Positions 1-64,000 of a stretch of 64,000 nucleotides of DNA are shown piece after piece. The number at the start of each line of letters is the position of its first letter. Within the stretch, counting starts at the first letter, position 1. The notes beneath the pieces were generated by a model, which made no database searches, was not told the origin of the DNA, and saw only the letters and a list, made by a program, of their open reading frames with translations. Source of the stretch: Candidatus Cryptobacteroides sp. (GTDB lineage: Bacteria; Bacteroidota; Bacteroidia; Bacteroidales; UBA932); the NCBI GenBank assembly GCA_045599265.1, contig JAZRVQ010000048.1:14627-78626 (forward strand), in the 5' to 3' direction. Both the position numbers and the translations under genes were made by a program.

Positions 1-2932
1 GTCCACAAATCATTTTAAAGTCACACCATTCACAGACTTTCCTGTCGTCTGTGCGTGAAAAATCCACTTCAGGGTCTGCAATCTCCCCAAGCAGGGCCTC
101 CAGCTTTTCATCCATCAAAGTGGCAAATCCGCCATCCAGAGGATATGTGCCCGGAACGGTCTTGAAGAGGTTCGGCACAGAATACATGCAGTTGCTGACC
201 AGGTCCTTCGGGGCCTTGATGTCTGGAGCGGACTTGACCATGCGGTCATAAAGGTAGAACTGCAGCCCGGCCTTGAACTTTTTGCGTTCGTCGTGGGTGC
301 CTTCGAAAATCTTCTCCGCAATGGACTCCGCATTGTCCGCATCCACACAGAGCACGGAAGGATCGTCCTTTCCGGTCTTGTAGTCCACCACACGCAGTCC
401 GGTGGAGCCGAAGGCGTCAAGGCGGTCGATATAGCCGAAAAACCTGAAGCCGCCTATCTCTGCCTTCACTTCCCTTTCGACCCCGATGACATCGAAATGG
501 TCCGTCCCGGCATCTTCCAGAATCTTTATGTCTGTCTTGATGGTCTCGATGACATAGCGCACGATCACACCGGAGACAACCAGGTCGCGGCCAGTGACTT
601 CGTCCGACTTCAACTGGATGCAGATGAGCGAATTGACCTTGCGGCGAATGTCATCTTCGCGTTCCAGCCAGCCTTTCAGATAATCAATGCTTATCCTGTG
701 AGGAGGTACTATGGCCTTGTCATTATCCTTCACCTTGTCGTACGAAACAGTCCTGAGCATCTCTTCCTCACTTGTCATCAATGCCATCATAGTGTCGTGA
801 TAGACAGTTCCTATCATGCCGGCATCGAGAGACTCGGACACCTCATCATCCTTCGAAAGCTGCTTAACGGTGTGGAAGTAAAATTTTGCCTTGCAGTCGA
901 TGTAGTTCTGAAGCGCCGAGGCTGACAACTTGCGGTGCTTCCTGACCATTTCGATATCCTCAGGGGTTTTCTTGATATCGTCCTCATTTGTGTCTGCAGG
1001 AAGCACCTCCGACGACGTGACATACATATTGAGAGGAAGTCCGAAATGATAGCGGAGCTGCTTGATATAACGGCTTTCCTCACCGGACTTAAGCCCTTCT
1101 GAACGAGAGTCGTACAACATCCAGACCTTGGCCGCACGGGTCACCAGACGGTAGAAATAGTACGCCCACACGGCGTCCTGGAACTCGTATGTCGGCAGTC
1201 CGAAAGCCTTTCTGAGCTCAGGCGGGACAAATGACGAACTTACGCTGCGGCGAGGGAACACGCCCTCGTTGACAGACAGGATGATGACATTGTCGAAATC
1301 CAGCGCCCTGGTCTCGAGAGGTCCCATTATCTGCAGTCCTCTGAGCGGCTCGCCGTCGAACGGCACGGACACCGCGGACAGCAGGGATTCGAGCAGTTTG
1401 AGATATGTTGCAGGAAGGACCTCCAGGTCAAGGCCGGAAAGTCTCTTGATGCTGGTGTAGTATTCCTTGGCGAAATCAACCTCGAGAGAGAGGTCTCCCT
1501 CCATGGCGGCAAGGCGCGATGCGGCAAAGGATATCACCTCCAGCTGATATTTCTCTATGTCCCCGATCTGCTGGGAGGAAGAACTGGCAAGGTCCTTCAC
1601 GACAGGGCGGAATATCATATCGAAGAGCGGATGACCCGACAGGTCCGCCTGAGGAATATAGTATTTCAACCCTTCGCGGACCGACTTCACCATCTGCGCC
1701 GCCTTCTCATCCCCGTCGGTCAATTTCTTGAAAATGCCGCTCGAGAATATGTCCCAGACCTGTTTGTGGTAGAAGAGCCACTTGCCGTCCTTCTGCCTCA
1801 GGTGCATCTGGAGCCTCACGATGTCACGCATGAGCGAATAGAACTCGCTCGCGCTCATAGGATAGCCCATCGTGACATTGACACTGTCCACATCCTCCGG
1901 CAAAGTGCCGAGCATCGGCATCAGCAGACCCTCGTCCGGCAGCACGATGGCTGTCCTCTCCCATCCTGCAGACGTGTCCAGGCGGGAAAGTATCTCCGGC
2001 ACTGTCTTGACCTGCCCCACGGACGAAGACACGCTCACCACGTTGAACTCCGGCGTCACAACTCCGTCAGGGTCAATCTTGAACGCCTGTGGGAAGTCCT
2101 CGATATTCTGACTCATGAACAGCGACGACTTGTTGAGAGGATTGCTTATCATCTCGCCGGAATAGTCCCAGCAGAACTCGGCTATGCCGGCGTCCCTCAT
2201 CTTCTTCATCACTGTCCTCTCACATTCATTGAGGGCATTCAGACCTACGAACACGAATCCGGAAGAGTGCGGGAACGACGACGCAAGCACATCTACAACA
2301 GGTTTTTCCTGCACGGAGCAGGCAAGCCTCCTGTACATCGCGCCCTCGTATGAACGGCCCTCGCTGTCAAGCAGGGCATTGAACTCCCGGTAGAGAGGGA
2401 GAAGGATATTCCATATCTCGAGGAAATTCTCCTTGACGTCCTTTCCGCCTTCCTTTGATGCGACGCGGTCCCTGAAATGTCCGGCCAGTGCCTCCACCGC
2501 CTCCCTCTGCCTGTCAGTCAGGTAGGAGAATGTGTCCCGGATAGCCTTGAAGTCGGATATGTTGGCGAAAATCTGTTCCGGATCGACCAGATACTTGTCC
2601 ACGTCGTCAAAATCTCCCAGCAGCACGTCGCCCCAGAAAATGAACTCATCTATCGACTCGGCCTTGGGATAGACCTTCTTGTAGCAAGAGTACAGTTTCA
2701 GCAGCAGCTCGACCCTCGGACAGACATCAACCGATGCCGCGCGGGCGAAGAAATCATTGATTGTAAGTGTGGACGGAGCCAGCACAGGGACTCCCCCCCT
2801 CTGACCGACAGCCTCTCCAAGCCATTTGTTGAAGAATGCCATCGACCTTCTGTTAGGGAAGATGAAACACTTGTCTTTCACATCACCGGAAGACAGATAA
2901 TGCTCTGCGACCTGCTTGAGAAAAGGGATCAT
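1..2932 (-). CDS. PD-(D/E)XK nuclease family protein, AddB-like; 3' end runs off the window
   Basis: Absent from the ORF track because it has no in-window stop. Reading the reverse complement from the ATG at 2930-2932 gives MIPFLKQVAEHYLSSGDVKDKCFIFPNRRSMAFF..., open for 977 codons down to position 2. Nuclease motifs GYIDRLD and VVDYKTGK are present, and the Cys set DCKAKFYF ... CEWCDFKMICG matches an AddB/Cas4-type Fe-S nuclease domain. All plus-strand ORFs here are short shadow ORFs. Confidence 0.8.
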   Translation of the reverse strand, partial: MIPFLKQVAEHYLSSGDVKDKCFIFPNRRSMAFFNKWLGEAVGQRGGVPVLAPSTLTINDFFARAASVDVCPRVELLLKLYSCYKKVYPKAESIDEFIFWGDVLLGDFDDVDKYLVDPEQIFANISDFKAIRDTFSYLTDRQREAVEALAGHFRDRVASKEGGKDVKENFLEIWNILLPLYREFNALLDSEGRSYEGAMYRRLACSVQEKPVVDVLASSFPHSSGFVFVGLNALNECERTVMKKMRDAGIAEFCWDYSGEMISNPLNKSSLFMSQNIEDFPQAFKIDPDGVVTPEFNVVSVSSSVGQVKTVPEILSRLDTSAGWERTAIVLPDEGLLMPMLGTLPEDVDSVNVTMGYPMSASEFYSLMRDIVRLQMHLRQKDGKWLFYHKQVWDIFSSGIFKKLTDGDEKAAQMVKSVREGLKYYIPQADLSGHPLFDMIFRPVVKDLASSSSQQIGDIEKYQLEVISFAASRLAAMEGDLSLEVDFAKEYYTSIKRLSGLDLEVLPATYLKLLESLLSAVSVPFDGEPLRGLQIMGPLETRALDFDNVIILSVNEGVFPRRSVSSSFVPPELRKAFGLPTYEFQDAVWAYYFYRLVTRAAKVWMLYDSRSEGLKSGEESRYIKQLRYHFGLPLNMYVTSSEVLPADTNEDDIKKTPEDIEMVRKHRKLSASALQNYIDCKAKFYFHTVKQLSKDDEVSESLDAGMIGTVYHDTMMALMTSEEEMLRTVSYDKVKDNDKAIVPPHRISIDYLKGWLEREDDIRRKVNSLICIQLKSDEVTGRDLVVSGVIVRYVIETIKTDIKILEDAGTDHFDVIGVEREVKAEIGGFRFFGYIDRLDAFGSTGLRVVDYKTGKDDPSVLCVDADNAESIAEKIFEGTHDERKKFKAGLQFYLYDRMVKSAPDIKAPKDLVSNCMYSVPNLFKTVPGTYPLDGGFATLMDEKLEALLGEIADPEVDFSRTDDRKVCEWCDFKMICG

Positions 2933-2948
2933 ATCGTATTATGAATTA

Positions 2949-3353
2949 TTACATATCAACATCTTCGTCATCAAAATCCAAAGCCTCCCACATGGACTCC
3001 ATCTGGCGTCTGTCCTTCTTGGTAGGGCGTCCGGCTCCCCTGTCTCTCTTGAAGAAGAACGTCTCCACAGGGGCGCGCATCTTGTCAAGTTCTTCCTGCG
3101 GGGTCATATCCTGCGCATATTGAGGGACAAGTTTGGCTCCCTGCCGCTTGTCGATGCACTCCAGGACCTTGAAGGTGAAGCAGACCGCGCCTTTTCTGGC
3201 ATTGATCACATCACCGGCCTTGACGTCGCGTGATGGCTTCACATCGCTCCCGTTGACCTTGACCTTGCCGCCTTTGCAGGCATCGGTGGCATCCGTACGG
3301 CTCTTATACACACGGATGGCCCAGAGGTATTTGTCGATTCTTACTGTGTCCAT
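2949..3353 (-). CDS. hslR: RNA-binding S4 domain protein, Hsp15-like
   Basis: 134 aa. The N-terminus VRIDKYLWAIRVYKSRTDATDACKGGKVKVNG is a typical S4 motif. A basic C-terminal tail resembles Hsp15. Confidence 0.7.
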   Translation of the reverse strand: MDTVRIDKYLWAIRVYKSRTDATDACKGGKVKVNGSDVKPSRDVKAGDVINARKGAVCFTFKVLECIDKRQGAKLVPQYAQDMTPQEELDKMRAPVETFFFKRDRGAGRPTKKDRRQMESMWEALDFDDEDVDM

Positions 3354-3393
3354 TTCAGTTTTTTATTAAAAATACCTGACGAGGCAGGAAAAA

Positions 3394-4809
3394 TTACAGT
3401 TTTTCGGTAAAAACTCTTCCGAATCTGTCCGTGACGCGAATTTCGCGATTTGATGTGCCAGACTGCGGCACAACCCTGAAAAGATTTGGAGTTTCGAACG
3501 CACATACCCACGAAATCTTGTAGATTGACGCGTCTTTGAATATCTCATACGGATGAGGGTCATAGCCCTTGAAACGCTCCATATCGCAGATTTTGACGTC
3601 ATCCTCATAATATTCGACCTTCCAGGCCTCATCGACATCCCACACATGCGCAATCACTTCTCCCGGATACATCGGGTCATTGTCATACACCTTCATCTGA
3701 TGGTCCTCCGGATAACCGGTGCCCTTGTAGTACCAGCTCACGTCCTCACCGTCCCAGGTATATACCTTGTAACCGGCAGGACATCCGTCGATGCAGCAGT
3801 CACCGCACCACCAGGCCCCGCACATGCCGCCGATATTGTGCTCGGTCAGATTGTCAGCGATGTGATGGTTGGTGTTGGTGTGCATGTGGCCGGACAGGAT
3901 GAGTGCCTTATATGGCTTCAGAAGGTTGTACAGGGCCGGTTTGTTGCACAGATTGTCCCCGATGACGTCATATTTGAACGCATCCCTGTCTGACTGGTCA
4001 AGCGTTGTCGGGATGTGCATGCACACGACGACGGGACTGCCCTTCCCGACGAACGACAGGTCCTTTTCCAGCCAGGCCAGCTGCCTTTCATCGAGGTAGC
4101 CGATATAGAAATAGTCACGTCCGACATAGAAATTGTCATCCATCACCACATAATGGACCCTGCCTACATTGAAGGAATAACAGACAGGGCCGAACACCTT
4201 TTCATATTCGGTGGACGATGTCTCATAGGACCGGCCCCAATTGGTCATGTCATGATTGCCGATTGTGTAGCGGAAATCGATCCCGACACGGCTGAATATC
4301 TTGTTGATGCGCTTATACAGAGGATGGTCCCAGCCCACAATGTCGCCCAGGCCGATGCCGAAAACGTCCCCTTCGATGCCACTGACAGTCTTTGCCATGT
4401 CATCGGCATGGTCTTCCAGCGGGACCAGGTCGTCAGGGTCCGAAACCTGGGGGTCGGCAAGCACAATCACGCTGTGACGGGTGTCATCGGTGTCCTTTTT
4501 TGTGACCGCAAAGTCATATTCGGCCTTGCCCGGCTTGATCTCGCTGTAAAAACAGGTCTCGCCCGGGAAAGAGGATGACTTGTACCCGGCCGGGGTGCTG
4601 ATGAAGACAAATTTGCCTGAAAGACGGTCAAACGGCATTTCATACCGGCCGTCCCTGTCAGTCTTTACGACACTCACTCCGTCCGACACGACCACACCGG
4701 CAAGCGGGGCATTGCCGTCCGTAACGGTTCCGTAAATTGTATTGACAGGTTTCGGTGTACATGAAAACAAAAAAGCGGCAAAAGCCGCGACAGCATAATA
4801 TTTCTTCAT
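3394..4809 (-). CDS. Calcineurin-like metallophosphoesterase lipoprotein with an N-terminal carboxypeptidase-regulatory-like domain
   Basis: 471 aa. Signal peptide plus lipobox (FLFSC). YGTVTDGNAPLAGVVVSDG...TDRDGRY suggests a beta-sandwich. Metallophosphoesterase motifs GDIVG, GNHD and GHMH are present. Confidence 0.8.
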   Translation of the reverse strand: MKKYYAVAAFAAFLFSCTPKPVNTIYGTVTDGNAPLAGVVVSDGVSVVKTDRDGRYEMPFDRLSGKFVFISTPAGYKSSSFPGETCFYSEIKPGKAEYDFAVTKKDTDDTRHSVIVLADPQVSDPDDLVPLEDHADDMAKTVSGIEGDVFGIGLGDIVGWDHPLYKRINKIFSRVGIDFRYTIGNHDMTNWGRSYETSSTEYEKVFGPVCYSFNVGRVHYVVMDDNFYVGRDYFYIGYLDERQLAWLEKDLSFVGKGSPVVVCMHIPTTLDQSDRDAFKYDVIGDNLCNKPALYNLLKPYKALILSGHMHTNTNHHIADNLTEHNIGGMCGAWWCGDCCIDGCPAGYKVYTWDGEDVSWYYKGTGYPEDHQMKVYDNDPMYPGEVIAHVWDVDEAWKVEYYEDDVKICDMERFKGYDPHPYEIFKDASIYKISWVCAFETPNLFRVVPQSGTSNREIRVTDRFGRVFTEKL

Positions 4810-4851
4810 ATCAACTTCTCCAATATATCTTGTATTTTGTGAATAAGCAGG

Positions 4852-5064
4852 TTACAAGGCACATAAGGCCGGTGAGGACAAGGCCGTGAATGATGCCACC
4901 CAGGTGATGCCCCGCACGTCCGGGTTGAACACATAGTCCGGAGGGGGCACCTGACAGTGGAACATCCACGCCGGGAGATTGGAATTCCACCCTATCGTGG
5001 CGCAGAAAACCATTCCGAATATGGCCAGGCCACGAAGTGCGTCGATTGATGCGATGCGCTTCAT
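4852..5064 (-). pseudogene. N-terminal remnant of a DUF5009 / heparan-alpha-glucosaminide N-acetyltransferase-like membrane protein
   Basis: Only 70 aa. SIDALRGLAIFGMV...LPAWMFHCQVPPPDYVFNPDVRGITWV matches, from memory, the start of proteins of about 370 aa. The frame then degenerates, and the next gene begins 43 nt away. Confidence 0.5.
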
Positions 5065-5070
5065 AAGCCC

Positions 5071-6225
5071 CTACTCCTCCTCTTCCTGTTTTTCGTCAAG
5101 ACCTTCATAATCCTCACCCTCAAGGAAAGGCTCGGTATTCGGGTCGATATAACTGTCATCAGAAACATGAGGCTCGACAAGCGCCTCGATCAGGACGGTG
5201 TCCCTGTCACGAGGGATGAGGAACACCTCAGGCACATCGGCCGGGACAAGCACGGTCTCGCCCTTGTGAAGGACGCAGCTGCCCTCTCCCTGTACGGTGG
5301 CCTCGCCTTCCGTGCAGACATACACGATGAAACTGCCGAACTTTTCGGTGCTGACACGAAGCGGCTCGGAGAGGTTGATCCTGGAGACGGTGAACTGTGG
5401 ACAGCGTACCAACTGGCTGATGACCTTGGCGTTCTCTTCCTTGTCAGAATCCTCCCAGAGAGGTCCCTTGCGCCACTTTGTCGGATCGAACGGACCGTAG
5501 TTTATGACATCGATAGCCTCGTCGAGATGCATCTTCCTGGCTGTGGCAGGGTTGAATTCGCGGCCCCAGTCGTACAGGCGGAAGGTCATGTCGGACGACT
5601 CCTGGATCTCGGCGATCAGCAGGCCTCCGTCAGCGGCGTGCACCGTGCCGGGAGTGATGAATATGCTGTCTCCTTTCTTGGGATGTATGACGTTCAGGAC
5701 CTCCTCGACAGTACCGTCGTGGCAGCGGTCATACAGTTCCTGTGCGGAAACTTCGCGGTTGAATCCCATATACACCTTTGCATCCGGCTGCGCATCCATC
5801 ACATACCATATCTCAGCCTTGCCGAGCGAATCATATCTTTCGGCTGCCACCTCGTCGTCCGGATGGACCTGGACTGAAAGACGGTCACGGATGTCCAGGA
5901 ACTTGACAAGGAGAGGGAACTGGAGTCCGAACCACTCGAACACAGCGTCTCCGACAACTCTTTCGAGGTAGGTCTCCATCAATTCCTCGATGGTGTTGCC
6001 GGCGAGCCAGCCGTCGGACACAACGCTCTCCTGGGCGCCCATATCGGCAAGTTCCCAGCTTTCGCCGATCTTGTCATCTGCCGTAAGGGGCACCTCATTG
6101 CCGTCCCGGTCGGTCTCGACAAACGACTTGCCAAGCACCTTTATGAGCGAATCTCCACCCCACGGCCTGCGTGAAGGGATAGGTATGAATTTAAGGGGAT
6201 ACAGTTTTTTCTGAGAAGTTTCCAT
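5071..6225 (-). CDS. manA: Class I mannose-6-phosphate isomerase
   Basis: 384 aa. Contains PWGG, SVQVHPDD and TVHA cupin/PMI motifs. It ends in an acidic tail (EEEE). Confidence 0.8.
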   Translation of the reverse strand: METSQKKLYPLKFIPIPSRRPWGGDSLIKVLGKSFVETDRDGNEVPLTADDKIGESWELADMGAQESVVSDGWLAGNTIEELMETYLERVVGDAVFEWFGLQFPLLVKFLDIRDRLSVQVHPDDEVAAERYDSLGKAEIWYVMDAQPDAKVYMGFNREVSAQELYDRCHDGTVEEVLNVIHPKKGDSIFITPGTVHAADGGLLIAEIQESSDMTFRLYDWGREFNPATARKMHLDEAIDVINYGPFDPTKWRKGPLWEDSDKEENAKVISQLVRCPQFTVSRINLSEPLRVSTEKFGSFIVYVCTEGEATVQGEGSCVLHKGETVLVPADVPEVFLIPRDRDTVLIEALVEPHVSDDSYIDPNTEPFLEGEDYEGLDEKQEEEE

Positions 6226-6274
6226 GTTCGCATAGTTTTGTTATGCGAATATACAAAAAATATGGAATGAAAAT

Positions 6275-7639
6275 TTATCCGATAAATTTCAAAATTCCTT
6301 CAAAATCATCTTTTTCGAAGCTGACTTGTTCTCCGGCAGAGAGATTCTTGATGTTTATGACGCCCTGAGCGGCCTCATCCCCACCCACGATGGACAGGAA
6401 CGGAATGGCCTTTCTGTCAGCATAGTCAAAGACTTTCTTGAGTTTTGTCTGCTCCGGGAAGATCTCGCAGGCCACTCCCCTTGCGCGGAGTTCCCTGACA
6501 ACCGGGATGAGGTATTTCACCTCACCCATATTGGCAAAAAGTATCTTTGTGGAAGATGTGACTTCTGACGGGAATTTACCCAGTCCACCGAGCACGTCAT
6601 ATATGCGGTCAGCGCCGAAAGAGATGCCGACACCGGACACGTTCGGAAGGCCGAAGATGCCGGTCAGGTTGTCGTAACGTCCACCGCCACAGATACTTCC
6701 GATCTGGAAGTCAAGAGCCTTGACCTCGAAGATTGCGCCGGTGTAATAATTGAGTCCACGGGCAAGGGAAAGGTCTATCTCGACCTGGTTATGAATGTCT
6801 GCGGCATCGATGAATCCGAACAGTTCCTCGAGTTCGTCAAGTCCCTTCAGACCTGTCTCGGAAACGATTCCGGAGGCTGACTGGCCATTCATCAGAGAGC
6901 GCATCACAGAGAGTTTCTCCTCGTTGGACCCGGCCAGCTGGAGAACAGGTTCTATGACCTTCACAGCCTCTTCGGAAAGACCTTTCTCAATCATTTCCGC
7001 CTCGACTGCCTCGAGACCTATCTTGTCTATCTTGTCAATGGCGACAGTTATGTCCACCACCTTGTCAGGGAATCCACATATCTCTGCAAGTCCGGTGAGG
7101 ACCTTGCGGTTGTTGATCTTGATGCAGACGCGCACATCAAATTTGCGGAACACGGTGTCGACGATCTGGACCAGTTCGAGTTCGTTGATCTGAGAAGTGC
7201 TGCCAATCACGTCGGCATCGCACTGATAAAATTCGCGGTAACGGCCCTTCTGAGGACGGTCTGCACGCCATACAGGCTGGATCTGGAAACGTCTGAACGG
7301 GAAGGCAATCTCGTTCTGGTGCTGCACCACAAAGCGTGCGAACGGCACGGTAAGGTCATAGCGGAGACCCTTCTCGCAGACCTGCGCTGCAAGCGGCCTT
7401 GACATATCCACGCCAGCAAACGCATCGCCGCTGTTGAGGATGCGGTACAGGAGTTTGTCCCCCTCATCGCCGTACTTGCCAAGCAGCGTGCTCAGATTCT
7501 CCATTGCAGGAGTCTCTATCTGGGTGTATCCATATGTCCGGTAGACACTCTTGATGGTGTCGAAAATATAGTTGCGTCCCGCCATCTCGGCCGGTCCGAA
7601 GTCTCGTGTTCCCTTTGGAATTGAAGGTTTCTGTGCCAT
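6275..7639 (-). CDS. hisS: Histidine--tRNA ligase
   Basis: 454 aa. KGTRDF, the class II motifs ([33 protein letters not shown]) and an anticodon-binding C-terminus are present. Confidence 0.95.
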
Positions 7640-7707
7640 TATTCAATAATTTATCTTTCAAAGGTAAGGATATTTTCTTATATTTCCTCTAAAAGGAAGA
7701 TGGAAAA

Positions 7708-8097
7708 TTGCCAATTTGCGGCGGCGCTTATTTGAAGTATGGAAATCATATTGTTGTCATTCAGGACAAACTTGACCGGGCATATTTCGAGATGGTCCCC
7801 GACAGTTCGATGAAGATAATGATGGAAAAGCGCAAGGTTCCGGACACCCTCATCTTTTCGTATCTGAAAACCGCTGTGAGCAGGGAAAATAAATTAGTGA
7901 AGTCCATCAGTTATTGTGAAATCGCTGATAATGTCAAGTATTTGTCTGATAGCACAGGAAATCAGAAGCATCAATATGAACGGGTCCGGAATGATGAAAA
8001 GTCTGACCAACATATCGAACAGCAACTTCAAAATGCCGTATGTACATACATACAATGGCAACCCGGTATTCCGTTGTGTCATCTCACGTCCTTTTAA
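7708..8097 (+). CDS. Hypothetical; possibly a 5'-truncated paralog of the next ORF
   Basis: AT-rich. There is no ATG: the track starts it at TTG, and the frame only opens at 7693. The first ~60 aa (GGAYLKYGNHIVVIQDKLDRAYFEMVPD) resemble GVGYLEYDDNVLIIQGEIDSSLFSPVPD in the following ORF. Confidence 0.25.
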   Translation: MPICGGAYLKYGNHIVVIQDKLDRAYFEMVPDSSMKIMMEKRKVPDTLIFSYLKTAVSRENKLVKSISYCEIADNVKYLSDSTGNQKHQYERVRNDEKSDQHIEQQLQNAVCTYIQWQPGIPLCHLTSF

Positions 8098-8308
8098 CAA
8101 GCCTGATTATGGGGTAGGGTATCTTGAGTATGATGATAACGTACTGATTATTCAAGGTGAAATTGACAGCTCTTTATTTTCTCCCGTGCCGGATAAGGAC
8201 AGGGTTATTCCGGTAATCAAAAACCGGACACCATGGAATGATGACTGCCGCCCGGAAGTATATATCTTTTTCTCCACAGAACAAGCCCTGAAGTGGCATG
8301 CCTGGTAA
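8033..8308 (+). CDS. Hypothetical small protein
   Basis: Lies in frame 2 of the AT-rich islet. Candidate ATG starts are at 8033 (MPYVHTYNG...) and 7976. I recognise no family. Confidence 0.35.
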   Translation: MPYVHTYNGNPVFRCVISRPFNKPDYGVGYLEYDDNVLIIQGEIDSSLFSPVPDKDRVIPVIKNRTPWNDDCRPEVYIFFSTEQALKWHAW

Positions 8309-8721
8309 TATGGACGCCGAGTCCCAGGTAATGCTCCTTCTACATATCGGAAACTAATGCCGCCCTGCCACAACCCGAAAATCACCTATGCAGGTAGTCG
8401 GCAATGCAGATGTCTGTATGAAGGCCCCACTCGATAGGTGCGGCGGAAATCTCCTCACCTAAGCATGTACGCCACCTCTCATGCCCGTCTATGTCATATA
8501 AGCTCTATAGGTAAATTTCGGCTTATTCAATCCCTGCCTGTCAGAGCGCCGAGCGACATTGAGCGGCGTCTCTGACTGGTCCTGTCGATTTCAATCAATT
8601 GCTGAAGGCCATGGATTGTGAATGATCCTTCTGTGGATGACTTTCGCCAATTCTTCGGGGCATAGGCATTAAAATTTATTGGGATTTTATTTAAACGGGC
8701 GAAAAATCCAAAGATTTTATG

Positions 8722-8729
8722 TAAGTTTG
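8722..8729 (+). promoter_or_regulatory. Bacteroidota -7 promoter box (TAAGTTTG)
   Basis: Matches the TAnnTTTG consensus, 22 nt upstream of the ATG at 8752. Confidence 0.4.
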
Positions 8730-8751
8730 GGCAAAACAACCACATCCTCTC

Positions 8752-9717
8752 ATGAAAATCGGAATCATCGGCGCCGGATGGATCGCCGAAAAAATGGCCA
8801 TCACACTGCAGCCGGAGCCGCAGATGCGCTATGCAATCGCAGCCCGAGACCTGGACAGGGCCCGGGAATTTGCCCGCAGATGGGGCTTCGAAAAGGCTTA
8901 CGGATCATACGAAGAACTGGTGGAAGACCCCGAAGTGGAACTGGTCTATATCGCCACCCCACACTCGCACCACCTGGCACATGCCTCGCTTGCCCTGAAT
9001 CACGGCAAGCACGTTCTCTGCGAGAAGGCATTCACTGCCAACGCCCGTGAGGCAGAGCAACTCATCGCACTGGCCCGTAGCAAGAATCTGTTCATAACAG
9101 AGGCCATCTGGACACGCTACATGCCGCTTTCAATCAAGATAAAGGAGAGACTTGACTCAGGCATGATAGGCCGGCCAAGGATGCTATATGCCAGCATAGG
9201 CTACCCGATGCTCTTCAAGGAACGCATCCAGAAGCCGGAACTCTGCGGCGGTGCACTGCTCGACATAACCGTATATGCAATCAACTTTGCAAGGATGTAT
9301 TTCGGCACGGACTTCATCAAGACAGTCTCCCAGGCCGTCATCGGAGAGACCGGGACCGACATCCAGGAGACCATCACCCTGCTCTATCCGGACGGGCGCA
9401 TGGCCAACCTCCAGGGCACGGCTGCGGCTGCGAATGACCTGCACGGCATCATCAGCTGCGAAAATGGATTCATCGAGGTGGACAACATCAACAACCCTTC
9501 ACGCGCAGACATCTACAACACCGACCACGAACTGATCGAAACCCTGACGGCAGAAGGAAAGCGGACCGGGTACGAATACCAGGTCTATGCCTGCGAGCAG
9601 GCCATCAGGAATGGATGGAAAGAGTCCCCATACATGCCTCATGCTGAAACGATTGCAGTGATGAAGCAGATGGACGCGCTCCGTGCGGAGTGGGGTGTCA
9701 GATTTCCGATGGACTAG
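8752..9717 (+). CDS. Gfo/Idh/MocA family oxidoreductase
   Basis: 321 aa. N-terminal Rossmann motif MKIGIIGAGWIA and the family EKA/EKP motif (CEKAF). Confidence 0.9.
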   Translation: MKIGIIGAGWIAEKMAITLQPEPQMRYAIAARDLDRAREFARRWGFEKAYGSYEELVEDPEVELVYIATPHSHHLAHASLALNHGKHVLCEKAFTANAREAEQLIALARSKNLFITEAIWTRYMPLSIKIKERLDSGMIGRPRMLYASIGYPMLFKERIQKPELCGGALLDITVYAINFARMYFGTDFIKTVSQAVIGETGTDIQETITLLYPDGRMANLQGTAAAANDLHGIISCENGFIEVDNINNPSRADIYNTDHELIETLTAEGKRTGYEYQVYACEQAIRNGWKESPYMPHAETIAVMKQMDALRAEWGVRFPMD

Positions 9718-10628
9718 TTCTGCTTGTCCAGAATCTTCACGTCCATGTGCGGATATGCAAATCCGAATCCGCGTTTCGGGAGTTCGGTGTATAGCATATT
9801 GAGCCCGTCGAAATAGACGCCCCAATAGTCAGCCGTATTGACCCAGACTCTGACAACAAAACTTATGTCATTGCTGTTCAGAGTGTTCAGTCCGATAAAC
9901 GGGTCAGCTGCGCCTTCTGTCGAAGAATCAAGAATACGGCTCTCCGCAGAGAGGATGTCCAGAGCCTCTGCAATGAATTTATTGGCGTCAGAGCCATATT
10001 CCACGCTGATTGTCCAGTCCACACGGCGCAGCGGCATTGCAGAGTAATTGTCGATGTTGCCGCCTGAAAGGGCGCCGTTCGGGACAACGACTATCCTGTT
10101 GTCATTGGTGCGTATTTTAGTGCTGACAATGCTCATATCAAGCACAGTTCCGCTGTAACCCTGCGCTGTGATGAAATCCCCGGCTTTGAAAGGCTTGAAT
10201 ATCATCAGAATGATTCCGCCGGCAAAGTTCTGCACCGTACCGCTCAGAGCCATGCCTATCGCCATGCCTCCCGCAGCGAGCAGGGCGGCTATCGATGTGG
10301 TGTTGACACCGAGGGTGCTGACTGCAATGACAATCAACAGGACATACAGTGAAATCGTGGCAAGCGATATCACGAACGAGGCAAGGGACCCCTCGACATT
10401 GCGACGGTCAAACACCCGCCTCAGGACTTTCCTTATCCTCTTGATGATCCAGGCCCCGACAATATACAGGGCAATGGCCGCAAGGAGTTTGAGTCCGAAC
10501 TGAAGCCCCTTTTCGCCAAGACTCTGGAGGAAGGCGGAAGGATCTTCCTTAATCTGTTCAACTACTGCTTCCTGAACAACTTTCAGCGAATCTGCCACAT
10601 TGATTGGCGCATCTGTCTGCAATAACAT
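9714..10628 (-). CDS. Mechanosensitive ion channel family protein (MscS-like)
   Basis: 304 aa. TM helices are followed by FKPFKAGDFI...GTV...T.IRT.DN..V.VPN, the MscS beta-domain signature. Its stop overlaps the convergent gene's stop within CTAG. Confidence 0.85.
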   Translation of the reverse strand: MLLQTDAPINVADSLKVVQEAVVEQIKEDPSAFLQSLGEKGLQFGLKLLAAIALYIVGAWIIKRIRKVLRRVFDRRNVEGSLASFVISLATISLYVLLIVIAVSTLGVNTTSIAALLAAGGMAIGMALSGTVQNFAGGIILMIFKPFKAGDFITAQGYSGTVLDMSIVSTKIRTNDNRIVVVPNGALSGGNIDNYSAMPLRRVDWTISVEYGSDANKFIAEALDILSAESRILDSSTEGAADPFIGLNTLNSNDISFVVRVWVNTADYWGVYFDGLNMLYTELPKRGFGFAYPHMDVKILDKQN

Positions 10629-10634
10629 ATTGTA

Positions 10635-11849
10635 CTAATTTGAAATATTCAACTCCAGGCTTGCAAGACCGCCATTCGCCGTTTCCTTGTACAGGCTTGG
10701 CAGATCCTTGCCGGTCCGTTTCATTGTATCAACGACCTTGTCAAACGACACAAGGTGCTTTCCGTCACTGAGAAGTGCATAGAGGCTGACGTCCAGCGCA
10801 CGCAGGGCGGCAATAGGGTTTCTTTCTATGCACGGTATCTGGACAAGGCCGCACACAGGGTCGCAGGTAAGGCCGAGATTATGCTCCATGGCCATTTCAG
10901 CGGCATATTCGATCTGCTGCGGGGAGCCTCCGAACAGCTGGTTCACTGTCACGGCAGCCATGACGCACGCACTCCCGACTTCACCCTGACAGCCCACCTC
11001 TGCACCGGAGATGGAAGCGTTCGTCCTGATGACATTGCCGAAAAGACCTGCAGTGGCAAGGGCCTTGAGGATCTCCCTGTCTGAGAATCCGTGGGCAGTC
11101 TTCATGTGATAAAGCACCGCAGCAACAACGCCGCAGGAACCGCATGTCGGCGCAGTGACGACCTTGCCTCCACGCGCGTTCATCTCAGAAACTGCGAGCG
11201 CGTACGCGCACACAAGGGCACGGCTCTTCAGGGAATCCTTGAACCCGGAAGCCCTCATATAATACTGCTTGGCCTTGCTCCTGAGTTTCAGCACTCCCGG
11301 AAGACGGGCATCATTTTCCAGTCCGTCACGCACACTCTGCTGCATGACATCCCACACCTCGGCAAGATAGTCCCATATCCCCTCGCCCTCGTTCTGCTCG
11401 ACATATTCCCAGAATGACAGGCCTTCATGCTCAATATAATGCTTTATCTCACTGATAGTTCCGTGCGGATAAACAGACGAGGCCGTCCGTGCCTCTTCCG
11501 TCTGCTGCCCTTCGGACAAGTTGCCGCCTCCGATGCTGTACACGGTCCAGCTGTCACAGAGAGAGCCGTCATCCGCAAAGGCCTCGAACAGCATGCCGTT
11601 AGTGTGGTAGTCAAGCACGATGTCCGGACGCCAGAGGATTTCGGCAGGCCTTGGAAGCAACGCCCTGACAATGGAGACATCGGTGAGATGCCCCTTGCCG
11701 GTTGCGGCCAGACTGCCGTAAAGTGTGACGCGGAACGACGATGCGCCCCTGTTTTTTGCGCCGAACGTCGATGCGGCCTTGCTCGGACCCATCGTATGGC
11801 TGCTGGACGGGCCGAAACCTATCTTATATATTTCCCTGATACTGTCCAT
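10635..11849 (-). CDS. sdaA: L-serine ammonia-lyase, iron-sulfur dependent, single chain
   Basis: Starts MDSIREIYKIGFGPSSSHTMGP. The start is set at the internal ATG 11849 rather than the longest ORF start at 11879. The CGSCG and alpha-domain regions are present. Confidence 0.9.
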   Translation of the reverse strand: MDSIREIYKIGFGPSSSHTMGPSKAASTFGAKNRGASSFRVTLYGSLAATGKGHLTDVSIVRALLPRPAEILWRPDIVLDYHTNGMLFEAFADDGSLCDSWTVYSIGGGNLSEGQQTEEARTASSVYPHGTISEIKHYIEHEGLSFWEYVEQNEGEGIWDYLAEVWDVMQQSVRDGLENDARLPGVLKLRSKAKQYYMRASGFKDSLKSRALVCAYALAVSEMNARGGKVVTAPTCGSCGVVAAVLYHMKTAHGFSDREILKALATAGLFGNVIRTNASISGAEVGCQGEVGSACVMAAVTVNQLFGGSPQQIEYAAEMAMEHNLGLTCDPVCGLVQIPCIERNPIAALRALDVSLYALLSDGKHLVSFDKVVDTMKRTGKDLPSLYKETANGGLASLELNISN

Positions 11850-11879
11850 GCTCCCCAAAAAATCTCCGCAAAAATACAA

Positions 11880-12917
11880 CTAATTTTGCTCCATTACAAG
11901 CCACTCGGCCTCTCCGCCCCATAATGACAGGAATTTCCTGAAACCTTCACGCGTGACAACGACCGAAGCAGTATTGTCGCATGGATGGAAACTTATCCTC
12001 TCCGCATCCTGAAGGTCGGAATCAAGGTAGAGTTTGACCCTGTGGCCATTTTCGAAGAGTTCCTTCGGGGCTGCGCCGGAGAGGTCAATGTCATTGATGA
12101 GTCCAAACGGGGACACGGACCCGGGACGGAGCCCCAGACACCGGGTCATCCTTTCCGGCGATGCAAACGAAAGCTTCCCCTGATGGAGGCTGTGCTCGAG
12201 AGAATGAATGTCGAGGTCCTTGTGGCACTCGAAACTTATCAGATAGTGGCGGTTGCCCTTGTGGTTGCGCATGAACAGATTCTTGCAGTGGACCGCGTCG
12301 ATATTCTTCCAGTACTCCAGCGCCTCGGCGATGGTGAAAAGAGGCGGATGGAAATAAATCTCGTACTCTATCCCGTTGGACTCCAGAAAATCACGAACCT
12401 TACGCATAGGACATCGGGCGTCCTGTGAAAGAGCAAAAAGGGCCGGGCTGAGATGGCAGTACCCGTCGGGGTTCTTGTCCAGATAGTCCTGATGGTACTC
12501 CTCTGCCGGATAGAAATTCTCGAGCGGGAGCAGTTCCACGGCAAGCGGAGCTCCGCAGCGGGCCTGCTCGCCTTCAAATATGTATTCTGCGACCTTGCGG
12601 TCTTCCGGATCCACATAATATACGCCTGTGCGGTAACGTGTCCCCTCATCCTCTCCCTGCCGGTTCAGGCTCAGCGGATCGATTGCCTTGAAATACATTT
12701 CCAACAGGAAAGCCAGGCTCAGACGGTCCGGATCATAACACACCTCGACGGTCTCGGCAAAGCCTGTATTGTCCGTATAAACCTGCTTGTAAGTAGGGTT
12801 CTCCCCGTTGCCGTTGGCAAATCCGGTCCTGGTCGAAATGACGCCGTAAATGCGTTTCAGAAAATGCTCCGTGCCCCAGAAACATCCGCCCGCAAGATAT
12901 ATTTTCTTCTCTTTCAT
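11880..12917 (-). CDS. msrA: Peptide-methionine (S)-S-oxide reductase fused to a YbaK/ProX-type aminoacyl-tRNA editing-like domain
   Basis: 345 aa. Residues 1 to ~165 are MsrA (GGCFWG, YHQDYL). Residues ~170-345 resemble the ProX/PrdX YbaK-like domain (HCKNLFMRNHKGNRHYLI, LSFASPERM...LGLRPGSVSPFGLIND, FHPCDNTASV). Confidence 0.8.
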   Translation of the reverse strand: MKEKKIYLAGGCFWGTEHFLKRIYGVISTRTGFANGNGENPTYKQVYTDNTGFAETVEVCYDPDRLSLAFLLEMYFKAIDPLSLNRQGEDEGTRYRTGVYYVDPEDRKVAEYIFEGEQARCGAPLAVELLPLENFYPAEEYHQDYLDKNPDGYCHLSPALFALSQDARCPMRKVRDFLESNGIEYEIYFHPPLFTIAEALEYWKNIDAVHCKNLFMRNHKGNRHYLISFECHKDLDIHSLEHSLHQGKLSFASPERMTRCLGLRPGSVSPFGLINDIDLSGAAPKELFENGHRVKLYLDSDLQDAERISFHPCDNTASVVVTREGFRKFLSLWGGEAEWLVMEQN

Positions 12918-13015
12918 ACTGCGAATTTACATAAAAGTCCGGCATTTGTCGAAAAAAACGGGGTGTTTGTCGAAAAGTGCTTTGAACATTATGACAGAGG
13001 GAGTAGTTTTGCGGC

Positions 13016-15571
13016 ATGAAAAAGATTATCGCTACACTCATTCTCACACTTGCAGCCGTGTCTGCATTCGCACAGCGCACCGTCGTCACAGGCGCTGTCC
13101 TTGATTCACTTTCAATGCAGGGCGAGCCGGGAGCCGTCCTCCAGTTTTTCAAATCAAACGACAAATCAAAGGCAATAGCTTTCACAACAACCGATGCCGA
13201 CGGTAACTTCTCGCAGGCTATCTCCGGCAAGGGTGATTATGATATCGTGTACCAGGAAGTGGGCCGCGTGACCATCACAAAGCATTTCACCCTGAGCGGC
13301 GAACCTGAGGTCAAGATAGGCAACATCCTCGCCCAGGACGATGTCGAAGTGCTTGAAGGAGCCGTCAAGACAGAACTCCGCACCCTCGTCAAGATGGACG
13401 TGGACAAGATGACATACAAAGTCGAGGACGATGTCGATGCCAAGAGCAGCACCGTGCTTGACATGCTCCGCAAGGTGCCGATGGTTTCGGTGGACGGAGA
13501 AGACAACATCACCGTGAACGGCAGCAGCAGTTTCCAGGTACTCGTCGACGGCAAGCCGAACGTGATGATCAGCAGCAACCCTTCACAGGTGTTCAAGTCA
13601 ATGCCTGCAAGCGCCATCAAGGACATCCAGGTCATCACGAACCCGGGCGTGAAATATGACGCAGAGGGTGTAGGCGGTATCCTCAACATCACCACCAACC
13701 GTGCCCAGCAGGGCGGCGCCGCAATGCCTGAACTTGACGGATACAACGCAACCGTCGGTTTCAACGGTTCCACCAGGTTCAAGAATGGCTGGGGTGCAGG
13801 CCTCAGGTCATTCGTATCAGGCCAGAAGGGCAAGTTCACATACAGCGCAAACCTCAACCTCAATACCGGTGCCAACAAGGGAACCACCTCAGAATCAGAG
13901 CAGAGCATGATCGCCAGAGACCCTCTCGACTATGACAAATACGAGACTCTGTCATCTACCATCAATTCGAGCACCAGCCACAGCAGCAACCTGATGGGCA
14001 TGGCCAGCCTCGACCTTGGTTATGAGATCGACCCTCTGCGACTCATCTCCGCAAGCGCCGGATTCATGATGCTCGGTTCCAACTCGGCAAGCGACCAGCT
14101 CACGAGCATGCTCTTCGGAGGCAGCACCATGGGATACGGAAGCACCATGAACAGCAAGATGAGCATGAAGAGCATCACCGCCAGCATCGACTACCAGAGA
14201 TCGTTCGCCGACAACGCAGACCGTTCGTTCGTGTTCTCATACCAGCTTTCCAGCAGACCGATGAACTCCTGGAGCGAGACCATCTTCGACGACAGCGGCA
14301 CATCAATGTTCGATATGACCGACAGGTATTCCCAGGGCCCTTCAAACACTCTGCAGAACACCCTTCAGATCGACTACAGCGACAAATGGGCAGGCTGCCT
14401 CACATTCAACGCAGGTGCAAAATACATCAGCCGTATCAACAAATCCAACCAGGAGCAGTACTTCATGCAGGGTGGCAGCTGGGCACTGAACGACTTCTCC
14501 AGCTCCAACTACAGGAATGACAGCAACATCCCGGCAGCATATGTCCAGTTGAGCTACGGAGCCAAGAGTTTCAGCGCAAAGGCCGGTGTCCGCTACGAGC
14601 ACACCTTCCAGAGCATCAAATATCTCGACGGGAAGGGCAACGACCTGAAGGTCAACTATCCTGACTTCGTGCCTGCAGCCAGCATCCAGTACAACATCAC
14701 GATGCAGCAGAACATCGGACTGAGCTACAACATGCGTATCCGCCGTCCGGGCATCACATTCCTCGATCCGTACAAGGATATTTCCGACCCTACACGGCTC
14801 ATGTACGGTAATTCAGACCTCAAGACAGAGAAGGCACACACCGTCAACCTCGTGTACAACTACTTCGCAAAGGTCCTGATGCTCAATGTCACACTCCGTG
14901 ACACATACTGCGGCAACGGAATCTCCAACTACAGTTTCTACGACGACAACCACGTTCTCAACACCACATACGGCAACATCCTCAAGAGCAACTCCATCGG
15001 CCTCAACGTCTATGCGAACATCAACATAGGCAGCAAGACCAGGATCATGCTCAATGCCAGCGGAAGCTACAGCACCATGGACAACGCCCTGCAGGACCTC
15101 CACAACTCCGGATGGAACGGAATGGGAATGCTCGGCATCCAGCAGACACTGCCTTGGGACCTCAGGGCCAGCGCCAACTTCATGGGAACTACCAGGAACC
15201 GCAGTGTTGACGGATGGAGAAGCGGCATGTCAATGGCAATGGCCAGCCTCACCAAGACCTTCCTTGACGACAAGCTCAGCGTAGCCCTCAACGGTACAAT
15301 TCCTCTCAAGAAGAACGCCATCATGGTCATGGAAAGCCATTCAGCCGGTCCTGACTACATCAACAACAGCAAAAACATCATGCCTATGGCCAACCTTTCT
15401 CTCAATGTTTCCTACTCATTCGGAAACAAGAAGGGTATCAGACTGAAGAAGGCCCGCACATCGATCTCCAACGATGACCTCATGGACCGCAGCGATGACA
15501 GCGGCTCAGAAGGCGGAGAGTCTTCAGGCGCCTCACAGGCCGGCGGCGGAATGATGGGTGGCAGAATGTAA
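13016..15571 (+). CDS. Outer-membrane beta-barrel protein (TonB-dependent-receptor-like) with an N-terminal carboxypeptidase-regulatory-like domain
   Basis: 851 aa. Signal peptide MKKIIATLILTLAAVSAFAQ. Plug-like region (VPMVSVDGEDNITVNGS) and a long alternating beta-strand region. LNVSYSF is followed by a ~50-aa Gly/Ser/Asp tail. Confidence 0.75.
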   Translation: MKKIIATLILTLAAVSAFAQRTVVTGAVLDSLSMQGEPGAVLQFFKSNDKSKAIAFTTTDADGNFSQAISGKGDYDIVYQEVGRVTITKHFTLSGEPEVKIGNILAQDDVEVLEGAVKTELRTLVKMDVDKMTYKVEDDVDAKSSTVLDMLRKVPMVSVDGEDNITVNGSSSFQVLVDGKPNVMISSNPSQVFKSMPASAIKDIQVITNPGVKYDAEGVGGILNITTNRAQQGGAAMPELDGYNATVGFNGSTRFKNGWGAGLRSFVSGQKGKFTYSANLNLNTGANKGTTSESEQSMIARDPLDYDKYETLSSTINSSTSHSSNLMGMASLDLGYEIDPLRLISASAGFMMLGSNSASDQLTSMLFGGSTMGYGSTMNSKMSMKSITASIDYQRSFADNADRSFVFSYQLSSRPMNSWSETIFDDSGTSMFDMTDRYSQGPSNTLQNTLQIDYSDKWAGCLTFNAGAKYISRINKSNQEQYFMQGGSWALNDFSSSNYRNDSNIPAAYVQLSYGAKSFSAKAGVRYEHTFQSIKYLDGKGNDLKVNYPDFVPAASIQYNITMQQNIGLSYNMRIRRPGITFLDPYKDISDPTRLMYGNSDLKTEKAHTVNLVYNYFAKVLMLNVTLRDTYCGNGISNYSFYDDNHVLNTTYGNILKSNSIGLNVYANINIGSKTRIMLNASGSYSTMDNALQDLHNSGWNGMGMLGIQQTLPWDLRASANFMGTTRNRSVDGWRSGMSMAMASLTKTFLDDKLSVALNGTIPLKKNAIMVMESHSAGPDYINNSKNIMPMANLSLNVSYSFGNKKGIRLKKARTSISNDDLMDRSDDSGSEGGESSGASQAGGGMMGGRM

Positions 15572-15594
15572 AACATTTTCACTATCTTCGCACA

Positions 15595-16644
15595 ATGCAC
15601 GGAAGAAACCTCAAAACCATATCAGTCAGTGCCCAGATCACCATCTGGGTACTGATGTTCCTTTTCATGCCCATCCAGTTGTTCTTCCAGACCAACGACC
15701 TCGGACTGCTTGTCAAGGCGATGCCGCGCGCGCTGCTCTTCATGCTTCCGTCAGTACTGGTCTTCTACATCAACTATCTGGCATTGATACCGAAATCTCT
15801 TCTCGAGGGTAGGAAGATATGGTTCTGGATCGGGAACATCCTGATCCTGGCGCTGATAGTCCTGTACAGATGGCTGCGCATCAGGTCCATCCCTATTCCG
15901 GAAGGCGTTCCGGAGAACCGTATGGGCATGTTCTCCGTGGGCATCCTGTACATGTTCGCCCTCCAGGTGATCCTGGTCCTGCTGGCCATCGGTCTGCAGT
16001 ATATGGAAAGGTACAGCGCCCTCAAGGAGGCCGAGGCAAAGCAGAAGCAGAAGGCCTCTGAAGCCGAACTTTCATGGCTCAAGAACCAGCTGAACCCGCA
16101 TTTCCTGTTCAACACACTCAACAACATCTCGTCCCTCACCCAGTTCGACTCAGACAGGGCACAGGAGAGTATCGGACAGCTCAGCGACCTTCTCAGATAC
16201 GCCCTCTACGAGACAGAGGAGGCGTTTGTGCCACTCGCATCCGAGGTTGAATTCATGGAGAACTACATCTCCCTGATGTCGCTCAGATGCAACGACCTGA
16301 CCTCCGTGGAGCAGGATTTCGAAGTGTCAAGCGAAAACATACGCATCGCTCCCCTTCTGTTCATATCAATCCTTGAGAATGCCTTCAAGCACGGTGTGAA
16401 CGCCAGGAGCAAGTCATTTGTGAATGTTTCGCTCCGCCGCCGCGGCGACGACATAATATTCAGGTGCGAGAATTCTCTCTTCGAAAAGGCAGGCACCGAC
16501 AGAATCGGCTCCGGCATCGGTATCGAGAACCTCAGACGCCGTCTGGAGCTGATCTATCCGCTCAGGCACGAGTTCAAGTGCGGTGCGGCCGATGACAGAT
16601 ATATAGCAGAAATCACACTCAAGGGGATATGTACAGGTGCATAA
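15595..16644 (+). CDS. Sensor histidine kinase, LytS/YehU-type
   Basis: 349 aa. Four or five TM helices, then LKNQLNPHFLFNTLNNISSL (the His_kinase signature) and an HATPase region (GIGIENLRRRL). Confidence 0.85.
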   Translation: MHGRNLKTISVSAQITIWVLMFLFMPIQLFFQTNDLGLLVKAMPRALLFMLPSVLVFYINYLALIPKSLLEGRKIWFWIGNILILALIVLYRWLRIRSIPIPEGVPENRMGMFSVGILYMFALQVILVLLAIGLQYMERYSALKEAEAKQKQKASEAELSWLKNQLNPHFLFNTLNNISSLTQFDSDRAQESIGQLSDLLRYALYETEEAFVPLASEVEFMENYISLMSLRCNDLTSVEQDFEVSSENIRIAPLLFISILENAFKHGVNARSKSFVNVSLRRRGDDIIFRCENSLFEKAGTDRIGSGIGIENLRRRLELIYPLRHEFKCGAADDRYIAEITLKGICTGA

Positions 16645-17351
16645 TAGTCGATGACGAGCCGCTGGCCGTGAAAATGCTCGAGAACTATGTCCAGAGGACA
16701 CCGTTCCTGGAGCTGGCAGGCTCGTTCAACGACCCTGTGGCAGCGCTGGAGGCAATCAGCAGGACAGTGCCGCACCTTGTGTTCCTTGACATCCAGATGC
16801 CGGACCTTGACGGGCTTGAACTGTCGAGGATGATCCCGTCCGATACCAGAATCATCTTCACCACGGCATTCAAGCAATATGCGCTGGACAGCTACGAGGT
16901 GTCAGCCCTCGACTTCCTTCTCAAGCCGATAAGCTATTCCAAATTCCTGTCCGCATGCGAAAAGGCCAGGAAGTGGTTCGAAATGAAGGAGGCTGCCGAA
17001 AACGCCTCTGCACAGACGTCCAGCAGCATTTTCCTCAAGGTGGACGGGGCATTCCAGAGTGTGGACCTGTCGGACATCTCCTACATAGAAGGAATGAAGG
17101 ACTATGTGGTTGTCCACCTGTGCTCGCAGAAAAAGACCCTGGTCAGCCACCTTACCATGAAGGCGGCGGAACAGATGCTTCCGGCGTCATCATTCATGAG
17201 GGTGCACCGTTCCTACATCGTGGCCCTCGACAAAGTCACATCGGTCAGCCAGACCGGCGACCTTATGATCGGGGATGTCCTTATACACGTCTCCGAGGCG
17301 TATGAGGACAGATTCAACGCCTATATCAGGTCCAAACTTCTTTCCAAGTAA
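16629..17351 (+). CDS. LytR/AlgR family response regulator with a LytTR DNA-binding domain
   Basis: 240 aa. The receiver domain (IIVDDEPLA, FLDIQMPDLDG) is followed by a LytTR domain (YIEGMKDYVVVH, MRVHRSYIV). It overlaps the kinase gene by 16 nt. Confidence 0.9.
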   Translation: MYRCIIVDDEPLAVKMLENYVQRTPFLELAGSFNDPVAALEAISRTVPHLVFLDIQMPDLDGLELSRMIPSDTRIIFTTAFKQYALDSYEVSALDFLLKPISYSKFLSACEKARKWFEMKEAAENASAQTSSSIFLKVDGAFQSVDLSDISYIEGMKDYVVVHLCSQKKTLVSHLTMKAAEQMLPASSFMRVHRSYIVALDKVTSVSQTGDLMIGDVLIHVSEAYEDRFNAYIRSKLLSK

Positions 17352-17352
17352 A

Positions 17353-18933
17353 TCAGGCCTCCTCCTTGTCTGCCAGAGATGAGGAAGCACGGACAGTGAC
17401 AGTGCGGTCATAGCACTTGAACATCTCGTCCACGGCATTCCTGTCCCGCATTGGCGTGAGGATGCTGACGAGCGGCACAATCACAAGACCGAGCAGCATT
17501 GCAAGCACGCCGGCGTTGATAGGCGATGTGAAATATGGGGATATGAACACCTTGCCGGTGAATGTGCACCACATGCATGCACACATCACTGCGACACCGG
17601 AAATGTAACTTGCCCAGACTGCCGCCGGAGTAGTGCGTTTCCAATAAAGTCCATACAGGAACGGGGCAAGGAACGCTCCCGCGAGCGCGCCCCAGGATAT
17701 ACCCATCAACTGGGCGATGAAAGTGATGGAACTGCGGGCCTGCACGATGGCCAGCAGCGATGACACGGCTATGAAGAACAGCACAAAGATCCTGATGCAG
17801 AGCAGTTTGGATTTGTCACCCATCACCTTGCCGCCCTTCTTGACGGCCGGTGCGATGATGTCCAGGGTCAGAGTCGATCCGGATGTCAGCACAAGCGAGG
17901 AAAGGGTGGACATGGACGCAGAAAGGACAAGTATGATGACCACTGCAATGACAGCGTCAGGCAGTGAAGCGAGCATTGACGGAACGATGCTGTCATAGAC
18001 AGGAGTGCCTGCCGAGGTGTAATCGATCGAGTCCCCATAAAGGCGTCCGAAACCGCCGAGGAAGTAACATCCACCAGCCACGATGAAGGCGAATATGGTC
18101 GATATCGCCGTGCCCTTCCTGATGGCATTCTCGTCACGGATGGCATAGAACTTACCCACCATCTGTGGAAGTCCCCAGGTGCCGAGTGAGGTCAGCAGCA
18201 CGACGCCGAGCAGGAAGACAGGCTGAGGTCCGAAGAAAGACACGAACGCACCGGAAAGGCCCGGATCGCTCTCAGACTGTATCTGCGACAGGCTGCGCAC
18301 AGCCTCGCTGAAACCGCCGTTGCTGCCAAGGACGGCAAGCACCACGGCAACGATGCCGGCCAGCATGATCAGTCCCTGTATGAAATCATTGATTGCGGTG
18401 GCCATATAGCCTCCAAGGAGGACATACACGCCGGTCAGTACAGCCATTCCAAGCACACACCACAGATAATCGATGCCGAAAGCCATCTCGAAAAGACGGG
18501 AAAGTCCGTTGTACAGCGACGCCGTGTATGGGATGAGGAAAATGAATACAATGACCGATGCGGCGACCTTGAGGGCATTGGAACCGAACCTGTTGCCGAA
18601 AAAGTCAGGCATTGTGGCGCTGTGCAGATACTGGGTCATCAGTCTTGTGCGGCGGCCCAGCACTCTCCATGCCAGCAACGAGCCTATCAAGGCATTGCCA
18701 AGTCCTATCCATGTGGCGGCAAGGCCATATTTCCACCCGAACTGTCCTGCATATCCGACGAATATGACAGCTGAGAAATATGACGTGCCGAACGCGAATG
18801 CCGTCAGCCAGGAACCGACATTGCGGCCTCCCAGCACGAATCCCTGGACGTTTGTAGCTGTCTTGTGGCAGTAGATGCCAACTCCTGTCATCACCGCGAA
18901 GAACAGGACAAGAAGAAGAATTTTAAGGAACAT
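17353..18933 (-). CDS. Sodium:solute symporter family transporter
   Basis: About 526 aa with multiple TM helices. Contains SSF-like GGRNVGSWLTAFAFGTSYFSA. The start is set at ATG 18933 (MFLKILLL); the track's longer start is a TTG. Confidence 0.8.
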   Translation of the reverse strand: MFLKILLLVLFFAVMTGVGIYCHKTATNVQGFVLGGRNVGSWLTAFAFGTSYFSAVIFVGYAGQFGWKYGLAATWIGLGNALIGSLLAWRVLGRRTRLMTQYLHSATMPDFFGNRFGSNALKVAASVIVFIFLIPYTASLYNGLSRLFEMAFGIDYLWCVLGMAVLTGVYVLLGGYMATAINDFIQGLIMLAGIVAVVLAVLGSNGGFSEAVRSLSQIQSESDPGLSGAFVSFFGPQPVFLLGVVLLTSLGTWGLPQMVGKFYAIRDENAIRKGTAISTIFAFIVAGGCYFLGGFGRLYGDSIDYTSAGTPVYDSIVPSMLASLPDAVIAVVIILVLSASMSTLSSLVLTSGSTLTLDIIAPAVKKGGKVMGDKSKLLCIRIFVLFFIAVSSLLAIVQARSSITFIAQLMGISWGALAGAFLAPFLYGLYWKRTTPAAVWASYISGVAVMCACMWCTFTGKVFISPYFTSPINAGVLAMLLGLVIVPLVSILTPMRDRNAVDEMFKCYDRTVTVRASSSLADKEEA

Positions 18934-18943
18934 ATATCTGCAA

Positions 18944-19831
18944 TTACTTTGCAAATATAATCATTCCTCTGTATTCCAGTGGTGTCATGCCCTCACGCTG
19001 TTTGAAGAACTTGCAGAGAAAACTGCTGTTCGGGAAGGCAAGACGGTCCGAAATCTGCGAAATCGTGAGGTTGGTGGAACGGAGCAGGATCTTTATCTCG
19101 TCCACGACGGCCTTGTCTATCCATTCCTTTACGGTCATGCCGCTGGCATTCTTGACTGACACACTGAGATAGTGTTCGCTGATGCACATCTGTCCTGCAT
19201 AGTCACTCACCTTGCGCTTGGCACCCTTTGACTGGCTGAGAAGGCGGATGAACTCGTTCAGGATCGCTCCCTCACGGGAGACAGTATTGTTGCAGATGCA
19301 TGTGTCGCGGCTGAAAATACCTCCGGCGAAATGGAAAATCGATGCAATCATACTGAACACTGCAGGTGAATTCTCATTTTCGATGGCAAGAAGACCGAAC
19401 AGCGAGTCCACCATCTTGCAGAACTCCTCCCTTTCGGCTTCAGGAAGAAGCACCTTGTGTCTGAAAGCATACTGCTGGAACACAGCGGGCACATTTCCTT
19501 CCATCGCCTCGAGCATCAATCCGGGCTTGATGACAATACTCACGGCCTTGCAGGAAGGATCGATCCTCTCGATCTCGTAGAGAGTACCCGGAGTAAGGAG
19601 TTCCAGTTCACCGGGACGCTGACCAGAGGACATCAGGTTGACATAGGAGTCGGCTCCACCATCCAGATAGAGTCCCAGACGCAAATCGTTCAGCCTGTAT
19701 GGCCCCGTAGAACAGTCTTTATCCTTGAATATATGCGACGCTGCATTGGACACGTGGATGCCCTCGCCTCTGTAATTACGTCCGGAAAACTTCTCGCATC
19801 CGAGATTCTGGTATACAAATGTGCTTTCCAT
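18944..19831 (-). CDS. AraC family transcriptional regulator
   Basis: The C-terminal double HTH (ISEHYLSVSVKNASGMTVKEWIDKAVVDEIKILLRSTNLTISQISDRLAFPNSSFLCKFFKQREGMTPLEYR) follows a cupin-like N-terminal half. Start at ATG 19831. Confidence 0.85.
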   Translation of the reverse strand: MESTFVYQNLGCEKFSGRNYRGEGIHVSNAASHIFKDKDCSTGPYRLNDLRLGLYLDGGADSYVNLMSSGQRPGELELLTPGTLYEIERIDPSCKAVSIVIKPGLMLEAMEGNVPAVFQQYAFRHKVLLPEAEREEFCKMVDSLFGLLAIENENSPAVFSMIASIFHFAGGIFSRDTCICNNTVSREGAILNEFIRLLSQSKGAKRKVSDYAGQMCISEHYLSVSVKNASGMTVKEWIDKAVVDEIKILLRSTNLTISQISDRLAFPNSSFLCKFFKQREGMTPLEYRGMIIFAK

Positions 19832-19960
19832 GAAAAACAAAAATACGATTTAGGATATAAATATCGCAAATATCAAATTGAAATACAATATTTAGGTCAA
19901 AAATAGGACAATATTCAAAAATAATTGACAATAAATCCAATTTCATCATCTATCTTTGCA

Positions 19961-20857
19961 ATGATGAAAAGGTCTATCTCCTTCATATCCGGCATCTTGC
20001 TCTTTGTGGCGTCGGGCCAATGGCTTGCTGCCCAGGAACACCTTGTGCCAATTCAGCAGCCGGACCTGTCCCGGAAGACAGGCATCGCACCGGCGTTCTG
20101 GGGTCCCAATGCATTCCAGGTACCGGATATGCTGGACGGGACAGTCAGCCATTCCCTGAGATTCGAGCTGTCCGGAGGATATGCAGACGGCAGGATCACC
20201 AGTGGCGGGACAGACCGCACGGGAGACATTTTTGTCAAACTGAACGTCCCCCTCTGGACCGACAGGGTCAACCTGTCCGCATGGTGGTCAGTGCACGAAT
20301 GGTATGACATGTCGGACGATGTCAAGGCAGCGCGCCGCATCGATGCTTCCATCCCCGGCAGAGGCCACGAGTGCGGAGCGGCATACATCAGCATCGACGG
20401 AGAGATCCTGCGTGAGAGGAAATTCGTTCCTGCCATTTCGGCCAGAATATGCCTCAGGACAGCGTCAGAGGGCACTTCGGTTCCTTTCGGAGCCGCCAGG
20501 TCATATGATGCTGCCGGGTATTTCTTCGATTTCTCACTGGGCAAGTCATTCGGTCCGGTCCGCATAGCCGCAAGCAGCGGATTCCTGTGCTGGCAGACAG
20601 ACAACGGACGTCAGAACGACGCCGTGATGTTCGGTGCACTGGCTTCCTACACCTCCGACCGGGTCAGCGTCAATGCGCAGTATGGAGGATATTGGGGCTG
20701 GGAAAGATATGGAGACTTTCCGCGTGTCATCAAGGCGCGCCTTGATTTGTGCAACAAGTGGATTGTCCACCCGTTCGCCACATTCCAGTGGGGTTTCAAT
20801 GACTGGCCATTCTGGCAGGCAAGGGCCGGCATCCAATTGAACGTGAATATATTATGA
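19961..20857 (+). CDS. Hypothetical secreted or outer-membrane protein
   Basis: Signal peptide MMKRSISFISGILLFVASGQWLAAQ. Aromatic-rich alternating segments end in ARAGIQLNVNIL, which looks like a beta-barrel end. ATGA overlap with the next gene. Confidence 0.5.
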   Translation: MMKRSISFISGILLFVASGQWLAAQEHLVPIQQPDLSRKTGIAPAFWGPNAFQVPDMLDGTVSHSLRFELSGGYADGRITSGGTDRTGDIFVKLNVPLWTDRVNLSAWWSVHEWYDMSDDVKAARRIDASIPGRGHECGAAYISIDGEILRERKFVPAISARICLRTASEGTSVPFGAARSYDAAGYFFDFSLGKSFGPVRIAASSGFLCWQTDNGRQNDAVMFGALASYTSDRVSVNAQYGGYWGWERYGDFPRVIKARLDLCNKWIVHPFATFQWGFNDWPFWQARAGIQLNVNIL

Positions 20858-21570
20858 AAAACCTGAAGATACTCAGCGGCAGTGCCCTGAAAGTCATCGC
20901 AGTGCTTTCGATGCTGTGTGACCATACCGCAAAATACATCCTGGCCGCATACGATTTTGCCTGGCAGACCTGGTTCACGTTCGGAGGTCTGGACGTCAAC
21001 CTGACGTATGTGATGACCAGTGTCCTGGGCAGGATTGCCTTCCCCCTGTTTGCGTTCCTGGCCGTCGAAGGGTACATGCACACCCGCAATTTCAGGAAAT
21101 ACTCCCTCAACCTGCTGATATTCGCCATCATCACGGTCATTCCATGGCAACTGCTGCACGGAAGCCCGGCCACATTCGAGGACTCGAACGTGCTCTTCAC
21201 CCTTTTCCTTGGCGTGACGGCAATATTCGCCATAGACCGGATACGCGGATGGAAGGCATTTGCCATCACAGCCCTCAGCATGTTCCTGGCATGGATATGC
21301 CGGGTAGATTACGGCATACTCGGTGTCACGATGATCATATTGCTGTACGCTCTGAGAGGCAGCCGCGAATTCCAGTCGCTCGGATTCGTCGGATGTCTGT
21401 TCCGCGGAAAGGCCACTGCAGGGGTTCCGCTTGCAGCCATCCCTGTCCTGATGTACAACGGAGAGAGAGGATTCATCAAAGGAAAAGCGGGCAAATACAT
21501 CTTCTACAGTATATACCCGCTTCACCTGCTGTTGATATACGGCATCAGAATCTGGCTCGGAATAGCCTAG
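20854..21570 (+). CDS. TraX family membrane protein
   Basis: 238 aa. LKVIAVLSMLCDHTAKYIL and multiple TM helices match my memory of the TraX family. Confidence 0.75.
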   Translation: MKNLKILSGSALKVIAVLSMLCDHTAKYILAAYDFAWQTWFTFGGLDVNLTYVMTSVLGRIAFPLFAFLAVEGYMHTRNFRKYSLNLLIFAIITVIPWQLLHGSPATFEDSNVLFTLFLGVTAIFAIDRIRGWKAFAITALSMFLAWICRVDYGILGVTMIILLYALRGSREFQSLGFVGCLFRGKATAGVPLAAIPVLMYNGERGFIKGKAGKYIFYSIYPLHLLLIYGIRIWLGIA

Positions 21571-22466
21571 AGTTCATCCATAGTATAGAATCTGCAGTCC
21601 AGTCCATCCCCCACGGAGAGGACCATGAAGCCCGTCTCATTGTCGGGATAATGCTCCTCAAGGGCATCCACGACGACATACTGCACATTTCCGGACCAAT
21701 ATGTGTCACGGCTGTGGTCATGCCCCGACAGGAAGAGTTCCACGCCGTTTGCACTCATAAGCCCCATAAGTTCGTATGATTCTTCCAGAGGATAGTTGCC
21801 GGTATGGCCCTGCGACTTGTCCGTCATGAACATGTGGGTGTGGGTGAACACGACAAGATGACGATAATTGCCTTTGGATGCACTGTCAAGCACTTCGCGG
21901 AGCCATTTCAACTGCCTGGTGCCGGTAAATCCGGAAGCGGTCTCGAAGCACACGTACAGGTCCTTGTGGAACGGGGTGCGGACCTCGACCGTGTAGGAGG
22001 AACTCCCCCACTGCCCAGTCCAGCCCTGCCACTGGTCAAAGTATATGTCATGATTGCCAAGTGTCAGGAACATGCCCGCGGCCTTGATTCCGGCCTCGTC
22101 GCGGAGATGGTCGCTGACCCAGTCCATATTGGTCCTGCCGTTCACGATGTCACCAAGGATCAGGCACATCGGGGATGTCAAATCATGCAGATATGCATTC
22201 AGGAAGGCATCCGTATGGGCAGTCGGAGCCTCTCTGTCAATGTGCATGTCAGTGCCGACATACACCTTGTAGTCATCCAGCAGCGAGATAACCAATCGGT
22301 CTCCTACAGTCTGATTCACCGTCATCGAGTGGTCGAAACGCTCGTTGACATTCTCCGTCCTGGAAGTAATCATTCCGGCCATATCCAGATTGGGCTCGAT
22401 CTCCTTGTCGGAGCAGGCAACACAGGACAACGCCAGCAGAGTATATAGTATCTTGTTGATTTTCAT
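21567..22466 (-). CDS. Metallophosphoesterase lipoprotein
   Basis: 299 aa. Lipobox LALSCVACS, with GTDMH, GDIVNG, GNHD and SGHDH motifs. Confidence 0.8.
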   Translation of the reverse strand: MKINKILYTLLALSCVACSDKEIEPNLDMAGMITSRTENVNERFDHSMTVNQTVGDRLVISLLDDYKVYVGTDMHIDREAPTAHTDAFLNAYLHDLTSPMCLILGDIVNGRTNMDWVSDHLRDEAGIKAAGMFLTLGNHDIYFDQWQGWTGQWGSSSYTVEVRTPFHKDLYVCFETASGFTGTRQLKWLREVLDSASKGNYRHLVVFTHTHMFMTDKSQGHTGNYPLEESYELMGLMSANGVELFLSGHDHSRDTYWSGNVQYVVVDALEEHYPDNETGFMVLSVGDGLDCRFYTMDEL

Positions 22467-22470
22467 AACA

Positions 22471-23178
22471 TCAGAATTTATATGTCAGACCAAAGCGGAC
22501 CGTCTCGGCATAGAATTCCGCATTAAGATGGAACATGCCGGCAGGTTTGCAGAAAGTGTCGAGCGTCATCACAATGCTGTCGGTCACATCGAACCTGCCG
22601 CCCAGCGAGAACAGTGGCTGCCAGCCTCTCTCCATCTCGAAGATGTCCACATTGGACATGCCGAGCGTGACATTCCATCTGGACGATTTCGGACGGACCG
22701 AACCCTTGATGGAGTAGATAAGATTGAACGGTTCGCACAATGTCGCATCCAGACTGTGATAATTTCTGCCAAAGGTGTCCATGAAGCGGCTGAACATGCC
22801 CACCTCGACATCGAGATAATCCCAGTCATAGCCCAGTGAGAGGCCGAAACAGGCATCATACATGTTGCTTCTGGCCACGTCCTTGAAGATGATACGGTTC
22901 TTGAGGTAAATCTGCCCGGCAGGAAGCGGGAACAGCGCCCTTGCCTGTAACGCAGCCGTGTAATATTTTGCAGTGGATGTCTGGAATGCGGGCTGAAGGT
23001 CGAAATGTTCATTGACCGGGATGTCAGCCAGCAGGCCGAAGGCACCTTGACTGCCATAAGTCTTGTTGTACTGATACTCCGCGACCGCACTGACACTGTA
23101 ACGCGCCTGGCCGTGAAGGGAGGCCGAAGTACAGACTGCCGCAACCAGGGGCAGGATGATTTTCATAAAGGTTTTCAT
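22471..23178 (-). CDS. Hypothetical outer-membrane beta-barrel protein
   Basis: Signal peptide MKTFMKIILPLVAAVCTSASLHGQ. The C-terminus ends ...RFGLTYKF, with a terminal aromatic residue. It lies 4 nt downstream of the phosphoesterase gene on the same strand. Confidence 0.5.
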   Translation of the reverse strand: MKTFMKIILPLVAAVCTSASLHGQARYSVSAVAEYQYNKTYGSQGAFGLLADIPVNEHFDLQPAFQTSTAKYYTAALQARALFPLPAGQIYLKNRIIFKDVARSNMYDACFGLSLGYDWDYLDVEVGMFSRFMDTFGRNYHSLDATLCEPFNLIYSIKGSVRPKSSRWNVTLGMSNVDIFEMERGWQPLFSLGGRFDVTDSIVMTLDTFCKPAGMFHLNAEFYAETVRFGLTYKF

Positions 23179-23253
23179 GTATGCAAAGATAGAAATTATT
23201 GGCATATGTCATAAAAAATGCTTTCTTTTGCAACAGATAACAGCAGAAGAGAT

Positions 23254-24108
23254 ATGACCGACCAGATGTTCACAATCCACGGGGAACCGCAGATAGTTGC
23301 AGACAGCAGAAAGAAGATCCTTGACGAATTCGCAGACCTCGAATTCTATGAGGACGGGCACATCTACATCCTCAACGGCAACAGGCTCAATTCCGTTTCA
23401 GGCATCGGGCACCGCTTTATCAGCAGACCGTTCGATGAGAACAGACAGGCGGAGAATTATGCCCGCAAGAACGGCAGGGACGCAGCCTACTGGCTGCTCC
23501 AGTGGCACCGCAACTCCTTCAGGGCCACCACCCTGGGCACAAAGACCCACGAGTTCGGAGAGAGTCTAGGCTACCTCAGGAGCGGTCATCCGGAGAAGAT
23601 CACTGAAAGGATACGTCCTCAATACAGTCAGGAATACGGATTTCTGGCCCCTATCCACCCGAAAGAAGAAGCCGTCGTGAACTTCTTCAACAACATGCCT
23701 GACTCGTACCATCTTGTCCTCAACGAGACCAAGGTCTACAGCGGCAAGAACCCGGACCCGGCCCTCAACCTGAAAGAGCAGATCTGCGGCACATTCGACA
23801 TGCTGTACTATTATGACGGCGAAGGAGACGAGTCCAAGGCCGGCTTCATCATCCTTGACTACAAGACCAACGGCAACCTGTACAACGACTTCAACAGAAA
23901 AAAGGACATCAAGCTCCTGCCGCCGTTCAACGACATCTTCGAAGAAAGCCTCGGTGAGTACACCATCCAGCTGAGCCTCTACGCCCTCATGCTCCAGGAC
24001 ATCGGCATCAACGTCATCGACCGCCGCCTCGTATGGCTCAAAGACGACGCCAGCTACGAGATCATCCCGCTGCAGGATGTCTCAGACAGACTCAGGAAGG
24101 TATTATAA
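23254..24108 (+). CDS. PD-(D/E)XK nuclease superfamily protein (RecB/Cas4/lambda-Exo-like fold)
   Basis: Ordered motifs GTKTHE ... ICGTFDMLYY ... IILDYKTNG ... QLSLYALML fit the D / (D/E)xK / QxxxY nuclease core. The start is set at ATG 23254 because 23218-23253 looks like promoter sequence. Confidence 0.55.
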   Translation: MTDQMFTIHGEPQIVADSRKKILDEFADLEFYEDGHIYILNGNRLNSVSGIGHRFISRPFDENRQAENYARKNGRDAAYWLLQWHRNSFRATTLGTKTHEFGESLGYLRSGHPEKITERIRPQYSQEYGFLAPIHPKEEAVVNFFNNMPDSYHLVLNETKVYSGKNPDPALNLKEQICGTFDMLYYYDGEGDESKAGFIILDYKTNGNLYNDFNRKKDIKLLPPFNDIFEESLGEYTIQLSLYALMLQDIGINVIDRRLVWLKDDASYEIIPLQDVSDRLRKVL

Positions 24109-24131
24109 ATCAAAGAATTGCCATCTTTCTA

Positions 24132-24220
24132 GCCTGGATTGGCCGTCTCACTCTAAATTCGTGTCGGCTGCTCCGCATGGTAATGTGGCCACTCAATGTC
24201 GTTCAACGACCAATCCAGGC
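24132..24220. repeat. Imperfect palindromic intergenic element with 11-bp arms and a 67-nt spacer
   Basis: GCCTGGATTGG (24132-24142) pairs with CCAATCCAGGC (24210-24220). The spacer contains the core ATTGGCCGTCTCACTC, which is also seen near 39697-39720 and 62478-62492. Confidence 0.6.
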
Positions 24221-24232
24221 CAAAGGAGCATT

Positions 24233-24565
24233 CTATTTCCTTACAGCTTTGGCGAACTGACCGAAATACTTGTCAAGGAAAGCAAGGTTGACTGTATCTT
24301 TTTTGAAATATGAAGACGTGAACAGGTCTCTTGCCCTAAGCAACTCGTTCAGAAGACACGCCCTGGAAGCCTGACCGGCCCTGCCATACTTAACTGTAGC
24401 ATCAATAAGGTCAAGAGCGCGTAAATATGCACCTTCAGCCATAGCCGGTTTGTCCCTCGCAACCCACTTGTATGTACGACCAATCTCGGAGCCGATATTT
24501 GCCATCTGCTCCATCAAAGGCATTTTGCTCCACCTTTGCTCGTCGATATGGGCAGGCAGATTCAT
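24233..24565 (-). CDS. Hypothetical, predicted all-alpha small protein
   Basis: 110 aa. ATGA overlap with the upstream DUF5674-like gene. I cannot confidently name a family. Confidence 0.5.
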   Translation of the reverse strand: MNLPAHIDEQRWSKMPLMEQMANIGSEIGRTYKWVARDKPAMAEGAYLRALDLIDATVKYGRAGQASRACLLNELLRARDLFTSSYFKKDTVNLAFLDKYFGQFAKAVRK

Positions 24566-24903
24566 TGCTTTACATAACTGGAAACAATGCTGAAAATAGA
24601 CTCCCTTATTGAGCAGTCTTCAACATCACGGCTAAAATTATTCTGACGAGGCCTGATATTGATCAGAGAATCAAACTCAATCATATCTTCCCCATCCACC
24701 TCCGGATAAATGTTGAACCCCCAAAGGTCCTCCTGAGCAGAACCATCACCCAGCAGCATCGCTTCCAAATCAGAATGCAATTCTGCATCAATGGCAAGTT
24801 TGCCGGATTTTACATCTGCGACAGCCTTGATCATGTCACCATAAACAGATGCTGCGATTGTCATCAATTCTTCTCTGGAGAGGGGTTCACTCAGGATAAT
24901 CAT
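24562..24903 (-). CDS. DUF5674-like small protein
   Basis: MIKAVADVKSGKLAIDAELHSDLEAMLLGDGSAQEDLWGFNIYPE...FDSLINIRPRQNNFSRDVED matches my memory of the DUF5674 consensus. Start at ATG 24903; the track start at 24930 is a TTG inside the tRNA terminator. Confidence 0.55.
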   Translation of the reverse strand: MIILSEPLSREELMTIAASVYGDMIKAVADVKSGKLAIDAELHSDLEAMLLGDGSAQEDLWGFNIYPEVDGEDMIEFDSLINIRPRQNNFSRDVEDCSIRESIFSIVSSYVKQ

Positions 24904-24908
24904 AAGGT

Positions 24909-24946
24909 CAAAATAAAGAAAAAGGCTCAAGATTCAAACTTGAGCC
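24909..24946 (-). terminator. Rho-independent terminator following the tRNA
   Basis: On the minus strand, GGCTCAAG-TTTGAAT-CTTGAGCC is followed by TTTTTCTTTATTTT. Confidence 0.65.
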
Positions 24947-24953
24947 TGTCTAG

Positions 24954-25026
<73 letters not shown>

Positions 25027-25068
25027 ATGTGGATTGCAAAGGTACGCATTATTTTTGAAATACCAAAT

Positions 25069-25527
25069 TTATTTTTCATCAGTGGCCGTCAAAGTCACCT
25101 CAACGTCTTCTGCACCGTATATGCCCATATTCCAGGCATCGTCCCCATCACCGAGCCTGGAAAGCTGCACAGTCTTGGTGCGGGACTCGTACGAGCCGTT
25201 ATCAGAGCCATCTATATCCCTGACATTCAAGACAAGAGTATCCTTCAATTCACCTCCGTAACTGGCATTGATGGCAAATTCCCCTTCCGAGCCGGTCCTT
25301 ACCGACATCCAGTAACGGGACACAGAGATGCCCTTGACCGGCCTGCCATCGGAATCGCACACACGCCCCTTGACAGAGCAGGCATAATATGGAGTGCCGT
25401 ACATATCCGGCTGCGGACAGCCATACATCTTGGCACAGTCAGTCGCACCGACACCGATGCCGAAAAGCGACAGCACCCAGCCGCAGAAACGAATCCAGTT
25501 GGAATGTAAGTATTGCTTCATAATCAA
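25069..25527 (-). CDS. Putative lipoprotein, paralog of the radical-SAM-associated lipoprotein at 28924..29406
   Basis: 152 aa. Shares WIRFCGWVLS, MYGCP, VKGRVCDSDGRPVKGISVS and the C-terminal DTL..D.DG..NG.YES...V.L...GDG.W..G...A.DVEV.L block with the other copy. Confidence 0.7.
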   Translation of the reverse strand: MIMKQYLHSNWIRFCGWVLSLFGIGVGATDCAKMYGCPQPDMYGTPYYACSVKGRVCDSDGRPVKGISVSRYWMSVRTGSEGEFAINASYGGELKDTLVLNVRDIDGSDNGSYESRTKTVQLSRLGDGDDAWNMGIYGAEDVEVTLTATDEK

Positions 25528-25562
25528 TTTAAATGAGTTTTAAATATAACTTAGCCGGAAGT

Positions 25563-26234
25563 CTATAACTTGAAAGTTTTGAAGAACACTCGAGCTGTGG
25601 CTACAAGATAAGAAGCGTATTTTGTTTCTTCAAAGTAATTTTCGTCTGGCAAAGGGAACGAACCAGTCAATTTTTCTTTGATTGAATTCTCGAGTTCTTT
25701 TATCTTTCTCGGAGGAATAGCATATGTGGCTTTGTCGCCTTTAGGGTGCCGGATACGTATTTCCATTTCAAGCACTCTCTTTGTTTGTGGGTCGATACCG
25801 AGGTATAGTCCTATGGATGTGTCAGTTCCTTTTGAGTTTTGTTGGAAAATAGTATTGGCCCCTTGCACTTCAGAATCAGGGAACACTTCCTTTACGATTG
25901 ACAACAAAATAGATAGGTCCACATCCATATGAGGCTGCTCATAATGAAGAGATTCGCCTGTTCTCGTATCATATTGGCCACGAGTGATAATATGATTTCC
26001 ATAGTTTTTCAAATAAAAACCGTCAATGACACTGTTAAAAAAACCAACAGAATAAGTAGTATCACCTGAACGCACTGCCAATTGCCCCGAATAATAGTCG
26101 GAACAATTCATCTTGAGATCGGAATCTTCAACTGGAATCTCAGGGCATGCGGAAAATTTGCTGAAGTCTTTCTGTGCCATAAGAGGGCACGAGCTCAAAA
26201 TCATGGCTATGAAAAGTGTCTTAATGTATTTCAT
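25563..26234 (-). CDS. Hypothetical secreted or lipoprotein
   Basis: 223 aa, AT-rich. Signal peptide MKYIKTLFIAMILSSCPLMAQ. I recognise no family. Confidence 0.5.
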   Translation of the reverse strand: MKYIKTLFIAMILSSCPLMAQKDFSKFSACPEIPVEDSDLKMNCSDYYSGQLAVRSGDTTYSVGFFNSVIDGFYLKNYGNHIITRGQYDTRTGESLHYEQPHMDVDLSILLSIVKEVFPDSEVQGANTIFQQNSKGTDTSIGLYLGIDPQTKRVLEMEIRIRHPKGDKATYAIPPRKIKELENSIKEKLTGSFPLPDENYFEETKYASYLVATARVFFKTFKL

Positions 26235-26284
26235 ACAACTGCAAATTTAGAATCTACGTGAAACAAATAAACATAAGGACTCTT

Positions 26285-27811
26285 TTAATCTATTTCATTA
26301 TTGGCTGTAGTGAAGCCTTTCAGGTGTTTGAGAGGATCAAAAGATGCGTCATATTTATATGTCATACCATGGTATAGTGTACTATTATTTTTATCCAATT
26401 TTTTAACTGCAGCAACGGCAGCATTAAATGTGGTTTCATTTTGGTCCTTATAGAACGCAATCAAGGCATCTACAATATCGCTGTCAAACGGCTGTTCACT
26501 ATTCATGCCTTCTAATAGAAGAATGTCATAGATTTTCGCTTCGAATTCATAGTTGCCTAACGGCCAACCAGGGTCTTCCGCACGCTGCATTGAGTGGAAC
26601 ATCTCTTCCATAAGATATTTATAATCCAGCACTTTATCATGAGGAATTTTGATTTCCGTGCTTGTAGAAACGGGGTTTCCTGAGCCTATGACGGTAATGG
26701 TTTTCAGTTTTGAAGCCCTGCGGAACACGTCAGTTATCATTTTGTTTTCTGGTTTTTTTAGTAGTAGGCTGTCAATCGTACATTTTAGTCTGTCGACACT
26801 GGCTTGAAATGCATTTGCCCCAAGTTGCACATAACTTGAAAAACGATTTGCCAGCTCTTCCACAGTTTCCTCCTCTTTACCGTCATCGGAAGAGTCGTAA
26901 ATAGATGCGCCGCCGAAATGGTTGTCGGAGTCACTAGGATCGGCGTCATTGCAATTCTCGTTATTTTTCCGAAGGCAATAAAGCAACTACCAAAGTGATT
27001 CATCAACGCCTGCACCACCGCCGCCATAATCCCGTTCTGCTGAAACGACAGATTCATCTCCCAAAGGGAAATGATATGTTCCATCGGGGTTAAGGGTCTC
27101 ACCGAAATATAGACTCTGAACTTCATCAACAGCCATTTGGAATGCCTTGGTCTCCTCTTGAACGATAACTTTCTGCAATGTAACGCCACCTAGCATGGAA
27201 ATAAGCTTTGCATAAGCAGCTGCAACCTCATCATCGGTCTTCTGGTCATGCAGATACAGACCGCCTAGGCATTGCCCGTCACAATACTCGTTTATTCTGA
27301 CGGTTGCTCCGTCAAGCGTGTTGTAGAATTTGAATCCTGTGAAGTCGCCCATGTCTCCACTATTGTCGAACATGGATGCCAAGTCTCCATCGCAACTGTT
27401 CAGGTAATCAAGTGCAGGAAGATAATACACCATGTATATGGACTCGGCTCCGGTCTGGTCATTTTTCAGGTACATCAGCTCACGGTCGCACCATACAATG
27501 TTGCCGTCCGGCATGATGACTCGGAACTCGTAGGTGGATTCTAGTTTTGATTCGATGCCTTCAAAACCGTTGGCCTTGTTCTCAAAATACTCGAAAGAAG
27601 TCCACTCAACTTCAGATTAGCCTGGTGTGAACAAAAACACAACATCATCGCAATCGGACTTTGTCAAAGCGGGACGGCAGGCCGAGAACAGTTTCTTAGC
27701 GTCATCCACCATCTGCTCGCTCACATCAGGGAAAGGGGCCACCGCCTCCTTGTTGCAAGAGCATACCACTAGCAGCAAGATTGAAAGCAAGGTAAGTTTT
27801 CTCATAACCAA
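26285..27811 (-). pseudogene. Lipoprotein gene of ~506 codons interrupted by two in-frame stops (TAA at 27617-27619, TAG at 26987-26989)
   Basis: The track ORFs 27617..27811, 26987..27514 and 26285..26986 are all in one frame. The 34 codons between the TAA and the next ATG are open (SEVEWTSFEYFENKANGFEGIESKLESTYEFRVI). The third ORF's TTG directly follows the TAG. The N-terminus has a lipobox (LLLVVCSC). Confidence 0.5.
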
Positions 27812-27856
27812 AACAGTTCGTTTTTAGATTGTCATTTTTTAAGAAGGACTTAATGT

Positions 27857-28924
27857 TTACTTAAGCCTGTCCATGTGGCAAAGAATCAGCTTGCCGTCGT
27901 CGCCGCGCAGGTGCATTCCGTTGCCCATGCAGTAGCGGAACCACTTGCAGTCACCGCACTGGTCCCTGCGCATCCATTCACGGTCACGGTAAGGCTGGAA
28001 CCGGTTCTCCCACACATCCACGAAATCATCCTTGTAGATGTTTCCCTGATGGTAGTCGGAGCGGATGCTGGAGCAGGCGGAGATGGACCCGTCAATCAGC
28101 ACAGACCCGACGGTGAGGCCCGCCTGGCACGAATACAGCGTGTCCCTGACAACGCCCTCATACTCACCCAGAAAGCCCTCGCAGGCATAATTGGCGTTGA
28201 TCCTCCCCTCTTTGCGGGTTTCCCTGATGAACTCCATCAAGCCGCGGAACTCTTCGGCGGAAAGCTGAAGTTCAGGATCATTGGCGGCACGGCCCACAGG
28301 AAATACAGTGAAAAGGCGCCACTGCTTCAGACCGAGCGAGATCAGATATTCCTTCAGTTCACGAAGTTGCGGATAGTTGCGCCTGTTCACGCAGGTCACC
28401 ACATCGAATCTGATTGACGGCTCGGCAGCGAGGATTCCGATGGCCTGTGAGGCGTATTTGAACCCGTCGGCGCTGCCGCGCATCCAGTTGTGGTTCTCCT
28501 CCAGACCGTCAAGGCTGATTGTGGCCGAATGAAGACCCGCTCCGAGCAGCTGGTCAATCTTTTTGGGAGTCATCAGGCGTCCGTTGGACACCATGCCCCA
28601 CGGGAACTCCATATCATATATGCGGCGTCCGCAACTGACGATGTCATCGCGCATCAGAGGCTCCCCTCCCGTCACGACAATCATGATCTTGTGGCTGTCG
28701 TAATGTTCCCTGACATTGATGAGCACCTTCTCGAAATCCTCGAACGGCATGTCCGGATGGAGGGCAGACACCTTGCAGTCACTGCCGCAATGACGGCAAT
28801 TCATATTGCAGCGCAGAGTACACTCCCAGAACAATTGCAGCAAAGGATGAGTACGAACCTCATCCTTCACCAACTGTCTGTTCAATTCGAGCGCGATGCG
28901 CTGTTTCAATGAAAGCGCCCCCAT
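27857..28924 (-). CDS. Radical SAM/SPASM domain protein
   Basis: 355 aa. CNMNCRHC is the CX3CX2C cluster motif. GGEPL is present. The C-terminal Cys-rich CQAG...ACSS...CGDCKWFRYCMGNG...C is a SPASM-type auxiliary cluster region. Confidence 0.9.
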   Translation of the reverse strand: MGALSLKQRIALELNRQLVKDEVRTHPLLQLFWECTLRCNMNCRHCGSDCKVSALHPDMPFEDFEKVLINVREHYDSHKIMIVVTGGEPLMRDDIVSCGRRIYDMEFPWGMVSNGRLMTPKKIDQLLGAGLHSATISLDGLEENHNWMRGSADGFKYASQAIGILAAEPSIRFDVVTCVNRRNYPQLRELKEYLISLGLKQWRLFTVFPVGRAANDPELQLSAEEFRGLMEFIRETRKEGRINANYACEGFLGEYEGVVRDTLYSCQAGLTVGSVLIDGSISACSSIRSDYHQGNIYKDDFVDVWENRFQPYRDREWMRRDQCGDCKWFRYCMGNGMHLRGDDGKLILCHMDRLK

Positions 28925-29406
28925 TATTCTGCCTTCTTCTTCTCTTCCAGGACGACTTCCACATCCTTGGCCTCGAATGTGCCGTCATACCATCTTCCGT
29001 CACCTTTTTTGGTCTGCGTCAGAGTGACAGGGACCTCCTTGGACTCATATTCGCCGTTCGCGGCACCATCCACATCAATGAAATGGATATGAAGGGTATC
29101 CTGAGGGAATTCTGAATCGACAAGTTCGAATGCACCTTCAGAATCGGTATATACCTTATTGACCAAGGAATATCCCTCAACGTCCGGATAGTCATAATGC
29201 GACACTGCAATGCCCTGTATAGGCTTGCCGTCAGCATCGGTAACCTTGCCTGTAACGCGGTAATCCATTGATGGACACCCATATTCACAGGCTATTGGAA
29301 GCAAATGACAGGAAGTGACTCCGGCAAAGCCGAGTGCGGAAAGAAGCCATCCGCAGAATCTGGACCAGGTAAATCTGATTTTATCAGCCATAATCAAAAA
29401 AATCAA
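28924..29406 (-). CDS. Radical-SAM-associated putative lipoprotein
   Basis: 160 aa (alternative start at M6, 29391). Contains WSRFCGWLLSALGFAGVTSC, EYGCP and VTGKVTDADGKPIQGIAVS. Its TAA shares a base with the ATG of the rSAM gene (TAATG). Confidence 0.75.
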   Translation of the reverse strand: MIFLIMADKIRFTWSRFCGWLLSALGFAGVTSCHLLPIACEYGCPSMDYRVTGKVTDADGKPIQGIAVSHYDYPDVEGYSLVNKVYTDSEGAFELVDSEFPQDTLHIHFIDVDGAANGEYESKEVPVTLTQTKKGDGRWYDGTFEAKDVEVVLEEKKKAE

Positions 29407-29429
29407 TCGTTATAATAGATGCACAAACG

Positions 29430-30821
29430 TCACTGAACGTTGCACAGATATTCGTCAATCGCAGCGGCGGCCTTGCGTCCGGCACCCATTGCCAGAATGA
29501 CGGTTGCGGCGCCGGTCACTGCATCACCGCCGGCAAACACGCCCTTGCGGGTAGTCGTGCCCTGCTCGTCAGCCACCAGACAGCCGCGACGGTTGGTTTC
29601 CAGACCGCCTGTCGTGCGGGCAATAAGCGGGTTAGGAGATGTTCCGAGCGACATTATTACGGTGTCGGTCTCGATCTCGAATTCGGAGCCCGGCACAGGC
29701 ACGGGACTGCGGCGCCCGCTCTCATCGGACTCGCCAAGTTCCATGCGGATGCATTTGACAGCGCGGACCCAGCCCTTCTCGTCGGCAAGTATCTCGACAG
29801 GATTGGTGAGCATCGCGAATTTGACGCCCTCCTCATGGGCATGATGGACCTCCTCGGCACGTGCCGGCAGTTCCTTTTCGGTGCGGCGATACACAATCGT
29901 GGTGTCGGCACCGAGCCTGAGCGCCGTCCTGGCTGCATCCATCGCCACATTTCCGCCACCGACGACAACAGCCTTGCGGCCGGCATGTATAGGAGTAAGG
30001 TAATCCTCGCGGAAAGCCTTCATCAGATTGTTGCGGGTAAGGAATTCATTGGCAGAGAACACGCCGTTGCAGTTTTCGCCGGGAATGCCCATAAATTTAG
30101 GAAGACCGGCTCCGGAGCCGATGAAAACGGCCTCGAAACCTTCCTCATCCATCAGCGAGTCAATGGTCACGGTGCGGCCCACAACAACGTCAGTCTCTAT
30201 CTTTACACCGATTGCAGCGACATCCCCAATCTCTGCGGCGACCACCTTGTCCTTAGGGAGACGGAACTCCGGAATACCGTACTGAAGCACACCGCCTGCC
30301 TTGTGGAGAGCCTCGAAAATGGTGACGTCATAACCTTTCTTCGCCAGGTCGTATGCACATGCGAGACCGGCAGGGCCGGACCCTACCACGGCGACCTTGT
30401 GACCGTTCGGAGCGGTGGGACAAGGTGCGGCTGAGAGCTTGTTTTCACGGGCATAATCGGCCACGAAACGCTCCAGCTTGCCGATTGCGACCGGTTCGCC
30501 CTTGACTCCAAGGATACAGCTGCCCTCGCACTGGGTTTCCTGAGGACACACGCGTCCGCAGATGGCCGGCAGGGACGAATCTTCCGCTATCTTCGCCGCT
30601 GCTCCGGAAAAATCTCCGGCAGCCACCCTGGCTATGAACTCCGGTATCTTGACACTGACAGGGCATGCACCCATGCAGCGTGGATTCTTGCAATTGAGGC
30701 AGCGGGAGGCCTCCAGCCTGGCTTCTTCGACATTATAGCCATAACACACCTCTTCGAAATTGGTCGCCCTGACCTTTGGATCCTGTTCACGGACAGGCAC
30801 TCTCGGGATTCTGTTTGCCAT
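29430..30821 (-). CDS. NADPH-dependent glutamate synthase small-chain-like oxidoreductase (NfnB/SudA-type)
   Basis: 463 aa. N-terminal 2x[4Fe-4S]-type Cys motifs (CLNCKNPRCMGACP, CGRVCPQETQCEGSC) and two dinucleotide folds (VVGSGPAGLA, VVGGGNVAMD). Confidence 0.85.
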   Translation of the reverse strand: MANRIPRVPVREQDPKVRATNFEEVCYGYNVEEARLEASRCLNCKNPRCMGACPVSVKIPEFIARVAAGDFSGAAAKIAEDSSLPAICGRVCPQETQCEGSCILGVKGEPVAIGKLERFVADYARENKLSAAPCPTAPNGHKVAVVGSGPAGLACAYDLAKKGYDVTIFEALHKAGGVLQYGIPEFRLPKDKVVAAEIGDVAAIGVKIETDVVVGRTVTIDSLMDEEGFEAVFIGSGAGLPKFMGIPGENCNGVFSANEFLTRNNLMKAFREDYLTPIHAGRKAVVVGGGNVAMDAARTALRLGADTTIVYRRTEKELPARAEEVHHAHEEGVKFAMLTNPVEILADEKGWVRAVKCIRMELGESDESGRRSPVPVPGSEFEIETDTVIMSLGTSPNPLIARTTGGLETNRRGCLVADEQGTTTRKGVFAGGDAVTGAATVILAMGAGRKAAAAIDEYLCNVQ

Positions 30822-31681
30822 TATTTTCCCCTCCCTATTCTACATACGTGATGTTCATTTGCAGCGGCCTCTTCAGGCTTGTACATAGCCTGACGGCGCA
30901 TCGCCTCATCGAAATCCACAAGGGCTCCGTCAAATTCGGGTCCCTCCACGCAGGCGAAGCGTGTCTTGCCGCCCACAGTGACCCTGCAGGCTCCGCACAT
31001 TCCAGTGCCGTCCACCATCAGGGTATTGAGACTGACGATGATTGGAAGGCCGAGCTTCATTGCGGTCAAGGTGGAGAACTTCATCATGATCATAGGGCCG
31101 ATGGCGACAACCTGAGTGAATTGCTCTCCCTCGGCGACGAGTTTTTCGAGCATTGCCGTGCCGACTCCGTGGAATCCGGCCGAACCGTCATCCGTGCAGA
31201 TGTACAGGTTGTCGGCGACACTGCCAAGTTCCTCCGTGTAGATAAGAAGGTCCTTGTTGCGGGCCCCGACGATGACATCGACCTTGACGCCGTGCTCGTG
31301 CAGCCACTTCACCTGCGGATAGACAGGGGCTGTACCCACTCCTCCGGCAATGAAGACATAATGCTGTGCGGCAAGGGCTTCCGGGCTCATCCCGACAAAA
31401 TCTGACGGCACTCCGAGAGGTCCCACCACATCGGCGAATGCCTCACCGGGCTCGTATGAACAGATGTCTCTTGTCGATGCACCGATCATCTGGGTGACAA
31501 TGGTCACGGTACCCTTCGCGGCGTCGAAATCGCTGATTGTAAGCGGGATGCGCTCCCCCTTCTCGTCAGCCCTCACAATAAGGAACTGGCCGGGACGTGC
31601 AGCCCTGGCCAGACGGGGTGCCTCCACCTTCATCTTGCAGATGTTCGGTGTCAGCATTTCTTTTTCTACAATACGGAACAT
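30821..31681 (-). CDS. Sulfide/dihydroorotate dehydrogenase-like FAD/NAD-binding protein (NfnA/SudB-type)
   Basis: 286 aa. Ferredoxin-reductase-like fold (RIPLTISD, FIAGGVGTAP) plus a C-terminal [2Fe-2S] Cys motif (GTGMCGACRV...FACVEGP). TAATG overlap with the downstream partner gene. Confidence 0.85.
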   Translation of the reverse strand: MFRIVEKEMLTPNICKMKVEAPRLARAARPGQFLIVRADEKGERIPLTISDFDAAKGTVTIVTQMIGASTRDICSYEPGEAFADVVGPLGVPSDFVGMSPEALAAQHYVFIAGGVGTAPVYPQVKWLHEHGVKVDVIVGARNKDLLIYTEELGSVADNLYICTDDGSAGFHGVGTAMLEKLVAEGEQFTQVVAIGPMIMMKFSTLTAMKLGLPIIVSLNTLMVDGTGMCGACRVTVGGKTRFACVEGPEFDGALVDFDEAMRRQAMYKPEEAAANEHHVCRIGRGK

Positions 31682-31694
31682 ATTCAGTATTCAG

Positions 31695-32030
31695 TTATTT
31701 CACCTTCTCGGCAGTGTAGCCGAGCTTGCGGATTGCAGCGGCAAGTGTCTCCTCGCTGGTCTTGGATGCGTCGTAGGTCACCTTGATGGTCTTGTCCTCG
31801 ACTGACACCTCGAGAGCCTTCACGCCCTTCTCGAACGCGATGTTCTCCTCGACTTTCTTTGCGCAGTTCTTGCAGTGGATGCTGGACTTGAAAGTCACGG
31901 TCTTGAGTTCGGCCTTCGGCTTCTTTGCGACGGTCGAGACAGCGGTTTCACTTACTGCTGCAGCGGAAGCGGCTGCTGTGCCTGCAAATGCCATCATGGC
32001 GGCAAATGCAACAATGACGATTTTCTTCAT
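31695..32030 (-). CDS. Heavy-metal-associated (HMA) domain protein with a signal peptide
   Basis: MKKIVIVAFAAMMAFAGTAAA is followed by the ferredoxin-like HMA fold, with a CxxC motif (HCKNCAKKVE). Start at ATG 32030. Confidence 0.8.
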   Translation of the reverse strand: MKKIVIVAFAAMMAFAGTAAASAAAVSETAVSTVAKKPKAELKTVTFKSSIHCKNCAKKVEENIAFEKGVKALEVSVEDKTIKVTYDASKTSEETLAAAIRKLGYTAEKVK

Positions 32031-32051
32031 ATCAAGCAAAAATAATAATTA

Positions 32052-34154
32052 TTATTCAGTTTTCCAAAGGGTGAAGCGGACACCCGCATACACCTTGACC
32101 CCCATCAAAGGTCCCCATACACAGCTGGCATCGAAAGATGGCAGACTGGTGTCAGCGGCTCCGAGGATGACATTCTTCTGACGGAAATTGGTGAGGTTTT
32201 CACCGCCGGCATAGATGTCCACGCCCTTGAAGCGCTTTGTCACCTGCAGGTACAGCAAAGGATATACCGGAGTCTGACCGTTCCTGTAGAGAAGGTTGCC
32301 GTCTGAATCCTTCAGGTTCTCCATGAAATTATAGACGCGGCACGGACCGTTCACAGATGCGGTGAAGTCAAATATCCACTTGTTCAGATTAGTGGCATAC
32401 TGGAGGTTGAGAACGCCCTTGTAGCGGCTTGTCATCGGTTTTTCCACAAGTCCGGCATGGTCTGCAAGAGAAGTCCGGGCATTGGTGTAACGGCCTGTGA
32501 GGGTGATTGTGAACCGCTCCACAGGTTCGCAGGAGAAGTCGATCTGATAGCTGTCGGTGAAGGCGCGTCCTCCGGACAGGTCGGTCAGGTCATAGAACTC
32601 GATCGCGCCGGGGATATGTTCATAATCAACAATTTTCTGCTGGGTGAACTGGCTGCGGAAATAGTCCAGGCTGACATACGCATTCTCCGATGCACCAAGC
32701 TTGAAATAGTATGAGATGTTGCCTCCGAAAGTCCATGCATCTTCCAACGTGTGGTCGCTGAACGAGCCCACAAAATGCTTCGATGTAGAGAACACGCCTA
32801 TATTGTCGACGAGCGGTGTCGAGAAACGCAGTCCCCTGCCGGCATTGGCACGGAGCACGATGGCCTCTATCGGGGCATATTTGAGCGTTATGCGAGGCGA
32901 GAACTTGAATCCCTCACCCTTGTACCAGTCCCCACGGAGGCCGACAATACTTGAGAATTTCTCACCTGCGTGGAAAGTATATTCTCCGAACACACCGGCA
33001 TTGACAAGTATGGATGGAGCCTCGTACACGATTTGCTGGCCCGGCAGCACGCGGACAAGTTTTTCGCCATAAAGATCTGCCATACTGCTGAGCCCCAGCG
33101 TGAAATGGTGCGCATCCCACACCTGGTTCTGATAGAGCAGGTTGATGAATTCTGAATGCTGGGTGGCAAGGTAGCTCGTCGCACCGAAATATGACCGGGT
33201 GTTGTAATAATTGTAGTCCAGCACGGCAGCAATGTTCTGGCTGTTGTCCTCGTTCAGCGGCACTCCCACCTTGAGGTAGCCGTTCAACGAATTGTTGAGT
33301 ATGTCCGAGCCCCAGATTCCGCCGGGAGCGAATGTATCCTTGTCATATCCGGGATGGCCCATCCTGTCGGGATCCTGCTCTCCGCCGCGCCTGCCATCAC
33401 GAAGGGCGCGTACCCCGAAACGCACCTGAGTGCCGTCAGGGGCATAATACAGCCATCGGTTGGCCAGGTTGAACTGCAGCTGCATGGGGTCGTCAAGGAA
33501 GCCGTCACCGTTGGAATCCATGCTCACAAAATTGCCGCTCACATGACCCAGAAGCACGGTGCTCCAACAATCATTGAGCTGCAGCGACGAGGCGATGTTG
33601 AGGTCAGCCTTGGAGTCGCTCATCATGGATGCATTCACGAAAAGCGGTTTCTCGTCGGTAGGCTTGCGGTGCTCCATATTGATCTGGCCGGTCATGGACT
33701 CCACGCCGTTGATGACCGAAGTGACACCCTTTGCGATCTGTATGCTCTCAAGCCACTGGCCGGGAACATACGACAGGCCGAACGGAGAGGCAAGGCCCCT
33801 CATCACCGGACGGTTCTCGTCAAGCATCTGGGTATAGATGCCGCTCAGGCCCAGAAGGCGTATCTGCCTTGCCCCTGTGACGGCGTCCGAATATCCGACC
33901 GTGACGCTCGCCGAATTCTCGAAACTTTCGGCCAGGTTGCAGCACGCCATCTTGCACAGGCCGGCGGCCGTGATGGTCTCCACCCTGTTCTGGGTATATC
34001 TGGAAATGGTCCTGCCGGCCTGGCGTCCTGTGAACACGGTCGCCTTGAGACTGTCCTCGCGGTCCTTGTAAACACTTGCCGTGTCGATATCCTGCGCACT
34101 GGCCATGGCGCAGAACGACACACATAAAATTGTGGTGAATATTATCTTTTTCAT
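32052..34154 (-). CDS. TonB-dependent receptor
   Basis: 700 aa. Signal peptide, plug region (GLSGIYTQMLDENRP, IQIAKGVTSVINGVESMTGQIN), long barrel, and a C-terminal ...GVRFTLWKTE. Confidence 0.9.
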   Translation of the reverse strand: MKKIIFTTILCVSFCAMASAQDIDTASVYKDREDSLKATVFTGRQAGRTISRYTQNRVETITAAGLCKMACCNLAESFENSASVTVGYSDAVTGARQIRLLGLSGIYTQMLDENRPVMRGLASPFGLSYVPGQWLESIQIAKGVTSVINGVESMTGQINMEHRKPTDEKPLFVNASMMSDSKADLNIASSLQLNDCWSTVLLGHVSGNFVSMDSNGDGFLDDPMQLQFNLANRWLYYAPDGTQVRFGVRALRDGRRGGEQDPDRMGHPGYDKDTFAPGGIWGSDILNNSLNGYLKVGVPLNEDNSQNIAAVLDYNYYNTRSYFGATSYLATQHSEFINLLYQNQVWDAHHFTLGLSSMADLYGEKLVRVLPGQQIVYEAPSILVNAGVFGEYTFHAGEKFSSIVGLRGDWYKGEGFKFSPRITLKYAPIEAIVLRANAGRGLRFSTPLVDNIGVFSTSKHFVGSFSDHTLEDAWTFGGNISYYFKLGASENAYVSLDYFRSQFTQQKIVDYEHIPGAIEFYDLTDLSGGRAFTDSYQIDFSCEPVERFTITLTGRYTNARTSLADHAGLVEKPMTSRYKGVLNLQYATNLNKWIFDFTASVNGPCRVYNFMENLKDSDGNLLYRNGQTPVYPLLYLQVTKRFKGVDIYAGGENLTNFRQKNVILGAADTSLPSFDASCVWGPLMGVKVYAGVRFTLWKTE

Positions 34155-34225
34155 TTGAATCTTTCTGTCTGGTTATGTATATCGATGCACGGTCCCGCAA
34201 TGACACGGGGCCGGAATGCACAGAA

Positions 34226-34666
34226 TCAAATGACCAGGACGCAGAAAGAGGATAGGATGTCCGGCGGAACCGGCGGACGGGAATGGCATGTCCCGATAAA
34301 GGCAGGGGCGACATTGCGTGCAACCTCGCAGACCATAGGGATGGCAGGAATGGCCATCTGGACCTGAGGCACGTTGAAATGGTGAGTCTGTGAATAGTCA
34401 TCGTCACCGGTCAGGAAAAGCTGCACTGATTCGTTGTGGCAGCATCCGCCCTCATCGCTGCAGCTGTGCTCGTGATGGTGGCCGCAGCACTCGCAGGCAT
34501 GGTGATGCTCTCCGTGAACACTCTGGCAGTCAGTACCTTCGAAGAGAAATGTCACATAGGTGCGGCCTGTATGGGAGCAGGTATGCACGTTGAAACCGCA
34601 CACCGAAACGATGTACAGCGCCATCAGGAGGGCTGCAAAACATTCTATGATACGATTTCCTTTCAT
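34226..34666 (-). CDS. His/Cys-rich small membrane protein (resembles the HYC_CC_PP family)
   Basis: 146 aa. One N-terminal TM helix, then NVHTCSH, HGEHHHACECCGHHHEHSCSDEGGCCH and PPVPP. It is the first gene of the receptor/HMA operon. Confidence 0.6.
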   Translation of the reverse strand: MKGNRIIECFAALLMALYIVSVCGFNVHTCSHTGRTYVTFLFEGTDCQSVHGEHHHACECCGHHHEHSCSDEGGCCHNESVQLFLTGDDDYSQTHHFNVPQVQMAIPAIPMVCEVARNVAPAFIGTCHSRPPVPPDILSSFCVLVI

Positions 34667-34705
34667 GACGGATGCAAAATTAACAAATATTTGTGATTTA
34701 TTTTT

Positions 34706-34713
34706 TAAATTTG
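34706..34713 (+). promoter_or_regulatory. -7 promoter box (TAAATTTG)
   Basis: Matches TAnnTTTG, 26 nt upstream of the sppA ATG. Confidence 0.4.
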
Positions 34714-34739
34714 CACAAATAACGATTAGTCAATCCATT

Positions 34740-36524
34740 ATGAAAAGTTTCTGGAAGACCGTCCTTGCGGTCATTGTTGGTTCGATTTTCACAGCAATTA
34801 TAGGCTGGACGATAATGATGTTCTTCATCAGCATCATTTCCGCTATCGGAAGCGCTGCCGGTTCATCGTCTGTCCCGGCCAATGGCATTCTCAAGATAGA
34901 CATGGCGAAAATCATCCTGTCAGAGCAGAGCACCGAAGCTGACCCGGCAAGTGCGCTGAGCATGTTCAGCGGTGAGCAGGCCGCCACTCCTGTCGGACTT
35001 CTGGAGTCGGTCCGCGCCATCGAGAAAGCGGCCGAAGATCCCGGTGTCAAGTATATCTACCTTCTTCCTGACGGCGCACAGGGTGGTATGGCAGGTTTCG
35101 AAGAGTTCAGAAAGGCCCTCGTGAAGTTCCGCGAGAGCGGCAAGCCGGTCATCGCATTCACAGAGAACCCCGGCAATGCATCATACTACCTCGCATCCGC
35201 CGCCGACAAAATCTACATGAGTTCATATGCAGGCGGAATGAACACCCTGGTAGGACTTTCAAGCCAGATGTTCTTCCTCAAGGACATCCTTGACAAACTC
35301 GGAGTCAATGTCCAGCTGATCCGTCACGGCAAATACAAATCAGCCGGCGAGATGTACATCAAGAACGACATCAGCCCTGAGAACCGCCTTCAGTATGAGA
35401 CACTTATCGGCAGCATCTGGTCCAGCTGGAGCAAGACCATGGCCGAGGCCCGCGGCATCACCGCCGAGGAGTTCAACGGCATGATAGACAACCTCGAACT
35501 CAATTCGCCGGAAGATTTTCTCAACCACGGCCTCGTTGACAGTCTCTACACCAGACAGCAGCTCGAAGACCAGCTCTGTGCCCTTTACGGGACCGGCAAG
35601 ATCAGCAATGTCAAGGAGATTCCATTCAGCGACTATGTGGCATCCAACAGCGTAAGCACCTCAAAATCAAAGAAGAAGATTGCCATAATATATGCCGACG
35701 GTGAGATTGTTGACGGCAAGGCAAAGCAGGAAGTGGCAGGAGACCGCTTCGCATCGCTGATAGCAAAGGTCCGCAAGGACAGCACTGTCAAGGCTGTCGT
35801 GTTCCGCGTCAACTCCCCTGGCGGCAGCGTCGTGGCATCTGACAAGATCAAGACTGAGATTGACCTTATGCGTGAGTGCAAGCCTGTCATCGCATCCTAT
35901 GGTGACTATGCGGCATCGGGCGGATACTGGATATCGAACAGTTGCGACAAGATTTTCAGCGACGAGTCCACACTCACCGGTTCCATCGGCGTGTTCTCGA
36001 TGATTCCAGACCTCAGCAACACAGTCAAGGACCTGGCACATGTCAAGGTCGTCAACATCAACTCCAACAAGCACGGCGACATGTACTCGCTGATGAAGCC
36101 GCTCGACACCAGCGAGCTGGAATACATGCAGGCCTCTGTCGAGGACATCTATGACCGCTTCACCTCCATTGTGGCGGAAGGCCGCGACATGGACAAGGAT
36201 TTCGTGGACAGTATAGCACAGGGACGTGTGTGGGCCGGGAACGACGCCCTCGAGATCGGACTCGTGGACCAGATCGGCACACTCCAGGACGCGATTCTTT
36301 ATGCAGCGGAGATGACAGGTTCAGCTGATGACTACGCCACCGTAAGCTATCCGAAGCCTCAGACCACATGGGAGATGATCATCGAGTCCATTTCCGGCAC
36401 AAGCGAGGAGACCATATTCTCAGGCACGCCGTTTGAAGGTATTGCCAATGCCTTCAAGGACATCGAGGTGACCCAGGCCGGCAAGGCATACGCACGCCTG
36501 CCATACGGCATCACGATCAAATAG
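34740..36524 (+). CDS. sppA: Signal peptide peptidase SppA, 67K type
   Basis: Starts MKSFWKTVLAVIVGSIF (TM anchor). Two tandem ClpP/crotonase-like halves, with SYAASGGYW around the catalytic Ser. The track's longer N-terminus (from 34560) overlaps the divergent gene. Confidence 0.9.
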   Translation: MKSFWKTVLAVIVGSIFTAIIGWTIMMFFISIISAIGSAAGSSSVPANGILKIDMAKIILSEQSTEADPASALSMFSGEQAATPVGLLESVRAIEKAAEDPGVKYIYLLPDGAQGGMAGFEEFRKALVKFRESGKPVIAFTENPGNASYYLASAADKIYMSSYAGGMNTLVGLSSQMFFLKDILDKLGVNVQLIRHGKYKSAGEMYIKNDISPENRLQYETLIGSIWSSWSKTMAEARGITAEEFNGMIDNLELNSPEDFLNHGLVDSLYTRQQLEDQLCALYGTGKISNVKEIPFSDYVASNSVSTSKSKKKIAIIYADGEIVDGKAKQEVAGDRFASLIAKVRKDSTVKAVVFRVNSPGGSVVASDKIKTEIDLMRECKPVIASYGDYAASGGYWISNSCDKIFSDESTLTGSIGVFSMIPDLSNTVKDLAHVKVVNINSNKHGDMYSLMKPLDTSELEYMQASVEDIYDRFTSIVAEGRDMDKDFVDSIAQGRVWAGNDALEIGLVDQIGTLQDAILYAAEMTGSADDYATVSYPKPQTTWEMIIESISGTSEETIFSGTPFEGIANAFKDIEVTQAGKAYARLPYGITIK

Positions 36525-36543
36525 GGTTGCAAATATCAACAAT

Positions 36544-36774
36544 ATGAAAAAGAAAGGTTACAAAAGTCCGATTGATCCGGAATATCTGCTCAAGCAGAAA
36601 GCCTCACTTGTCCGCAAGCACAGACAGGTGATGTACTTCAACGACTTCGAGCTGGAGGCCATCAATGCCTACAGGGAGAAGTTCCATCCCCGCTCAAAGG
36701 CATCTCTCTACAGGGAGATCATCATGGACAAGGTCCTGTCGGAACTTGAAGTCAACCACCCAACACTCTTTTAA
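36544..36774 (+). CDS. Hypothetical small protein
   Basis: 76 aa, with coding-like composition. The C-terminal half (FELEAINAYREKF...SKASLYREIIMDKVL) is weakly ribbon-helix-helix-like. Confidence 0.45.
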   Translation: MKKKGYKSPIDPEYLLKQKASLVRKHRQVMYFNDFELEAINAYREKFHPRSKASLYREIIMDKVLSELEVNHPTLF

Positions 36775-36778
36775 ACAG

Positions 36779-37183
36779 ATGAAAATCATTACATTAATTG
36801 CTGCACTTATGTGTACTCTCAATGCAGCGGCCGCTCCCGAGGGAGAGCCGAAGGCCGCACAGGAACCTCAGCGCATAGAGAAAGTCGGCCAGGACTTCAA
36901 GATCGTCAAGAATGAAGTACGCGGCGGCGTGCGCTATGTCGTGGCAGAGGGCAATCCACGCGACACCAAGGTCTGCACCCAGAAAATGGAAATCGAAATC
37001 AAGGGTGACAGGATACAGAGCCTCAAATTCACCGGCGGATGCAACGGCAACCTCCAGGCCATCGGACGCCTTGTAAAAGGCATGAAGGTCAGTGATGTCA
37101 TTGCCACACTTGGCGGAGTCAACTGCGGCGGACGCGGGACATCCTGCACCGACCAGTTGACCAGAGTGCTGGAAAGGCTGTAA
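36779..37183 (+). CDS. TSCPD-domain protein (TIGR03905-like 4-Cys family) with an N-terminal signal-like extension
   Basis: FTGGCNGNLQAIGRLVKGMKVSDVIATLGGVNCGGRGTSCTDQL matches the family core from memory. Starts MKIITLIAALMCTLNAAAAP. Confidence 0.65.
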   Translation: MKIITLIAALMCTLNAAAAPEGEPKAAQEPQRIEKVGQDFKIVKNEVRGGVRYVVAEGNPRDTKVCTQKMEIEIKGDRIQSLKFTGGCNGNLQAIGRLVKGMKVSDVIATLGGVNCGGRGTSCTDQLTRVLERL

Positions 37184-37206
37184 TCTGCCCTCACAACATT
37201 AAAAAT

Positions 37207-37241
37207 GTCCGTCCGTGACTTTCACGGTCGGACGTTTTTTT
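37207..37241 (+). terminator. Rho-independent terminator
   Basis: GTCCGTCCGTG-ACTTT-CACGGTCGGAC (one mismatch) is followed by a run of T. Confidence 0.65.
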
Positions 37242-37242
37242 A

Positions 37243-37250
37243 TATTTTTG
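37243..37250 (+). promoter_or_regulatory. -7 promoter box (TATTTTTG)
   Basis: Matches TAnnTTTG, 19 nt upstream of the ATG at 37270. Confidence 0.4.
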
Positions 37251-37269
37251 CAGCCCCAAAATCCGAAGG

Positions 37270-38598
37270 ATGGCAATCGACTTGACAAAAGGCAGTCCTG
37301 CAAAGGCAATCTTCCTCTACTCCCTGCCTATCATACTTGGAAACGTGTTCCAGCAGGTATACAATCTGGTGGACATGGTCATCGTGGGCAGGATGGTCAA
37401 TTACCAGGCACTGGCCGGACTGGGCATCACAGGCGGCACGACCTTCTTTGCGATGGGATTCGTATTCGGCATCACAGGCGGTTCGGGAATTATGGTGGCC
37501 CAGTATTTCGGGGCCAGGAACGCCGAGGGACTGCGCAAAGCCGTGGGGATGAGCATCATACTGAGCGCCGTCCTGGCACTGATCCTGACCGTCGGTATGG
37601 TCGCCGGCACTGAGCCGCTGCTGCGTCTGATAGGGACCGGTGATGAGATTTACCCGTACGCCCGTGACTACCTCAAAATCCTGTTTGCCGGCATCGTCAC
37701 CCAGACGGCCTACAACCTTGTGGCGTGCATACTCAGAGGCCTCGGGGACAGCCGCACACCGCTTTATTTCCTGATATTCTCATCCTTGCTCAACGTCGGA
37801 CTGGACATCGCCTTCATCGGCGGATTCGGCTGGGGCGTGAAGGGAGCAGCATACGCCACACTCGCAGCACAGGCCATCTCTGCCATACTCTGCTTCATCT
37901 TCGCATTCATACGCTACCCTGAGATCAGAATCAAAGCCAGCCATCTGCGCATCGACTGGAAGGAACTTGGGGAGCAGCTGCGCATCGGTGTGCCGATGGC
38001 CCTGCAGTTCAGCATCACCGCTGCCGGCATAATCATGCTGCAGGCCGCGCTCAATGCCTTCCCGGCCACATATATCGCCGGATTCTCGGCAGCCAACAAA
38101 GTCCAGAATGTGGGCTCGCTCGTAGCCATCTCATTCGGCGTCGCGATGGCCAATTATGCCGGCCAGAACTTCGGCGCGGGCGACATCCCCAGGGTACGCA
38201 AAGGCGTGAAGGTCACCGTGCTGATGACACTTGCAGTAAGCGTCGTGGCCGGCTCGCTGATGGCGGCACTGGCCGATCCGCTCACCTCTCTCTTCCTCGA
38301 GCCCGGCACCACCAATCTGGAAATATATTACGCATCGCGCCGATACATATATATGAGCGCGCTGTTCTTCCCGTTCCTGTATGTCATTTTCGTGTACAGA
38401 AACGCCCTGCAGGGCATCGGAAAAACCTTCCTGCCCCTTATGGCCGGCGTGCTGGAACTGCTCATCCGAGCCATCGGATCGGCCACTCTGCCACACCTGT
38501 GGGGCTACACCGGCATCACGTTCATCGACGTGTCGGCATGGATCGGCGCATCCTTGATGCTGTTCATCTCGTACCGCATCCAGATGCCGAAAAAATAA
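37270..38598 (+). CDS. MATE family efflux transporter
   Basis: 442 aa with 12 predicted TM segments. The N-terminus IFLYSLPIILGNVFQQVYNLVDMVIVGR is typical of MATE proteins. Confidence 0.9.
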   Translation: MAIDLTKGSPAKAIFLYSLPIILGNVFQQVYNLVDMVIVGRMVNYQALAGLGITGGTTFFAMGFVFGITGGSGIMVAQYFGARNAEGLRKAVGMSIILSAVLALILTVGMVAGTEPLLRLIGTGDEIYPYARDYLKILFAGIVTQTAYNLVACILRGLGDSRTPLYFLIFSSLLNVGLDIAFIGGFGWGVKGAAYATLAAQAISAILCFIFAFIRYPEIRIKASHLRIDWKELGEQLRIGVPMALQFSITAAGIIMLQAALNAFPATYIAGFSAANKVQNVGSLVAISFGVAMANYAGQNFGAGDIPRVRKGVKVTVLMTLAVSVVAGSLMAALADPLTSLFLEPGTTNLEIYYASRRYIYMSALFFPFLYVIFVYRNALQGIGKTFLPLMAGVLELLIRAIGSATLPHLWGYTGITFIDVSAWIGASLMLFISYRIQMPKK

Positions 38599-38600
38599 GG

Positions 38601-38700
38601 CGGCATGGCCGCGCTGATGCCCCCTGTCAAACGCGTCATATTGCGGAATGTTGCAGTCCTGCACATATTCCCGCAGGTCAGGTCGGATGTTGGTTGCCAT
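38601..38700 (-). pseudogene. Orphan 5' fragment (33 codons) of an HD-domain phosphohydrolase gene
   Basis: 100 nt collinear with 40780-40879, the first 33 codons of the intact gene. Hand alignment gives about 90/100 identical positions, and both copies end exactly at the ATG. The rest of track ORF 38131..38700 is antisense to the MATE gene. Confidence 0.6.
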
Positions 38701-38721
38701 AATGCGAGAATCAGTGGTGTA

Positions 38722-39066
38722 TTAACGGCATGCAGGACGTACAATCAGTTTGCTATGGTTCTTGACAAACTCTGCGAAATTAACAGAATTGCGGACATGG
38801 GGTTTAGTGACCAGAATGACAGGCTCGCCAAGGACGGCGGCCATTTTTGCAAGTGAGGCAGTTGTAAAGCCGTGAGCACCAGTCAACCACCTGGATATCT
38901 CTGATTCACGCTTCCCCATCAGCGAGGCGAATTCACGCTGAGTCAACCCCTTTTCCTGAAGGATATCATAAATCCTGTTGGCGATGTCCATATTCAGACG
39001 GACCTCCTCCCTTACCGCCGGATCGACTTCGGAGAGACATTGTTCGAATAAAGGGTTCCTCTTCAT
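38722..39066 (-). CDS. XRE-family helix-turn-helix protein (antitoxin-like)
   Basis: 114 aa. HTH_3 core LQEKGLTQREFASLMGKRESEISRWLTGAHGFTTASLAKMAAVLG. It lies 6 nt downstream of the putative toxin gene. Confidence 0.8.
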   Translation of the reverse strand: MKRNPLFEQCLSEVDPAVREEVRLNMDIANRIYDILQEKGLTQREFASLMGKRESEISRWLTGAHGFTTASLAKMAAVLGEPVILVTKPHVRNSVNFAEFVKNHSKLIVRPACR

Positions 39067-39072
39067 AACTAG

Positions 39073-39567
39073 CTATATTACAATGCTTTCAACAATTCTT
39101 TTCAAGGACACAAAATCATCTGGGTCAGTGTCAATCTGATTGACAATTCGCTTGATTTGTGCTTCTATATCTTTCAATTCACCTATAATCGTCAAGATAA
39201 CAGGGTCATCCTCATACCTCTGAGAAGTCGTCACTGCACCACCGCCAAGCACCAGCATCCTTTCTGACAGCCTCAAACAATACAACCTCATCTTTCCAAC
39301 ATTTTTGTCTATTCGCGGCATGTCAATGTACGTAGGGACAGCCTTGACATTTCCGCCTTCTGGCCTGAAATACCTTTCATACGCACCGGTCTCGCCTATT
39401 TTCTCGATAACAGACAGAATCGCCCCGAAAAACTTGACAAGCTGGGGATGTGTATGCGACCTGTTCGCAACCAAGAACTTCTCAAACTCATTCAATGTCT
39501 CACCATCAAACTTAGGTGAATACATACTGACCTTCTCTGTCTCCAATACAAGTTCCAACTTCCCCAT
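39073..39567 (-). CDS. Hypothetical; possible RelE/HigB(Gp49)-like toxin with a C-terminal extension
   Basis: AT-rich. KMRLYCLRLSERMLVLGGG resembles the conserved beta-strand pair of Gp49/HigB-type toxins. The toxin-first gene order matches higBA modules. Start at ATG 39567. Confidence 0.4.
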   Translation of the reverse strand: MGKLELVLETEKVSMYSPKFDGETLNEFEKFLVANRSHTHPQLVKFFGAILSVIEKIGETGAYERYFRPEGGNVKAVPTYIDMPRIDKNVGKMRLYCLRLSERMLVLGGGAVTTSQRYEDDPVILTIIGELKDIEAQIKRIVNQIDTDPDDFVSLKRIVESIVI

Positions 39568-39745
39568 ACAATGACTATTTCTCGAAGGACAAATGTACAT
39601 TGTATTTTCGAAATCGCAAAGGAAAACTTCACTTTTTTGTTAAGTTTGGGGTATGAATACTAGTTTTCGGAAACAAGGGACCTGACCTTCCCTGAGATTG
39701 GCCGTCGGCCGTCTCCACTCATAGTCTGGTTGCCGCAGAAATGAT

Positions 39746-39753
39746 TATCTTTG
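39746..39753 (+). promoter_or_regulatory. -7 promoter box (TATCTTTG)
   Basis: Matches TAnnTTTG, 15 nt upstream of the ndk ATG. Confidence 0.45.
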
Positions 39754-39768
39754 CAAAAATCTTACACT

Positions 39769-40236
39769 ATGGAACGTACTCTTCTTATCATAAAGCCATG
39801 CGCGGTGCAGCGCGGACTCATCGGCAAGATAATCACCAGACTCGAGCAGCGCGGGCTCAAACTGGTCGCCATGAAGATGGCCCAGCTGGACCCGGCAGTA
39901 CTGCGCGAACACTATGCCCACCTCGCCGCCAAGCCGTTCTACCCTATCATCGAAGAATCGATGATGGCGGCACCCGTGATCCTCACCTGCTGGGAAGGCA
40001 TAGACGCTGTCGAGGTCGTCCGTGAGATGGCAGGCGCGACCAACGGCCGCAAAGCCCTTCCGGGCACCCTGCGAGGCGATTTCTGCGTCAGCCACCAGGA
40101 GAACATCGTGCACACCTCCGACTCCAACGAAACCGCCGCCATCGAGCTCAGGCGCTTCTTCTCCGAGAGCGACTATTTCGACTACCCTTCCCCTATGCTC
40201 AGCTACATCTACGCCAAGGACGAGCTGAAGACGTAG
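39769..40236 (+). CDS. ndk: Nucleoside-diphosphate kinase
   Basis: MERTLLIIKPCAVQRGLIGKIITRLEQRGLKLVAMK, followed by the NIVHTSDS active-site His motif. Confidence 0.95.
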   Translation: MERTLLIIKPCAVQRGLIGKIITRLEQRGLKLVAMKMAQLDPAVLREHYAHLAAKPFYPIIEESMMAAPVILTCWEGIDAVEVVREMAGATNGRKALPGTLRGDFCVSHQENIVHTSDSNETAAIELRRFFSESDYFDYPSPMLSYIYAKDELKT

Positions 40237-40249
40237 TCGGAGCGCCAGG

Positions 40250-40879
40250 CTACATCTCTTCAGCGAACACCGTCTCGAAGACGGCACGCAGCCTGGCCTT
40301 GTCCCGGATTATGTCACGGAGTTCGTCGAGGCGGGCGGCATTGGCCGACTGCGGGATCCAAAGTTTGAGATAGCCACCTTCGGCATATTTCTCCTGCAGA
40401 TGCTCGCATGTGCGCTGCCAATGGCCTTCACGGTCCATTTCCGGGTAATTCCTGATTCCGAACTGGATGGTGCGGCGAATGACCACGTCAGGTATGATCT
40501 GACGGTCGGCCTCGGCCACGATCTTGCCGTAAATGCTGCGCGGCTCATGGTCCAGCGACGCCCTGTGGTCCTCGGCCGCCTGCGCGATGGTCTCAACCTC
40601 ATCCTCACTGAACCAGCGGCGCAGTTGCCTGTCCGCCCTGATTATCCTCCCCGACACCATGTGGTGAGTCTTGCGGTCCTCGCACAGGCCCAGATCATGG
40701 CACGCACACGCCACATAGACAATCTCCACATTGACGTCATAGAACGAGGCCAGGTACAGCCCCTGCCCTATCACATACTCGGCATGGCCGCGCTGATGCC
40801 CCCTGTCAAAGGCGTCATATTGCGGAATGATGCACTCCTGCACATATTCCCGCAGGTCGGGACGGATATGAGGTTCCAT
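40250..40879 (-). CDS. HD domain-containing phosphohydrolase
   Basis: H...HD motif (RGHAEY...ACACHDLG). About 209 aa from ATG 40879 (MEPHIRPDL). Confidence 0.8.
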   Translation of the reverse strand: MEPHIRPDLREYVQECIIPQYDAFDRGHQRGHAEYVIGQGLYLASFYDVNVEIVYVACACHDLGLCEDRKTHHMVSGRIIRADRQLRRWFSEDEVETIAQAAEDHRASLDHEPRSIYGKIVAEADRQIIPDVVIRRTIQFGIRNYPEMDREGHWQRTCEHLQEKYAEGGYLKLWIPQSANAARLDELRDIIRDKARLRAVFETVFAEEM

Positions 40880-40933
40880 ATTGAGCGGGTTAATTGTCAA
40901 TAGAAATATCACTGAGGGTACAGCCCTCCTTCA

Positions 40934-41170
40934 TTATGTCGAAATCCACCTTGCCGGCCACTCCGGGTCGACATAACTGTCACCCTCCGTCGCCTTGAGG
41001 AACACAAAACCCAACTTCAGGCTATCCCAGTCCGTCACAGTATTGTGATGTGACAAATCAATCCCGCAGACCGGCCTGTCAGGCTGACCTCCATTGGGTT
41101 CCCTACCCGAGTGGCAGGACTGGACGGCAAAAAGGAGGATGGTCCAAAGGATAAGGATGGAATGTATCAT
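40934..41170 (-). pseudogene. N-terminal remnant of a GH25 lysozyme/muramidase
   Basis: 78 aa. A signal peptide is followed by CGIDLSHHNTVTDWDSLKLGFVFLKATEGDSYVDPEW, the start of the GH25 barrel. It then stops. Full GH25 domains are about 180-200 aa. Confidence 0.55.
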
Positions 41171-41268
41171 AGAGGGAGGTTTCTAACTACACAAAAATAA
41201 TGAAATTGTGTGAATATCAAGAATTTTATTTATATTTGCGTAAATTTAACACAGTCACAATTAACACA

Positions 41269-41688
41269 ATGTACAATCTTGAAAGATTTCTGGATGCTCA
41301 GCGCTTCGATTATGCAAGCGCCCTGGCTGAAATCAAAGCTGGACAGAAGACCACCCACTGGATATGGTATATATTCCCGCAGATGAAAGGACTTGGCCAC
41401 AGCCCCAACTCACAGTACTATGGAATAACGAGTCTTGACGAGGCAAAAGAGTATCTGTCCCATCCCGTGCTGGGAACAAGGCTTCGTAAAATAACGGAAG
41501 CACTCCTCGCTATTGAAGGAAAATCCGCCGAGGAAATCCTTTCGCGGATTGACGCCCAAAAGGTGAAATCCAGCATGACCTTATTCAACGCAGCAAGTCC
41601 TGGAGACATCTTTGAAAAGGTGCTGGAGAAATATTATGCCGGCAAAGTCGACGGCAAGACTTTGGGGGTGATGAAATGCCGTCAGTGA
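41269..41688 (+). CDS. DUF1810 domain-containing protein
   Basis: MYNLERFLDAQRFDYASALAEIKAGQKTTHWIWYIFPQMKGLGHS matches the DUF1810 consensus from memory. Confidence 0.8.
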   Translation: MYNLERFLDAQRFDYASALAEIKAGQKTTHWIWYIFPQMKGLGHSPNSQYYGITSLDEAKEYLSHPVLGTRLRKITEALLAIEGKSAEEILSRIDAQKVKSSMTLFNAASPGDIFEKVLEKYYAGKVDGKTLGVMKCRQ

Positions 41689-41701
41689 CTGCAGCGGGGC
41701 A

Positions 41702-41890
41702 TCAAGCCGCCAGTGCCACAATCAGGACAATGACCACGATGATAATGACCGGGATCAGGATAAGCTCCAACGCGCACCCTGCCCCGCTCTTCGCCCCGGA
41801 AATCACACCTTCCTTCTCCTCTCCCTTCCTGGAAAAGACAAGACCGAGCACGGCACCAATCGCCATCAATGTAAGTATAAAGCTGAGCAT
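41702..41890 (-). CDS. Hypothetical small two-TM membrane protein
   Basis: 62 aa. Two hydrophobic helices flank a charged loop. No other support. Confidence 0.35.
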   Translation of the reverse strand: MLSFILTLMAIGAVLGLVFSRKGEEKEGVISGAKSGAGCALELILIPVIIIVVIVLIVALAA

Positions 41891-42178
41891 AATTGCAGGG
41901 TTAGGGGGTTAATGGGACAAAGATAGAATAATTTCAGAATTCTCACCACTGATCTTGTTCCCTCTATTCACCAAATTTTCCATGCCCACAAAGGTATGTG
42001 ACAAAAAACTCATTCCGGAAATAGCACGAGCTTATTTGCGAAAATCGCCCCTGCAAACCGCTGAGATGGCGAATTGTCGTGGTGGAAGTGTACCAAAATC
42101 CTCGTGGATGTCACTCTTCACAAAATAAATGCAGTTCCACACCAAAATCCCGAAATTTTCGTAATTTTGTCCCCAGTT

Positions 42179-43297
42179 ATGGAAGAGTTGCACAGAGAAA
42201 ACGATTTTTCGAGGTTGGAGCTGAATCTGGCCAACTGCGTCGAAAATTATAAATATTTCAGGGCAAAACTGGACAAGGGCACGAAGCTGCTGGTGCTGGT
42301 CAAGGCGAATGCGTACGGGCACGGTGCCGTTGAATATGCGTCGATGCTCAGGGACGCGGGGGCGGACTATTTCGCTGTCGCCTACCCTGTCGAGGGCGTG
42401 GAACTCCGCAAAGGGGGCATCATGACTCCGACCATTGTGCTGACGTCGGGAACCGACTATTTCAACGAGATGATCGACTATCAGCTCGAACCGGGCATCC
42501 CTAACCTGTACACTCTCAAGGCCCTCGTGGAGGTGCTGAAAAAGCGCAACCGCAAGGATTTCCCGATCCACATCAAGCTGGACACAGGGATGCATCGTCT
42601 GGGATTCATGAGTTCCGAGATACACGAGCTCATCCATTATCTGAACGAATGTCCGTGGGTGAAGGTGAAGTCCATATATTCCCACCTGGCGGTGGCCGAC
42701 GAGCTTGACTGCGACCGTTTCACGATTGCACAGATCGAGATGTTCAAGGCCAATGCGGACCTTATCACCAACGGCATAGGGTACAAGCCAATGTACCACA
42801 TACTCAACTCGGCCGGCATCGAGCGTTTCACGCAGTACCAGTTCGACATGGTCCGTCTGGGCATCGGCATTTACGGAGTAAGTTCGGTGCCGGGCATCCA
42901 GCTTGCGCCGGTCGCTTCGTTCAAGTGCAAGATATTGCAAATAAAGCACCTGCTTCCTGGTGACGGGGCCATCGGATATGGCCGCCACGGACACATTGCG
43001 CAGGGCGGCACCACCATCGCCACCATTCCGGTGGGATACGCAGACGGCCTTGACCGCCATCTGGGAAGGGGCAACTGCTCGTTCTCACTCAACGGGCACA
43101 GAGTCCCGACCATCGGCAACATCTGCATGGATATGTGCATGCTGGACATCACGGGCGTTGACGCCAAGGTCGGCGACACCGTGACCATCTTCGGCGAAGA
43201 CCCTACCGTAAGCGAACTTGCCGACATCCTCGGCACCATCCCTTACGAGATCCTTACCTCCGTCCCCCGCCGCATCGAGCGCGTGATAATCAAGTAG
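42179..43297 (+). CDS. alr: Alanine racemase
   Basis: LVLVKANAYGHGA (PLP lysine), with GYADG and the C-terminal barrel. Start at ATG 42179, 9 nt after TAATTTTG (42162-42169). Confidence 0.9.
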   Translation: MEELHRENDFSRLELNLANCVENYKYFRAKLDKGTKLLVLVKANAYGHGAVEYASMLRDAGADYFAVAYPVEGVELRKGGIMTPTIVLTSGTDYFNEMIDYQLEPGIPNLYTLKALVEVLKKRNRKDFPIHIKLDTGMHRLGFMSSEIHELIHYLNECPWVKVKSIYSHLAVADELDCDRFTIAQIEMFKANADLITNGIGYKPMYHILNSAGIERFTQYQFDMVRLGIGIYGVSSVPGIQLAPVASFKCKILQIKHLLPGDGAIGYGRHGHIAQGGTTIATIPVGYADGLDRHLGRGNCSFSLNGHRVPTIGNICMDMCMLDITGVDAKVGDTVTIFGEDPTVSELADILGTIPYEILTSVPRRIERVIIK

Positions 43298-43449
43298 TTA
43301 CTCTCTTGACCGGCACCTGACAAGTCCGCATCAGCGGACCGGCCGGGCCGGGACTTTTGACGAAGGCGCAGCCGAGGCAAAAGTCGGAAAGGCAGGTAGG
43401 CCGCACGGAGTGAGGAGTTTGAGGGCTGTGCCCTCAATATAATATAATG

Positions 43450-43487
43450 AAAAAGAGGCAAGCTCATTCGAGCTTGCCTCCTTTTTC
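43450..43487. terminator. Bidirectional rho-independent terminator
   Basis: AAAAA-GAGGCAAGCTC-ATTC-GAGCTTGCCTC-CTTTTTC. The hairpin contains the rng stop codon. Confidence 0.7.
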
Positions 43488-45041
43488 ATCAAATAATTCA
43501 TTCTGCAGGACAGTGAAGTCGGTGACTTCCTCCAGCCGGAGTTTGACCTTGTACTTCTTCTTCCATCTGGCTACGATGGAATTGAACATTCCCCTCGTCA
43601 GGTAGGCGCCCAGAATCGGGCTGACCTTCAGAGTGAGAGACTTGTAATTCTTCTCGGTCACATAGAAAGAGATGTTCCTCTCGATCTGGTCGTCAATGAC
43701 GACGCTCGAGGCGATTTTTCCCGTACCGTGACAGACCGGACAGACCTCCTGGGTCTCGATCTCGGTTGCCGGACGCACCCTCTGACGGGTGATCTGCATC
43801 AGGCCGAACTTGGTGAGCGGCAGCACGTTGTGCTTTGCCCTGTCCGACTCCATGAGGGTCTGCATGTACTTGTGGAGTTCATTTCTGTGCTCGCCGGACT
43901 CCATATCTATGAAATCGACGATGATGATGCCTCCCATGTCACGCAGCCTCATCTGACGCGCAATCTCTTCCGCAGCATAGCAGTTGACGTCAAAGGTATT
44001 CTGTTCCTGTTCCTTGTTCTTGGCACGGATACCGCTGTTGACATCGACCACATGCAGGGCCTCTGTGTGCTCGATCACGAGATATGCCCCCTGTTTGATA
44101 GGAACCACCTTGCCGAAGGAACTCTTTATCTGCCGGGTGACCTCGAAATGGTCGAAAATCGGCTCTTTGCCTTCGTAAAGTTTCACTATCTTCTCCTGTT
44201 CCGGAGAGATGAGCGAAATGTACTTGCGGCACTCTTCATAGACGTTCTCGTTGTTCACATAGATGTTGTTGAACGAATCGTTGAGAAGGTCTCTGAGGAC
44301 CGTGGTGGTCTTGCTGTACTCCGTAAAGAGCAGCTGGACAGTCTTGGACCGGGCAATCTTGCGCCAGGAATCCTCCCATTTCTCGATGAGGGACATGAGT
44401 TCGGCATCCAGAACGGATGAACTCTTGCCCTCCGCCGCAGTGCGGATTATCACTCCGTAATTGCGCGGGAGAATGTTCTCTACAAGCAGCTCAAGTCTTC
44501 TCTTCTCCTCTTTCGAGGTGATTTTCTGTGACACGCTCACCTTGTTTCCGAAGGGGAGCAGTACAATGTTTCGTCCTGCCAATGAAATTTCCGCAGTCAG
44601 TCGTGAACCTTTGGTCGAAATAGGCTCCTTCACAATCTGTACGGCCATCATCTGACCCACACTGAGGACTTCCTCTATGCGTCCTTCCTTCGGGAGCGGC
44701 TTCTCCAGCTTGATGTGGGAATACACGCCCTTGTGGTCGGTGTTGGGGTTGATGCGCTTGACGAACTCGTCGAAAGCATTGAAATAAAGCCCCAGGTCGA
44801 GATAGTGTACAAATGCCTCCTTCTCGTCTCCTATGTCGACAAAAGCAGCATTCAGGGCCGGTAGGAGTTTTTTCACCTTTCCGAGATAGACATCTCCGAC
44901 AGAATAGGTGTGACCCTGGCTGGACTCCTTGTCAAGTTCGATCAGTCGATGGTTCTCCATCAGCGCGATCGACACTTCCGTTGACCCTACGTCAACGATC
45001 AGGTCCTTTACGGACTCCTTTACAGAAGACTCAGACTCCAT
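43464..45041 (-). CDS. rng: Ribonuclease E/G family protein
   Basis: S1 domain GDVYLGKVKKLLPALNAAFVDIG, with IIVDFIDM and the CPVCHGTG zinc link. Start at ATG 45041. Confidence 0.9.
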   Translation of the reverse strand: MESESSVKESVKDLIVDVGSTEVSIALMENHRLIELDKESSQGHTYSVGDVYLGKVKKLLPALNAAFVDIGDEKEAFVHYLDLGLYFNAFDEFVKRINPNTDHKGVYSHIKLEKPLPKEGRIEEVLSVGQMMAVQIVKEPISTKGSRLTAEISLAGRNIVLLPFGNKVSVSQKITSKEEKRRLELLVENILPRNYGVIIRTAAEGKSSSVLDAELMSLIEKWEDSWRKIARSKTVQLLFTEYSKTTTVLRDLLNDSFNNIYVNNENVYEECRKYISLISPEQEKIVKLYEGKEPIFDHFEVTRQIKSSFGKVVPIKQGAYLVIEHTEALHVVDVNSGIRAKNKEQEQNTFDVNCYAAEEIARQMRLRDMGGIIIVDFIDMESGEHRNELHKYMQTLMESDRAKHNVLPLTKFGLMQITRQRVRPATEIETQEVCPVCHGTGKIASSVVIDDQIERNISFYVTEKNYKSLTLKVSPILGAYLTRGMFNSIVARWKKKYKVKLRLEEVTDFTVLQNELFDEKGGKLE

Positions 45042-45060
45042 AATGGAAATTTTGTGGCAA

Positions 45061-45087
45061 CACAAAAGGCCGGCACTGCGGCCAGCC
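45061..45087 (-). terminator. Probable rho-independent terminator
   Basis: On the minus strand, GGCTGGCC-GCAGTG-CCGGCC(TT) is followed by TTTTGTG, downstream of the small basic ORF. Confidence 0.45.
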
Positions 45088-45105
45088 TTTCAATAAAGCA
45101 TAAGA

Positions 45106-45195
45106 CTACTTCTTCTTGTGTCTGTTCTTGCGTAAGCGTTTCTTGCGCTTATGCGTAGCCATTTTATGCCTTTTGTGCTTTTTTCCGTTTGGCAT
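45106..45195 (-). CDS. 29-aa Lys/Arg-rich peptide, possibly a bS22-type (AURKAIP1/COX24-like) small ribosomal protein
   Basis: Below the track's size cutoff. The hand translation is MPNGKKHKRHKMATHKRKKRLRKNRHKKK*. It sits between hup and rng on the same strand and has its own hairpin terminator. Confidence 0.5.
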   Translation of the reverse strand: MPNGKKHKRHKMATHKRKKRLRKNRHKKK

Positions 45196-45216
45196 AATTA
45201 AAAAAGTTTAAAAAAA

Positions 45217-45492
45217 TTATTTCTTGATTTCAGCTGTGAAGACCTTTGCAGGCTTGAAAGCTGGAATGTTGTGTGCAGGGATTGTGAGAGTGGTGTTCTT
45301 TGTGATGTTGCGCGCTGCCTTCTCTGCTCTATGCTTGATGATGAAGCTGCCGAATCCGCGGAGATAAACAGGCTCGCCCTGTGCGAGGGAACCCTTTACT
45401 GTCTCCATGAAAGCCTCGACTACTGTCTGAACTGCTACCTTCTCTATTCCAGTTGACTTTGCAACTTCATTTACGATTTCTGCCTTTGTCAT
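45217..45492 (-). CDS. hup: HU family DNA-binding protein
   Basis: 91 aa: MTKAEIVNEVAKSTG...LRGFGSFIIKHRAEKAARN...IPA...P.FKP. Confidence 0.95.
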   Translation of the reverse strand: MTKAEIVNEVAKSTGIEKVAVQTVVEAFMETVKGSLAQGEPVYLRGFGSFIIKHRAEKAARNITKNTTLTIPAHNIPAFKPAKVFTAEIKK

Positions 45493-45603
45493 AATGCGTA
45501 TGAATTAAAGTTTATTATTTAGTTACGTTGATATTTGCGGATAAAACCGTGCAAAATTAGGCGTAATTTTTTAATAATCAAAAAAAATCCTGATTTTTAG
45601 TCT

Positions 45604-45611
45604 TATCTTTG
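45604..45611 (+). promoter_or_regulatory. -7 promoter box (TATCTTTG)
   Basis: Matches TAnnTTTG, about 100 nt upstream of the lon ATG. Confidence 0.4.
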
Positions 45612-45710
45612 CCGTCACGATGTGGCACGGTCGTTGACCATATACGGTATCGGGCTGAAAAGTGGGCGGAAACTGCCATTTTGTCAGCGCGCTGTCACAA
45701 ATTTGAATGT

Positions 45711-48119
45711 ATGAAGAACATGATGGACATAAACGAAATAATGATGCCGGGCGGGGCGGAGGTGAATATAATCCCCGTGATGCAGGGTGAAAGCCTGCCG
45801 AAGGTGGACATTTCCGAGTTGCCGGACTCGCTGCCGATTCTGGCGCTGCGCAATGCGGTGCTGTTTCCGGGCTGCATCTATCCTATCACGATAGGTCGCG
45901 AGAAGTCGATGAAACTCATCAGCGACGCGGAGAAGCACAACCTTTTCCTCGGCGCAGTGCCGCAGAACGACCTTTCCATTGAAGACCCGAAGATAGAGGA
46001 CCTTTTCACGCACGGAACCGTAGCCAAGGTGATGAAGACACTCGAGATGCCGGACGGCACGGTGACCGCAATCCTGCAGGGCATGAAGCGCTTCGAGCTG
46101 GAAGACATCGTCGAATACGAGCCATATATGCTCGGCAGGGTGCGTTATCTCAACGACATACCGGCCAGCAATGACGACGCCAAGAACAGGGTCGTCCTCG
46201 AATCCCTCAAGGACAAGGCCGTCACAGTGCTGAAAATGGGCAATTTCGCTCCGAAAGAGTCCATTTCGGCGCTCAAATCCATCGACGACCTCGAGTTTCT
46301 GGTCAATTTCATCGCCACCACAATCGAGGTGGAGAACTATCTGGACAAGGTGCGCCTGCTCTCATACGACGACATCCACATCCGCGGGATGAAACTCCTC
46401 AGTCTGCTTGACACCCAGATCGAACTGCTCAAGATCAAGCAGGACATCAATGCCAAGGTCAAGAGCGAGATAGACCAGCAGCAGAGGGAATACTACCTCA
46501 ACAACCAGCTCAAGACCATCCAGGAAGAGCTCGGCATGGACGAAATGGAGGATTTCGAAAAGTTCCGCGCCAGGGCCGAGGAGAAGATGTGGGCTCCTGC
46601 AGTGCAGGAAATCTTCGAGAAGGAGATGCAGAAACTGGAGCGCTACAACCCGACGTCGCCTGACTACAGCATCCAGTACAATTATATTCAGTTCATGCTC
46701 GACCTGCCTTGGGGCTATATCAGCGAGGACAACCTCGACCTCAAGCATGCCCAGAAGGTTCTGGACGAAGACCATTTCGGTCTCGACAAAGTCAAGGAAA
46801 GAATCATCGAGTACCTGGCCGTGCTGAAGCTCAAGGGAGACATGAAGTCCCCTATCCTCTGCCTCTACGGCCCTCCGGGCGTGGGAAAGACCAGTCTCGG
46901 CAAATCGATTGCACGGGCACTCGGGCGCAAGTACATGCGCATCGCCCTCGGCGGCACACATGACGAGTCAGAGATACGCGGACACCGCAAGACCTATATC
47001 GGAGCCCTTCCGGGACGCATCCTCAACGCCATCAACCGTGCCGGCACATCCAACCCAGTCATCGTCCTCGACGAGATCGACAAGATTGGCAGCGACTTCA
47101 AGGGCGACCCGTCGTCGGCCCTGCTTGAAGTACTTGACCCTGAACAGAATACAACATTCCACGACAACTATCTCGACATCGACTACGACCTGTCGAACGT
47201 GCTCTTCATAACCACCGCCAACGGTATCAGCAACATCCAGCCGGCCCTCAAGGACCGTATGGAGATGATCAATGTAAGCGGCTATCTGGCAGAGGAGAAG
47301 GCGGAGATTGCGGCTCATTACCTTGTGCCGAAGCAGATGGAAGAGCACGGTCTCGAAAAGGGCAAGCTCAAGATCAGCAAGCCGGCCATCAGAGAGATTA
47401 TCGACCGGTACACCCATGAGTCGGGAGTCCGCGGACTTGACAAGCAGATTGCCAAGATTGCGCGCGTGACCGCCAAGAAGATTGCCCTCGAAGAGGAATA
47501 TCCGGACACGATAAAGCCCGAACACCTCAAGGAATATCTCGGTCTCCCGACCAACTTCCACGACCTCCAGAAGGGCAACGAGGCCCCAGGAGTCGTCACC
47601 GGACTCGCCTGGACAGAGATGGGCGGGGAGATACTCTTCATCGAGAGCAGCATCAGCAAGGGCAAGGGCATCCTGACAATGACAGGCAATCTGGGTGACG
47701 TGATGAAGGAGTCGGCCACAATCGCCTACCAGTACATCAAGGCACACCCTGAAATGGCCCGCCTGACATACGAGGAGTTCGCCGAGAAGGACGTGCACGT
47801 GCATGTCCCTGAGGGCGCTGTGCCGAAGGATGGCCCTTCAGCCGGCATCACGATGGTAAGTTCGATGGTATCGGCATTCCGCGGCGAGAAGATCAAGAGC
47901 GGCGTGGCGATGACCGGAGAGATGACACTCCGCGGGCGCGTGCTCCCTGTAGGCGGCATCAAGGAGAAAATCCTCGCCGCAAAGCGTTCAGGAGTGCATA
48001 CGATCGTGATTTCCGAGGAGAACCGCAAGGACGTCGAAGACATCCAGGAAATCTACGTCAAGGGCCTCACGTTCCATTATGTCAAGACTATCGATGAAGT
48101 GATAGATTTCATTTTCTGA
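45711..48119 (+). CDS. lon: Endopeptidase La (Lon protease)
   Basis: LON N-domain, Walker A motif GPPGVGKTS, and the protease Ser motif PKDGPSAG. Start at ATG 45711 (MKNMMDINE). Confidence 0.95.
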   Translation: MKNMMDINEIMMPGGAEVNIIPVMQGESLPKVDISELPDSLPILALRNAVLFPGCIYPITIGREKSMKLISDAEKHNLFLGAVPQNDLSIEDPKIEDLFTHGTVAKVMKTLEMPDGTVTAILQGMKRFELEDIVEYEPYMLGRVRYLNDIPASNDDAKNRVVLESLKDKAVTVLKMGNFAPKESISALKSIDDLEFLVNFIATTIEVENYLDKVRLLSYDDIHIRGMKLLSLLDTQIELLKIKQDINAKVKSEIDQQQREYYLNNQLKTIQEELGMDEMEDFEKFRARAEEKMWAPAVQEIFEKEMQKLERYNPTSPDYSIQYNYIQFMLDLPWGYISEDNLDLKHAQKVLDEDHFGLDKVKERIIEYLAVLKLKGDMKSPILCLYGPPGVGKTSLGKSIARALGRKYMRIALGGTHDESEIRGHRKTYIGALPGRILNAINRAGTSNPVIVLDEIDKIGSDFKGDPSSALLEVLDPEQNTTFHDNYLDIDYDLSNVLFITTANGISNIQPALKDRMEMINVSGYLAEEKAEIAAHYLVPKQMEEHGLEKGKLKISKPAIREIIDRYTHESGVRGLDKQIAKIARVTAKKIALEEEYPDTIKPEHLKEYLGLPTNFHDLQKGNEAPGVVTGLAWTEMGGEILFIESSISKGKGILTMTGNLGDVMKESATIAYQYIKAHPEMARLTYEEFAEKDVHVHVPEGAVPKDGPSAGITMVSSMVSAFRGEKIKSGVAMTGEMTLRGRVLPVGGIKEKILAAKRSGVHTIVISEENRKDVEDIQEIYVKGLTFHYVKTIDEVIDFIF

Positions 48120-48787
48120 TGGATGTAAGGATTGAACAGAGCTGGAAGACGGCATTGGATGCGGAGTTCGGGAAACCGTACTTCGCATCGCTTGTTGAGT
48201 TCCTGCACGGAGAAAAGGCGGCCGGCAAGGCCATTTACCCTCCGGGCAGCCAGATATTCCGCGCATTCGACCTGACCCCGGTGGACAAGGTCAAGGTGGT
48301 CATTCTGGGACAGGACCCCTACCACAACCCCGGACAGGCGATGGGCCTGTCGTTCTCCGTTCCTGACGGAGTGCCCGCTCCCCCATCGTTGAAAAACATT
48401 TTCCAGGAGATACGCACCGACTGCGGCATCACCATGAGCGGATATCCGAACCTCGAGAAATGGGCCCGCCAGGGCGTCCTTCTTCTGAACGCAATCCTCA
48501 CAGTGGAGGCCTACAAGGCAGCATCTCACAGCAAAATAGGCTGGGAAGAGTTCACGGACGCAGTGATCAGATACCTTTCGGACAACTGTGAAGGCATCGT
48601 ATTTCTGCTCTGGGGCAATTTTGCCCGCAGCAAACGCGGCCTGATCGACACCTCCAGGCATTATGTCCTCGAGGCCGCACACCCATCCCCGCTGGCACGC
48701 GGTGCATTTTTCGGGTGCAGGCATTTCTCACAGACAAACAACATTCTCATTTCACAGGGCAAGACGCCCATAGACTGGCAGTTATGA
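48119..48787 (+). CDS. ung: Uracil-DNA glycosylase
   Basis: GQDPYH, LLLN and HPSPL motifs. 222 aa. Confidence 0.95.
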   Translation: MDVRIEQSWKTALDAEFGKPYFASLVEFLHGEKAAGKAIYPPGSQIFRAFDLTPVDKVKVVILGQDPYHNPGQAMGLSFSVPDGVPAPPSLKNIFQEIRTDCGITMSGYPNLEKWARQGVLLLNAILTVEAYKAASHSKIGWEEFTDAVIRYLSDNCEGIVFLLWGNFARSKRGLIDTSRHYVLEAAHPSPLARGAFFGCRHFSQTNNILISQGKTPIDWQL

Positions 48788-49242
48788 AAAGGCAGGCATT
48801 ATTTCCGGGTTCGTTCGACCCGTTCACCGCAGGTCATCTCAACATATTGAAAAGGGCTCTCACGATGTTCGACGAAGTCGTTGTGGCCGTCGGTATCAAC
48901 CAGGACAAGAGAGGATTCTATTCCAACGAGAAGAAGCTCGAAATCATCCGCCAGGCCACGGCCGGGATGGACAGCGTGAAGGTCATCGAATACAGCAACC
49001 TCACCATCGACACCTGCCGTCAGCTGGGCATCAGGCACATTGTGCGCGGAGTCAGGAACATGCTCGACTTCGAGGCCGAAAGGTCCATCGCCGATGCCAA
49101 CAGGCGTCTGGCCCCCGAAATCGAGACCATCATCATCCCGACAGCCCAGGAGTTCGCACACATTTCCAGCACCGCTGTGCGCGACATCATCAAGCACAAC
49201 GGAGACGCTTCGGCCTTCCTCCCGGAAGGGGTCAAACTCTGA
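48784..49242 (+). CDS. coaD: Pantetheine-phosphate adenylyltransferase
   Basis: LFPGSFDPFTAGHLNIL and ISSTAVRD motifs. ATGA overlap with ung. Confidence 0.95.
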   Translation: MKRQALFPGSFDPFTAGHLNILKRALTMFDEVVVAVGINQDKRGFYSNEKKLEIIRQATAGMDSVKVIEYSNLTIDTCRQLGIRHIVRGVRNMLDFEAERSIADANRRLAPEIETIIIPTAQEFAHISSTAVRDIIKHNGDASAFLPEGVKL

Positions 49243-50721
49243 TTAAAAAAGGATATATCGGCGCAGGACGGTTCCCTTTCTGTCAAGGTAGATGCAGTAC
49301 GGGAACAGGGACAGGTCGAAACTGTCCAGCAGTTCATCCTGAATATCAGCCGAGTCACATGTAACCTTCAGCACCTGAGGGAATTTCTTGTCGGCAGCCA
49401 GAAGGCTGTCGATTTTCTGTGACTGCTCACGGCATTCGCTGCACATCTCGAGATGGAAGAACACGTACGAAGGTCTTCTCAAACGGGACAGGCGATAAGA
49501 TTTCAAGGCAGGAGTGCGTCTTTTCCTGACATCCCGGTGTCTGAACAGGCATCCCTGCACATCAACGTCCGGTACAGTCCGGCCGGCAGCGGCCTTCTCC
49601 AGCAATGATTTCTGGACCAGAGCAAGGTCCACGACGGTAAGGGAGTCTTCCAGACTGTTCCATATCTCCGGACGGGCCTCTATCTGTTCTTCGATAAAAG
49701 CCAATTCACCGGCCTTGTAGCCCTCTCCGCGTGCCATTGCGAGATAGTACAGCAGATCCCCGGTCATCTGGCGGAAGAGCGTGGTGTCCCCCGATTCGTC
49801 CAGAGTGCGGGCGGCTATGTGGCGCGACACCGAGAGCACATCTTCTGCGCTCACCTGGTGTCCATCCACGGCAAGCGGGGCGAACACAGAATCATAGAAA
49901 TCCATGCTTTCACCCTCGCCATAGACAAGTGAAGGGTGGGCAAAAAGGGCATCCAGCATAGTCTGGAGCGCAGTAGAGGTCAGTCCTCTGCCCACAATGA
50001 CGCCGTCAGGATCGACAAGGAACATCCTCGGGGTCTGTGTCACGCCATACTTTTTCTGGAACTCCATGGTCCGGTCCGCATCCCGGAGATTGGTGACGGC
50101 CGTCCGCTGCGTATCAAGCGTGAACTGGCGTCCAACATAGCCACGCCACTGGTCCATGCGGTCCCCAACATATACCGGGAACACATCCACCGGCCAGTCA
50201 TTCTCTTCCAGGACCGTGTGGAGCATGACAGATTCGATGCTGCATTTCGGGCATTCCACATCGTAGAAATAGATGACATTGTACCTGCCCGGTGACGGGA
50301 TTGCGACCTTCCCGCCCTCAAATGTGTCCAGGACCAGTTCCGGCGCCCTGTTCCCTATCAGCGAAGCCCTGTTGAACTCGGCGAACATCTCTGCCCTTGA
50401 CGCCTCATAATCATCGTCAAAATGGAGGCTTCCATCCGCGAACCAGATGTCATAGATATGTATGGCGACATTTTCCGCGCCCATCAGGCGGGATGTGAAG
50501 TAATGATTGTACAGCAGTGTGGCCACGTAATTACGCACGGCGATGTCTTCACACGAGGCGATCATGAAATCTGTCTCCGCGCACTGCACGTCGATGGATT
50601 CGGACTCGATGGCCTTGCAGTATTCGTCAAGTTTCGCCTTCAACGCACCGTTCCGGTCCACCTGCGCGAACACGTCGGTGACCAGGACAAGCGCAAATAT
50701 GATCAGCAGCAGTCTTTTCAT
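49243..50721 (-). CDS. Thioredoxin-fold protein with a signal peptide (DUF5106/TlpA-like)
   Basis: MKRLLLIIFALVLVTDVFAQ signal peptide. There is a CxxC motif (YDVECPKC), and a second thioredoxin-like half contains CSEC. ATGA overlap with rluD. Confidence 0.65.
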   Translation of the reverse strand: MKRLLLIIFALVLVTDVFAQVDRNGALKAKLDEYCKAIESESIDVQCAETDFMIASCEDIAVRNYVATLLYNHYFTSRLMGAENVAIHIYDIWFADGSLHFDDDYEASRAEMFAEFNRASLIGNRAPELVLDTFEGGKVAIPSPGRYNVIYFYDVECPKCSIESVMLHTVLEENDWPVDVFPVYVGDRMDQWRGYVGRQFTLDTQRTAVTNLRDADRTMEFQKKYGVTQTPRMFLVDPDGVIVGRGLTSTALQTMLDALFAHPSLVYGEGESMDFYDSVFAPLAVDGHQVSAEDVLSVSRHIAARTLDESGDTTLFRQMTGDLLYYLAMARGEGYKAGELAFIEEQIEARPEIWNSLEDSLTVVDLALVQKSLLEKAAAGRTVPDVDVQGCLFRHRDVRKRRTPALKSYRLSRLRRPSYVFFHLEMCSECREQSQKIDSLLAADKKFPQVLKVTCDSADIQDELLDSFDLSLFPYCIYLDRKGTVLRRYILF

Positions 50722-51764
50722 TGCATTGAGGATGAATATGCGCGCCATTTATCGATGAGGGCTGTCATGTCGTCCGGGAGGTCGGAGTCGAAGCGGATCA
50801 TCTTGCCGGTCGTCGGGTGCACAAAGCCCAGGGTCTTGGCGTGCAGGGCCTGGCGCGGCAGTATCTTGAAGCAGTTCTCGATGAACTGGCGGTACTTGGC
50901 ATAAATGGTGCCCTGCCTTATCTCGGCACCGTCATAACGTTCGTCGTTGAACAGCGGATGACCGATATAATTGAAATGGACACGTATCTGGTGGGTCCTG
51001 CCGGTCTCGAGGCGGCACTCCACGACAGTCACGAAGCCGAAACGCTCCAGAACCTTGTAGTGGGTTATGGCCGTCTTGCCGGTCTCCCCGTCAGGGAACA
51101 CCTTGAAACGCATCCTGTCGGACGGATCACGCCCGATATTGCCCACGATCGTCCCCTCGTCATCCTTGATGTTGCCCCATACAACGGCGATGTAGCGGCG
51201 TTCGATGGAATGCACGAAGAACTGTTTTGCCAGATTGAGCTGGGCCTCTTCGTTCTTCGCCACGACAAGAAGGCCTGATGTGTCCTTGTCGATACGGTGC
51301 ACAAGCACGCCCATCCTTTCGTCTGCTGCGTCAGGGCCCTGCGATATTCCCAGATGATATGCCAGGGCATTGACAAGCGTCCCGCTGAAATGGCCGTGTC
51401 CCGGATGCACCACCAGGCCGGCGGGTTTGTTGATGACGACGACATCATCATCCTCATAGATAATGTCAAGAGGGATGTTTTCGGGAAGGATTTCCAGTCC
51501 GCGCCTCTCGTACGGCATCACGAAGGTGACGACATCTCCGGGGCGCACGATGCAGTTGGCCTTAGCCGTCCTGTCGTTGACACGGACATAATCGGACTTT
51601 ATGGCCATCTGGATGCGGTGCCTGGATGTATATTCCATGTGCATCGCAAGGTATTTGTCCACACGGACAGGCTCCTGACCGGATGTTATCTCGAACCGGT
51701 AATGTTCGAACATCCCGTCATCGCTGGTCTCGTCTATTCTCTCCTCGTCGTCAAGATCTGTCAT
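50718..51764 (-). CDS. rluD: RluA/RluD family pseudouridine synthase
   Basis: S4 domain (RVDKYL), with HRIDKDTSGLLVVAK and GRTHQIRVH motifs. Confidence 0.9.
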   Translation of the reverse strand: MTDLDDEERIDETSDDGMFEHYRFEITSGQEPVRVDKYLAMHMEYTSRHRIQMAIKSDYVRVNDRTAKANCIVRPGDVVTFVMPYERRGLEILPENIPLDIIYEDDDVVVINKPAGLVVHPGHGHFSGTLVNALAYHLGISQGPDAADERMGVLVHRIDKDTSGLLVVAKNEEAQLNLAKQFFVHSIERRYIAVVWGNIKDDEGTIVGNIGRDPSDRMRFKVFPDGETGKTAITHYKVLERFGFVTVVECRLETGRTHQIRVHFNYIGHPLFNDERYDGAEIRQGTIYAKYRQFIENCFKILPRQALHAKTLGFVHPTTGKMIRFDSDLPDDMTALIDKWRAYSSSMQ

Positions 51765-52537
51765 TTGGCCTTCTTTTCAGGGTCTGTGGTAAGATAAAGA
51801 GTCACTTCGCTGCCCATGAACACGACACCGCTCTGCGGGGTCTGGCGATAGACAGTGGCGCTGAGGCTGTCTGCATAATTATGGACACTCTCGTCGAATA
51901 TGAGTTTCTTCACATTGAGGTATGAATCCTGTACGACGCTGGTGGCTGCCTGCCCCGTGAGTCCGAGCACTTTAGGAACCGCAGTGGTGTTGTCAGACGA
52001 ATTCAATCCTATCACAAGGTCGATTGCAGAATCGCTGTCCAAAGTCTTTCCAGCCCTGATGTTCCTGCCATTATAGAGCTGGCGGAGCACATTGTTGGAA
52101 GCCATGTCGGCCTGATATATCAACTTTCCGACACGCAGTCCGCGTGACTGGATCTCAGCCTTTGCCTGTCTGGTTGAATAGCCCACGACATTGGGGACAA
52201 TAACCTTCTTGGCAGTCATGGCATTGATAGTCAGACTGATCTTGCGGCCTTTCTTGACCTGGCTGCCCTCCACAGGATCCTGGCGGTAAACATATCCGTG
52301 AGGCATTCTCTTGACGAATACGCTGTCATTCACCTGTACCCTGAGGCCGGAGGCGGTTGCGACAGAATCGGCCTGTGCGACAGACATATTGACCAGCGCC
52401 GGTGTTTCGATCACCTTGTTGTGATAAGTGAAAACCTTCAGGAACTGAGCCGTCGCTATTAACACTGCAGTAGCTATTGCTACAGCAAGAAGGACGTTCC
52501 TGACCACCCAGTTTGTTATTATATCCTTGAAACTCAT
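51761..52537 (-). CDS. PASTA domain-containing membrane protein
   Basis: An N-terminal TM anchor is followed by three PASTA-like repeats (P.LVNMS...A, VPNVVGYSTRQAKAEI, VPKVLGLTGQAA). Confidence 0.75.
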   Translation of the reverse strand: MSFKDIITNWVVRNVLLAVAIATAVLIATAQFLKVFTYHNKVIETPALVNMSVAQADSVATASGLRVQVNDSVFVKRMPHGYVYRQDPVEGSQVKKGRKISLTINAMTAKKVIVPNVVGYSTRQAKAEIQSRGLRVGKLIYQADMASNNVLRQLYNGRNIRAGKTLDSDSAIDLVIGLNSSDNTTAVPKVLGLTGQAATSVVQDSYLNVKKLIFDESVHNYADSLSATVYRQTPQSGVVFMGSEVTLYLTTDPEKKAK

Positions 52538-52546
52538 ATAGATAAG

Positions 52547-53179
52547 TTATTTTTGAAAAATCAACGAAAATGCGCCGTCAGCGGCAAGTGCAAGGCCCAG
52601 CACAATGACGATGGCGCCGGTTATCCTGTTCACCCAGATGATGGATGTGACCCTGATGACCTTGCGGAACCTGGATACGACGGTCGCGAATCCAAGCCAG
52701 TACAGCGCCGCACCACCGGCGACAGAGAGAATTATGGGAGCGACATTCCAGTCCTGGTCCGTGCCCACGCCGAAGAATGCGAAAAGGGCGAATATGACCA
52801 GGATGGCCCCCGGATTGGAGAACCCCATCGCGACTGCTTTGAGGAAGTCTTTCGGGGAAATCGTGCTGTCAGGCATCTCCGACGTGACCTTGCGGAAAGG
52901 ATTGGAGAACATCATGCTGGTACCCAGCGCCGCCACTATGGCGCCGCCTGCAAGCAGGAACCAGTCCCTGTTGTCGGAAAGGAAGCCCTGCACAAAGGCA
53001 AGTGCGAATATTGCGATGATGGAATATACAGTATCGACCAGCACGGACCCCAGACCTGCCACAAATCCGGCGTTGCGGCCCTTGCTCAGGGACAGTTGAA
53101 TGACAAGGATGGCTATCGGCCCCAACGGGGCTGATGCACAAATTCCTATGAGGAAACCTTTGAGAACGTCAATCAACAT
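52547..53179 (-). CDS. LysE/RhtB family amino-acid exporter
   Basis: About 210 aa with six TM segments. N-terminal GPIAILVIQLSLSKGR-type motif. Start at ATG 53179. Confidence 0.8.
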   Translation of the reverse strand: MLIDVLKGFLIGICASAPLGPIAILVIQLSLSKGRNAGFVAGLGSVLVDTVYSIIAIFALAFVQGFLSDNRDWFLLAGGAIVAALGTSMMFSNPFRKVTSEMPDSTISPKDFLKAVAMGFSNPGAILVIFALFAFFGVGTDQDWNVAPIILSVAGGAALYWLGFATVVSRFRKVIRVTSIIWVNRITGAIVIVLGLALAADGAFSLIFQK

Positions 53180-53221
53180 ATCTGTGAGAACACAATCGGG
53201 CAAATTTACTAATAAAATTCA

Positions 53222-53229
53222 TATCTTTG
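53222..53229 (+). promoter_or_regulatory. -7 promoter box (TATCTTTG)
   Basis: Matches TAnnTTTG, 18 nt upstream of the lnt ATG. Confidence 0.45.
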
Positions 53230-53247
53230 CGAAAATTGAATGTTTAG

Positions 53248-55032
53248 ATGAAAAACAAACTCACTATATGGGGGCTGCTCGCACTGTCCGCAGTCTTGAT
53301 GTCGATACCGTTCCTGGTACCGCACTGTGGTTTTGTCGCACTTTTCGGGTTCGTGCCCCTGCTCTGCGCAGACAAGATGGCCACCGACCAGAAGGTAAAG
53401 CACTTCTGGTGGTATTATTACCTGTGCTTCCTTGGATGGAACCTGCTCTCCACATGGTGGGTATGCAACGCCACCGTCGGCGGAGGACTCTTCGCTTCAC
53501 TGGCGAATGCTCTCCAGATGGCAGTGATTTTCGCTCTTTTCCGCCTTTCCAAGAAAAAGTTCTCCGGTGCCCTGCCATACATATTCCTGACTGTCACTTG
53601 GATAGCATGGGAACGGTTCTACTTCGACGCCGAAATCTCATGGCCGTGGCTGACGCTCGGAAATGCATTTGCCCGCAGTGTGGGCAGCATACAGTGGTAC
53701 GAATACACCGGTTCGCTTGGAGGTTCCCTGTGGATCTGGGCATCCAACCTGACACTGTTCGGCATGATGGTGTTCCTTGGGGACGGGCGCTTCTTCGACA
53801 GGTGGAACGGCAAGGCAAGGGCGGCATGGCTCACATGGGCGGCTGTCATCATCGCCTGTCCGTTCATCATTTCCGGCATCATCTGGCACAACTACAAGGA
53901 GGTCGAGAAGCCCCTGGAAGTTCTTGTCACCCAGCCGGACATCGACCCGTACTACAAATTCGGACATCTGACCCAGGCACAGCAGGACGAGATTCTTTTC
54001 CACATAGTCGACTCGACAATGACAGGCTCGGCCGAGAAACTGTCCTTCGGGGTGCCGCGCCATGACGGCATAGACAACGTCAGCAGCACATCCGTCCTGA
54101 CAAAGCGCAATTCCGGCGAGGACGACATGTACGTGGCAGTGAACGACACCATCGCCGCATCTCTCCAAGACAGCGCCGGGACACCGGTGCAGGAGCGTCC
54201 GCTGCTGATCATCGCCCCTGAGACCTTCAACGGGGGGCTTGTCACCAACAGCATGAAACTCAACAAGTCGTGGGACTCATACCACGGAATGCTGAAAAAA
54301 TATCCGGGGGCCAATTTCCTCTTCGGTGCATCGGCATACGAGTACATCCAGAGCGCAAAAGCGCCGTCCTATACGGCCAGGAAGGCCGGTGACGGTCTCT
54401 GGACCGAGTCACACAATGCCGGAGTGATGATGGACGGAAACGGTGATGGAGAGGTTTTCTTCAAGACCAAACTTGTCGTCGGCACGGAATACATGCCATA
54501 CCCGAGGCTGCTCGGCAAACTTGATGACAAACTCGGTGGAGTCATAGGACGCTGCACGGGCCAGGATGAGATTTCCTGCCTGCATTACCGCTCGAATGAC
54601 GGGAAGACTGTCATTCCTGTGGGTTGCGCTGTCTGCTACGAGTCGGTGTATGGTGAATATTGCACCGGCTATGTACGGAAGGGCGCCCAGATGATCGCGG
54701 TCATCACAAATGATGCATGGTGGGGTGATACGGCCGGATACAAGCAGCATTGCAGTTATTCCAGCATACGTGCCATCGAGACCAGGCGCAGCATCGCAAG
54801 AAGTGCCAATTCGGGCATTTCCTGTCTCATCAATCAGCGCGGAGAGATCACCGAGAGCCGCGGATGGTGGGAAAGGACTTCCATTCTCGGCACGGTCAAC
54901 CTCAACACCCGCCAGACATTCTTCGTACAGCATGGAGACATAACAGGAAGAATCGGCACTTTCTGCTTCATCCTCCTGTTGCTCGCTCTCGTTGTCCGCC
55001 TCATCACGACGAGACGCAGAAAAATCCGTTAA
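53248..55032 (+). CDS. lnt: Apolipoprotein N-acyltransferase
   Basis: 594 aa. N-terminal multi-TM region, a CN-hydrolase domain (APET, CYESVYG catalytic Cys, ITNDAWWG), and a C-terminal TM helix. Confidence 0.9.
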   Translation: MKNKLTIWGLLALSAVLMSIPFLVPHCGFVALFGFVPLLCADKMATDQKVKHFWWYYYLCFLGWNLLSTWWVCNATVGGGLFASLANALQMAVIFALFRLSKKKFSGALPYIFLTVTWIAWERFYFDAEISWPWLTLGNAFARSVGSIQWYEYTGSLGGSLWIWASNLTLFGMMVFLGDGRFFDRWNGKARAAWLTWAAVIIACPFIISGIIWHNYKEVEKPLEVLVTQPDIDPYYKFGHLTQAQQDEILFHIVDSTMTGSAEKLSFGVPRHDGIDNVSSTSVLTKRNSGEDDMYVAVNDTIAASLQDSAGTPVQERPLLIIAPETFNGGLVTNSMKLNKSWDSYHGMLKKYPGANFLFGASAYEYIQSAKAPSYTARKAGDGLWTESHNAGVMMDGNGDGEVFFKTKLVVGTEYMPYPRLLGKLDDKLGGVIGRCTGQDEISCLHYRSNDGKTVIPVGCAVCYESVYGEYCTGYVRKGAQMIAVITNDAWWGDTAGYKQHCSYSSIRAIETRRSIARSANSGISCLINQRGEITESRGWWERTSILGTVNLNTRQTFFVQHGDITGRIGTFCFILLLLALVVRLITTRRRKIR

Positions 55033-55248
55033 TACCTCGTCGGCAGAGCCTGGCTCGATGGAATGTCCACTCGTAATGGTGGTTGTAGTCGTCTTCGGTT
55101 GTTCTGCGCCGGATTCCTCTTCATCTACCAGAAGTTCTTGACCTTGAGGATCCCTGGCACGGAATCCACACATTGTGAGCCATGTTTATTCTTGTTACAA
55201 ATGTCTGAAGACAAATATCCCAAGGCAGCCGGAGAACCTGTTGTGCGC

Positions 55249-55362
55249 GGTCTGCAAAAATCGCGCAGATTGCGCACATTAGAAAAAAGCAAATAGCTAT
55301 CTATCAGCATATTAGAATTTTCCACTATGCTCGGTCTGCCAACATTTTGCAGATTGCGCACA
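55249..55362 (+). promoter_or_regulatory. Two ~30-nt imperfect direct repeats sharing a perfect 14-nt core GCAGATTGCGCACA
   Basis: Copy 1 (55249-55278) is GGTCTGCAAAAATCGCGCAGATTGCGCACA. Copy 2 (55333-55362) is GGTCTGCCAACATTTTGCAGATTGCGCACA. They are 84 bp apart, and the core contains the palindrome GCA-GAT-TGC. Confidence 0.4.
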
Positions 55363-55399
55363 AAAACATGAGCGGTCACGCATCCCTGATGGCCTGGCT

Positions 55400-55426
55400 G
55401 GTGGGTCGCAGATCCCCCACCTTTTG
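55400..55426 (+). terminator. Terminator-like hairpin on the plus strand
   Basis: GGTGGG-TCGCAGATCC-CCCACC is followed by TTTTG. There is no annotated plus-strand gene within 370 nt upstream. Confidence 0.4.
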
Positions 55427-55451
55427 CACCACAATGTGGTTATTTTCTTGT

Positions 55452-57053
55452 CTAGAACCTGACTCCCACTGTCACGACGGCTGTCCAGAGGTTGTGGAAA
55501 TTGAGGATCTCCGGAGAAGGCACGAGGTTTCCAGACGGGTCGAGCACATAGTCGTCATAAGGATAGATATACTCGTCCTTGTCCAGACGGCATCTGACAG
55601 CCGCGTCGCAGAAGAAGGCGCCGTTGCTTGAATAGCCGAGTCCTCCGGAAATGGCCTGGTCGAAGGTCTTGATTCCCTTTATCCCCGAAGTGGAGAAGTT
55701 GTAACCGGCACGGATTGCAAGCTGGCTGATTGGTTTGAATTCGGCGCCGGCCCTGAATGCATGCGCACAGCCAAGACTCGATTTGATGTCAGAATTGAGG
55801 TCGGCGAACGGTGAGTACTCGGACCTTGGAGCCGGCTTATATTTGATGCTGCCGAAATTGGTCAGTTCATAGTCGGCGCTGATGACACCGATGCGGCCGA
55901 TGGTGTATGCCAGTCCGGCATTGTACCTTGCAGGGCTGTGAAGGTTGTAGCGCTGATTGAACTCCGGAGTTGATGCAGAAGCATTGAACTTGCTGTTGTC
56001 AAAATTGGTCTCGGCGGCGCTGCCCCAGATTTCAGACACGGACGTGAGAGTCGGGGTCTGGACTGCAAGTCCTATGCGGACAGGGCCCGGTGTGACGATG
56101 ATTCCGAACTTGCCAAAGATTCCGGTGCCCTTCGCATCATAAAAATACTGGTATTTGAGGCCGGAGAAATATGTCTTGCCATCCTCGCCATAATCGATTT
56201 CGAAGTCGTTCCTGTCCAGCGGAGTCTCCTTGAGGTACTCGTCACTTGAATACGAAAGCGACTCCGAGCCAAGGTTCGCACCGAGGAACACAATGTCACC
56301 GATATTGAATCCGACATTGATGAGCACGTCATATTTGTTGCCCGTCACGTGGCGTCCCCATTCCTGACTCAATGCGCCTGCGGTGAAGAATTCCCTGCTG
56401 CCGTCGGTATTTTCAACGAACTGCTCGGTGGCGCCGACATAGTCATTGGTGCCGTCCACATTGGATATCATGCCTGACTGCCAGCCAAGTACGGCAAGGG
56501 CGTCGTAGTTGTCGTAGGCAGAATTGCCATAATAGGCACTGGTCGGGAAGCCTGACGCAACCTGGGCCACACGGCCTGCGAACGATGTGCCGTTATGGTC
56601 ACCGAAGGCGAATGTATTGTCCAGAAATGTTCCGGTTGCGTTGCACACAAAGCCGAAAGAGACATTTTTGAGTCCCCTTTTCATGCCGGTCTTGAAATCC
56701 ATCACAAAACCGACACCCGGCATAGCGAACTCACCCTTGGCGTTCTTGATGTTCTGGTCGAAACAATATGGATAGGTATCGCCCTGGAGTATGGTGCCCA
56801 TGGCGTTGGACGTGCTGATGGAAGCACCCATCGTGATGGAACTCTGCGAGTAACGCGCCACGGCGGAACCGGCGGGATTGATGCCCAGCGAGCCTATGTC
56901 GCCGCCCAGAGCCGTGAAGGCGTTGCCCATTGCGATGGTCCTGGCCGAGCCGAGATAATCGTTCTGGCTGAGTTTCAGCCCCTCATACGGAGTTTGTGCG
57001 AACATCTGTGCAGCCGACAGGGCAAGCACAGCTATTGATATTATCTTTTTCAT
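55452..57053 (-). CDS. Outer-membrane beta-barrel protein, FadL/OMPP1/TodX-like
   Basis: 533 aa. Signal peptide ...AQMFAQ. The N-terminal LGSARTIAMGNAFTALGGDIGSLGINPAGSA resembles Bacteroidota FadL-like barrels. It ends in ...VTVGVRF. Confidence 0.6.
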   Translation of the reverse strand: MKKIISIAVLALSAAQMFAQTPYEGLKLSQNDYLGSARTIAMGNAFTALGGDIGSLGINPAGSAVARYSQSSITMGASISTSNAMGTILQGDTYPYCFDQNIKNAKGEFAMPGVGFVMDFKTGMKRGLKNVSFGFVCNATGTFLDNTFAFGDHNGTSFAGRVAQVASGFPTSAYYGNSAYDNYDALAVLGWQSGMISNVDGTNDYVGATEQFVENTDGSREFFTAGALSQEWGRHVTGNKYDVLINVGFNIGDIVFLGANLGSESLSYSSDEYLKETPLDRNDFEIDYGEDGKTYFSGLKYQYFYDAKGTGIFGKFGIIVTPGPVRIGLAVQTPTLTSVSEIWGSAAETNFDNSKFNASASTPEFNQRYNLHSPARYNAGLAYTIGRIGVISADYELTNFGSIKYKPAPRSEYSPFADLNSDIKSSLGCAHAFRAGAEFKPISQLAIRAGYNFSTSGIKGIKTFDQAISGGLGYSSNGAFFCDAAVRCRLDKDEYIYPYDDYVLDPSGNLVPSPEILNFHNLWTAVVTVGVRF

Positions 57054-57081
57054 TGCAAGTCAAATAATTAAATCAACAGAA

Positions 57082-58386
57082 CTACCTACCTCTGCTGGCA
57101 GAACCGCCACCTCCCGAGTGTCCGCCACCGGAGTAACCGCCACCACTGGAATGGCCGCCTCCCGAATAAGACGAGCCGCCTGAATAGCCTCCCCTTGAAC
57201 CGGAATAACTGCTGCTGGAAGAACTGCTCCTTGCTCCGGAATAGCTGCTGCTTGATGAACTTCTGTATGAAGAACTGCTGCTGGAAGAACTTCTGTATGA
57301 AGAGCTGCCGTAACTGCTGCGCGACGGAGTGGAAGTAGAGTATGAGCCTGTCCTGGCGGTTGAACTGCCGGAAGAATGACGCACGGCCGGGGTGCTTGAC
57401 GTGGCCGCACTGCGGGATGTCGATGACGAAGAAGTGAAGCTGGAACGGCTTGTGGAGGATGCACCCGAACCTGTGTAGGATGAACGTGATGTCGAAGACG
57501 AGGTCACGGCCGTGCGGGAAGCCGGAGATGACCCGGCATTTCTGGACAATGCTCCGAGGGCCTCTGTGTCACCGTTTCTGTAGGCGACCGAACGCCTTGC
57601 CTCCGTTGTCCTGGACATGCCGGAGGTCGAATTGCGTGAAGACCTTGTCGCAGACGACGTGACAGCAAGACGGGAAGATGCAGATGTCCTGGACCCCAGG
57701 CGGTTGCCGCCGATCCTGTCGGATGCGTATCTCGTGCGGCTTATGTCCTGCTGAGGGTTGCGGCGGCCATCATGGTAGCCTGTCCGGTAGCCTCTGCCAT
57801 AGCCGTAATTGTAGTCATGCCATCCATAGCCATAAGGATATCCCCAGCCCCAATAGTACAGGCCGGCTCCGTATCCGCCATAATACCATGGATCATAGTA
57901 AGAATAGTACCATGGGTCGTACCATCCGGCATAGCCATAATATCCGTAATACCACGGATCGTACCAGCGTCCCCAGGCATATCTGTCATACCAGCTGTAG
58001 AACCCGTACGGACGGAACCAAGGACTGGTCCAGTAATTCCATGGGTCATAATAGCCATAATATCCTGTGTACCAGTATGGTTCATCATAAATATTGACAG
58101 TTGTGCCTTCTGGAACAGAGAGTGTCAGATTGTTGATCTTGTATTCCTGAAGACCCGGTGTCTTTGTCGAGACATCGACAAAAATGTCTGAGTCCTGAGT
58201 GAGGGAAATAAGAGAATCCGTCTCGGCGGTTGCGGCCTGTGCCTGCAACTTGTCTGCCGGGTCGCTCTTGAAATAGATGCCGTCATCAAACTGCTGCTTC
58301 GAGGCAGAGGACGCAGTTTTTGACGCAGTTCCGCAGGCGGACAGCGCCAAAACAGACGAAATGACAGCAAAAACTTTGATTTTCAT
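57082..58386 (-). CDS. Lipoprotein with extreme Trp/Tyr/Gly-rich and Ser/Thr/Arg/Gly/Tyr-rich low-complexity regions
   Basis: MKIKVFAVISSVLALSACGT lipobox. A globular segment of ~90 aa is followed by YWYTGYYGYYDPWNYW...WYDPWYYGYYGYAGWYDPWYYSYYDPWYYGGYG..., then ~200 aa of S/T/R and a terminal SYSGGGHSSGGGYSGGGHSGGGG. Several shadow ORFs in other frames reflect the DNA repetitiveness. Confidence 0.7.
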   Translation of the reverse strand: MKIKVFAVISSVLALSACGTASKTASSASKQQFDDGIYFKSDPADKLQAQAATAETDSLISLTQDSDIFVDVSTKTPGLQEYKINNLTLSVPEGTTVNIYDEPYWYTGYYGYYDPWNYWTSPWFRPYGFYSWYDRYAWGRWYDPWYYGYYGYAGWYDPWYYSYYDPWYYGGYGAGLYYWGWGYPYGYGWHDYNYGYGRGYRTGYHDGRRNPQQDISRTRYASDRIGGNRLGSRTSASSRLAVTSSATRSSRNSTSGMSRTTEARRSVAYRNGDTEALGALSRNAGSSPASRTAVTSSSTSRSSYTGSGASSTSRSSFTSSSSTSRSAATSSTPAVRHSSGSSTARTGSYSTSTPSRSSYGSSSYRSSSSSSSSYRSSSSSSYSGARSSSSSSSYSGSRGGYSGGSSYSGGGHSSGGGYSGGGHSGGGGSASRGR

Positions 58387-58480
58387 ATTATGACCTCCTT
58401 TGATTATCACAAAATTTTGTACCTTCGCGGTTCAAGTATTAGATGCAAATTTAACGAATTAGTTTAATATTATACAAATA

Positions 58481-59959
58481 ATGGCAAAAGAAGTCACAAA
58501 ACGGTCAGAAAACTACTCCCAGTGGTACAATGACCTCGTTGTAAAGGCAGACCTCGCCGAGCAGTCAGCGGTCAGGGGATGTATGGTCATCAAGCCATAC
58601 GGATACGCTATATGGGAAAAGATGCACGAAGTGCTGGACAAGAAATTCAAGGAGACAGGGCATCAGAACGCATACTTCCCTCTTTTCATCCCGAAATCCT
58701 TCTTCAGCCGTGAGGCCGAGCACGTGGCAGGTTTCGCCAAGGAATGTGCAGTCGTCACTCACCACCGCCTGATGAACGACCCGGCCGGCAAGGGCGTCGT
58801 AGTCGACCCTGAGGCAAGACTTGAGGAAGAACTTATCGTCAGGCCTACTTCCGAGACCATTATCTGGAGCACATACAAGAACTGGATCACATCATGGAGA
58901 GACCTCCCTATCCTCTGCAACCAGTGGGCAAACGTCGTGCGCTGGGAGATGAGGACAAGACTGTTCCTCCGCACCGCCGAATTCCTCTGGCAGGAAGGAC
59001 ACACCGCGCACGCAACTTCACAGGAGGCAATCGAAGAGGCACAGAGAATGGTGAACGTATATGCAGATTTCGCGCGCAACACCATGGCCCTGCCTGTGAT
59101 TATCGGCCACAAGAGCCCTAACGAGCGTTTTGCAGGCGCCCTCGACACACTCACCATCGAGGCGATGATGCAGGACGGAAAGGCACTCCAGGCCGGCACG
59201 TCACACTTCCTCGGCCAGAACTTCGCAAAATCATTCGACGTGCAGTTCACCAACAAGGAAGGCAGGCAGGAATATGTCTGGGCAACATCCTGGGGCGTCA
59301 GCACACGCCTTATGGGTGCACTCATAATGGCGCATGGAGACGACAACGGACTCGTTCTGCCTCCGGCACTTGCACCTATCCAGGTCGTCATGGTCCCTAT
59401 CTACAAGACCGACGAGGAGCACAACGCCATCCTTGACAAGATGGCAGAGATCAAGAAAGAGCTCGAGGCTGCCGGACACAGCGTCAAGATCGACGACAGA
59501 GACACACTCCGTCCGGGATTCAAGTTTGCCGAGTGGGAGCTCAAGGGCGTTCCTGTACGCGTCGCCATCGGTCCCCGCGACCTTGCCGCCGGCACAGTCG
59601 AACTCGCACGCCGCGACACTCTCACCAAGGAGACAGCAAGCGTCGAGGGTCTTGCCGGGCGCATCGGAACTCTTCTTGACGAGATACAGAAGAACATCTA
59701 CGAAAAGGCGTTCGCATTCCGCGCCGAGAATGTGCGCAAGTGCGACGACTGGGAAGAATTCAAGACCGAGATCCAGAAGGGCGGATTCCTTCTCTGCCAC
59801 TGGGACGGGACCCCTGAGACCGAGCAGGCCATCAAGGACGAGACAAAGGCCACCATCAGGTGTATCCCTGTCGATTCGTTCGTATGCGAAGAGGAAGGCA
59901 AGTGCATCTATTCCGGCAAGCCTTCACATCAGCGCGTTGTATTTGCAATTTCTTATTAG
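58481..59959 (+). CDS. proS: Proline--tRNA ligase (archaeal/eukaryote-like type)
   Basis: 492 aa. Starts [27 protein letters not shown]. Class II motifs are present ([24 protein letters not shown]), and it ends in ...VFAISY. Confidence 0.95.
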
Positions 59960-59975
59960 ACAAATATTTACCAAT

Positions 59976-61136
59976 ATGAAAAAGACACTCATAATTCTGG
60001 CATCACTTATCGTTCCGACATGCGTTTTCGGACAGGATACAGACGCAGCCGTCGAGGCAGCACAGGAACTCGCAGCAGCTCCCGAGGCTGTTGCTCCAGC
60101 ACCAAAATTCAAGGATTACTGGACAAACTCGCTCAAGACCAACATCAACTTCGGCCAGACCGGTCTCTGGAACTGGGCAGCAGGCGGTGACAACACCTAC
60201 TCTCTCGCAGCCTACATCGACGGCAATGCCAACTATGCAAAGGACGCGATGTTCTGGAACAACCGCCTCCAGCTGGACTACGGTTTCCTCTATGCTTCCA
60301 AGACTCCTATTCTCCAGAAGAATATGGACCGTATCTATCTTGAAAGCAAGTGGGGCTACAAGATCAAGGACAAACTCTTCTTCTCAGCCAACTATGACTT
60401 CAAGAGCCAGTTCACGACCGGATGGAGCTACAACACCCCTGCTGATGTCACAGGACTTGCAGGCAAAGAATTGAGACAGGCCTGGAAGGATGCACGCGCA
60501 CCTCTTTCCAACATTCTCTCCCCTGCCTACACCAACCTTGCCCTCGGTATCGACTGGAAGCCGAAGGACTGGTTCAGCGTCAGCTTCTCTCCTCTCACTG
60601 CCAGCTACACTATCGTCAACGACCCTCAGTTCAGACAGAACTACGGAATGTACCTCAAGAAGGATTTCCGTGCAGAAGACAGCAGGGACGCCATCCACGA
60701 GAACTACAAGGCAGAATTCGACGCCATGACTGATGCCAAGCAGAAAGGTGACAAGTTCTACTCTGCAGCAAGATTCGCATTCGGTGCCCAGTTGAAGGTT
60801 GACCTCAAGGCACAGATCAACGACAACTTCACATACACCACTCAGCTGGTACTCTTCGAGGATTATATCAAGGACCACAAGGCTCATCCATGTCCTCGTA
60901 TCAACTGGGACAACCGCATCGACTGGAAACTCGCCAAGTATTTCGCCCTCACACTCACGACCAACCTCATCTATGATGACTATGTGATGTTCAGTGGCGA
61001 CAACTTCACGTCAAAGTGTAACAAGAACGCCGCATATGCAGCCAAGCATCAGGCAGCAGGCCAGGGTCCTCTCGTACAGTTCAAGGAAAGCCTTTCCTTC
61101 GGTTTCACCTACACCATCGCATCAAAGAGCAAATAA
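59976..61136 (+). CDS. DUF3078 domain-containing outer-membrane protein
   Basis: Signal peptide MKKTLIILASLIVPTCVFGQ. WTNSLKTNINFGQTGLWNWAAGGDNTYSL matches the DUF3078 start from memory. The track's long N-terminal extension overlaps proS. Confidence 0.7.
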   Translation: MKKTLIILASLIVPTCVFGQDTDAAVEAAQELAAAPEAVAPAPKFKDYWTNSLKTNINFGQTGLWNWAAGGDNTYSLAAYIDGNANYAKDAMFWNNRLQLDYGFLYASKTPILQKNMDRIYLESKWGYKIKDKLFFSANYDFKSQFTTGWSYNTPADVTGLAGKELRQAWKDARAPLSNILSPAYTNLALGIDWKPKDWFSVSFSPLTASYTIVNDPQFRQNYGMYLKKDFRAEDSRDAIHENYKAEFDAMTDAKQKGDKFYSAARFAFGAQLKVDLKAQINDNFTYTTQLVLFEDYIKDHKAHPCPRINWDNRIDWKLAKYFALTLTTNLIYDDYVMFSGDNFTSKCNKNAAYAAKHQAAGQGPLVQFKESLSFGFTYTIASKSK

Positions 61137-61142
61137 ATCCAT

Positions 61143-62453
61143 ATGAAGGTACTCCTCGCAGTTAGCGGAGGCATCGACTCAATGACTATGGCTGATATCT
61201 GCGTCAGCCATAGTCGTTTTTGCCCCCTGGAACTGCAGGATGCCGAATTCGCCATTGCACACTGCAACTTCCACCTTCGCCCGGGAGACTGCGACCTTGA
61301 CGAGAAACTGGTCAGGGAATGGGCCGAGGGCCACTGTGTCCCGTTTTTCAAAAAGGATTTCGATACACAGTCATACGCATCCGGCAGGGGGATAAGCATC
61401 GAAATGGCGGCACGCGACCTGCGCTATGCATGGTTTGCCGAACTCTGCGAGACAGAGGGATTCGATGCAGTGGCAGTGGCCCACAATGCAAATGACAATG
61501 CCGAGACGCTGATGCTCAATCTCCTGCGCGGCACCGGCATCCGCGGATTGTGCGGAATGGATCCATCCGGGAACTGGAACGGCTGCCTGTCGTACGGCAA
61601 TGCCGAGGCCCACTGGCCAAAGCTGATGCGTCCGCTTCTGGGCATGACCCGCAGGGACATCGAGCACTATGCCACGCTGTACCATGTCCCGTACCGGACA
61701 GACAGGACAAACCTCGAGAACGAGTACAAACGCAACAAGATACGCAATCTCGTATTCCCTGTGTTCGAAGAGATCAACCCGTCATTCATTCAGACGCTTG
61801 GCAGCGACATTGCACATTTCCGTCAGGCGGCAGACGTGCTTGACCACTGGGTGGACAGCCACAGACTCGAGGTGACAGGCACGGATCCGGACGGCAACAC
61901 ATTCATTTCTGTGAGCCGGCTCACAGCTACCGAAGACTGGGAATACCTCCTGTACCGCATCCTTGAAGAATGGGGATTCAACGGATCCGTTGCAGAGTCC
62001 CTGACAGGACTTATCCGCTCCGGCAAGGCCACCTTTGCCGGAAAGACATTCACCGGCGAGGACCATTCCATCGTCACGGCACCGGACCGCATCATAATTT
62101 TCAGAGAAATTCCCGAAACCGAATATGACATTTCCGAGTATGAATACACGCCGGGAATGCCCCTCAAATGCCCTCCAGGCGTGCTTATTATGGACGCCGG
62201 CAAGGTCCCGGCAGACTACATCATCCGCCATTGGGAAGACGGAGACTGGCTGGTTCCGCTAGGAATGAAGGGCAGAAAAAAGGTCAGCGACCTCTTCACC
62301 GACCTCCATCTTAATCTGCTCCAGAAGCAGAAAAGTCTCGTCCTGGCAACGCCGGGAAGCAGTCATGTCCTGGCCGTCCTCGGACTCCGCATCGACGATT
62401 CCGTCAAAGTGACGCCAGCAACTGAAAAAATCATCAAAATTCTTTCTTTGTAG
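61143..62453 (+). CDS. tilS: tRNA lysidine(34) synthetase
   Basis: PP-loop VSGGIDS, with HNANDNAETLMLNLLRGTG and a C-terminal TilS domain. Confidence 0.9.
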   Translation: MKVLLAVSGGIDSMTMADICVSHSRFCPLELQDAEFAIAHCNFHLRPGDCDLDEKLVREWAEGHCVPFFKKDFDTQSYASGRGISIEMAARDLRYAWFAELCETEGFDAVAVAHNANDNAETLMLNLLRGTGIRGLCGMDPSGNWNGCLSYGNAEAHWPKLMRPLLGMTRRDIEHYATLYHVPYRTDRTNLENEYKRNKIRNLVFPVFEEINPSFIQTLGSDIAHFRQAADVLDHWVDSHRLEVTGTDPDGNTFISVSRLTATEDWEYLLYRILEEWGFNGSVAESLTGLIRSGKATFAGKTFTGEDHSIVTAPDRIIIFREIPETEYDISEYEYTPGMPLKCPPGVLIMDAGKVPADYIIRHWEDGDWLVPLGMKGRKKVSDLFTDLHLNLLQKQKSLVLATPGSSHVLAVLGLRIDDSVKVTPATEKIIKILSL

Positions 62454-62462
62454 CACTCTTTT

Positions 62463-62582
62463 GTGGCGTCCATCCCCAATGGCCGTCTCGCTGACGCTCA
62501 ACCCCTTTTCTTCCGCTACGCGGAATTCATTTCCCTCTTACGATGCCGAGGGTGGCAACGGGCCACGGAGGATGGACGCCAC
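62463..62582. repeat. Large imperfect palindromic intergenic element with 13-bp arms and a 94-nt spacer
   Basis: GTGGCGTCCATCC (62463-62475) pairs with GGATGGACGCCAC (62570-62582). The spacer starts CCAATGGCCGTCTCGCT, sharing the GGCCGTCTC core with the element at 24132-24220. It lies between the convergent tilS and DUF1573 genes. Confidence 0.6.
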
Positions 62583-63649
62583 TACCGACGAATTATGACA
62601 TTGATTGTTATTACCGGAGATTTGGGAGAATCCGTATATATCTTGATTTTTGAATATTTACAATCAGGACTGACTTCACTGTACAAACGAATCGCTATTT
62701 TTTTCCAAAAGAAAGGAAGAATCTTTTTCGGGGCATCTTCTATTTGGATCTCATCGTCTTTATAGTCTATTTGCAGTATCCTGATTGTAGATAGACCTTT
62801 ATTCATCAGGTGTACTTTCCGTAAAGTATTCCCTTCTCTATTCAAGATTAACACATCATCCGAAAGTCTCAATTTCGACCGAAGAATCCACCCCAAACGG
62901 CTTTTCACCTTTACAAATTCAGGAAGCTTTTCAACAGAAAACACAAGTTTCCCCGATTCTTTACCATTTTCTTTGACTATTACATCGTGTCGATGTATTC
63001 CAATCTGTTCAGACTCATCGAAGATCGAGCAATATAGGCTGCTGGTAGAATGAGGCGGCACAGGATTTTCTGACAACGAATATAACAGTTCATCATTGTC
63101 AGTAGAAAAATCCAACAAGACAGGAATATCAGAATAATTATACACTATCGTACTGACCGTTTCCGAAAGCCCATCTTGTATCACACCGCCAGAAAAATCA
63201 CGTCTCGAGAAACCAGCACTTCCTATCCTTATAGGGAATGTCCCCTCCGGATTCCCCTCATAGATATATCCTCGGATTTTCAAATCCTCAACTGAATCAT
63301 CATAATATATTGACACAGTGTGCTCAAATGCTCCGTATATCAATGAAGGGGTAAGCGAGACTGACAATTCACCTGTTTCATCGGGTTTAAGTCTATCAGT
63401 ATAACAAACAACATTGACACAACCGCAAGAAGGCCTCACATCCGTAATCTGTATGTCTTTCTTGCTGACATTGCGGTATTCAAAATACCCCTCATACACA
63501 TTATGTTCCATTGGAATTTTATCGAAGTCAATCGTTTCTGATTTGAATTCCAACCCGGCCCCGGACGCAACACCACTGGCAAAAAACAACATGAAGCAGA
63601 CCGACAGACAACATATCCACGATGATATAAAACAATCACGAACTAACAT
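62582..63649 (-). CDS. DUF1573 domain-containing protein
   Basis: 355 aa, AT-rich. A signal/TM segment is followed by FEYRNVSKKDIQITDVRPSCGCVNV, the DUF1573 SCGC signature. Confidence 0.65.
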   Translation of the reverse strand: MLVRDCFISSWICCLSVCFMLFFASGVASGAGLEFKSETIDFDKIPMEHNVYEGYFEYRNVSKKDIQITDVRPSCGCVNVVCYTDRLKPDETGELSVSLTPSLIYGAFEHTVSIYYDDSVEDLKIRGYIYEGNPEGTFPIRIGSAGFSRRDFSGGVIQDGLSETVSTIVYNYSDIPVLLDFSTDNDELLYSLSENPVPPHSTSSLYCSIFDESEQIGIHRHDVIVKENGKESGKLVFSVEKLPEFVKVKSRLGWILRSKLRLSDDVLILNREGNTLRKVHLMNKGLSTIRILQIDYKDDEIQIEDAPKKILPFFWKKIAIRLYSEVSPDCKYSKIKIYTDSPKSPVITINVIIRR

Positions 63650-63758
63650 ATTTTATGTTTAAAAAAATATCAGGGCCAGTCTATCGGCTGGCCCCAAACA
63701 AAAAATGAAATTGCTATAGCGGGAGTATTGACTTCTTCATATCGTCATTACAAAATGA

Positions 63759-63998
63759 TTACCGAATATGAGTAGACGTATAAATCATCAGCCCCACAAA
63801 CAGTATCAAAGACAAGACGAAACCCACCCACAGAATAATCTTAATCCACTTCACAAGACTGTCTCTTGAGGTAAAAAAAGGAATTTTGCCATCTTCCTGT
63901 CCTAGCATTGTGGAAAAAACCAAGGCCACTACCCCAAAAATAGGAGCAATAATTAACTCGATGATTGAAAATAAAAGAAGTTTTGAATCTGTTCTCAT
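63759..63998 (-). CDS. Hypothetical small membrane protein
   Basis: 79 aa, AT-rich, with two hydrophobic helices. No other support. Confidence 0.3.
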   Translation of the reverse strand: MRTDSKLLLFSIIELIIAPIFGVVALVFSTMLGQEDGKIPFFTSRDSLVKWIKIILWVGFVLSLILFVGLMIYTSTHIR

Positions 63999-64000
63999 AA

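Follow-up and report, generated by a model that had tools for sequence, protein, structure and literature searches.

The window, a 64,000-nucleotide stretch of the genome of a Candidatus Cryptobacteroides sp., carries on its minus strand a radical SAM enzyme gene, two lipoprotein genes (lipo1 and lipo2) and a low-GC block, with the following features:

25069..25521, minus strand: lipo2, second TIGR04134 paralog, 150 aa (NCBIfam, BLASTP)
25390..25428, minus strand: tandem double motif of lipo2, M32-Y-G-C-P-Q-P-D-M-Y-G-T-P44 (MYGCPQPDMYGTP; read from the sequence)
25563..27811, minus strand: low-GC ORFan block with four ORFs of 64, 175, 233 and 223 aa
27857..28924, minus strand: radical SAM/SPASM enzyme gene, TIGR04133, 355 aa (NCBIfam and Pfam profile matches)
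28922..28926, minus strand: TAATG junction, in which the lipo1 stop and the enzyme start share one base (read from the sequence)
28924..29391, minus strand: lipo1, TIGR04134 pre-lipoprotein, 155 aa (NCBIfam, AF2)
29272..29286, minus strand: E-Y-G-C-P motif of lipo1, codons 36-40, with Tyr37-Gly38 as the proposed modification site (read from the sequence)
29308..29310, minus strand: predicted lipobox Cys28 codon of lipo1 (VTS/C; sequence and lipobox alignment)

The initial annotation had described the enzyme as a CNMNCRHC radical SAM protein with a C-terminal SPASM-type Cys region and had pointed to a TIGRFAMs "rSAM/lipoprotein system" of this shape. Indeed, the enzyme matched Pfam Radical_SAM (4e-14) and SPASM (2.8e-6) and scored 558.4 bits against TIGR04133 (curated cutoff 425), and lipo1 and lipo2 scored 111.2 and 63.6 bits, respectively, against TIGR04134 (curated cutoff 39.8). 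Both families are NCBIfam hypothetical equivalogs; the JGI name of the enzyme is "radical SAM enzyme (rSAM/lipoprotein system)" and TIGR04134 is named "radical SAM-associated putative lipoproteins". No paper on the family was found in the searchable literature, where the only match was a typo for TIGR04131. With gene order, coupling and taxon (Bacteroidales) also typical, the locus is, by these sequence criteria, a typical copy of a known, widespread and uncharacterised gut-Bacteroidales gene pair, differing in nothing essential but having a second, non-adjacent lipoprotein behind a strain-specific low-GC block.

The CX3CX2C motif of the enzyme is formed by C39/C43/C46 within CNMNCRHC. Three extra Cys (C35, C50 and C178) are invariant in the columns across 23 family members, and the SPASM region contains C248, C266, C284, C323, C326, C332 and C349. 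No RRE domain was detected at the N-terminus, which has only a single helix (residues 6-21). The solved folds closest to the AF2 model (pLDDT 79, pTM 0.82) are SkfB, SuiB, BlsE and anSME (TM ~0.65), among which SkfB, SuiB and anSME are peptide- or protein-modifying SPASM/twitch enzymes. Among characterised NCBIfam families, the top scores were those of heme b synthase AhbD (120.7 bits) and NirJ2 (119.6 bits), far below their cutoffs of 500. The best-scoring peptide-modifying families were the Tyr-directed MftC (96.9 bits) and, level with it, TIGR04103 (96.6 bits, cutoff 725), of which we take PlpX to be a member. Since AhbD and NirJ2 outscore TIGR04103, the enzyme cannot be assigned to the spliceases by sequence. 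The best match among PDB sequences was BlsE, a small-molecule enzyme, and anSME matched only at E values of 4e-5 to 1e-9. Judged by these scores, the enzyme lies outside any characterised clade, including that of anSME.

Lipo1 and lipo2 share 38% identity over 156 columns (BLASTP, E 1e-30), in line with their earlier description as paralogs. Their likely starts are ATG codons rather than TTG; lipo1 read from ATG (MADKIRF...) agrees with the N-terminus of an 88% identical homolog, P0001. Lipo1 consists of a signal peptide (residues 1-27), the lipobox Cys28, a disordered tether, E36-Y37-G38-C39-P40 and a beta-sandwich (residues 42-148) of a generic CarboxypepD_reg/prealbumin-like fold; its AF2 model (pLDDT 79) has a helix at residues 2-22, low confidence at residues 24-33 and the sandwich from residue 42. 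Lipo2, located 2.3 kb downstream of the enzyme stop, has an atypical lipobox (ATD/C29), and tandem double motifs like its own also occur at three other loci (L010, L023 and L027). The W-x-RFCGW stretch pointed out in the initial annotation is present in both copies, but it lies inside the signal peptide and was seen only in lipo1, lipo2 and P0001, not family-wide, making its Cys a lineage-specific signal-peptide residue.

Pairing of enzyme and lipoprotein in Bacteroidales

We compared 80 species-level Bacteroidales loci with a TIGR04133 enzyme, scoring the lipoprotein partner by HMM or motif. The lipoprotein adjoins the enzyme in 73 of them and is its sole conserved neighbour; near the pair, these 80 loci share no further gene for biosynthesis or transport. 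Two of the seven exceptional loci are truncated by a contig end. In L015, L022, L033 and L041 no adjacent lipoprotein was seen, and orphan lipoprotein copies also occur, both of which count against the lipoprotein being the substrate of the enzyme. The TAATG overlap, from which co-translation had been proposed, has counterparts throughout the family: the stop/start gap is -14 to +9 nt in 48 of the 52 upstream-type loci, most commonly -4 (ATGA) or -1. Enzymes remain 73-79% identical between genomes whose lipoproteins share only 33-43% identity, with the motif still kept.

The presence of one enzyme with two substrate-like copies was first regarded as unusual. This arrangement proved to be common, with two lipoprotein genes in ~11 of the 80 loci, repeated motifs in 21 of 78 proteins, orphan copies, and one related cluster with two radical SAM genes and six small-protein genes (five of the products with lipobox-like N-termini, four with an x-Y-G motif and four with a beta-sandwich). 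Only the low-GC ORFan block separating lipo2 is peculiar to the genome of the window. Its GC content is 0.37-0.47 compared with ~0.52-0.57 in the flanks, consistent with the AT-rich 2.3-kb block reported earlier, and its 175-aa and 233-aa ORFs are a single frame split by one TAG. The ORFs of the block had no match in Pfam, NCBIfam, PHROGs or PADLOC and no homolog among 5.8 billion proteins, its DNA had no phage or plasmid match, and it is missing from 80/80 related loci. The block is probably a strain-specific insertion outside the enzyme/lipoprotein system.

The Y-G-x-P motif of the lipoproteins

When the pattern Y[GA]x(1-2)P was sought no further than 80 aa from the lipobox, the motif was recovered in 79 of 134 lipobox-like ORFs adjacent to the enzyme versus 4 of 258 non-adjacent ones (Fisher p = 8e-41), and it is present in 123/123 small family representatives. 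Across 101 motif instances, Tyr is found in 101 and Gly in 97, while all other positions vary. An aromatic residue stands at +7 in 87/101 and Pro at +3 in 85/101, but some short lipoproteins have M, E or H at +7, and Pro shifts register in YGPRP variants. Two to four copies are present in 21 of the 78 proteins; multi-domain members carry the motif before each domain, with extra copies in linkers that no domain follows. Prevotella lipoproteins of 88-104 aa retain it (RKVVYGPRPT) without any beta-sandwich. This repetition and survival without the sandwich fit a core-peptide module. In TIGR04134 proper, however, the motif directly abuts the N-edge of every beta-sandwich, so it could be partly structural.

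A proposed maturation pathway and its alternatives

With the lipoprotein as the sole conserved gene beside the enzyme and the motif enriched in adjacent ORFs, we infer that the lipoprotein is the substrate. We propose, with a probability of roughly 0.55, a two-component maturation system in which Sec/SPII lipidation would follow modification of the pre-lipoprotein by the enzyme at Tyr-Gly. The enzyme would act in the cytoplasm on the still-unfolded pre-lipoprotein, translated from the shared mRNA just before the enzyme, and would target [M/E/V/L]-Y-G-x-P-x-x-[D/E]-[Y/F], located ahead of every beta-sandwich domain in the tether that follows the lipobox Cys. SAM would be cleaved reductively, and the resulting 5'-deoxyadenosyl radical would attack the invariant Tyr-Gly. 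After Sec export, the modified precursor would be diacylglyceryl-modified and cleaved at the lipobox Cys (Lgt/LspA), leading to membrane anchoring.

As the specific chemistry, we consider most likely a splicease-type reaction in which a tyramine equivalent would be excised at X-Y-G (-135.06 Da); taken on its own, this is the weakest step and tentative. If the reaction is of this type, the ketoamide product would be an electrophile and a known inhibitor of Ser/Cys proteases. The spliceotide work of Scott et al. in 2022 reportedly counts 939 predicted systems in 189 genera. Spliceases are radical SAM/SPASM enzymes whose site is X-Y-G, in native substrates MYG or LYG; for PlpA2, the minimal splice tag, PIRPLYGLPI, is itself a Y-G-x-P sequence, and binary splicease systems do not need an RRE protein (PMC11414181, PMC10533398, PMC11626197). 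The pair in the window resembles the spliceotide pathways (PlpX/PcpX/RhaX; Morinaka 2018, Scott 2022) in its enzyme with radical SAM and SPASM domains and in an invariant substrate Tyr-Gly that follows M, L, V or E. Recognition motifs of ~10-11 residues, several sites per precursor, an RRE-free binary arrangement and the ability of spliceases to act on whole proteins are further parallels. In contrast, the TIGR04103 score of the enzyme is no better than those against unrelated SPASM families, and its substrates would be Sec/SPII lipoproteins with a folded domain rather than Nif11/NHLP-type precursors.

The order of cytoplasmic maturation followed by the SPII lipoprotein pathway has a precedent in DAG-RiPPs, MNIO-modified RiPP-lipoprotein hybrids such as DybA/DybH (PMC13056109, PNAS 2026). 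These likewise combine a precursor bearing an SPII lipoprotein signal peptide and invariant lipobox Cys with a cytoplasmic maturase lacking a signal peptide and a short conserved core motif, are found in Bacteroidota and range from peptides to proteins. They differ from the pair in the window in their core motif (CPACGMG versus YGxP) and in their O2-dependent multinuclear iron maturase, in place of which a radical SAM/SPASM enzyme suits strict anaerobes. The mining of genomes in that paper was restricted to MNIOs, and radical SAM is not mentioned in its text (PMC13056109).

The same enzyme may instead perform another Tyr/Gly-directed radical reaction on the same substrate, such as a crosslink (C-C or C-O) between Tyr and the +7 aromatic residue or Pro, epimerisation, or beta-hydroxylation/dehydrogenation, giving a rigidified or protease-resistant tether without a ketoamide. 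This is possible, though not the reading that we favour. SuiB and SkfB, the SPASM enzymes nearest in fold, form crosslinks, Tyr-directed MftC matches TIGR04103 in score, and the conserved +7 aromatic residue and +3 Pro could reflect a chemistry other than the splicease type. However, strict conservation is limited to Tyr and Gly, and since +7 varies and Pro changes register, there is no fixed second crosslink partner. Triceptide cyclophane motifs have the form aromatic-X-X, and an invariant Gly followed by a variable third residue is the reverse of this three-residue pattern.

It is improbable that the lipoprotein is not a substrate at all and that the enzyme produces or alters a tetrapyrrole of the AhbD/NirJ type or some other small-molecule cofactor, with the lipoprotein binding, carrying or sensing the product outside the cytoplasm and YGxP capping the beta-sandwich structurally at its N-terminus. 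The leading AhbD, NirJ2 and BlsE matches and the position of the motif immediately before every sandwich domain are consistent with this, but the profile scores are far under cutoff and no further biosynthetic or transport gene accompanies the pair. Moreover, short lipoproteins in which the motif is accompanied only by a lipobox and a coiled coil stay associated with the enzyme, motif copies occur in linkers without a following domain, and a stop/start overlap between a cytoplasmic enzyme and an exported protein is typical of maturase-precursor pairs.

Modification of the Cys of (E/M)YGCP, as proposed in the initial annotation, by a thioether (sacti- or ranthipeptide-like) or anSME-like formylglycine is very unlikely: this Cys is present in both copies in the window and in 38 of the 123 closest family representatives, many SPASM enzymes are Cys-directed, and anSME and SkfB rank among the nearest folds, but of the 79 first motifs in enzyme-adjacent lipoproteins only 3 have Cys at the x position (V, P, T, Q, G, A, S or M in the others), no further non-lipobox Cys is conserved in the family lipoproteins, and the C/S-x-P/A-x-R sulfatase motif is absent. 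The anSME and the thioether-forming SPASM/twitch maturases (SkfB, CteB and QhpD) share with the enzyme its overall fold, a similar SPASM Cys pattern and the modification of a protein or peptide before export, but their sequence similarity to it is weak and lipoproteins of the type in the window lack a conserved target Cys/Ser and C-x-P-x-R. The stretch after the lipobox singled out earlier nevertheless stands as the best candidate site, with Tyr-Gly, rather than Cys, as its conserved element.

The enzyme and its lipoprotein partners

The gene taken in the initial annotation to encode a radical SAM enzyme does so: its 355-aa product contains CX3CX2C at C39/C43/C46 (within CNMNCRHC) and a C-terminal Cys-rich region, and Pfam detected both Radical_SAM and SPASM in it (SPASM, 28.0 bits against a GA of 21.5). 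The enzyme matched TIGR04133 (rSAM_w_lipo) among the NCBIfam HMMs with 558.4 bits (E = 5e-168; curated cutoff, 425) over profile positions 1-349 of 350. Two small ORFs on the same strand exceeded the cutoff of TIGR04134 (lipo_with_rSAM), so that the TIGRFAMs 'rSAM/lipoprotein system' was correctly recognized. The three genes are as follows.

27857..28924, minus strand: radical SAM/SPASM enzyme, 355 aa
28924..29391, minus strand: lipo1, directly upstream of the enzyme gene, 155 aa; TIGR04134, 111.2 bits (cutoff 39.8)
25069..25521, minus strand: lipo2, downstream of the enzyme gene, 150 aa; TIGR04134, 63.6 bits (cutoff 39.8)

Close homologs of the enzyme are named 'TIGR04133 family radical SAM/SPASM protein' or 'radical SAM enzyme (rSAM/lipoprotein system)' in public sources, and the best 120 database matches listed were all enzymes with 66-97% identity, some of them bearing the TIGR04133 name. 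An exact-match look-up of the enzyme in public assemblies returned no hit. The locus is thus a member of a database-defined family already known as an enzyme-lipoprotein pair. The family definition is more than ten years old, and a literature search for TIGR04133 and TIGR04134 yielded no assigned chemistry, its sole match being a misprinted identifier of the T9SS type-B CTD.

BLASTP confirmed that lipo1 and lipo2 are paralogs (38% identity, E = 1e-30). The true starts of both ORFs are more likely ATG codons lying a few codons inside the TTG codons originally listed; both ATG codons share the context TTGATTATG, and P0001, a homolog 88% identical to lipo1, begins at the equivalent Met. By inspection, the N-terminus of lipo1 consists of K/R, a hydrophobic helix and a putative lipobox, VTS↓C. 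The putative lipobox of lipo2 is ATD↓C with an atypical Asp at -1, and its standing as a functional lipoprotein is therefore uncertain. The W-x-RFCGW string reported for the two proteins is present in both, but it lies in the signal peptide and was otherwise found only in P0001. Pfam gave nothing beyond sub-threshold CarboxypepD_reg similarity for either protein. In the AF2 model of lipo1, residues 2-22 form the signal-peptide helix, residues 24-33 fall below pLDDT 50, the motif-bearing block averages 57, and a beta-sandwich begins at residue 42, immediately after YGCP. Structure matches of this sandwich were generic prealbumin/CarboxypepD_reg-like folds only (teneurin, intradiol dioxygenase core and SusC NTE; TM 0.4-0.47), and the predicted fold gives no clue to function.

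We examined 80 Bacteroidales loci with relatives of the enzyme (53-79% identity; one genome per species scanned). A lipoprotein was located beside the enzyme in 55 of them by an HMM of lipo1 homologs and in 73 after a motif-based search was added. Among the seven exceptions, the enzyme lies at the end of a contig in two, and one, L032, has an SPI-type protein bearing the same motif. In the reverse check, a Radical_SAM/SPASM gene was found near lipoproteins P0010 and P0019, and P0023 was an orphan copy. The one-base overlap read initially between the TAA of lipo1 and the ATG of the enzyme gene (TAATG, 28922-28926) is correct. Moreover, stop-to-start distances are -14 to +9 nt in 48 of 52 lipoprotein-upstream loci, with ATGA (-4) and TAATG/TGATG (-1) as the commonest junctions, indicating that the stop/start coupling in the window is a family trait. 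The pair is widespread among Bacteroidales of the gut and rumen, and the lipoprotein profile matched 3,513 clusters (50% identity) at E <= 1e-10, a count that includes unrelated multi-repeat proteins. In loci L001-L021, the enzymes are mostly 70-79% identical to that of the window (65-66% in L019 and L020) and the adjacent lipoproteins only 32-43%, the L001 lipoprotein being missing from the BLAST list. Judged by these identities, the lipoprotein, which is the presumed substrate, diverges far more quickly than its enzyme, in keeping with exposure at the cell envelope.

No other neighbour of the pair was conserved among the 80 loci. Directly upstream of lipo1 (38 nt apart) and in the same orientation, 29430-31681 (minus strand) holds an NfnAB/SudAB-type pair of genes overlapping by one base, which encode a sulfide/dihydroorotate dehydrogenase-like FAD/NAD protein (388 bits, cutoff 220) and a GltA-type NADPH-dependent glutamate synthase (586 bits, cutoff 472). 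These genes were rejected as conserved partners because their synteny is shared only with L015, which has no lipoprotein.

The Tyr-Gly motif of the lipoproteins

The lipoproteins carry x-Y-G-x-P after the lipobox (E36-Y37-G38-C39-P40 in lipo1), and the Cys of this (E/M)YGCP sequence had been suspected as the modified residue. Its conservation speaks against that choice: among 79 enzyme-adjacent lipoproteins, Cys follows Tyr-Gly in three, the other residues at this position being V (23), P (15), T (12), Q (8), G (7), A (5), S (3), M (2) and I (1). What is invariant is Tyr-Gly. In the 101 copies of the motif carried by 78 unique proteins, Tyr is present in all 101 and Gly in 97, with Ala in the remaining four; Pro occupies +3 in 85, +6 is most often acidic or Asn (64 instances) and +7 is usually aromatic, while the residue before Tyr is M in 35, V in 30, E in 26 and L in 6. 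A second, independent set, of 123 small representatives of the family (50% identity clusters), gave Y-G/A-x(1-2)-P in 123 of 123, x being Cys in 38. Of the lipobox-like ORFs adjacent to the enzyme, 79 of 134 contain the motif, versus 4 of the 258 located elsewhere in those loci (p = 8e-41); the motif is thus specific to the neighbours of the enzyme.

In Prevotella-type loci, the lipoproteins adjoining the enzyme are 88-104 aa long and lack the sandwich, having a predicted coiled coil between the lipobox and a C-terminal RKVVYGPRPT. Two to four motif copies are present in 21 of the 78 proteins, some of them in linkers or in tandem, as in lipo2 (MYGCPQPDMYGTP), and multi-domain family members have one motif ahead of each domain. 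Because the motif is carried by sandwich-less proteins, is repeated, and recurs once per domain, it is probably a functional module in its own right and not merely a part of the sandwich. A separate feature was seen in the lipoproteins of L055-L080 (e.g. L058, 7196-7999), which also carry two YGVP motifs: their mature N-terminus reads C-(N/H)-C-H-K, placing His/Cys/His after the putatively lipidated Cys in an arrangement that resembles a small metal-binding site.

Candidate substrate, modification site and chemistry

From the sequence comparisons, we put the probability that the lipoprotein is the substrate of the enzyme and the YG motif its site at roughly 0.55-0.6. In place of a Cys that is not conserved, the candidate site is now the invariant Tyr-Gly, which corresponds to the site used by radical SAM spliceases. 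The enzyme, having no signal peptide and needing reduced Fe-S clusters and SAM, would have to act in the cytoplasm before export, presumably on the unfolded pre-lipoprotein, after which the modified precursor would be exported by Sec and lipidated on its lipobox Cys.

The AF2 model of the enzyme (pLDDT 79, pTM 0.82) comprises a partial TIM barrel and the SPASM region; it contains no RRE domain, only a single N-terminal helix preceding the radical SAM motif that starts at residue 39. Among solved structures it is closest in fold to BlsE and to three peptide/protein maturases, SkfB, SuiB and anSME (TM ~0.65). BlsE was also the best PDB sequence match (E = 2e-13 with the single sequence and 4e-15 with a profile), followed by SkfB and anSME, and no splicease structure was among the PDB entries matched in the sequence and profile searches. 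Across 23 TIGR04133-family members, the invariant Cys residues are C39/C43/C46, seven in the SPASM region, and C35, C50 and C178. The last three lie outside the canonical CX3CX2C/SPASM positions, and C35 and C50 are symmetric around the radical SAM motif (C-x3-C-x3-C-x2-C-x3-C).

Since only Tyr-Gly is invariant in the lipoproteins, reactions requiring another fixed residue as partner are disfavoured. Among known radical SAM/SPASM reactions, the one whose site is precisely of this kind is tyramine excision, and on this analogy we tentatively regard a splicease-like excision as the likeliest specific reaction of the enzyme; it would imply a change of -135.06 Da at X-Y-G. The proposal remains a doubtful one, because the score of the enzyme against TIGR04103, which we take to be the same family as IPR026482 and therefore to contain PlpX, is weak (96.6 bits, cutoff 725), ranking under AhbD, NirJ2 and TIGR04053. 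PlpX is assigned to IPR026482 (PMC11002830). Spliceases excise tyramine at native MYG and LYG sites, and the minimal splice tag of PlpA2, PIRPLYGLPI, reads Y-G-x-P; the recognition sequence spans ~10-11 residues, whole proteins can be spliced, binary systems without an RRE protein exist, and spliced products inhibit Ser/Cys proteases (PMC11414181, PMC5995677, PMC10533398, PMC11626197). The lipoproteins described here share with spliceotide systems the conserved X-Y-G, with M, V, E or L at -1, whereas the TIGR04103 score does not place the enzyme in the splicease family.

Other chemistries were also considered. The enzyme falls outside every characterised clade, as the initial annotation had supposed. 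The top characterised NCBIfam families, AhbD (heme b; 120.7 bits) and NirJ2 (NirJ, heme d1; 119.6 bits), score above TIGR04103 but far under their cutoff of 500, and tetrapyrrole genes were found neither in the neighbourhood of the enzyme in the window nor as conserved genes across the 80 loci. Identity with anSME was rejected: the PDB match reaches only E = 4e-5 with the single sequence and 1e-9 with a profile, anSME is outside the top 25 NCBIfam matches, and its substrate motif C/S-x-P/A-x-R is absent from the lipoproteins. A sacti- or ranthipeptide maturase was rejected, as the lipoproteins have no conserved Cys other than that of the lipobox and the enzyme has no RRE domain. Finally, a viperin or defence role can be dismissed, the PADLOC pVip matches (71.6 and 63.7 bits) reflecting the common radical SAM core only and the NCBIfam prokaryotic viperin model scoring 68 bits against a cutoff of 180.

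Modification in the cytoplasm followed by export and lipidation has been demonstrated for MNIO-modified DAG-RiPPs of Bacteroidota, in a study whose genome mining was confined to MNIO enzymes and whose text has no mention of radical SAM (PMC13056109). The putative SPII signal peptide of the precursor and the cytoplasmic maturase architecture, as read from sequence and model, would fit this scheme; in contrast, the maturase is an MNIO (DUF692) in all described examples and a Radical_SAM plus SPASM protein here. The new element of the present analysis is that it joins the Tyr-Gly site to the lipoprotein-RiPP logic published in 2026, and no paper on both spliceases and lipoproteins was found in the literature searched. 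Scott et al. 2022 reportedly screened all radical SAM-SPASM neighbourhoods of UniProt reference proteomes for YG motifs and predicted 939 systems in 189 genera. Because all such neighbourhoods were screened for YG, the YG/splicease link for the TIGR04133/TIGR04134 family may already be among those predictions.

A speculative extension, on balance improbable, is that TIGR04133 enzymes are tyramine spliceases that work without an RRE in strictly anaerobic Bacteroidales of gut and rumen and introduce alpha-keto-beta-amino-acid (ketoamide) groups into lipid-anchored tethers. The products would be the first radical-SAM-made 'DAG-protein' hybrids, acting as membrane-anchored covalent inhibitors or traps of Ser/Cys proteases on the cell envelope or outer-membrane vesicles, with protease specificity depending on which residue (E, M, V or L) precedes Tyr and the fast-diverging beta-sandwich displaying the reactive group. 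If the splicease proposal were correct, ribosomal beta-amino-acid chemistry would reach lipid-anchored proteins in anaerobes that dominate the human and animal gut, and an oxygen-independent branch would be added to the newly described lipoprotein-RiPP hybrids.

Multiple lipoproteins and the setting of lipo2

One enzyme with two substrate-like copies had been considered unusual, but about 11 of the 80 loci have two lipoprotein genes, and several putative substrates per enzyme are normal in the TIGR04133/TIGR04134 family. The 2.3-kb block between the enzyme gene and lipo2, rightly noted as AT-rich, is the feature that sets this genome apart. The features of this region are as follows.

25563..27811: low-GC block, GC 0.37-0.47 (~0.52-0.57 around)
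26285-27514, minus strand: 175-aa and 233-aa ORFs forming one frame split by a single TAG (26987-26989)
24953-25026, minus strand: tRNA-Met(CAT), 42 nt downstream of lipo2
24923-24947: terminator-like hairpin
23218-24930: lower-GC genes past the tRNA, namely DUF5674, an ORF of 110 aa and a phage-type exonuclease (phrog_298), the last encoded on the opposite strand

The four ORFs of the block had no family match and no homologs (NCBIfam, Pfam, PADLOC etc.), and the block showed no match to phage and plasmid DNA and no convincing flanking repeats. The joined 408-aa product of the split frame had no homolog among 5.8 billion proteins, and the frame is either a recently formed pseudogene, a true pair of ORFans or a case of read-through. 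Genes between and beyond the enzyme and lipo2 had no counterpart in any of the 80 loci, the DUF5674, 110-aa and phrog_298 genes included, and the tRNA-Met neighbourhood may be a tRNA-associated integration remnant. The GC content of lipo2 itself is host-like, and lipo2 is most closely related, with similar scores, to lipo1 and to the L010 lipoprotein of the downstream type. The simplest reading of these sequences is an ancestral lipo1-enzyme-lipo2 order that was split by a strain-specific insertion.

Two further arrangements were noticed among the related loci. In L070 (7347-9068), the lipoprotein and the enzyme form one uninterrupted frame of 574 codons with the junction in an A-run; a natural fusion was rejected, as the 97%-identical relative P0024 (379 aa) is unfused and no fused protein was among the best 120 matches listed, and the frame probably reflects a 1-nt assembly error. 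L083 (3900-8450) and L084 contain six small-protein genes together with two distinct radical SAM genes, one encoding 345 aa and the other a TIGR04133-like protein of 358 aa. Five of the six small proteins have lipobox-like N-termini (less clear in the 137-aa one), three carry xYGxP and one DFYGIF, and four have a beta-sandwich, one of these without the motif.

Follow-up and report, generated by a model that had tools for sequence, protein, structure and literature searches.

In type IX secretion, PorV holds the secreted cargo, while the cargo of Slam/type XI systems, which occurs in lipidated and non-lipidated forms, is encoded beside the barrel. Structures of the beta-barrel assembly machine (BAM) and of type IX secretion revealed that Bacteroidota redeploy the FadL fold for holding proteins. 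In the former, BamG holds the conserved N-terminus of BamH, and BamG2/BamH2 (Bt1785-Bt1786) form a putative operon (PMC12578637; PMC12611786). BamH itself is a surface-exposed lipoprotein that adopts a carbohydrate-binding-type fold and bears an acidic export signal (PMC12611786, PMC12578637). The rule for surface lipoproteins is that two or more acidic residues stand within six positions after the lipidated Cys (PMC12578637).

Here, we describe a pair of adjacent genes from Candidatus Cryptobacteroides sp., located in a window of 64,000 nucleotides, by which we mean the whole stretch of DNA analysed (GCA_045599265.1 JAZRVQ010000048.1:14627-78626; positions are counted from its first letter). 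The first gene encodes a lipoprotein of mostly low-complexity sequence, and the second a predicted FadL-fold outer-membrane barrel. The pair resembles BamG-BamH in combining a Bacteroidota FadL-fold barrel with a lipoprotein partner, in the adjacency of the genes (as seen for the paralogues BamG2-BamH2), in a barrel whose best structural match is BamG, and in a conserved segment near the partner's N-terminus, which in BamH is the part that BamG grips. It differs from BamG-BamH in three respects. No sequence kinship is detectable between the barrel and BamG; the partner is predicted to be disordered, is cationic and aromatic-rich, and has many relatives that are not lipoproteins; and the barrel comprises 533 aa, whereas the solved BamG chains comprise about 390-406 aa.

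Architecture and composition of the lipoprotein

The lipoprotein gene occupies positions 57082..58386 on the minus strand, with an ATG start and a stop codon within these coordinates, and encodes 434 aa. Its product opens with a predicted signal peptide carrying a lipobox, MKIKVFAVISSVLALSAC (58333..58386, minus strand), which ends in LALSAC, followed by GT. LSAC at aa 15-18 fits the pattern [LVI][ASTVI][GAS]C, and Cys18 is the predicted lipidated residue. The signal peptide is followed by an acidic head of ordinary composition (aa 19-105, 87 aa, pI 4.1; 58072..58332, minus strand), in which the alignment of the lipoprotein family (A2) revealed the motif F-D-D-G-I-Y at aa 33-38 (58273..58290, minus strand).

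The aromatic block spans aa 106-215 (110 aa; 57742..58071, minus strand) and contains 34 Tyr, 13 Trp and 20 Gly, corresponding to 31% Y, 12% W and 18% G, with 7% each of D and P; Tyr and Trp together make up 43%. A unit WYDPWYY(G/S)YYG had been said to recur three times here. This count is approximately right: WYDPWYY itself is present in exactly two copies (aa 141 and 155), and there are near copies, YDPWYY (aa 164) and WYDRYAW (aa 132). The block is followed by a Ser/Thr/Arg-rich middle segment (aa 216-330; 57397..57741, minus strand) with a net charge of +13 and a conserved island, R-Y-A-S-D-R-I, and by a Ser/Gly/Tyr/Arg C-terminal tail (aa 331-434; 57085..57396, minus strand), which ends in SASRGR; the C-terminus reads ...GGGYSGGGHSGGGGSASRGR. 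Taken together, aa 216-434 (219 aa) are rich in S, T, R and G, with 26 Arg, no Lys and a pI of 11.7, and the last 104 aa include seven [GS]Y[GS] motifs. This layout agrees with the sequence-only reading, which had described the lipobox LALSACGT with an ordinary stretch of ~90 aa, a W/Y/G/D/P stretch of ~120 aa (now corrected to 110 aa) and an S/T/R-rich stretch of ~200 aa reaching the C-terminus.

About 75% of the lipoprotein is low-complexity. Its composition is far beyond chance, since the averages of the 16 other genes in the window are much different (Y 4.0%, W 1.3%, S 6.7%, K 5.3%). The part of the gene coding for the tail contains a tandem repeat (57245..57308, no strand assigned; Tandem Repeats Finder: 2.1 copies, 91% matches, score 107). 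Such a repeat had been expected near 57270-57320 with a unit of ~27 nt; it is present, but its period is 30 nt. Because the gene uses all six Ser codons, its repetitive DNA is not mere slippage DNA. The protein is predicted to be almost wholly disordered: its AlphaFold model, obtained with a 22-sequence alignment, has a mean pLDDT of 44.6, and the only secondary structure in it consists of two helices, one in the signal peptide (aa 6-15) and one spanning aa 44-64.

A Pfam scan of the lipoprotein at E<=1 matched no family apart from one noise match (0.53), and we found neither a Pfam or NCBIfam family for the disordered protein nor a published description of it. Proteins of the WXXGXW/YXWGXW family (PF12779) are also bacterial lipoproteins with Trp/Gly-rich repeats, but the unit here is WYDPWYYGG, and PF12779 matched neither the window protein nor the 22 family members scanned, as anticipated by the earlier remark that there is no obvious fit to that family. 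Eukaryotic FUS-type/RGG regions and Tyr/Gly/His/Arg-rich adhesive or coacervating proteins share with the lipoprotein the [G/S]Y[G/S] motifs, the many Tyr and Arg, the few aliphatic residues and the predicted disorder. There is no homology to these proteins, however: the aromatic residues of the lipoprotein are gathered in one block, it is Trp-rich and Q/N-poor, and it is predicted to be exported and lipid-anchored in a bacterial envelope. Since aa 216-434 contain only 4 N+Q and one RGG motif, the resemblance of the tail to FUS-type domains is compositional only, and the label 'prion-like' suggested from the sequence is not supported in that form.

Selection on the reading frame

dN/dS and indels were computed against a relative with 88% DNA identity (locus L081). 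The dN/dS was 0.03 in the aromatic block, 0.06 in the middle segment and 0.04 in the tail, with 0.057 for the whole lipoprotein gene; in the same comparison, lnt gave 0.036 and the barrel gene 0.064. Amino-acid identity was even, at 94% in each of the four lipoprotein segments. All indels were in frame and were confined to the C-terminal tail, whose length therefore differs between relatives, a variation that the sequence-only reading had considered. The low-complexity parts of the lipoprotein are under purifying selection. Given a dN/dS of 0.03-0.06 in these parts and solely in-frame indels, the annotated frame is real, which settles the earlier concern that the gene might not be conserved as coding in that frame.

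Conservation across the lipoprotein family

We found 363 lipoprotein homologues of similar length, and at E<=1e-10 the profile of the disordered protein collects at least 367 cluster representatives (50% identity level). All 74 parsable family members have a lipobox, and in none of the 74 does an acidic residue stand within six positions after the Cys; the BamH-type acidic export signal is thus absent from the family (0/74). A2 shows no variation at D35, G36 and Y38 and almost none at F33 and I37. Some distant relatives have an ordinary signal peptide in place of the lipobox, and in members with such a signal-peptidase-I signal a DDIY/DDLY motif stands at the mature N-terminus. The DGIY/DDIY motif is thereby conserved in lipobox and non-lipobox heads alike.

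Across the 74 relatives, the aromatic block measures 93-149 aa with 33-41% W+Y, the tail has a net charge of +17 to +36 with a median of 28 Arg vs. 1 Lys, and the C-terminus is RR in 70 members. The island in the middle segment has the family consensus R..TGSDRVF. The window protein has a divergent head, which does not contain the family segment IYLFGDKKDTVxIP...SA, and it ends in RGR rather than GRR. In conclusion, the sticker grammar of the disordered protein is conserved family-wide.

Conservation and arrangement of the gene pair

The barrel gene begins 28 nt past the stop codon of the lipoprotein gene (spacer 57054..57081, minus strand), which confirms the gap and the common strand reported earlier. 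The spacer has a median length of 27.5 nt across 80 related loci, and a search for RNA structure at the spacer region found nothing significant (z = 0.06). A candidate Bacteroidetes-type -7 element, TAAATTTG (58446..58453, minus strand), precedes the lipoprotein ATG by 60 nt and falls within a 94-nt divergent spacer shared with proS. It was identified from sequence alone by the -7 consensus of Bacteroides promoters, TAnnTTTG. It is the sole minus-strand TAnnTTTG between 55300 and 58600; none occurs on that strand inside the lipoprotein gene or the 28-nt spacer.

The conservation of the pair, which the sequence-only reading had left to a survey, proved extensive. The two genes are adjacent on one strand in 80/80 related loci (Cryptobacteroides and allies), and among nine distant relatives of the disordered protein, seven are followed after 14-125 nt by a homologous barrel gene, in neighbourhoods that differ from one to another (prmA/prfC, deoC/dprA, panB, sdh and others). 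The cultured Lascolabacillus massiliensis carries the pair with a gap of 21 nt. Two relatives of the disordered protein (P0385 and P0093) have no adjacent barrel, and the sole relative without the DGIY/DDIY motif (P0093/P0078) likewise has none. The two genes are one conserved outer-membrane module of Bacteroidales, and the pair is widely conserved in gut and digester Bacteroidales, yet unannotated.

The FadL-fold barrel

The downstream gene (55452..57053, minus strand) encodes 533 aa with the C-terminus ...VGVRF. Structural modelling and homologues identify its product as a predicted beta-barrel of the FadL superfamily with the hatch retained. The AlphaFold model has a pLDDT of 86.6 and a pTM of 0.83, and the 26 best Foldseek matches all belong to the FadL family, with E from 1.5e-16 to 1.7e-9 and target TM-scores of 0.56-0.65, in line with the FadL-like identity first proposed for it. 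The best match is BamG of B. thetaiotaomicron (9hiv_F, E 1.5e-16), and FadL, TbuX and TodX are among the other best ones. BamG of F. johnsoniae and of P. gingivalis join it in the top seven, which thus include three BamG structures, and E. coli FadL NPA, N33 and P34 mutants are among the structural matches.

The N-terminal hatch, or plug (aa 20-68; 56850..56996, minus strand), starts at the predicted mature N-terminal Gln20 and contains the densest invariant columns in an alignment of 24 close relatives (A1): Q20, Y33, G35, A37, R38, M42-A45, T47-G50, D52, G54, N59, P60 and A61. Its NPA motif (aa 59-61; 56871..56879, minus strand) is invariant in A1, and the N and P are invariant in the alignment of distant-relative barrels (A3). 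In a hand alignment with the E. coli FadL sequence, 15 residues precede the conserved G-x-A-R vs. 11 in FadL, which would be about four extra; the N-terminal extension of BamG relative to FadL amounts to about 10-12 residues. The barrel has 1936 homologues, and its species-level relatives number at least 501.

With FadL, TodX and TbuX, the barrel shares its fold, its N-terminal hatch and NPA. Homologous barrels in Dysgonomonadaceae and others match Pfam Toluene_X (PF03349), those in Dysgonomonadaceae are annotated as OmpP1/FadL family transporters, and the A3 profile reaches TbuX at E 1.6e-5. In contrast, the window barrel has no match to PF03349 at E<=1 and only 1/24 of the A1 members does; the barrel also has ~100 extra residues, and it is unlike any characterised FadL channel in having a neighbouring gene for a disordered protein. 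PorV/PorQ, in turn, are FadL-fold barrels that bind secreted proteins, and their NCBIfam model (NF033709) matches the hatch region only (31.5 bits, E 1.3e-7). This score is far under the cut-off of 90, and the partner, which ends in a Gly/Ser/Arg tail, lacks a type IX C-terminal domain. Membership in PorV/PorQ was rejected on these two grounds.

Possible roles of the pair

The reading that we consider best, and hold tentatively, is that of a barrel-docked, self-associating envelope protein that forms a cohesive layer at the outer membrane. The two genes would be co-transcribed from a promoter upstream of the lipoprotein gene, and the lipoprotein would be exported by Sec and lipidated at its N-terminus. 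The barrel may act as a dedicated membrane dock for the disordered protein, with the N-proximal DGIY/DDIY segment as the putative docking element; this is suggested by synteny and by analogy with other Bacteroidota FadL-fold barrels that hold protein partners. The presence of the motif in both kinds of head, and the lack of a barrel beside the sole relative without it, agree with such a role. In the tethered chain, the ~47 Tyr/Trp of the block and the 26 Arg of the Lys-free tail would provide cation-pi and pi-pi contacts, whereupon the molecules could adhere mutually or to anionic envelope polymers and yield a cohesive, gel-like layer. We infer self-association from composition alone, via the Tyr/Arg sticker model, which comes from the eukaryotic phase-separation literature. 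Since there is no acidic lipoprotein export signal, the default site is the periplasmic side of that membrane, where the layer would serve as an envelope tether or cushion; were the chain also exported by the barrel, a surface coat would result. An aromatic-rich chain left unfolded in the periplasm would be expected to attract chaperones and proteases, which favours a protective arrangement or export. As for observations against docking, the invariant hatch and NPA would be no less expected of a working small-molecule channel than of a protein dock, P0385 and P0093 have no barrel beside them, and the head of the window protein is divergent.

Export or display by the barrel is a realistic but doubtful alternative. 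As conduit or insertase of the outer membrane, the barrel would then deliver the unfolded chain to the surface or the medium, where it would serve as adhesive, matrix or fibre-forming material, like curli, Fap and Slam/type XI. The same barrel partner accompanies lipidated and non-lipidated versions of the cargo-like protein, two forms in which Slam/type XI cargo also occurs, and a chain predicted to be fully disordered is the type of substrate that narrow barrels can pass. Its Tyr/Trp/Gly/His/Ser/Arg composition resembles that of extracellular adhesive and coacervating proteins. The known partners of FadL-fold barrels in Bacteroidota, BamH and type IX cargo, are surface-located (PMC12611786, PMC12578637). 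Several strands of the barrel model are 20-28 residues long, and part of the barrel therefore probably projects past the membrane. However, FadL-fold barrels are plugged by the hatch, which is the most conserved part here, and no FadL-family member is known to pass a polypeptide along its lumen. An unfolded chain so rich in Arg would also be highly vulnerable to trypsin-like gut proteases.

The comparison with curli and Fap made in the sequence-only reading survives as an analogy of gene arrangement only, also for Slam: a barrel gene neighbours one for an exported protein that is unfolded or lipidated/unlipidated. Membership does not survive. The barrel has another fold, a monomer-type FadL fold with a conserved plug; the disordered partner has no C-terminal beta-barrel cargo domain; amyloid-type Q/N repeats are absent and N/Q are few; and no Pfam matches to CsgG, FapF, curlin/FapC or DUF560 were found in the lipoprotein, the barrel or the relatives scanned. 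The missing CsgG, FapF and DUF560 matches speak against export, as do the missing amyloid-type repeats, the low N/Q content, the absent export signal (0/74) and the absent type IX C-terminal domain. Membership in Slam/type XI was rejected in view of the missing DUF560 match and of a cargo-like protein predicted to be disordered to its end.

An uptake role is unlikely. Here the barrel would be a FadL-type channel for fatty acids or for aromatic or other hydrophobic molecules, and the disordered protein a periplasm-side acceptor, whose Tyr/Trp block at the inner face would take laterally released substrates and hand them on. Such a role accords with the FadL fold, hatch and NPA, all kept invariant, with the FadL NPA/N33/P34 mutants among the structural matches and with the Toluene_X matches and transporter names of the Dysgonomonadaceae relatives. 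The absent export signal would place the partner on the periplasmic side, and a block of 43% Trp+Tyr would be expected to partition strongly to the membrane interface. Yet we know of no characterised FadL system that requires a partner protein, no conserved fatty-acid or aromatic catabolic genes lie beside the pair, whose neighbours differ in each lineage, the 220-aa cationic Ser/Arg tail would have no obvious role, and the window barrel is below Toluene_X detection.

That the pair is of the BamG/BamH type, serving the Bacteroidota beta-barrel assembly machine as an accessory or as an alternative unit, is very improbable. The three BamG structures in the top seven matches and the adjacent BamG2 and BamH2 genes (PMC12578637) point this way, but identity to BamG in the structural alignment is just 11-12%, a PDB profile search with A1 and A3 returned no BamG chain even at E<=10, and the barrel is ~130 residues longer than BamG chains. 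Moreover, the acidic export signal and the carbohydrate-binding-type fold of the surface protein BamH have no counterpart in the partner here, which is predicted to be disordered. Finally, an artefact, in which the low-complexity ORF is not real or the real gene lies in another frame and the barrel adjoins it by accident, could draw on the long overlapping other-frame ORFs of this repetitive DNA (57060..57464, 57741..58088, 57678..58097 and 57772..58191), but is refuted by the dN/dS and in-frame indels of the annotated frame, by hundreds of homologues sharing the lipoprotein's architecture and by an adjacency kept in 80/80 loci and most distant lineages.

The docked, self-associating envelope protein could also be one instance of a wider phenomenon, although we regard this as improbable. 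In Bacteroidales, and possibly throughout the wider FCB group, the FadL-fold barrels of this clade would be an unrecognised route by which disordered proteins are handled at the outer membrane or across it. The Tyr/Trp- and Arg-rich chain encoded next to each barrel would be exported or anchored by that barrel and would condense into a membrane-tethered gel, an envelope condensate with the aromatic/arginine grammar of eukaryotic FUS-type proteins.

Implications

The hosts of the pair are dominant, poorly cultured Bacteroidales of the gut, rumen and digesters (Cryptobacteroides and allies, Proteiniphilum and Fermentimonas), and neither protein is informatively annotated in the window's clade, despite hundreds of relatives. 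Purifying selection on a protein that is ~75% low-complexity is as strong as on a housekeeping enzyme. If docking is true, the pair would be the third independent case of a FadL-fold barrel that holds a protein, and the first with a disordered partner. The pair is a simple two-gene system for partner recognition by a barrel, and it is open to testing since there are cultured carriers such as L. massiliensis. The disordered protein, in turn, would allow the sticker model to be tested cleanly in a bacterium, and in its envelope instead of its cytoplasm.

A low-complexity lipoprotein gene under coding constraint

The ORF at 57082..58386 (minus strand, ATG start) encodes a protein of 434 aa, whose N-terminus, MKIKVFAVISSVLALSAC|GT, has the form of a standard lipoprotein signal and includes a lipobox. 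The head that follows (aa 19–105; together with the signal peptide, the minus-strand region 58072..58386) is of ordinary composition and acidic, with a pI of 4.1. The next segment, an aromatic block (aa 106–215), consists of 31% Tyr, 18% Gly and 12% Trp, has only two aliphatic residues, and includes the units WYDPWYYGYYG, WYDPWYYSYY and DPWYYGGYG. The tail (aa 216–434) is 39% Ser and carries 26 Arg and no Lys; its pI is 11.7 and its C-terminus reads SYSGGGHSSGGGYSGGGHSGGGGSASRGR. For comparison, the mean composition of 16 other genes in the window is 4.0% Tyr, 1.3% Trp, 6.7% Ser and 5.3% Lys. An AlphaFold model built from a 22-sequence alignment had a mean pLDDT of 44.6, and its only secondary structure was the signal-peptide helix (aa 6–15) and a helix at aa 44–64. 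Tandem Repeats Finder detected a repeat at 57245..57308 with a 30-nt unit (2.1 copies, 91% matches). All six Ser codons are in use in the gene, and thus the protein composition is not the by-product of one slipped DNA repeat. The sequence-only reading had described this ORF, its composition and its spacing from the ORF downstream correctly, apart from the repeat unit, which it had put at about 27 nt.

A low-complexity ORF of this kind could be an artefact and not a real gene. This explanation was refuted by comparison with a Logan contig (L081) that shares 88% DNA identity with the window over 9 kb and has the same gene order. The L081 lipoprotein is 427 aa long and 93.8% identical to the window copy (head 94%, aromatic block 94%, middle 94%, tail 93.5%), and all 17 gapped positions are in frame and fall within the C-terminal tail. 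The Nei-Gojobori dN/dS was 0.16 for the head, 0.03 for the aromatic block, 0.06 for the middle and 0.04 for the tail; the same pairing gave 0.064 for the barrel gene, 0.036 for lnt and 0.039 for a nearby pseudouridine synthase gene. Since the low-complexity parts have values close to those of lnt and the pseudouridine synthase, their amino acids are constrained as in housekeeping enzymes. In conclusion, 57082..58386 is a real gene in its annotated frame, as the in-frame gaps and dN/dS bear out for the frame first read, and overlapping ORFs in other frames are by-products. The dS against L081 was 0.18 in the first 105 codons (58072..58386) and 0.6–1.0 in the rest of the gene, from small counts; the difference may stem from recombination or from a constraint acting either on the 5' mRNA or on the divergent promoter region.

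A family of disordered proteins

A search among 5.8 billion proteins returned 363 matches of similar length (about 380–480 aa) at 27–40% identity. A profile search among 1.84 billion cluster representatives matched 1305 proteins at E<=1e-3, of which 367 passed E<=1e-10 and 80 passed E<=1e-30. From N- to C-terminus, the family architecture comprises a lipobox, F-x-D-G-I-Y, a short head, the aromatic block, often a His run, R..TGSDRVF and the tail. Most members have the head IYLFGDKKDTVxIP..SAxIxYD..GTVVTV..NPYDW. The aromatic block spans 93–149 aa with 33–41% Trp+Tyr (consensus GWYDPWYYGG). The tail, of 154–276 aa, is about 44% Ser+Thr; its net charge ranges from +17 to +36, and its median content is 28 Arg versus 1 Lys. 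It contains an N-x-R-R-P island and SSSY-type repeats, followed by ...GGYSGGGxSRSGGSSGGRR. The C-terminal end is RR in 70 of 74 members. The window copy is a divergent member whose head lacks the IYLFGDKKDTV segment and whose C-terminus is RGR.

No Pfam or NCBIfam model matched any of 42 family members scanned, and searches of a literature library found no paper containing WYDPWYY-type strings or describing the disordered protein or the pair it forms with the barrel. One member, P0292 (566 aa), follows the family architecture from the lipobox and head through the aromatic block into part of the tail, and then ends in a folded-looking C-terminal domain of about 190 aa (…CPEGWRLPTETEWEEC…FSAIPAGYF…), which presumably resembles the Fibrobacter succinogenes major paralogous domain. 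The triplet D-(S/T)-(A/I/L/V/M/T), which we take to be the Bacteroidetes general O-glycosylation sequon, occurs exactly once in nearly every member, mostly as the K-D-T-V of the head (consensus GDKKDTV in the family alignment), and is almost absent from the Ser/Thr-rich tail. The window copy lacks GDKKDTV and carries D-S-L at aa 56–58 (nt 58213..58221).

The partner is a FadL-type barrel of a separate clade

The second gene of the pair (55452..57053, minus strand, 533 aa) starts at 57053, 28 nt past the lipoprotein stop. Its product carries a signal peptide, is predicted to begin with Gln once mature, and ends in ...VGVRF. AlphaFold modelled it confidently (pLDDT 86.6, pTM 0.83), with an N-terminal region of short helices (aa 20–68) followed by long beta-strands; the predicted secondary-structure string has 15 strand segments, which is unreliable as a strand count or topology. 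The top 26 Foldseek matches in the PDB were all FadL-family chains at 8–14% identity. They included Bacteroides thetaiotaomicron BamG (9hiv_F, E 1.5e-16, target TM 0.63), the BamG proteins of F. johnsoniae and P. gingivalis, E. coli FadL, TbuX, the P. aeruginosa FadL homologue, TodX and CymD. NPA is the signature of the FadL hatch, the plug of the barrel, and NPA mutants of FadL were among the structural matches. The hatch is the most conserved part of the barrel alignment, with N59-P60-A61 invariant. The earlier description of a FadL-like barrel is therefore right at the level of fold and superfamily, as Foldseek and the invariant hatch show.

Sequence searches placed the barrel apart from the characterised members. 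Pfam gave no match for the window barrel and Toluene_X in one of 24 close relatives, and the NCBIfam PorV/PorQ match was below threshold and covered the hatch only. When both window proteins were scanned against Pfam and NCBIfam together with 24 barrel, 22 lipoprotein and 20 other-head relatives, no informative family emerged. The barrel profile found no PDB chain even at E<=10, while a profile of four distant barrels reached TbuX (E 1.6e-5) and the P. aeruginosa FadL homologue (6e-3) in the PDB and did not reach BamG. The barrel belongs to a separate clade of the FadL superfamily, which is neither BamG nor PorV and which, in the lineage of the window, is outside Pfam coverage.

The two genes stay together while their surroundings change

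With the barrel alignment as query, a scan of GTDB at one genome per species yielded at least 501 barrel relatives, and we examined the neighbours of the best 80. These come mostly from Candidatus Cryptobacteroides and unnamed Bacteroidales from the guts of humans, chickens, ruminants and horses. In 80 of these 80 loci, the gene directly upstream on the same strand encodes a homologue of the disordered lipoprotein, with a gap of 10–120 nt (median 27.5) in all except L051 (4172..5929, Bacteroides sp. CAG:709 scaffold FR882201.1), where the gap is 749 nt and the lipoprotein is frameshifted after the aromatic block. L051 was rejected as an exception to pairing, as its Ser/Arg tail runs stop-free in another frame to ...GGTVRRH; the frameshift reflects an error of assembly or marks a pseudogene of very recent origin.

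Divergently upstream of the pair lie proS (75 of the 80 loci), a DUF3078 gene (68) and tilS (64). The window has proS at 58481..59959 on the plus strand, separated from the lipoprotein gene by a 94-nt spacer (58387..58480); the DUF3078 outer-membrane protein gene, whose ATG at 59955 lies within the last few bases of proS (59955..59959); and then tilS (61143..62453). The downstream side is not conserved, and lnt, which serves lipoprotein maturation, was rejected as a functional neighbour, since it adjoins the pair in 0 of 80 loci. Fast evolution of the barrel, suggested by an identity near 45% (41–47%) against 83–90% for ProS, was likewise rejected, because TilS (38–51%) and the DUF3078 protein (44–58%) are equally diverged.

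More distant relatives match the profile only in the aromatic block and tail. These other-head proteins have either a lipobox or a signal-peptidase-I signal, and with both signal types carry D-D-I-Y or D-D-L-Y at or near the mature N-terminus. A homologous FadL-type barrel lies 14–125 nt downstream in seven of nine (P0055, P0389, P0362, P0354, P0370, P0355 and P0383); these barrels are 454–536 aa long, that of P0370 being cut by the contig end, and the barrels of the distant pairs were confirmed with hhalign or hmmsearch at E values from 1e-22 to 1e-86. Each of the seven pairs has a different neighbourhood (prmA/prfC, deoC/dprA, panB, a Porin_10 gene, sdh and others). No adjacent barrel was found for P0385 and P0093, and P0093 also lacks the DDIY motif. 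On the barrel side, Proteiniphilum, Fermentimonas and Lascolabacillus massiliensis have relatives annotated as "OmpP1/FadL family transporter". In cultured L. massiliensis (GCA_001282625.1), a 425-aa protein reading GFAQ|EWDDIYADP..., ...WYDPWYNPWYYSRWYSPWYYGRWYDPWYYGYAGWYGG..., ...SSGGRR is encoded 21 nt upstream of the barrel, and a 5.07-Mb JGI scaffold has the same arrangement. Conservation of the pair across Bacteroidales, left as a check by the sequence-only reading, thus holds in the close loci and in most distant ones. Since the two-gene unit is kept while its surroundings change, genomic context provides strong evidence that the two genes are functionally coupled.

Two further groups were observed. 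P0078, P0093 and P0097 (loci L082–L085; gene L082 6001..7278) form a second family of 425–440 aa with a folded-looking head and no DDIY, a Trp/Tyr/His/Cys-rich block, and a Ser/Thr/Arg tail with 9-aa TTRSSSAS(T/A) repeats ending in ...GGGSTRR. The gene follows lptF/G and ribBA, and no FadL-type barrel adjoins it. It recurs on numerous contigs, the longest of 236 kb, and thus probably belongs to a common gut species. The most distant pair seen, L100 3001..5665 (Logan SRR7787139), adjoins a sigma-54 response regulator and a sensor kinase with FG-GAP/ASPIC domains. Its barrel (454 aa, Toluene_X) lies 16 nt downstream of the gene for a 427-aa lipoprotein, whose tail is rich in both Lys and Arg (…KTQKTRTSTQVKSKSKPVKRSAKK…). 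Avoidance of Lys thus has exceptions, and the module may occur outside Bacteroidales too.

The 28-nt spacer of the window pair appears to leave no room for a promoter. A candidate promoter element, TAAATTTG, lies at 58453..58446 on the minus strand, 60 nt upstream of the lipoprotein ATG, and is the only Bacteroidetes-type TAnnTTTG on that strand between 55300 and 58600. We rejected a terminator-like hairpin that overlaps the stop of the lipoprotein gene, as it folds no better than shuffles (z = 0.06); the number of terminator-like structures around the stop is within expectation.

A proposed dock for the disordered protein

In the Bacteroidota BAM complex, as two structures from 2025 show, the FadL-fold protein BamG does not act as a channel and holds the surface lipoprotein BamH by its conserved, lipidated N-terminal segment (PMC12578637, PMC12611786). 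The paralogues BamG2 and BamH2 are encoded by adjacent genes, and PorV, another FadL-fold protein, binds secreted proteins (PMC12578637). By analogy with BamG and PorV, the barrel would be a dedicated membrane dock for its disordered neighbour, with the DGIY/DDIY segment as the docking element. This segment is the one head feature common to lipidated and non-lipidated relatives, and the latter would otherwise have no membrane anchor, both of which argue for docking. We propose this role with moderate confidence.

The chain itself has a conserved grammar: one block concentrates about 47 Tyr/Trp, and a Ser/Thr/Gly spacer then carries about 26–33 Arg and hardly any Lys. The principal stickers in phase separation are Tyr and Arg, with Arg far stronger than Lys. 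Under this sticker model, multivalent self-association, or binding to anionic envelope polymers, would be expected to form a cohesive layer on the membrane, a mechanism that we advance only tentatively. One speculation is that the Arg-Arg conserved at the end of the tail might shield the protein from proteases that process C-termini.

None of 74 family members has an acidic residue within six positions after the lipidated Cys, where surface lipoproteins of Bacteroidota typically have at least two (PMC12578637). This favours a location on the periplasmic face of the membrane; against it, by analogy, stands the surface location of the known partners of FadL-fold barrels in Bacteroidota. Elsewhere in the window, the predicted lipoprotein at 21567..22466 (minus strand) reads C-S-D-K-E-I-E, which fits the acidic surface-export signal.

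Alternatively, the barrel could export the unfolded chain, which would act outside as an adhesive or matrix. The curli- or Fap-like export pair first suggested, as speculation, survives in this general form. Slam/type XI secretion is the nearer parallel, since its substrates also occur in lipidated and non-lipidated forms. The specific comparison fails, and we consider export itself unlikely: there were no family matches and no amyloid-type repeats, and the FadL fold is plugged, with a highly conserved hatch. The invariant NPA hatch is what a working channel for hydrophobic compounds would have, with the aromatic block as an acceptor on the periplasmic side; such a channel is less probable still, as it has no conserved catabolic neighbours and gives the tail no role. 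A BAM accessory role, for which the structural likeness to BamG might speak, is very improbable, because the barrel has no sequence relationship to BamG and its disordered partner is quite unlike BamH.

Compared with the known FadL-fold barrels that have protein partners, the barrel of the pair forms a distinct clade, outside Pfam in the window's lineage, and its partner is unannotated, nearly fully disordered and without a described counterpart. The module nevertheless belongs to an already known kind, that of a Bacteroidota FadL-fold barrel with a dedicated protein partner.
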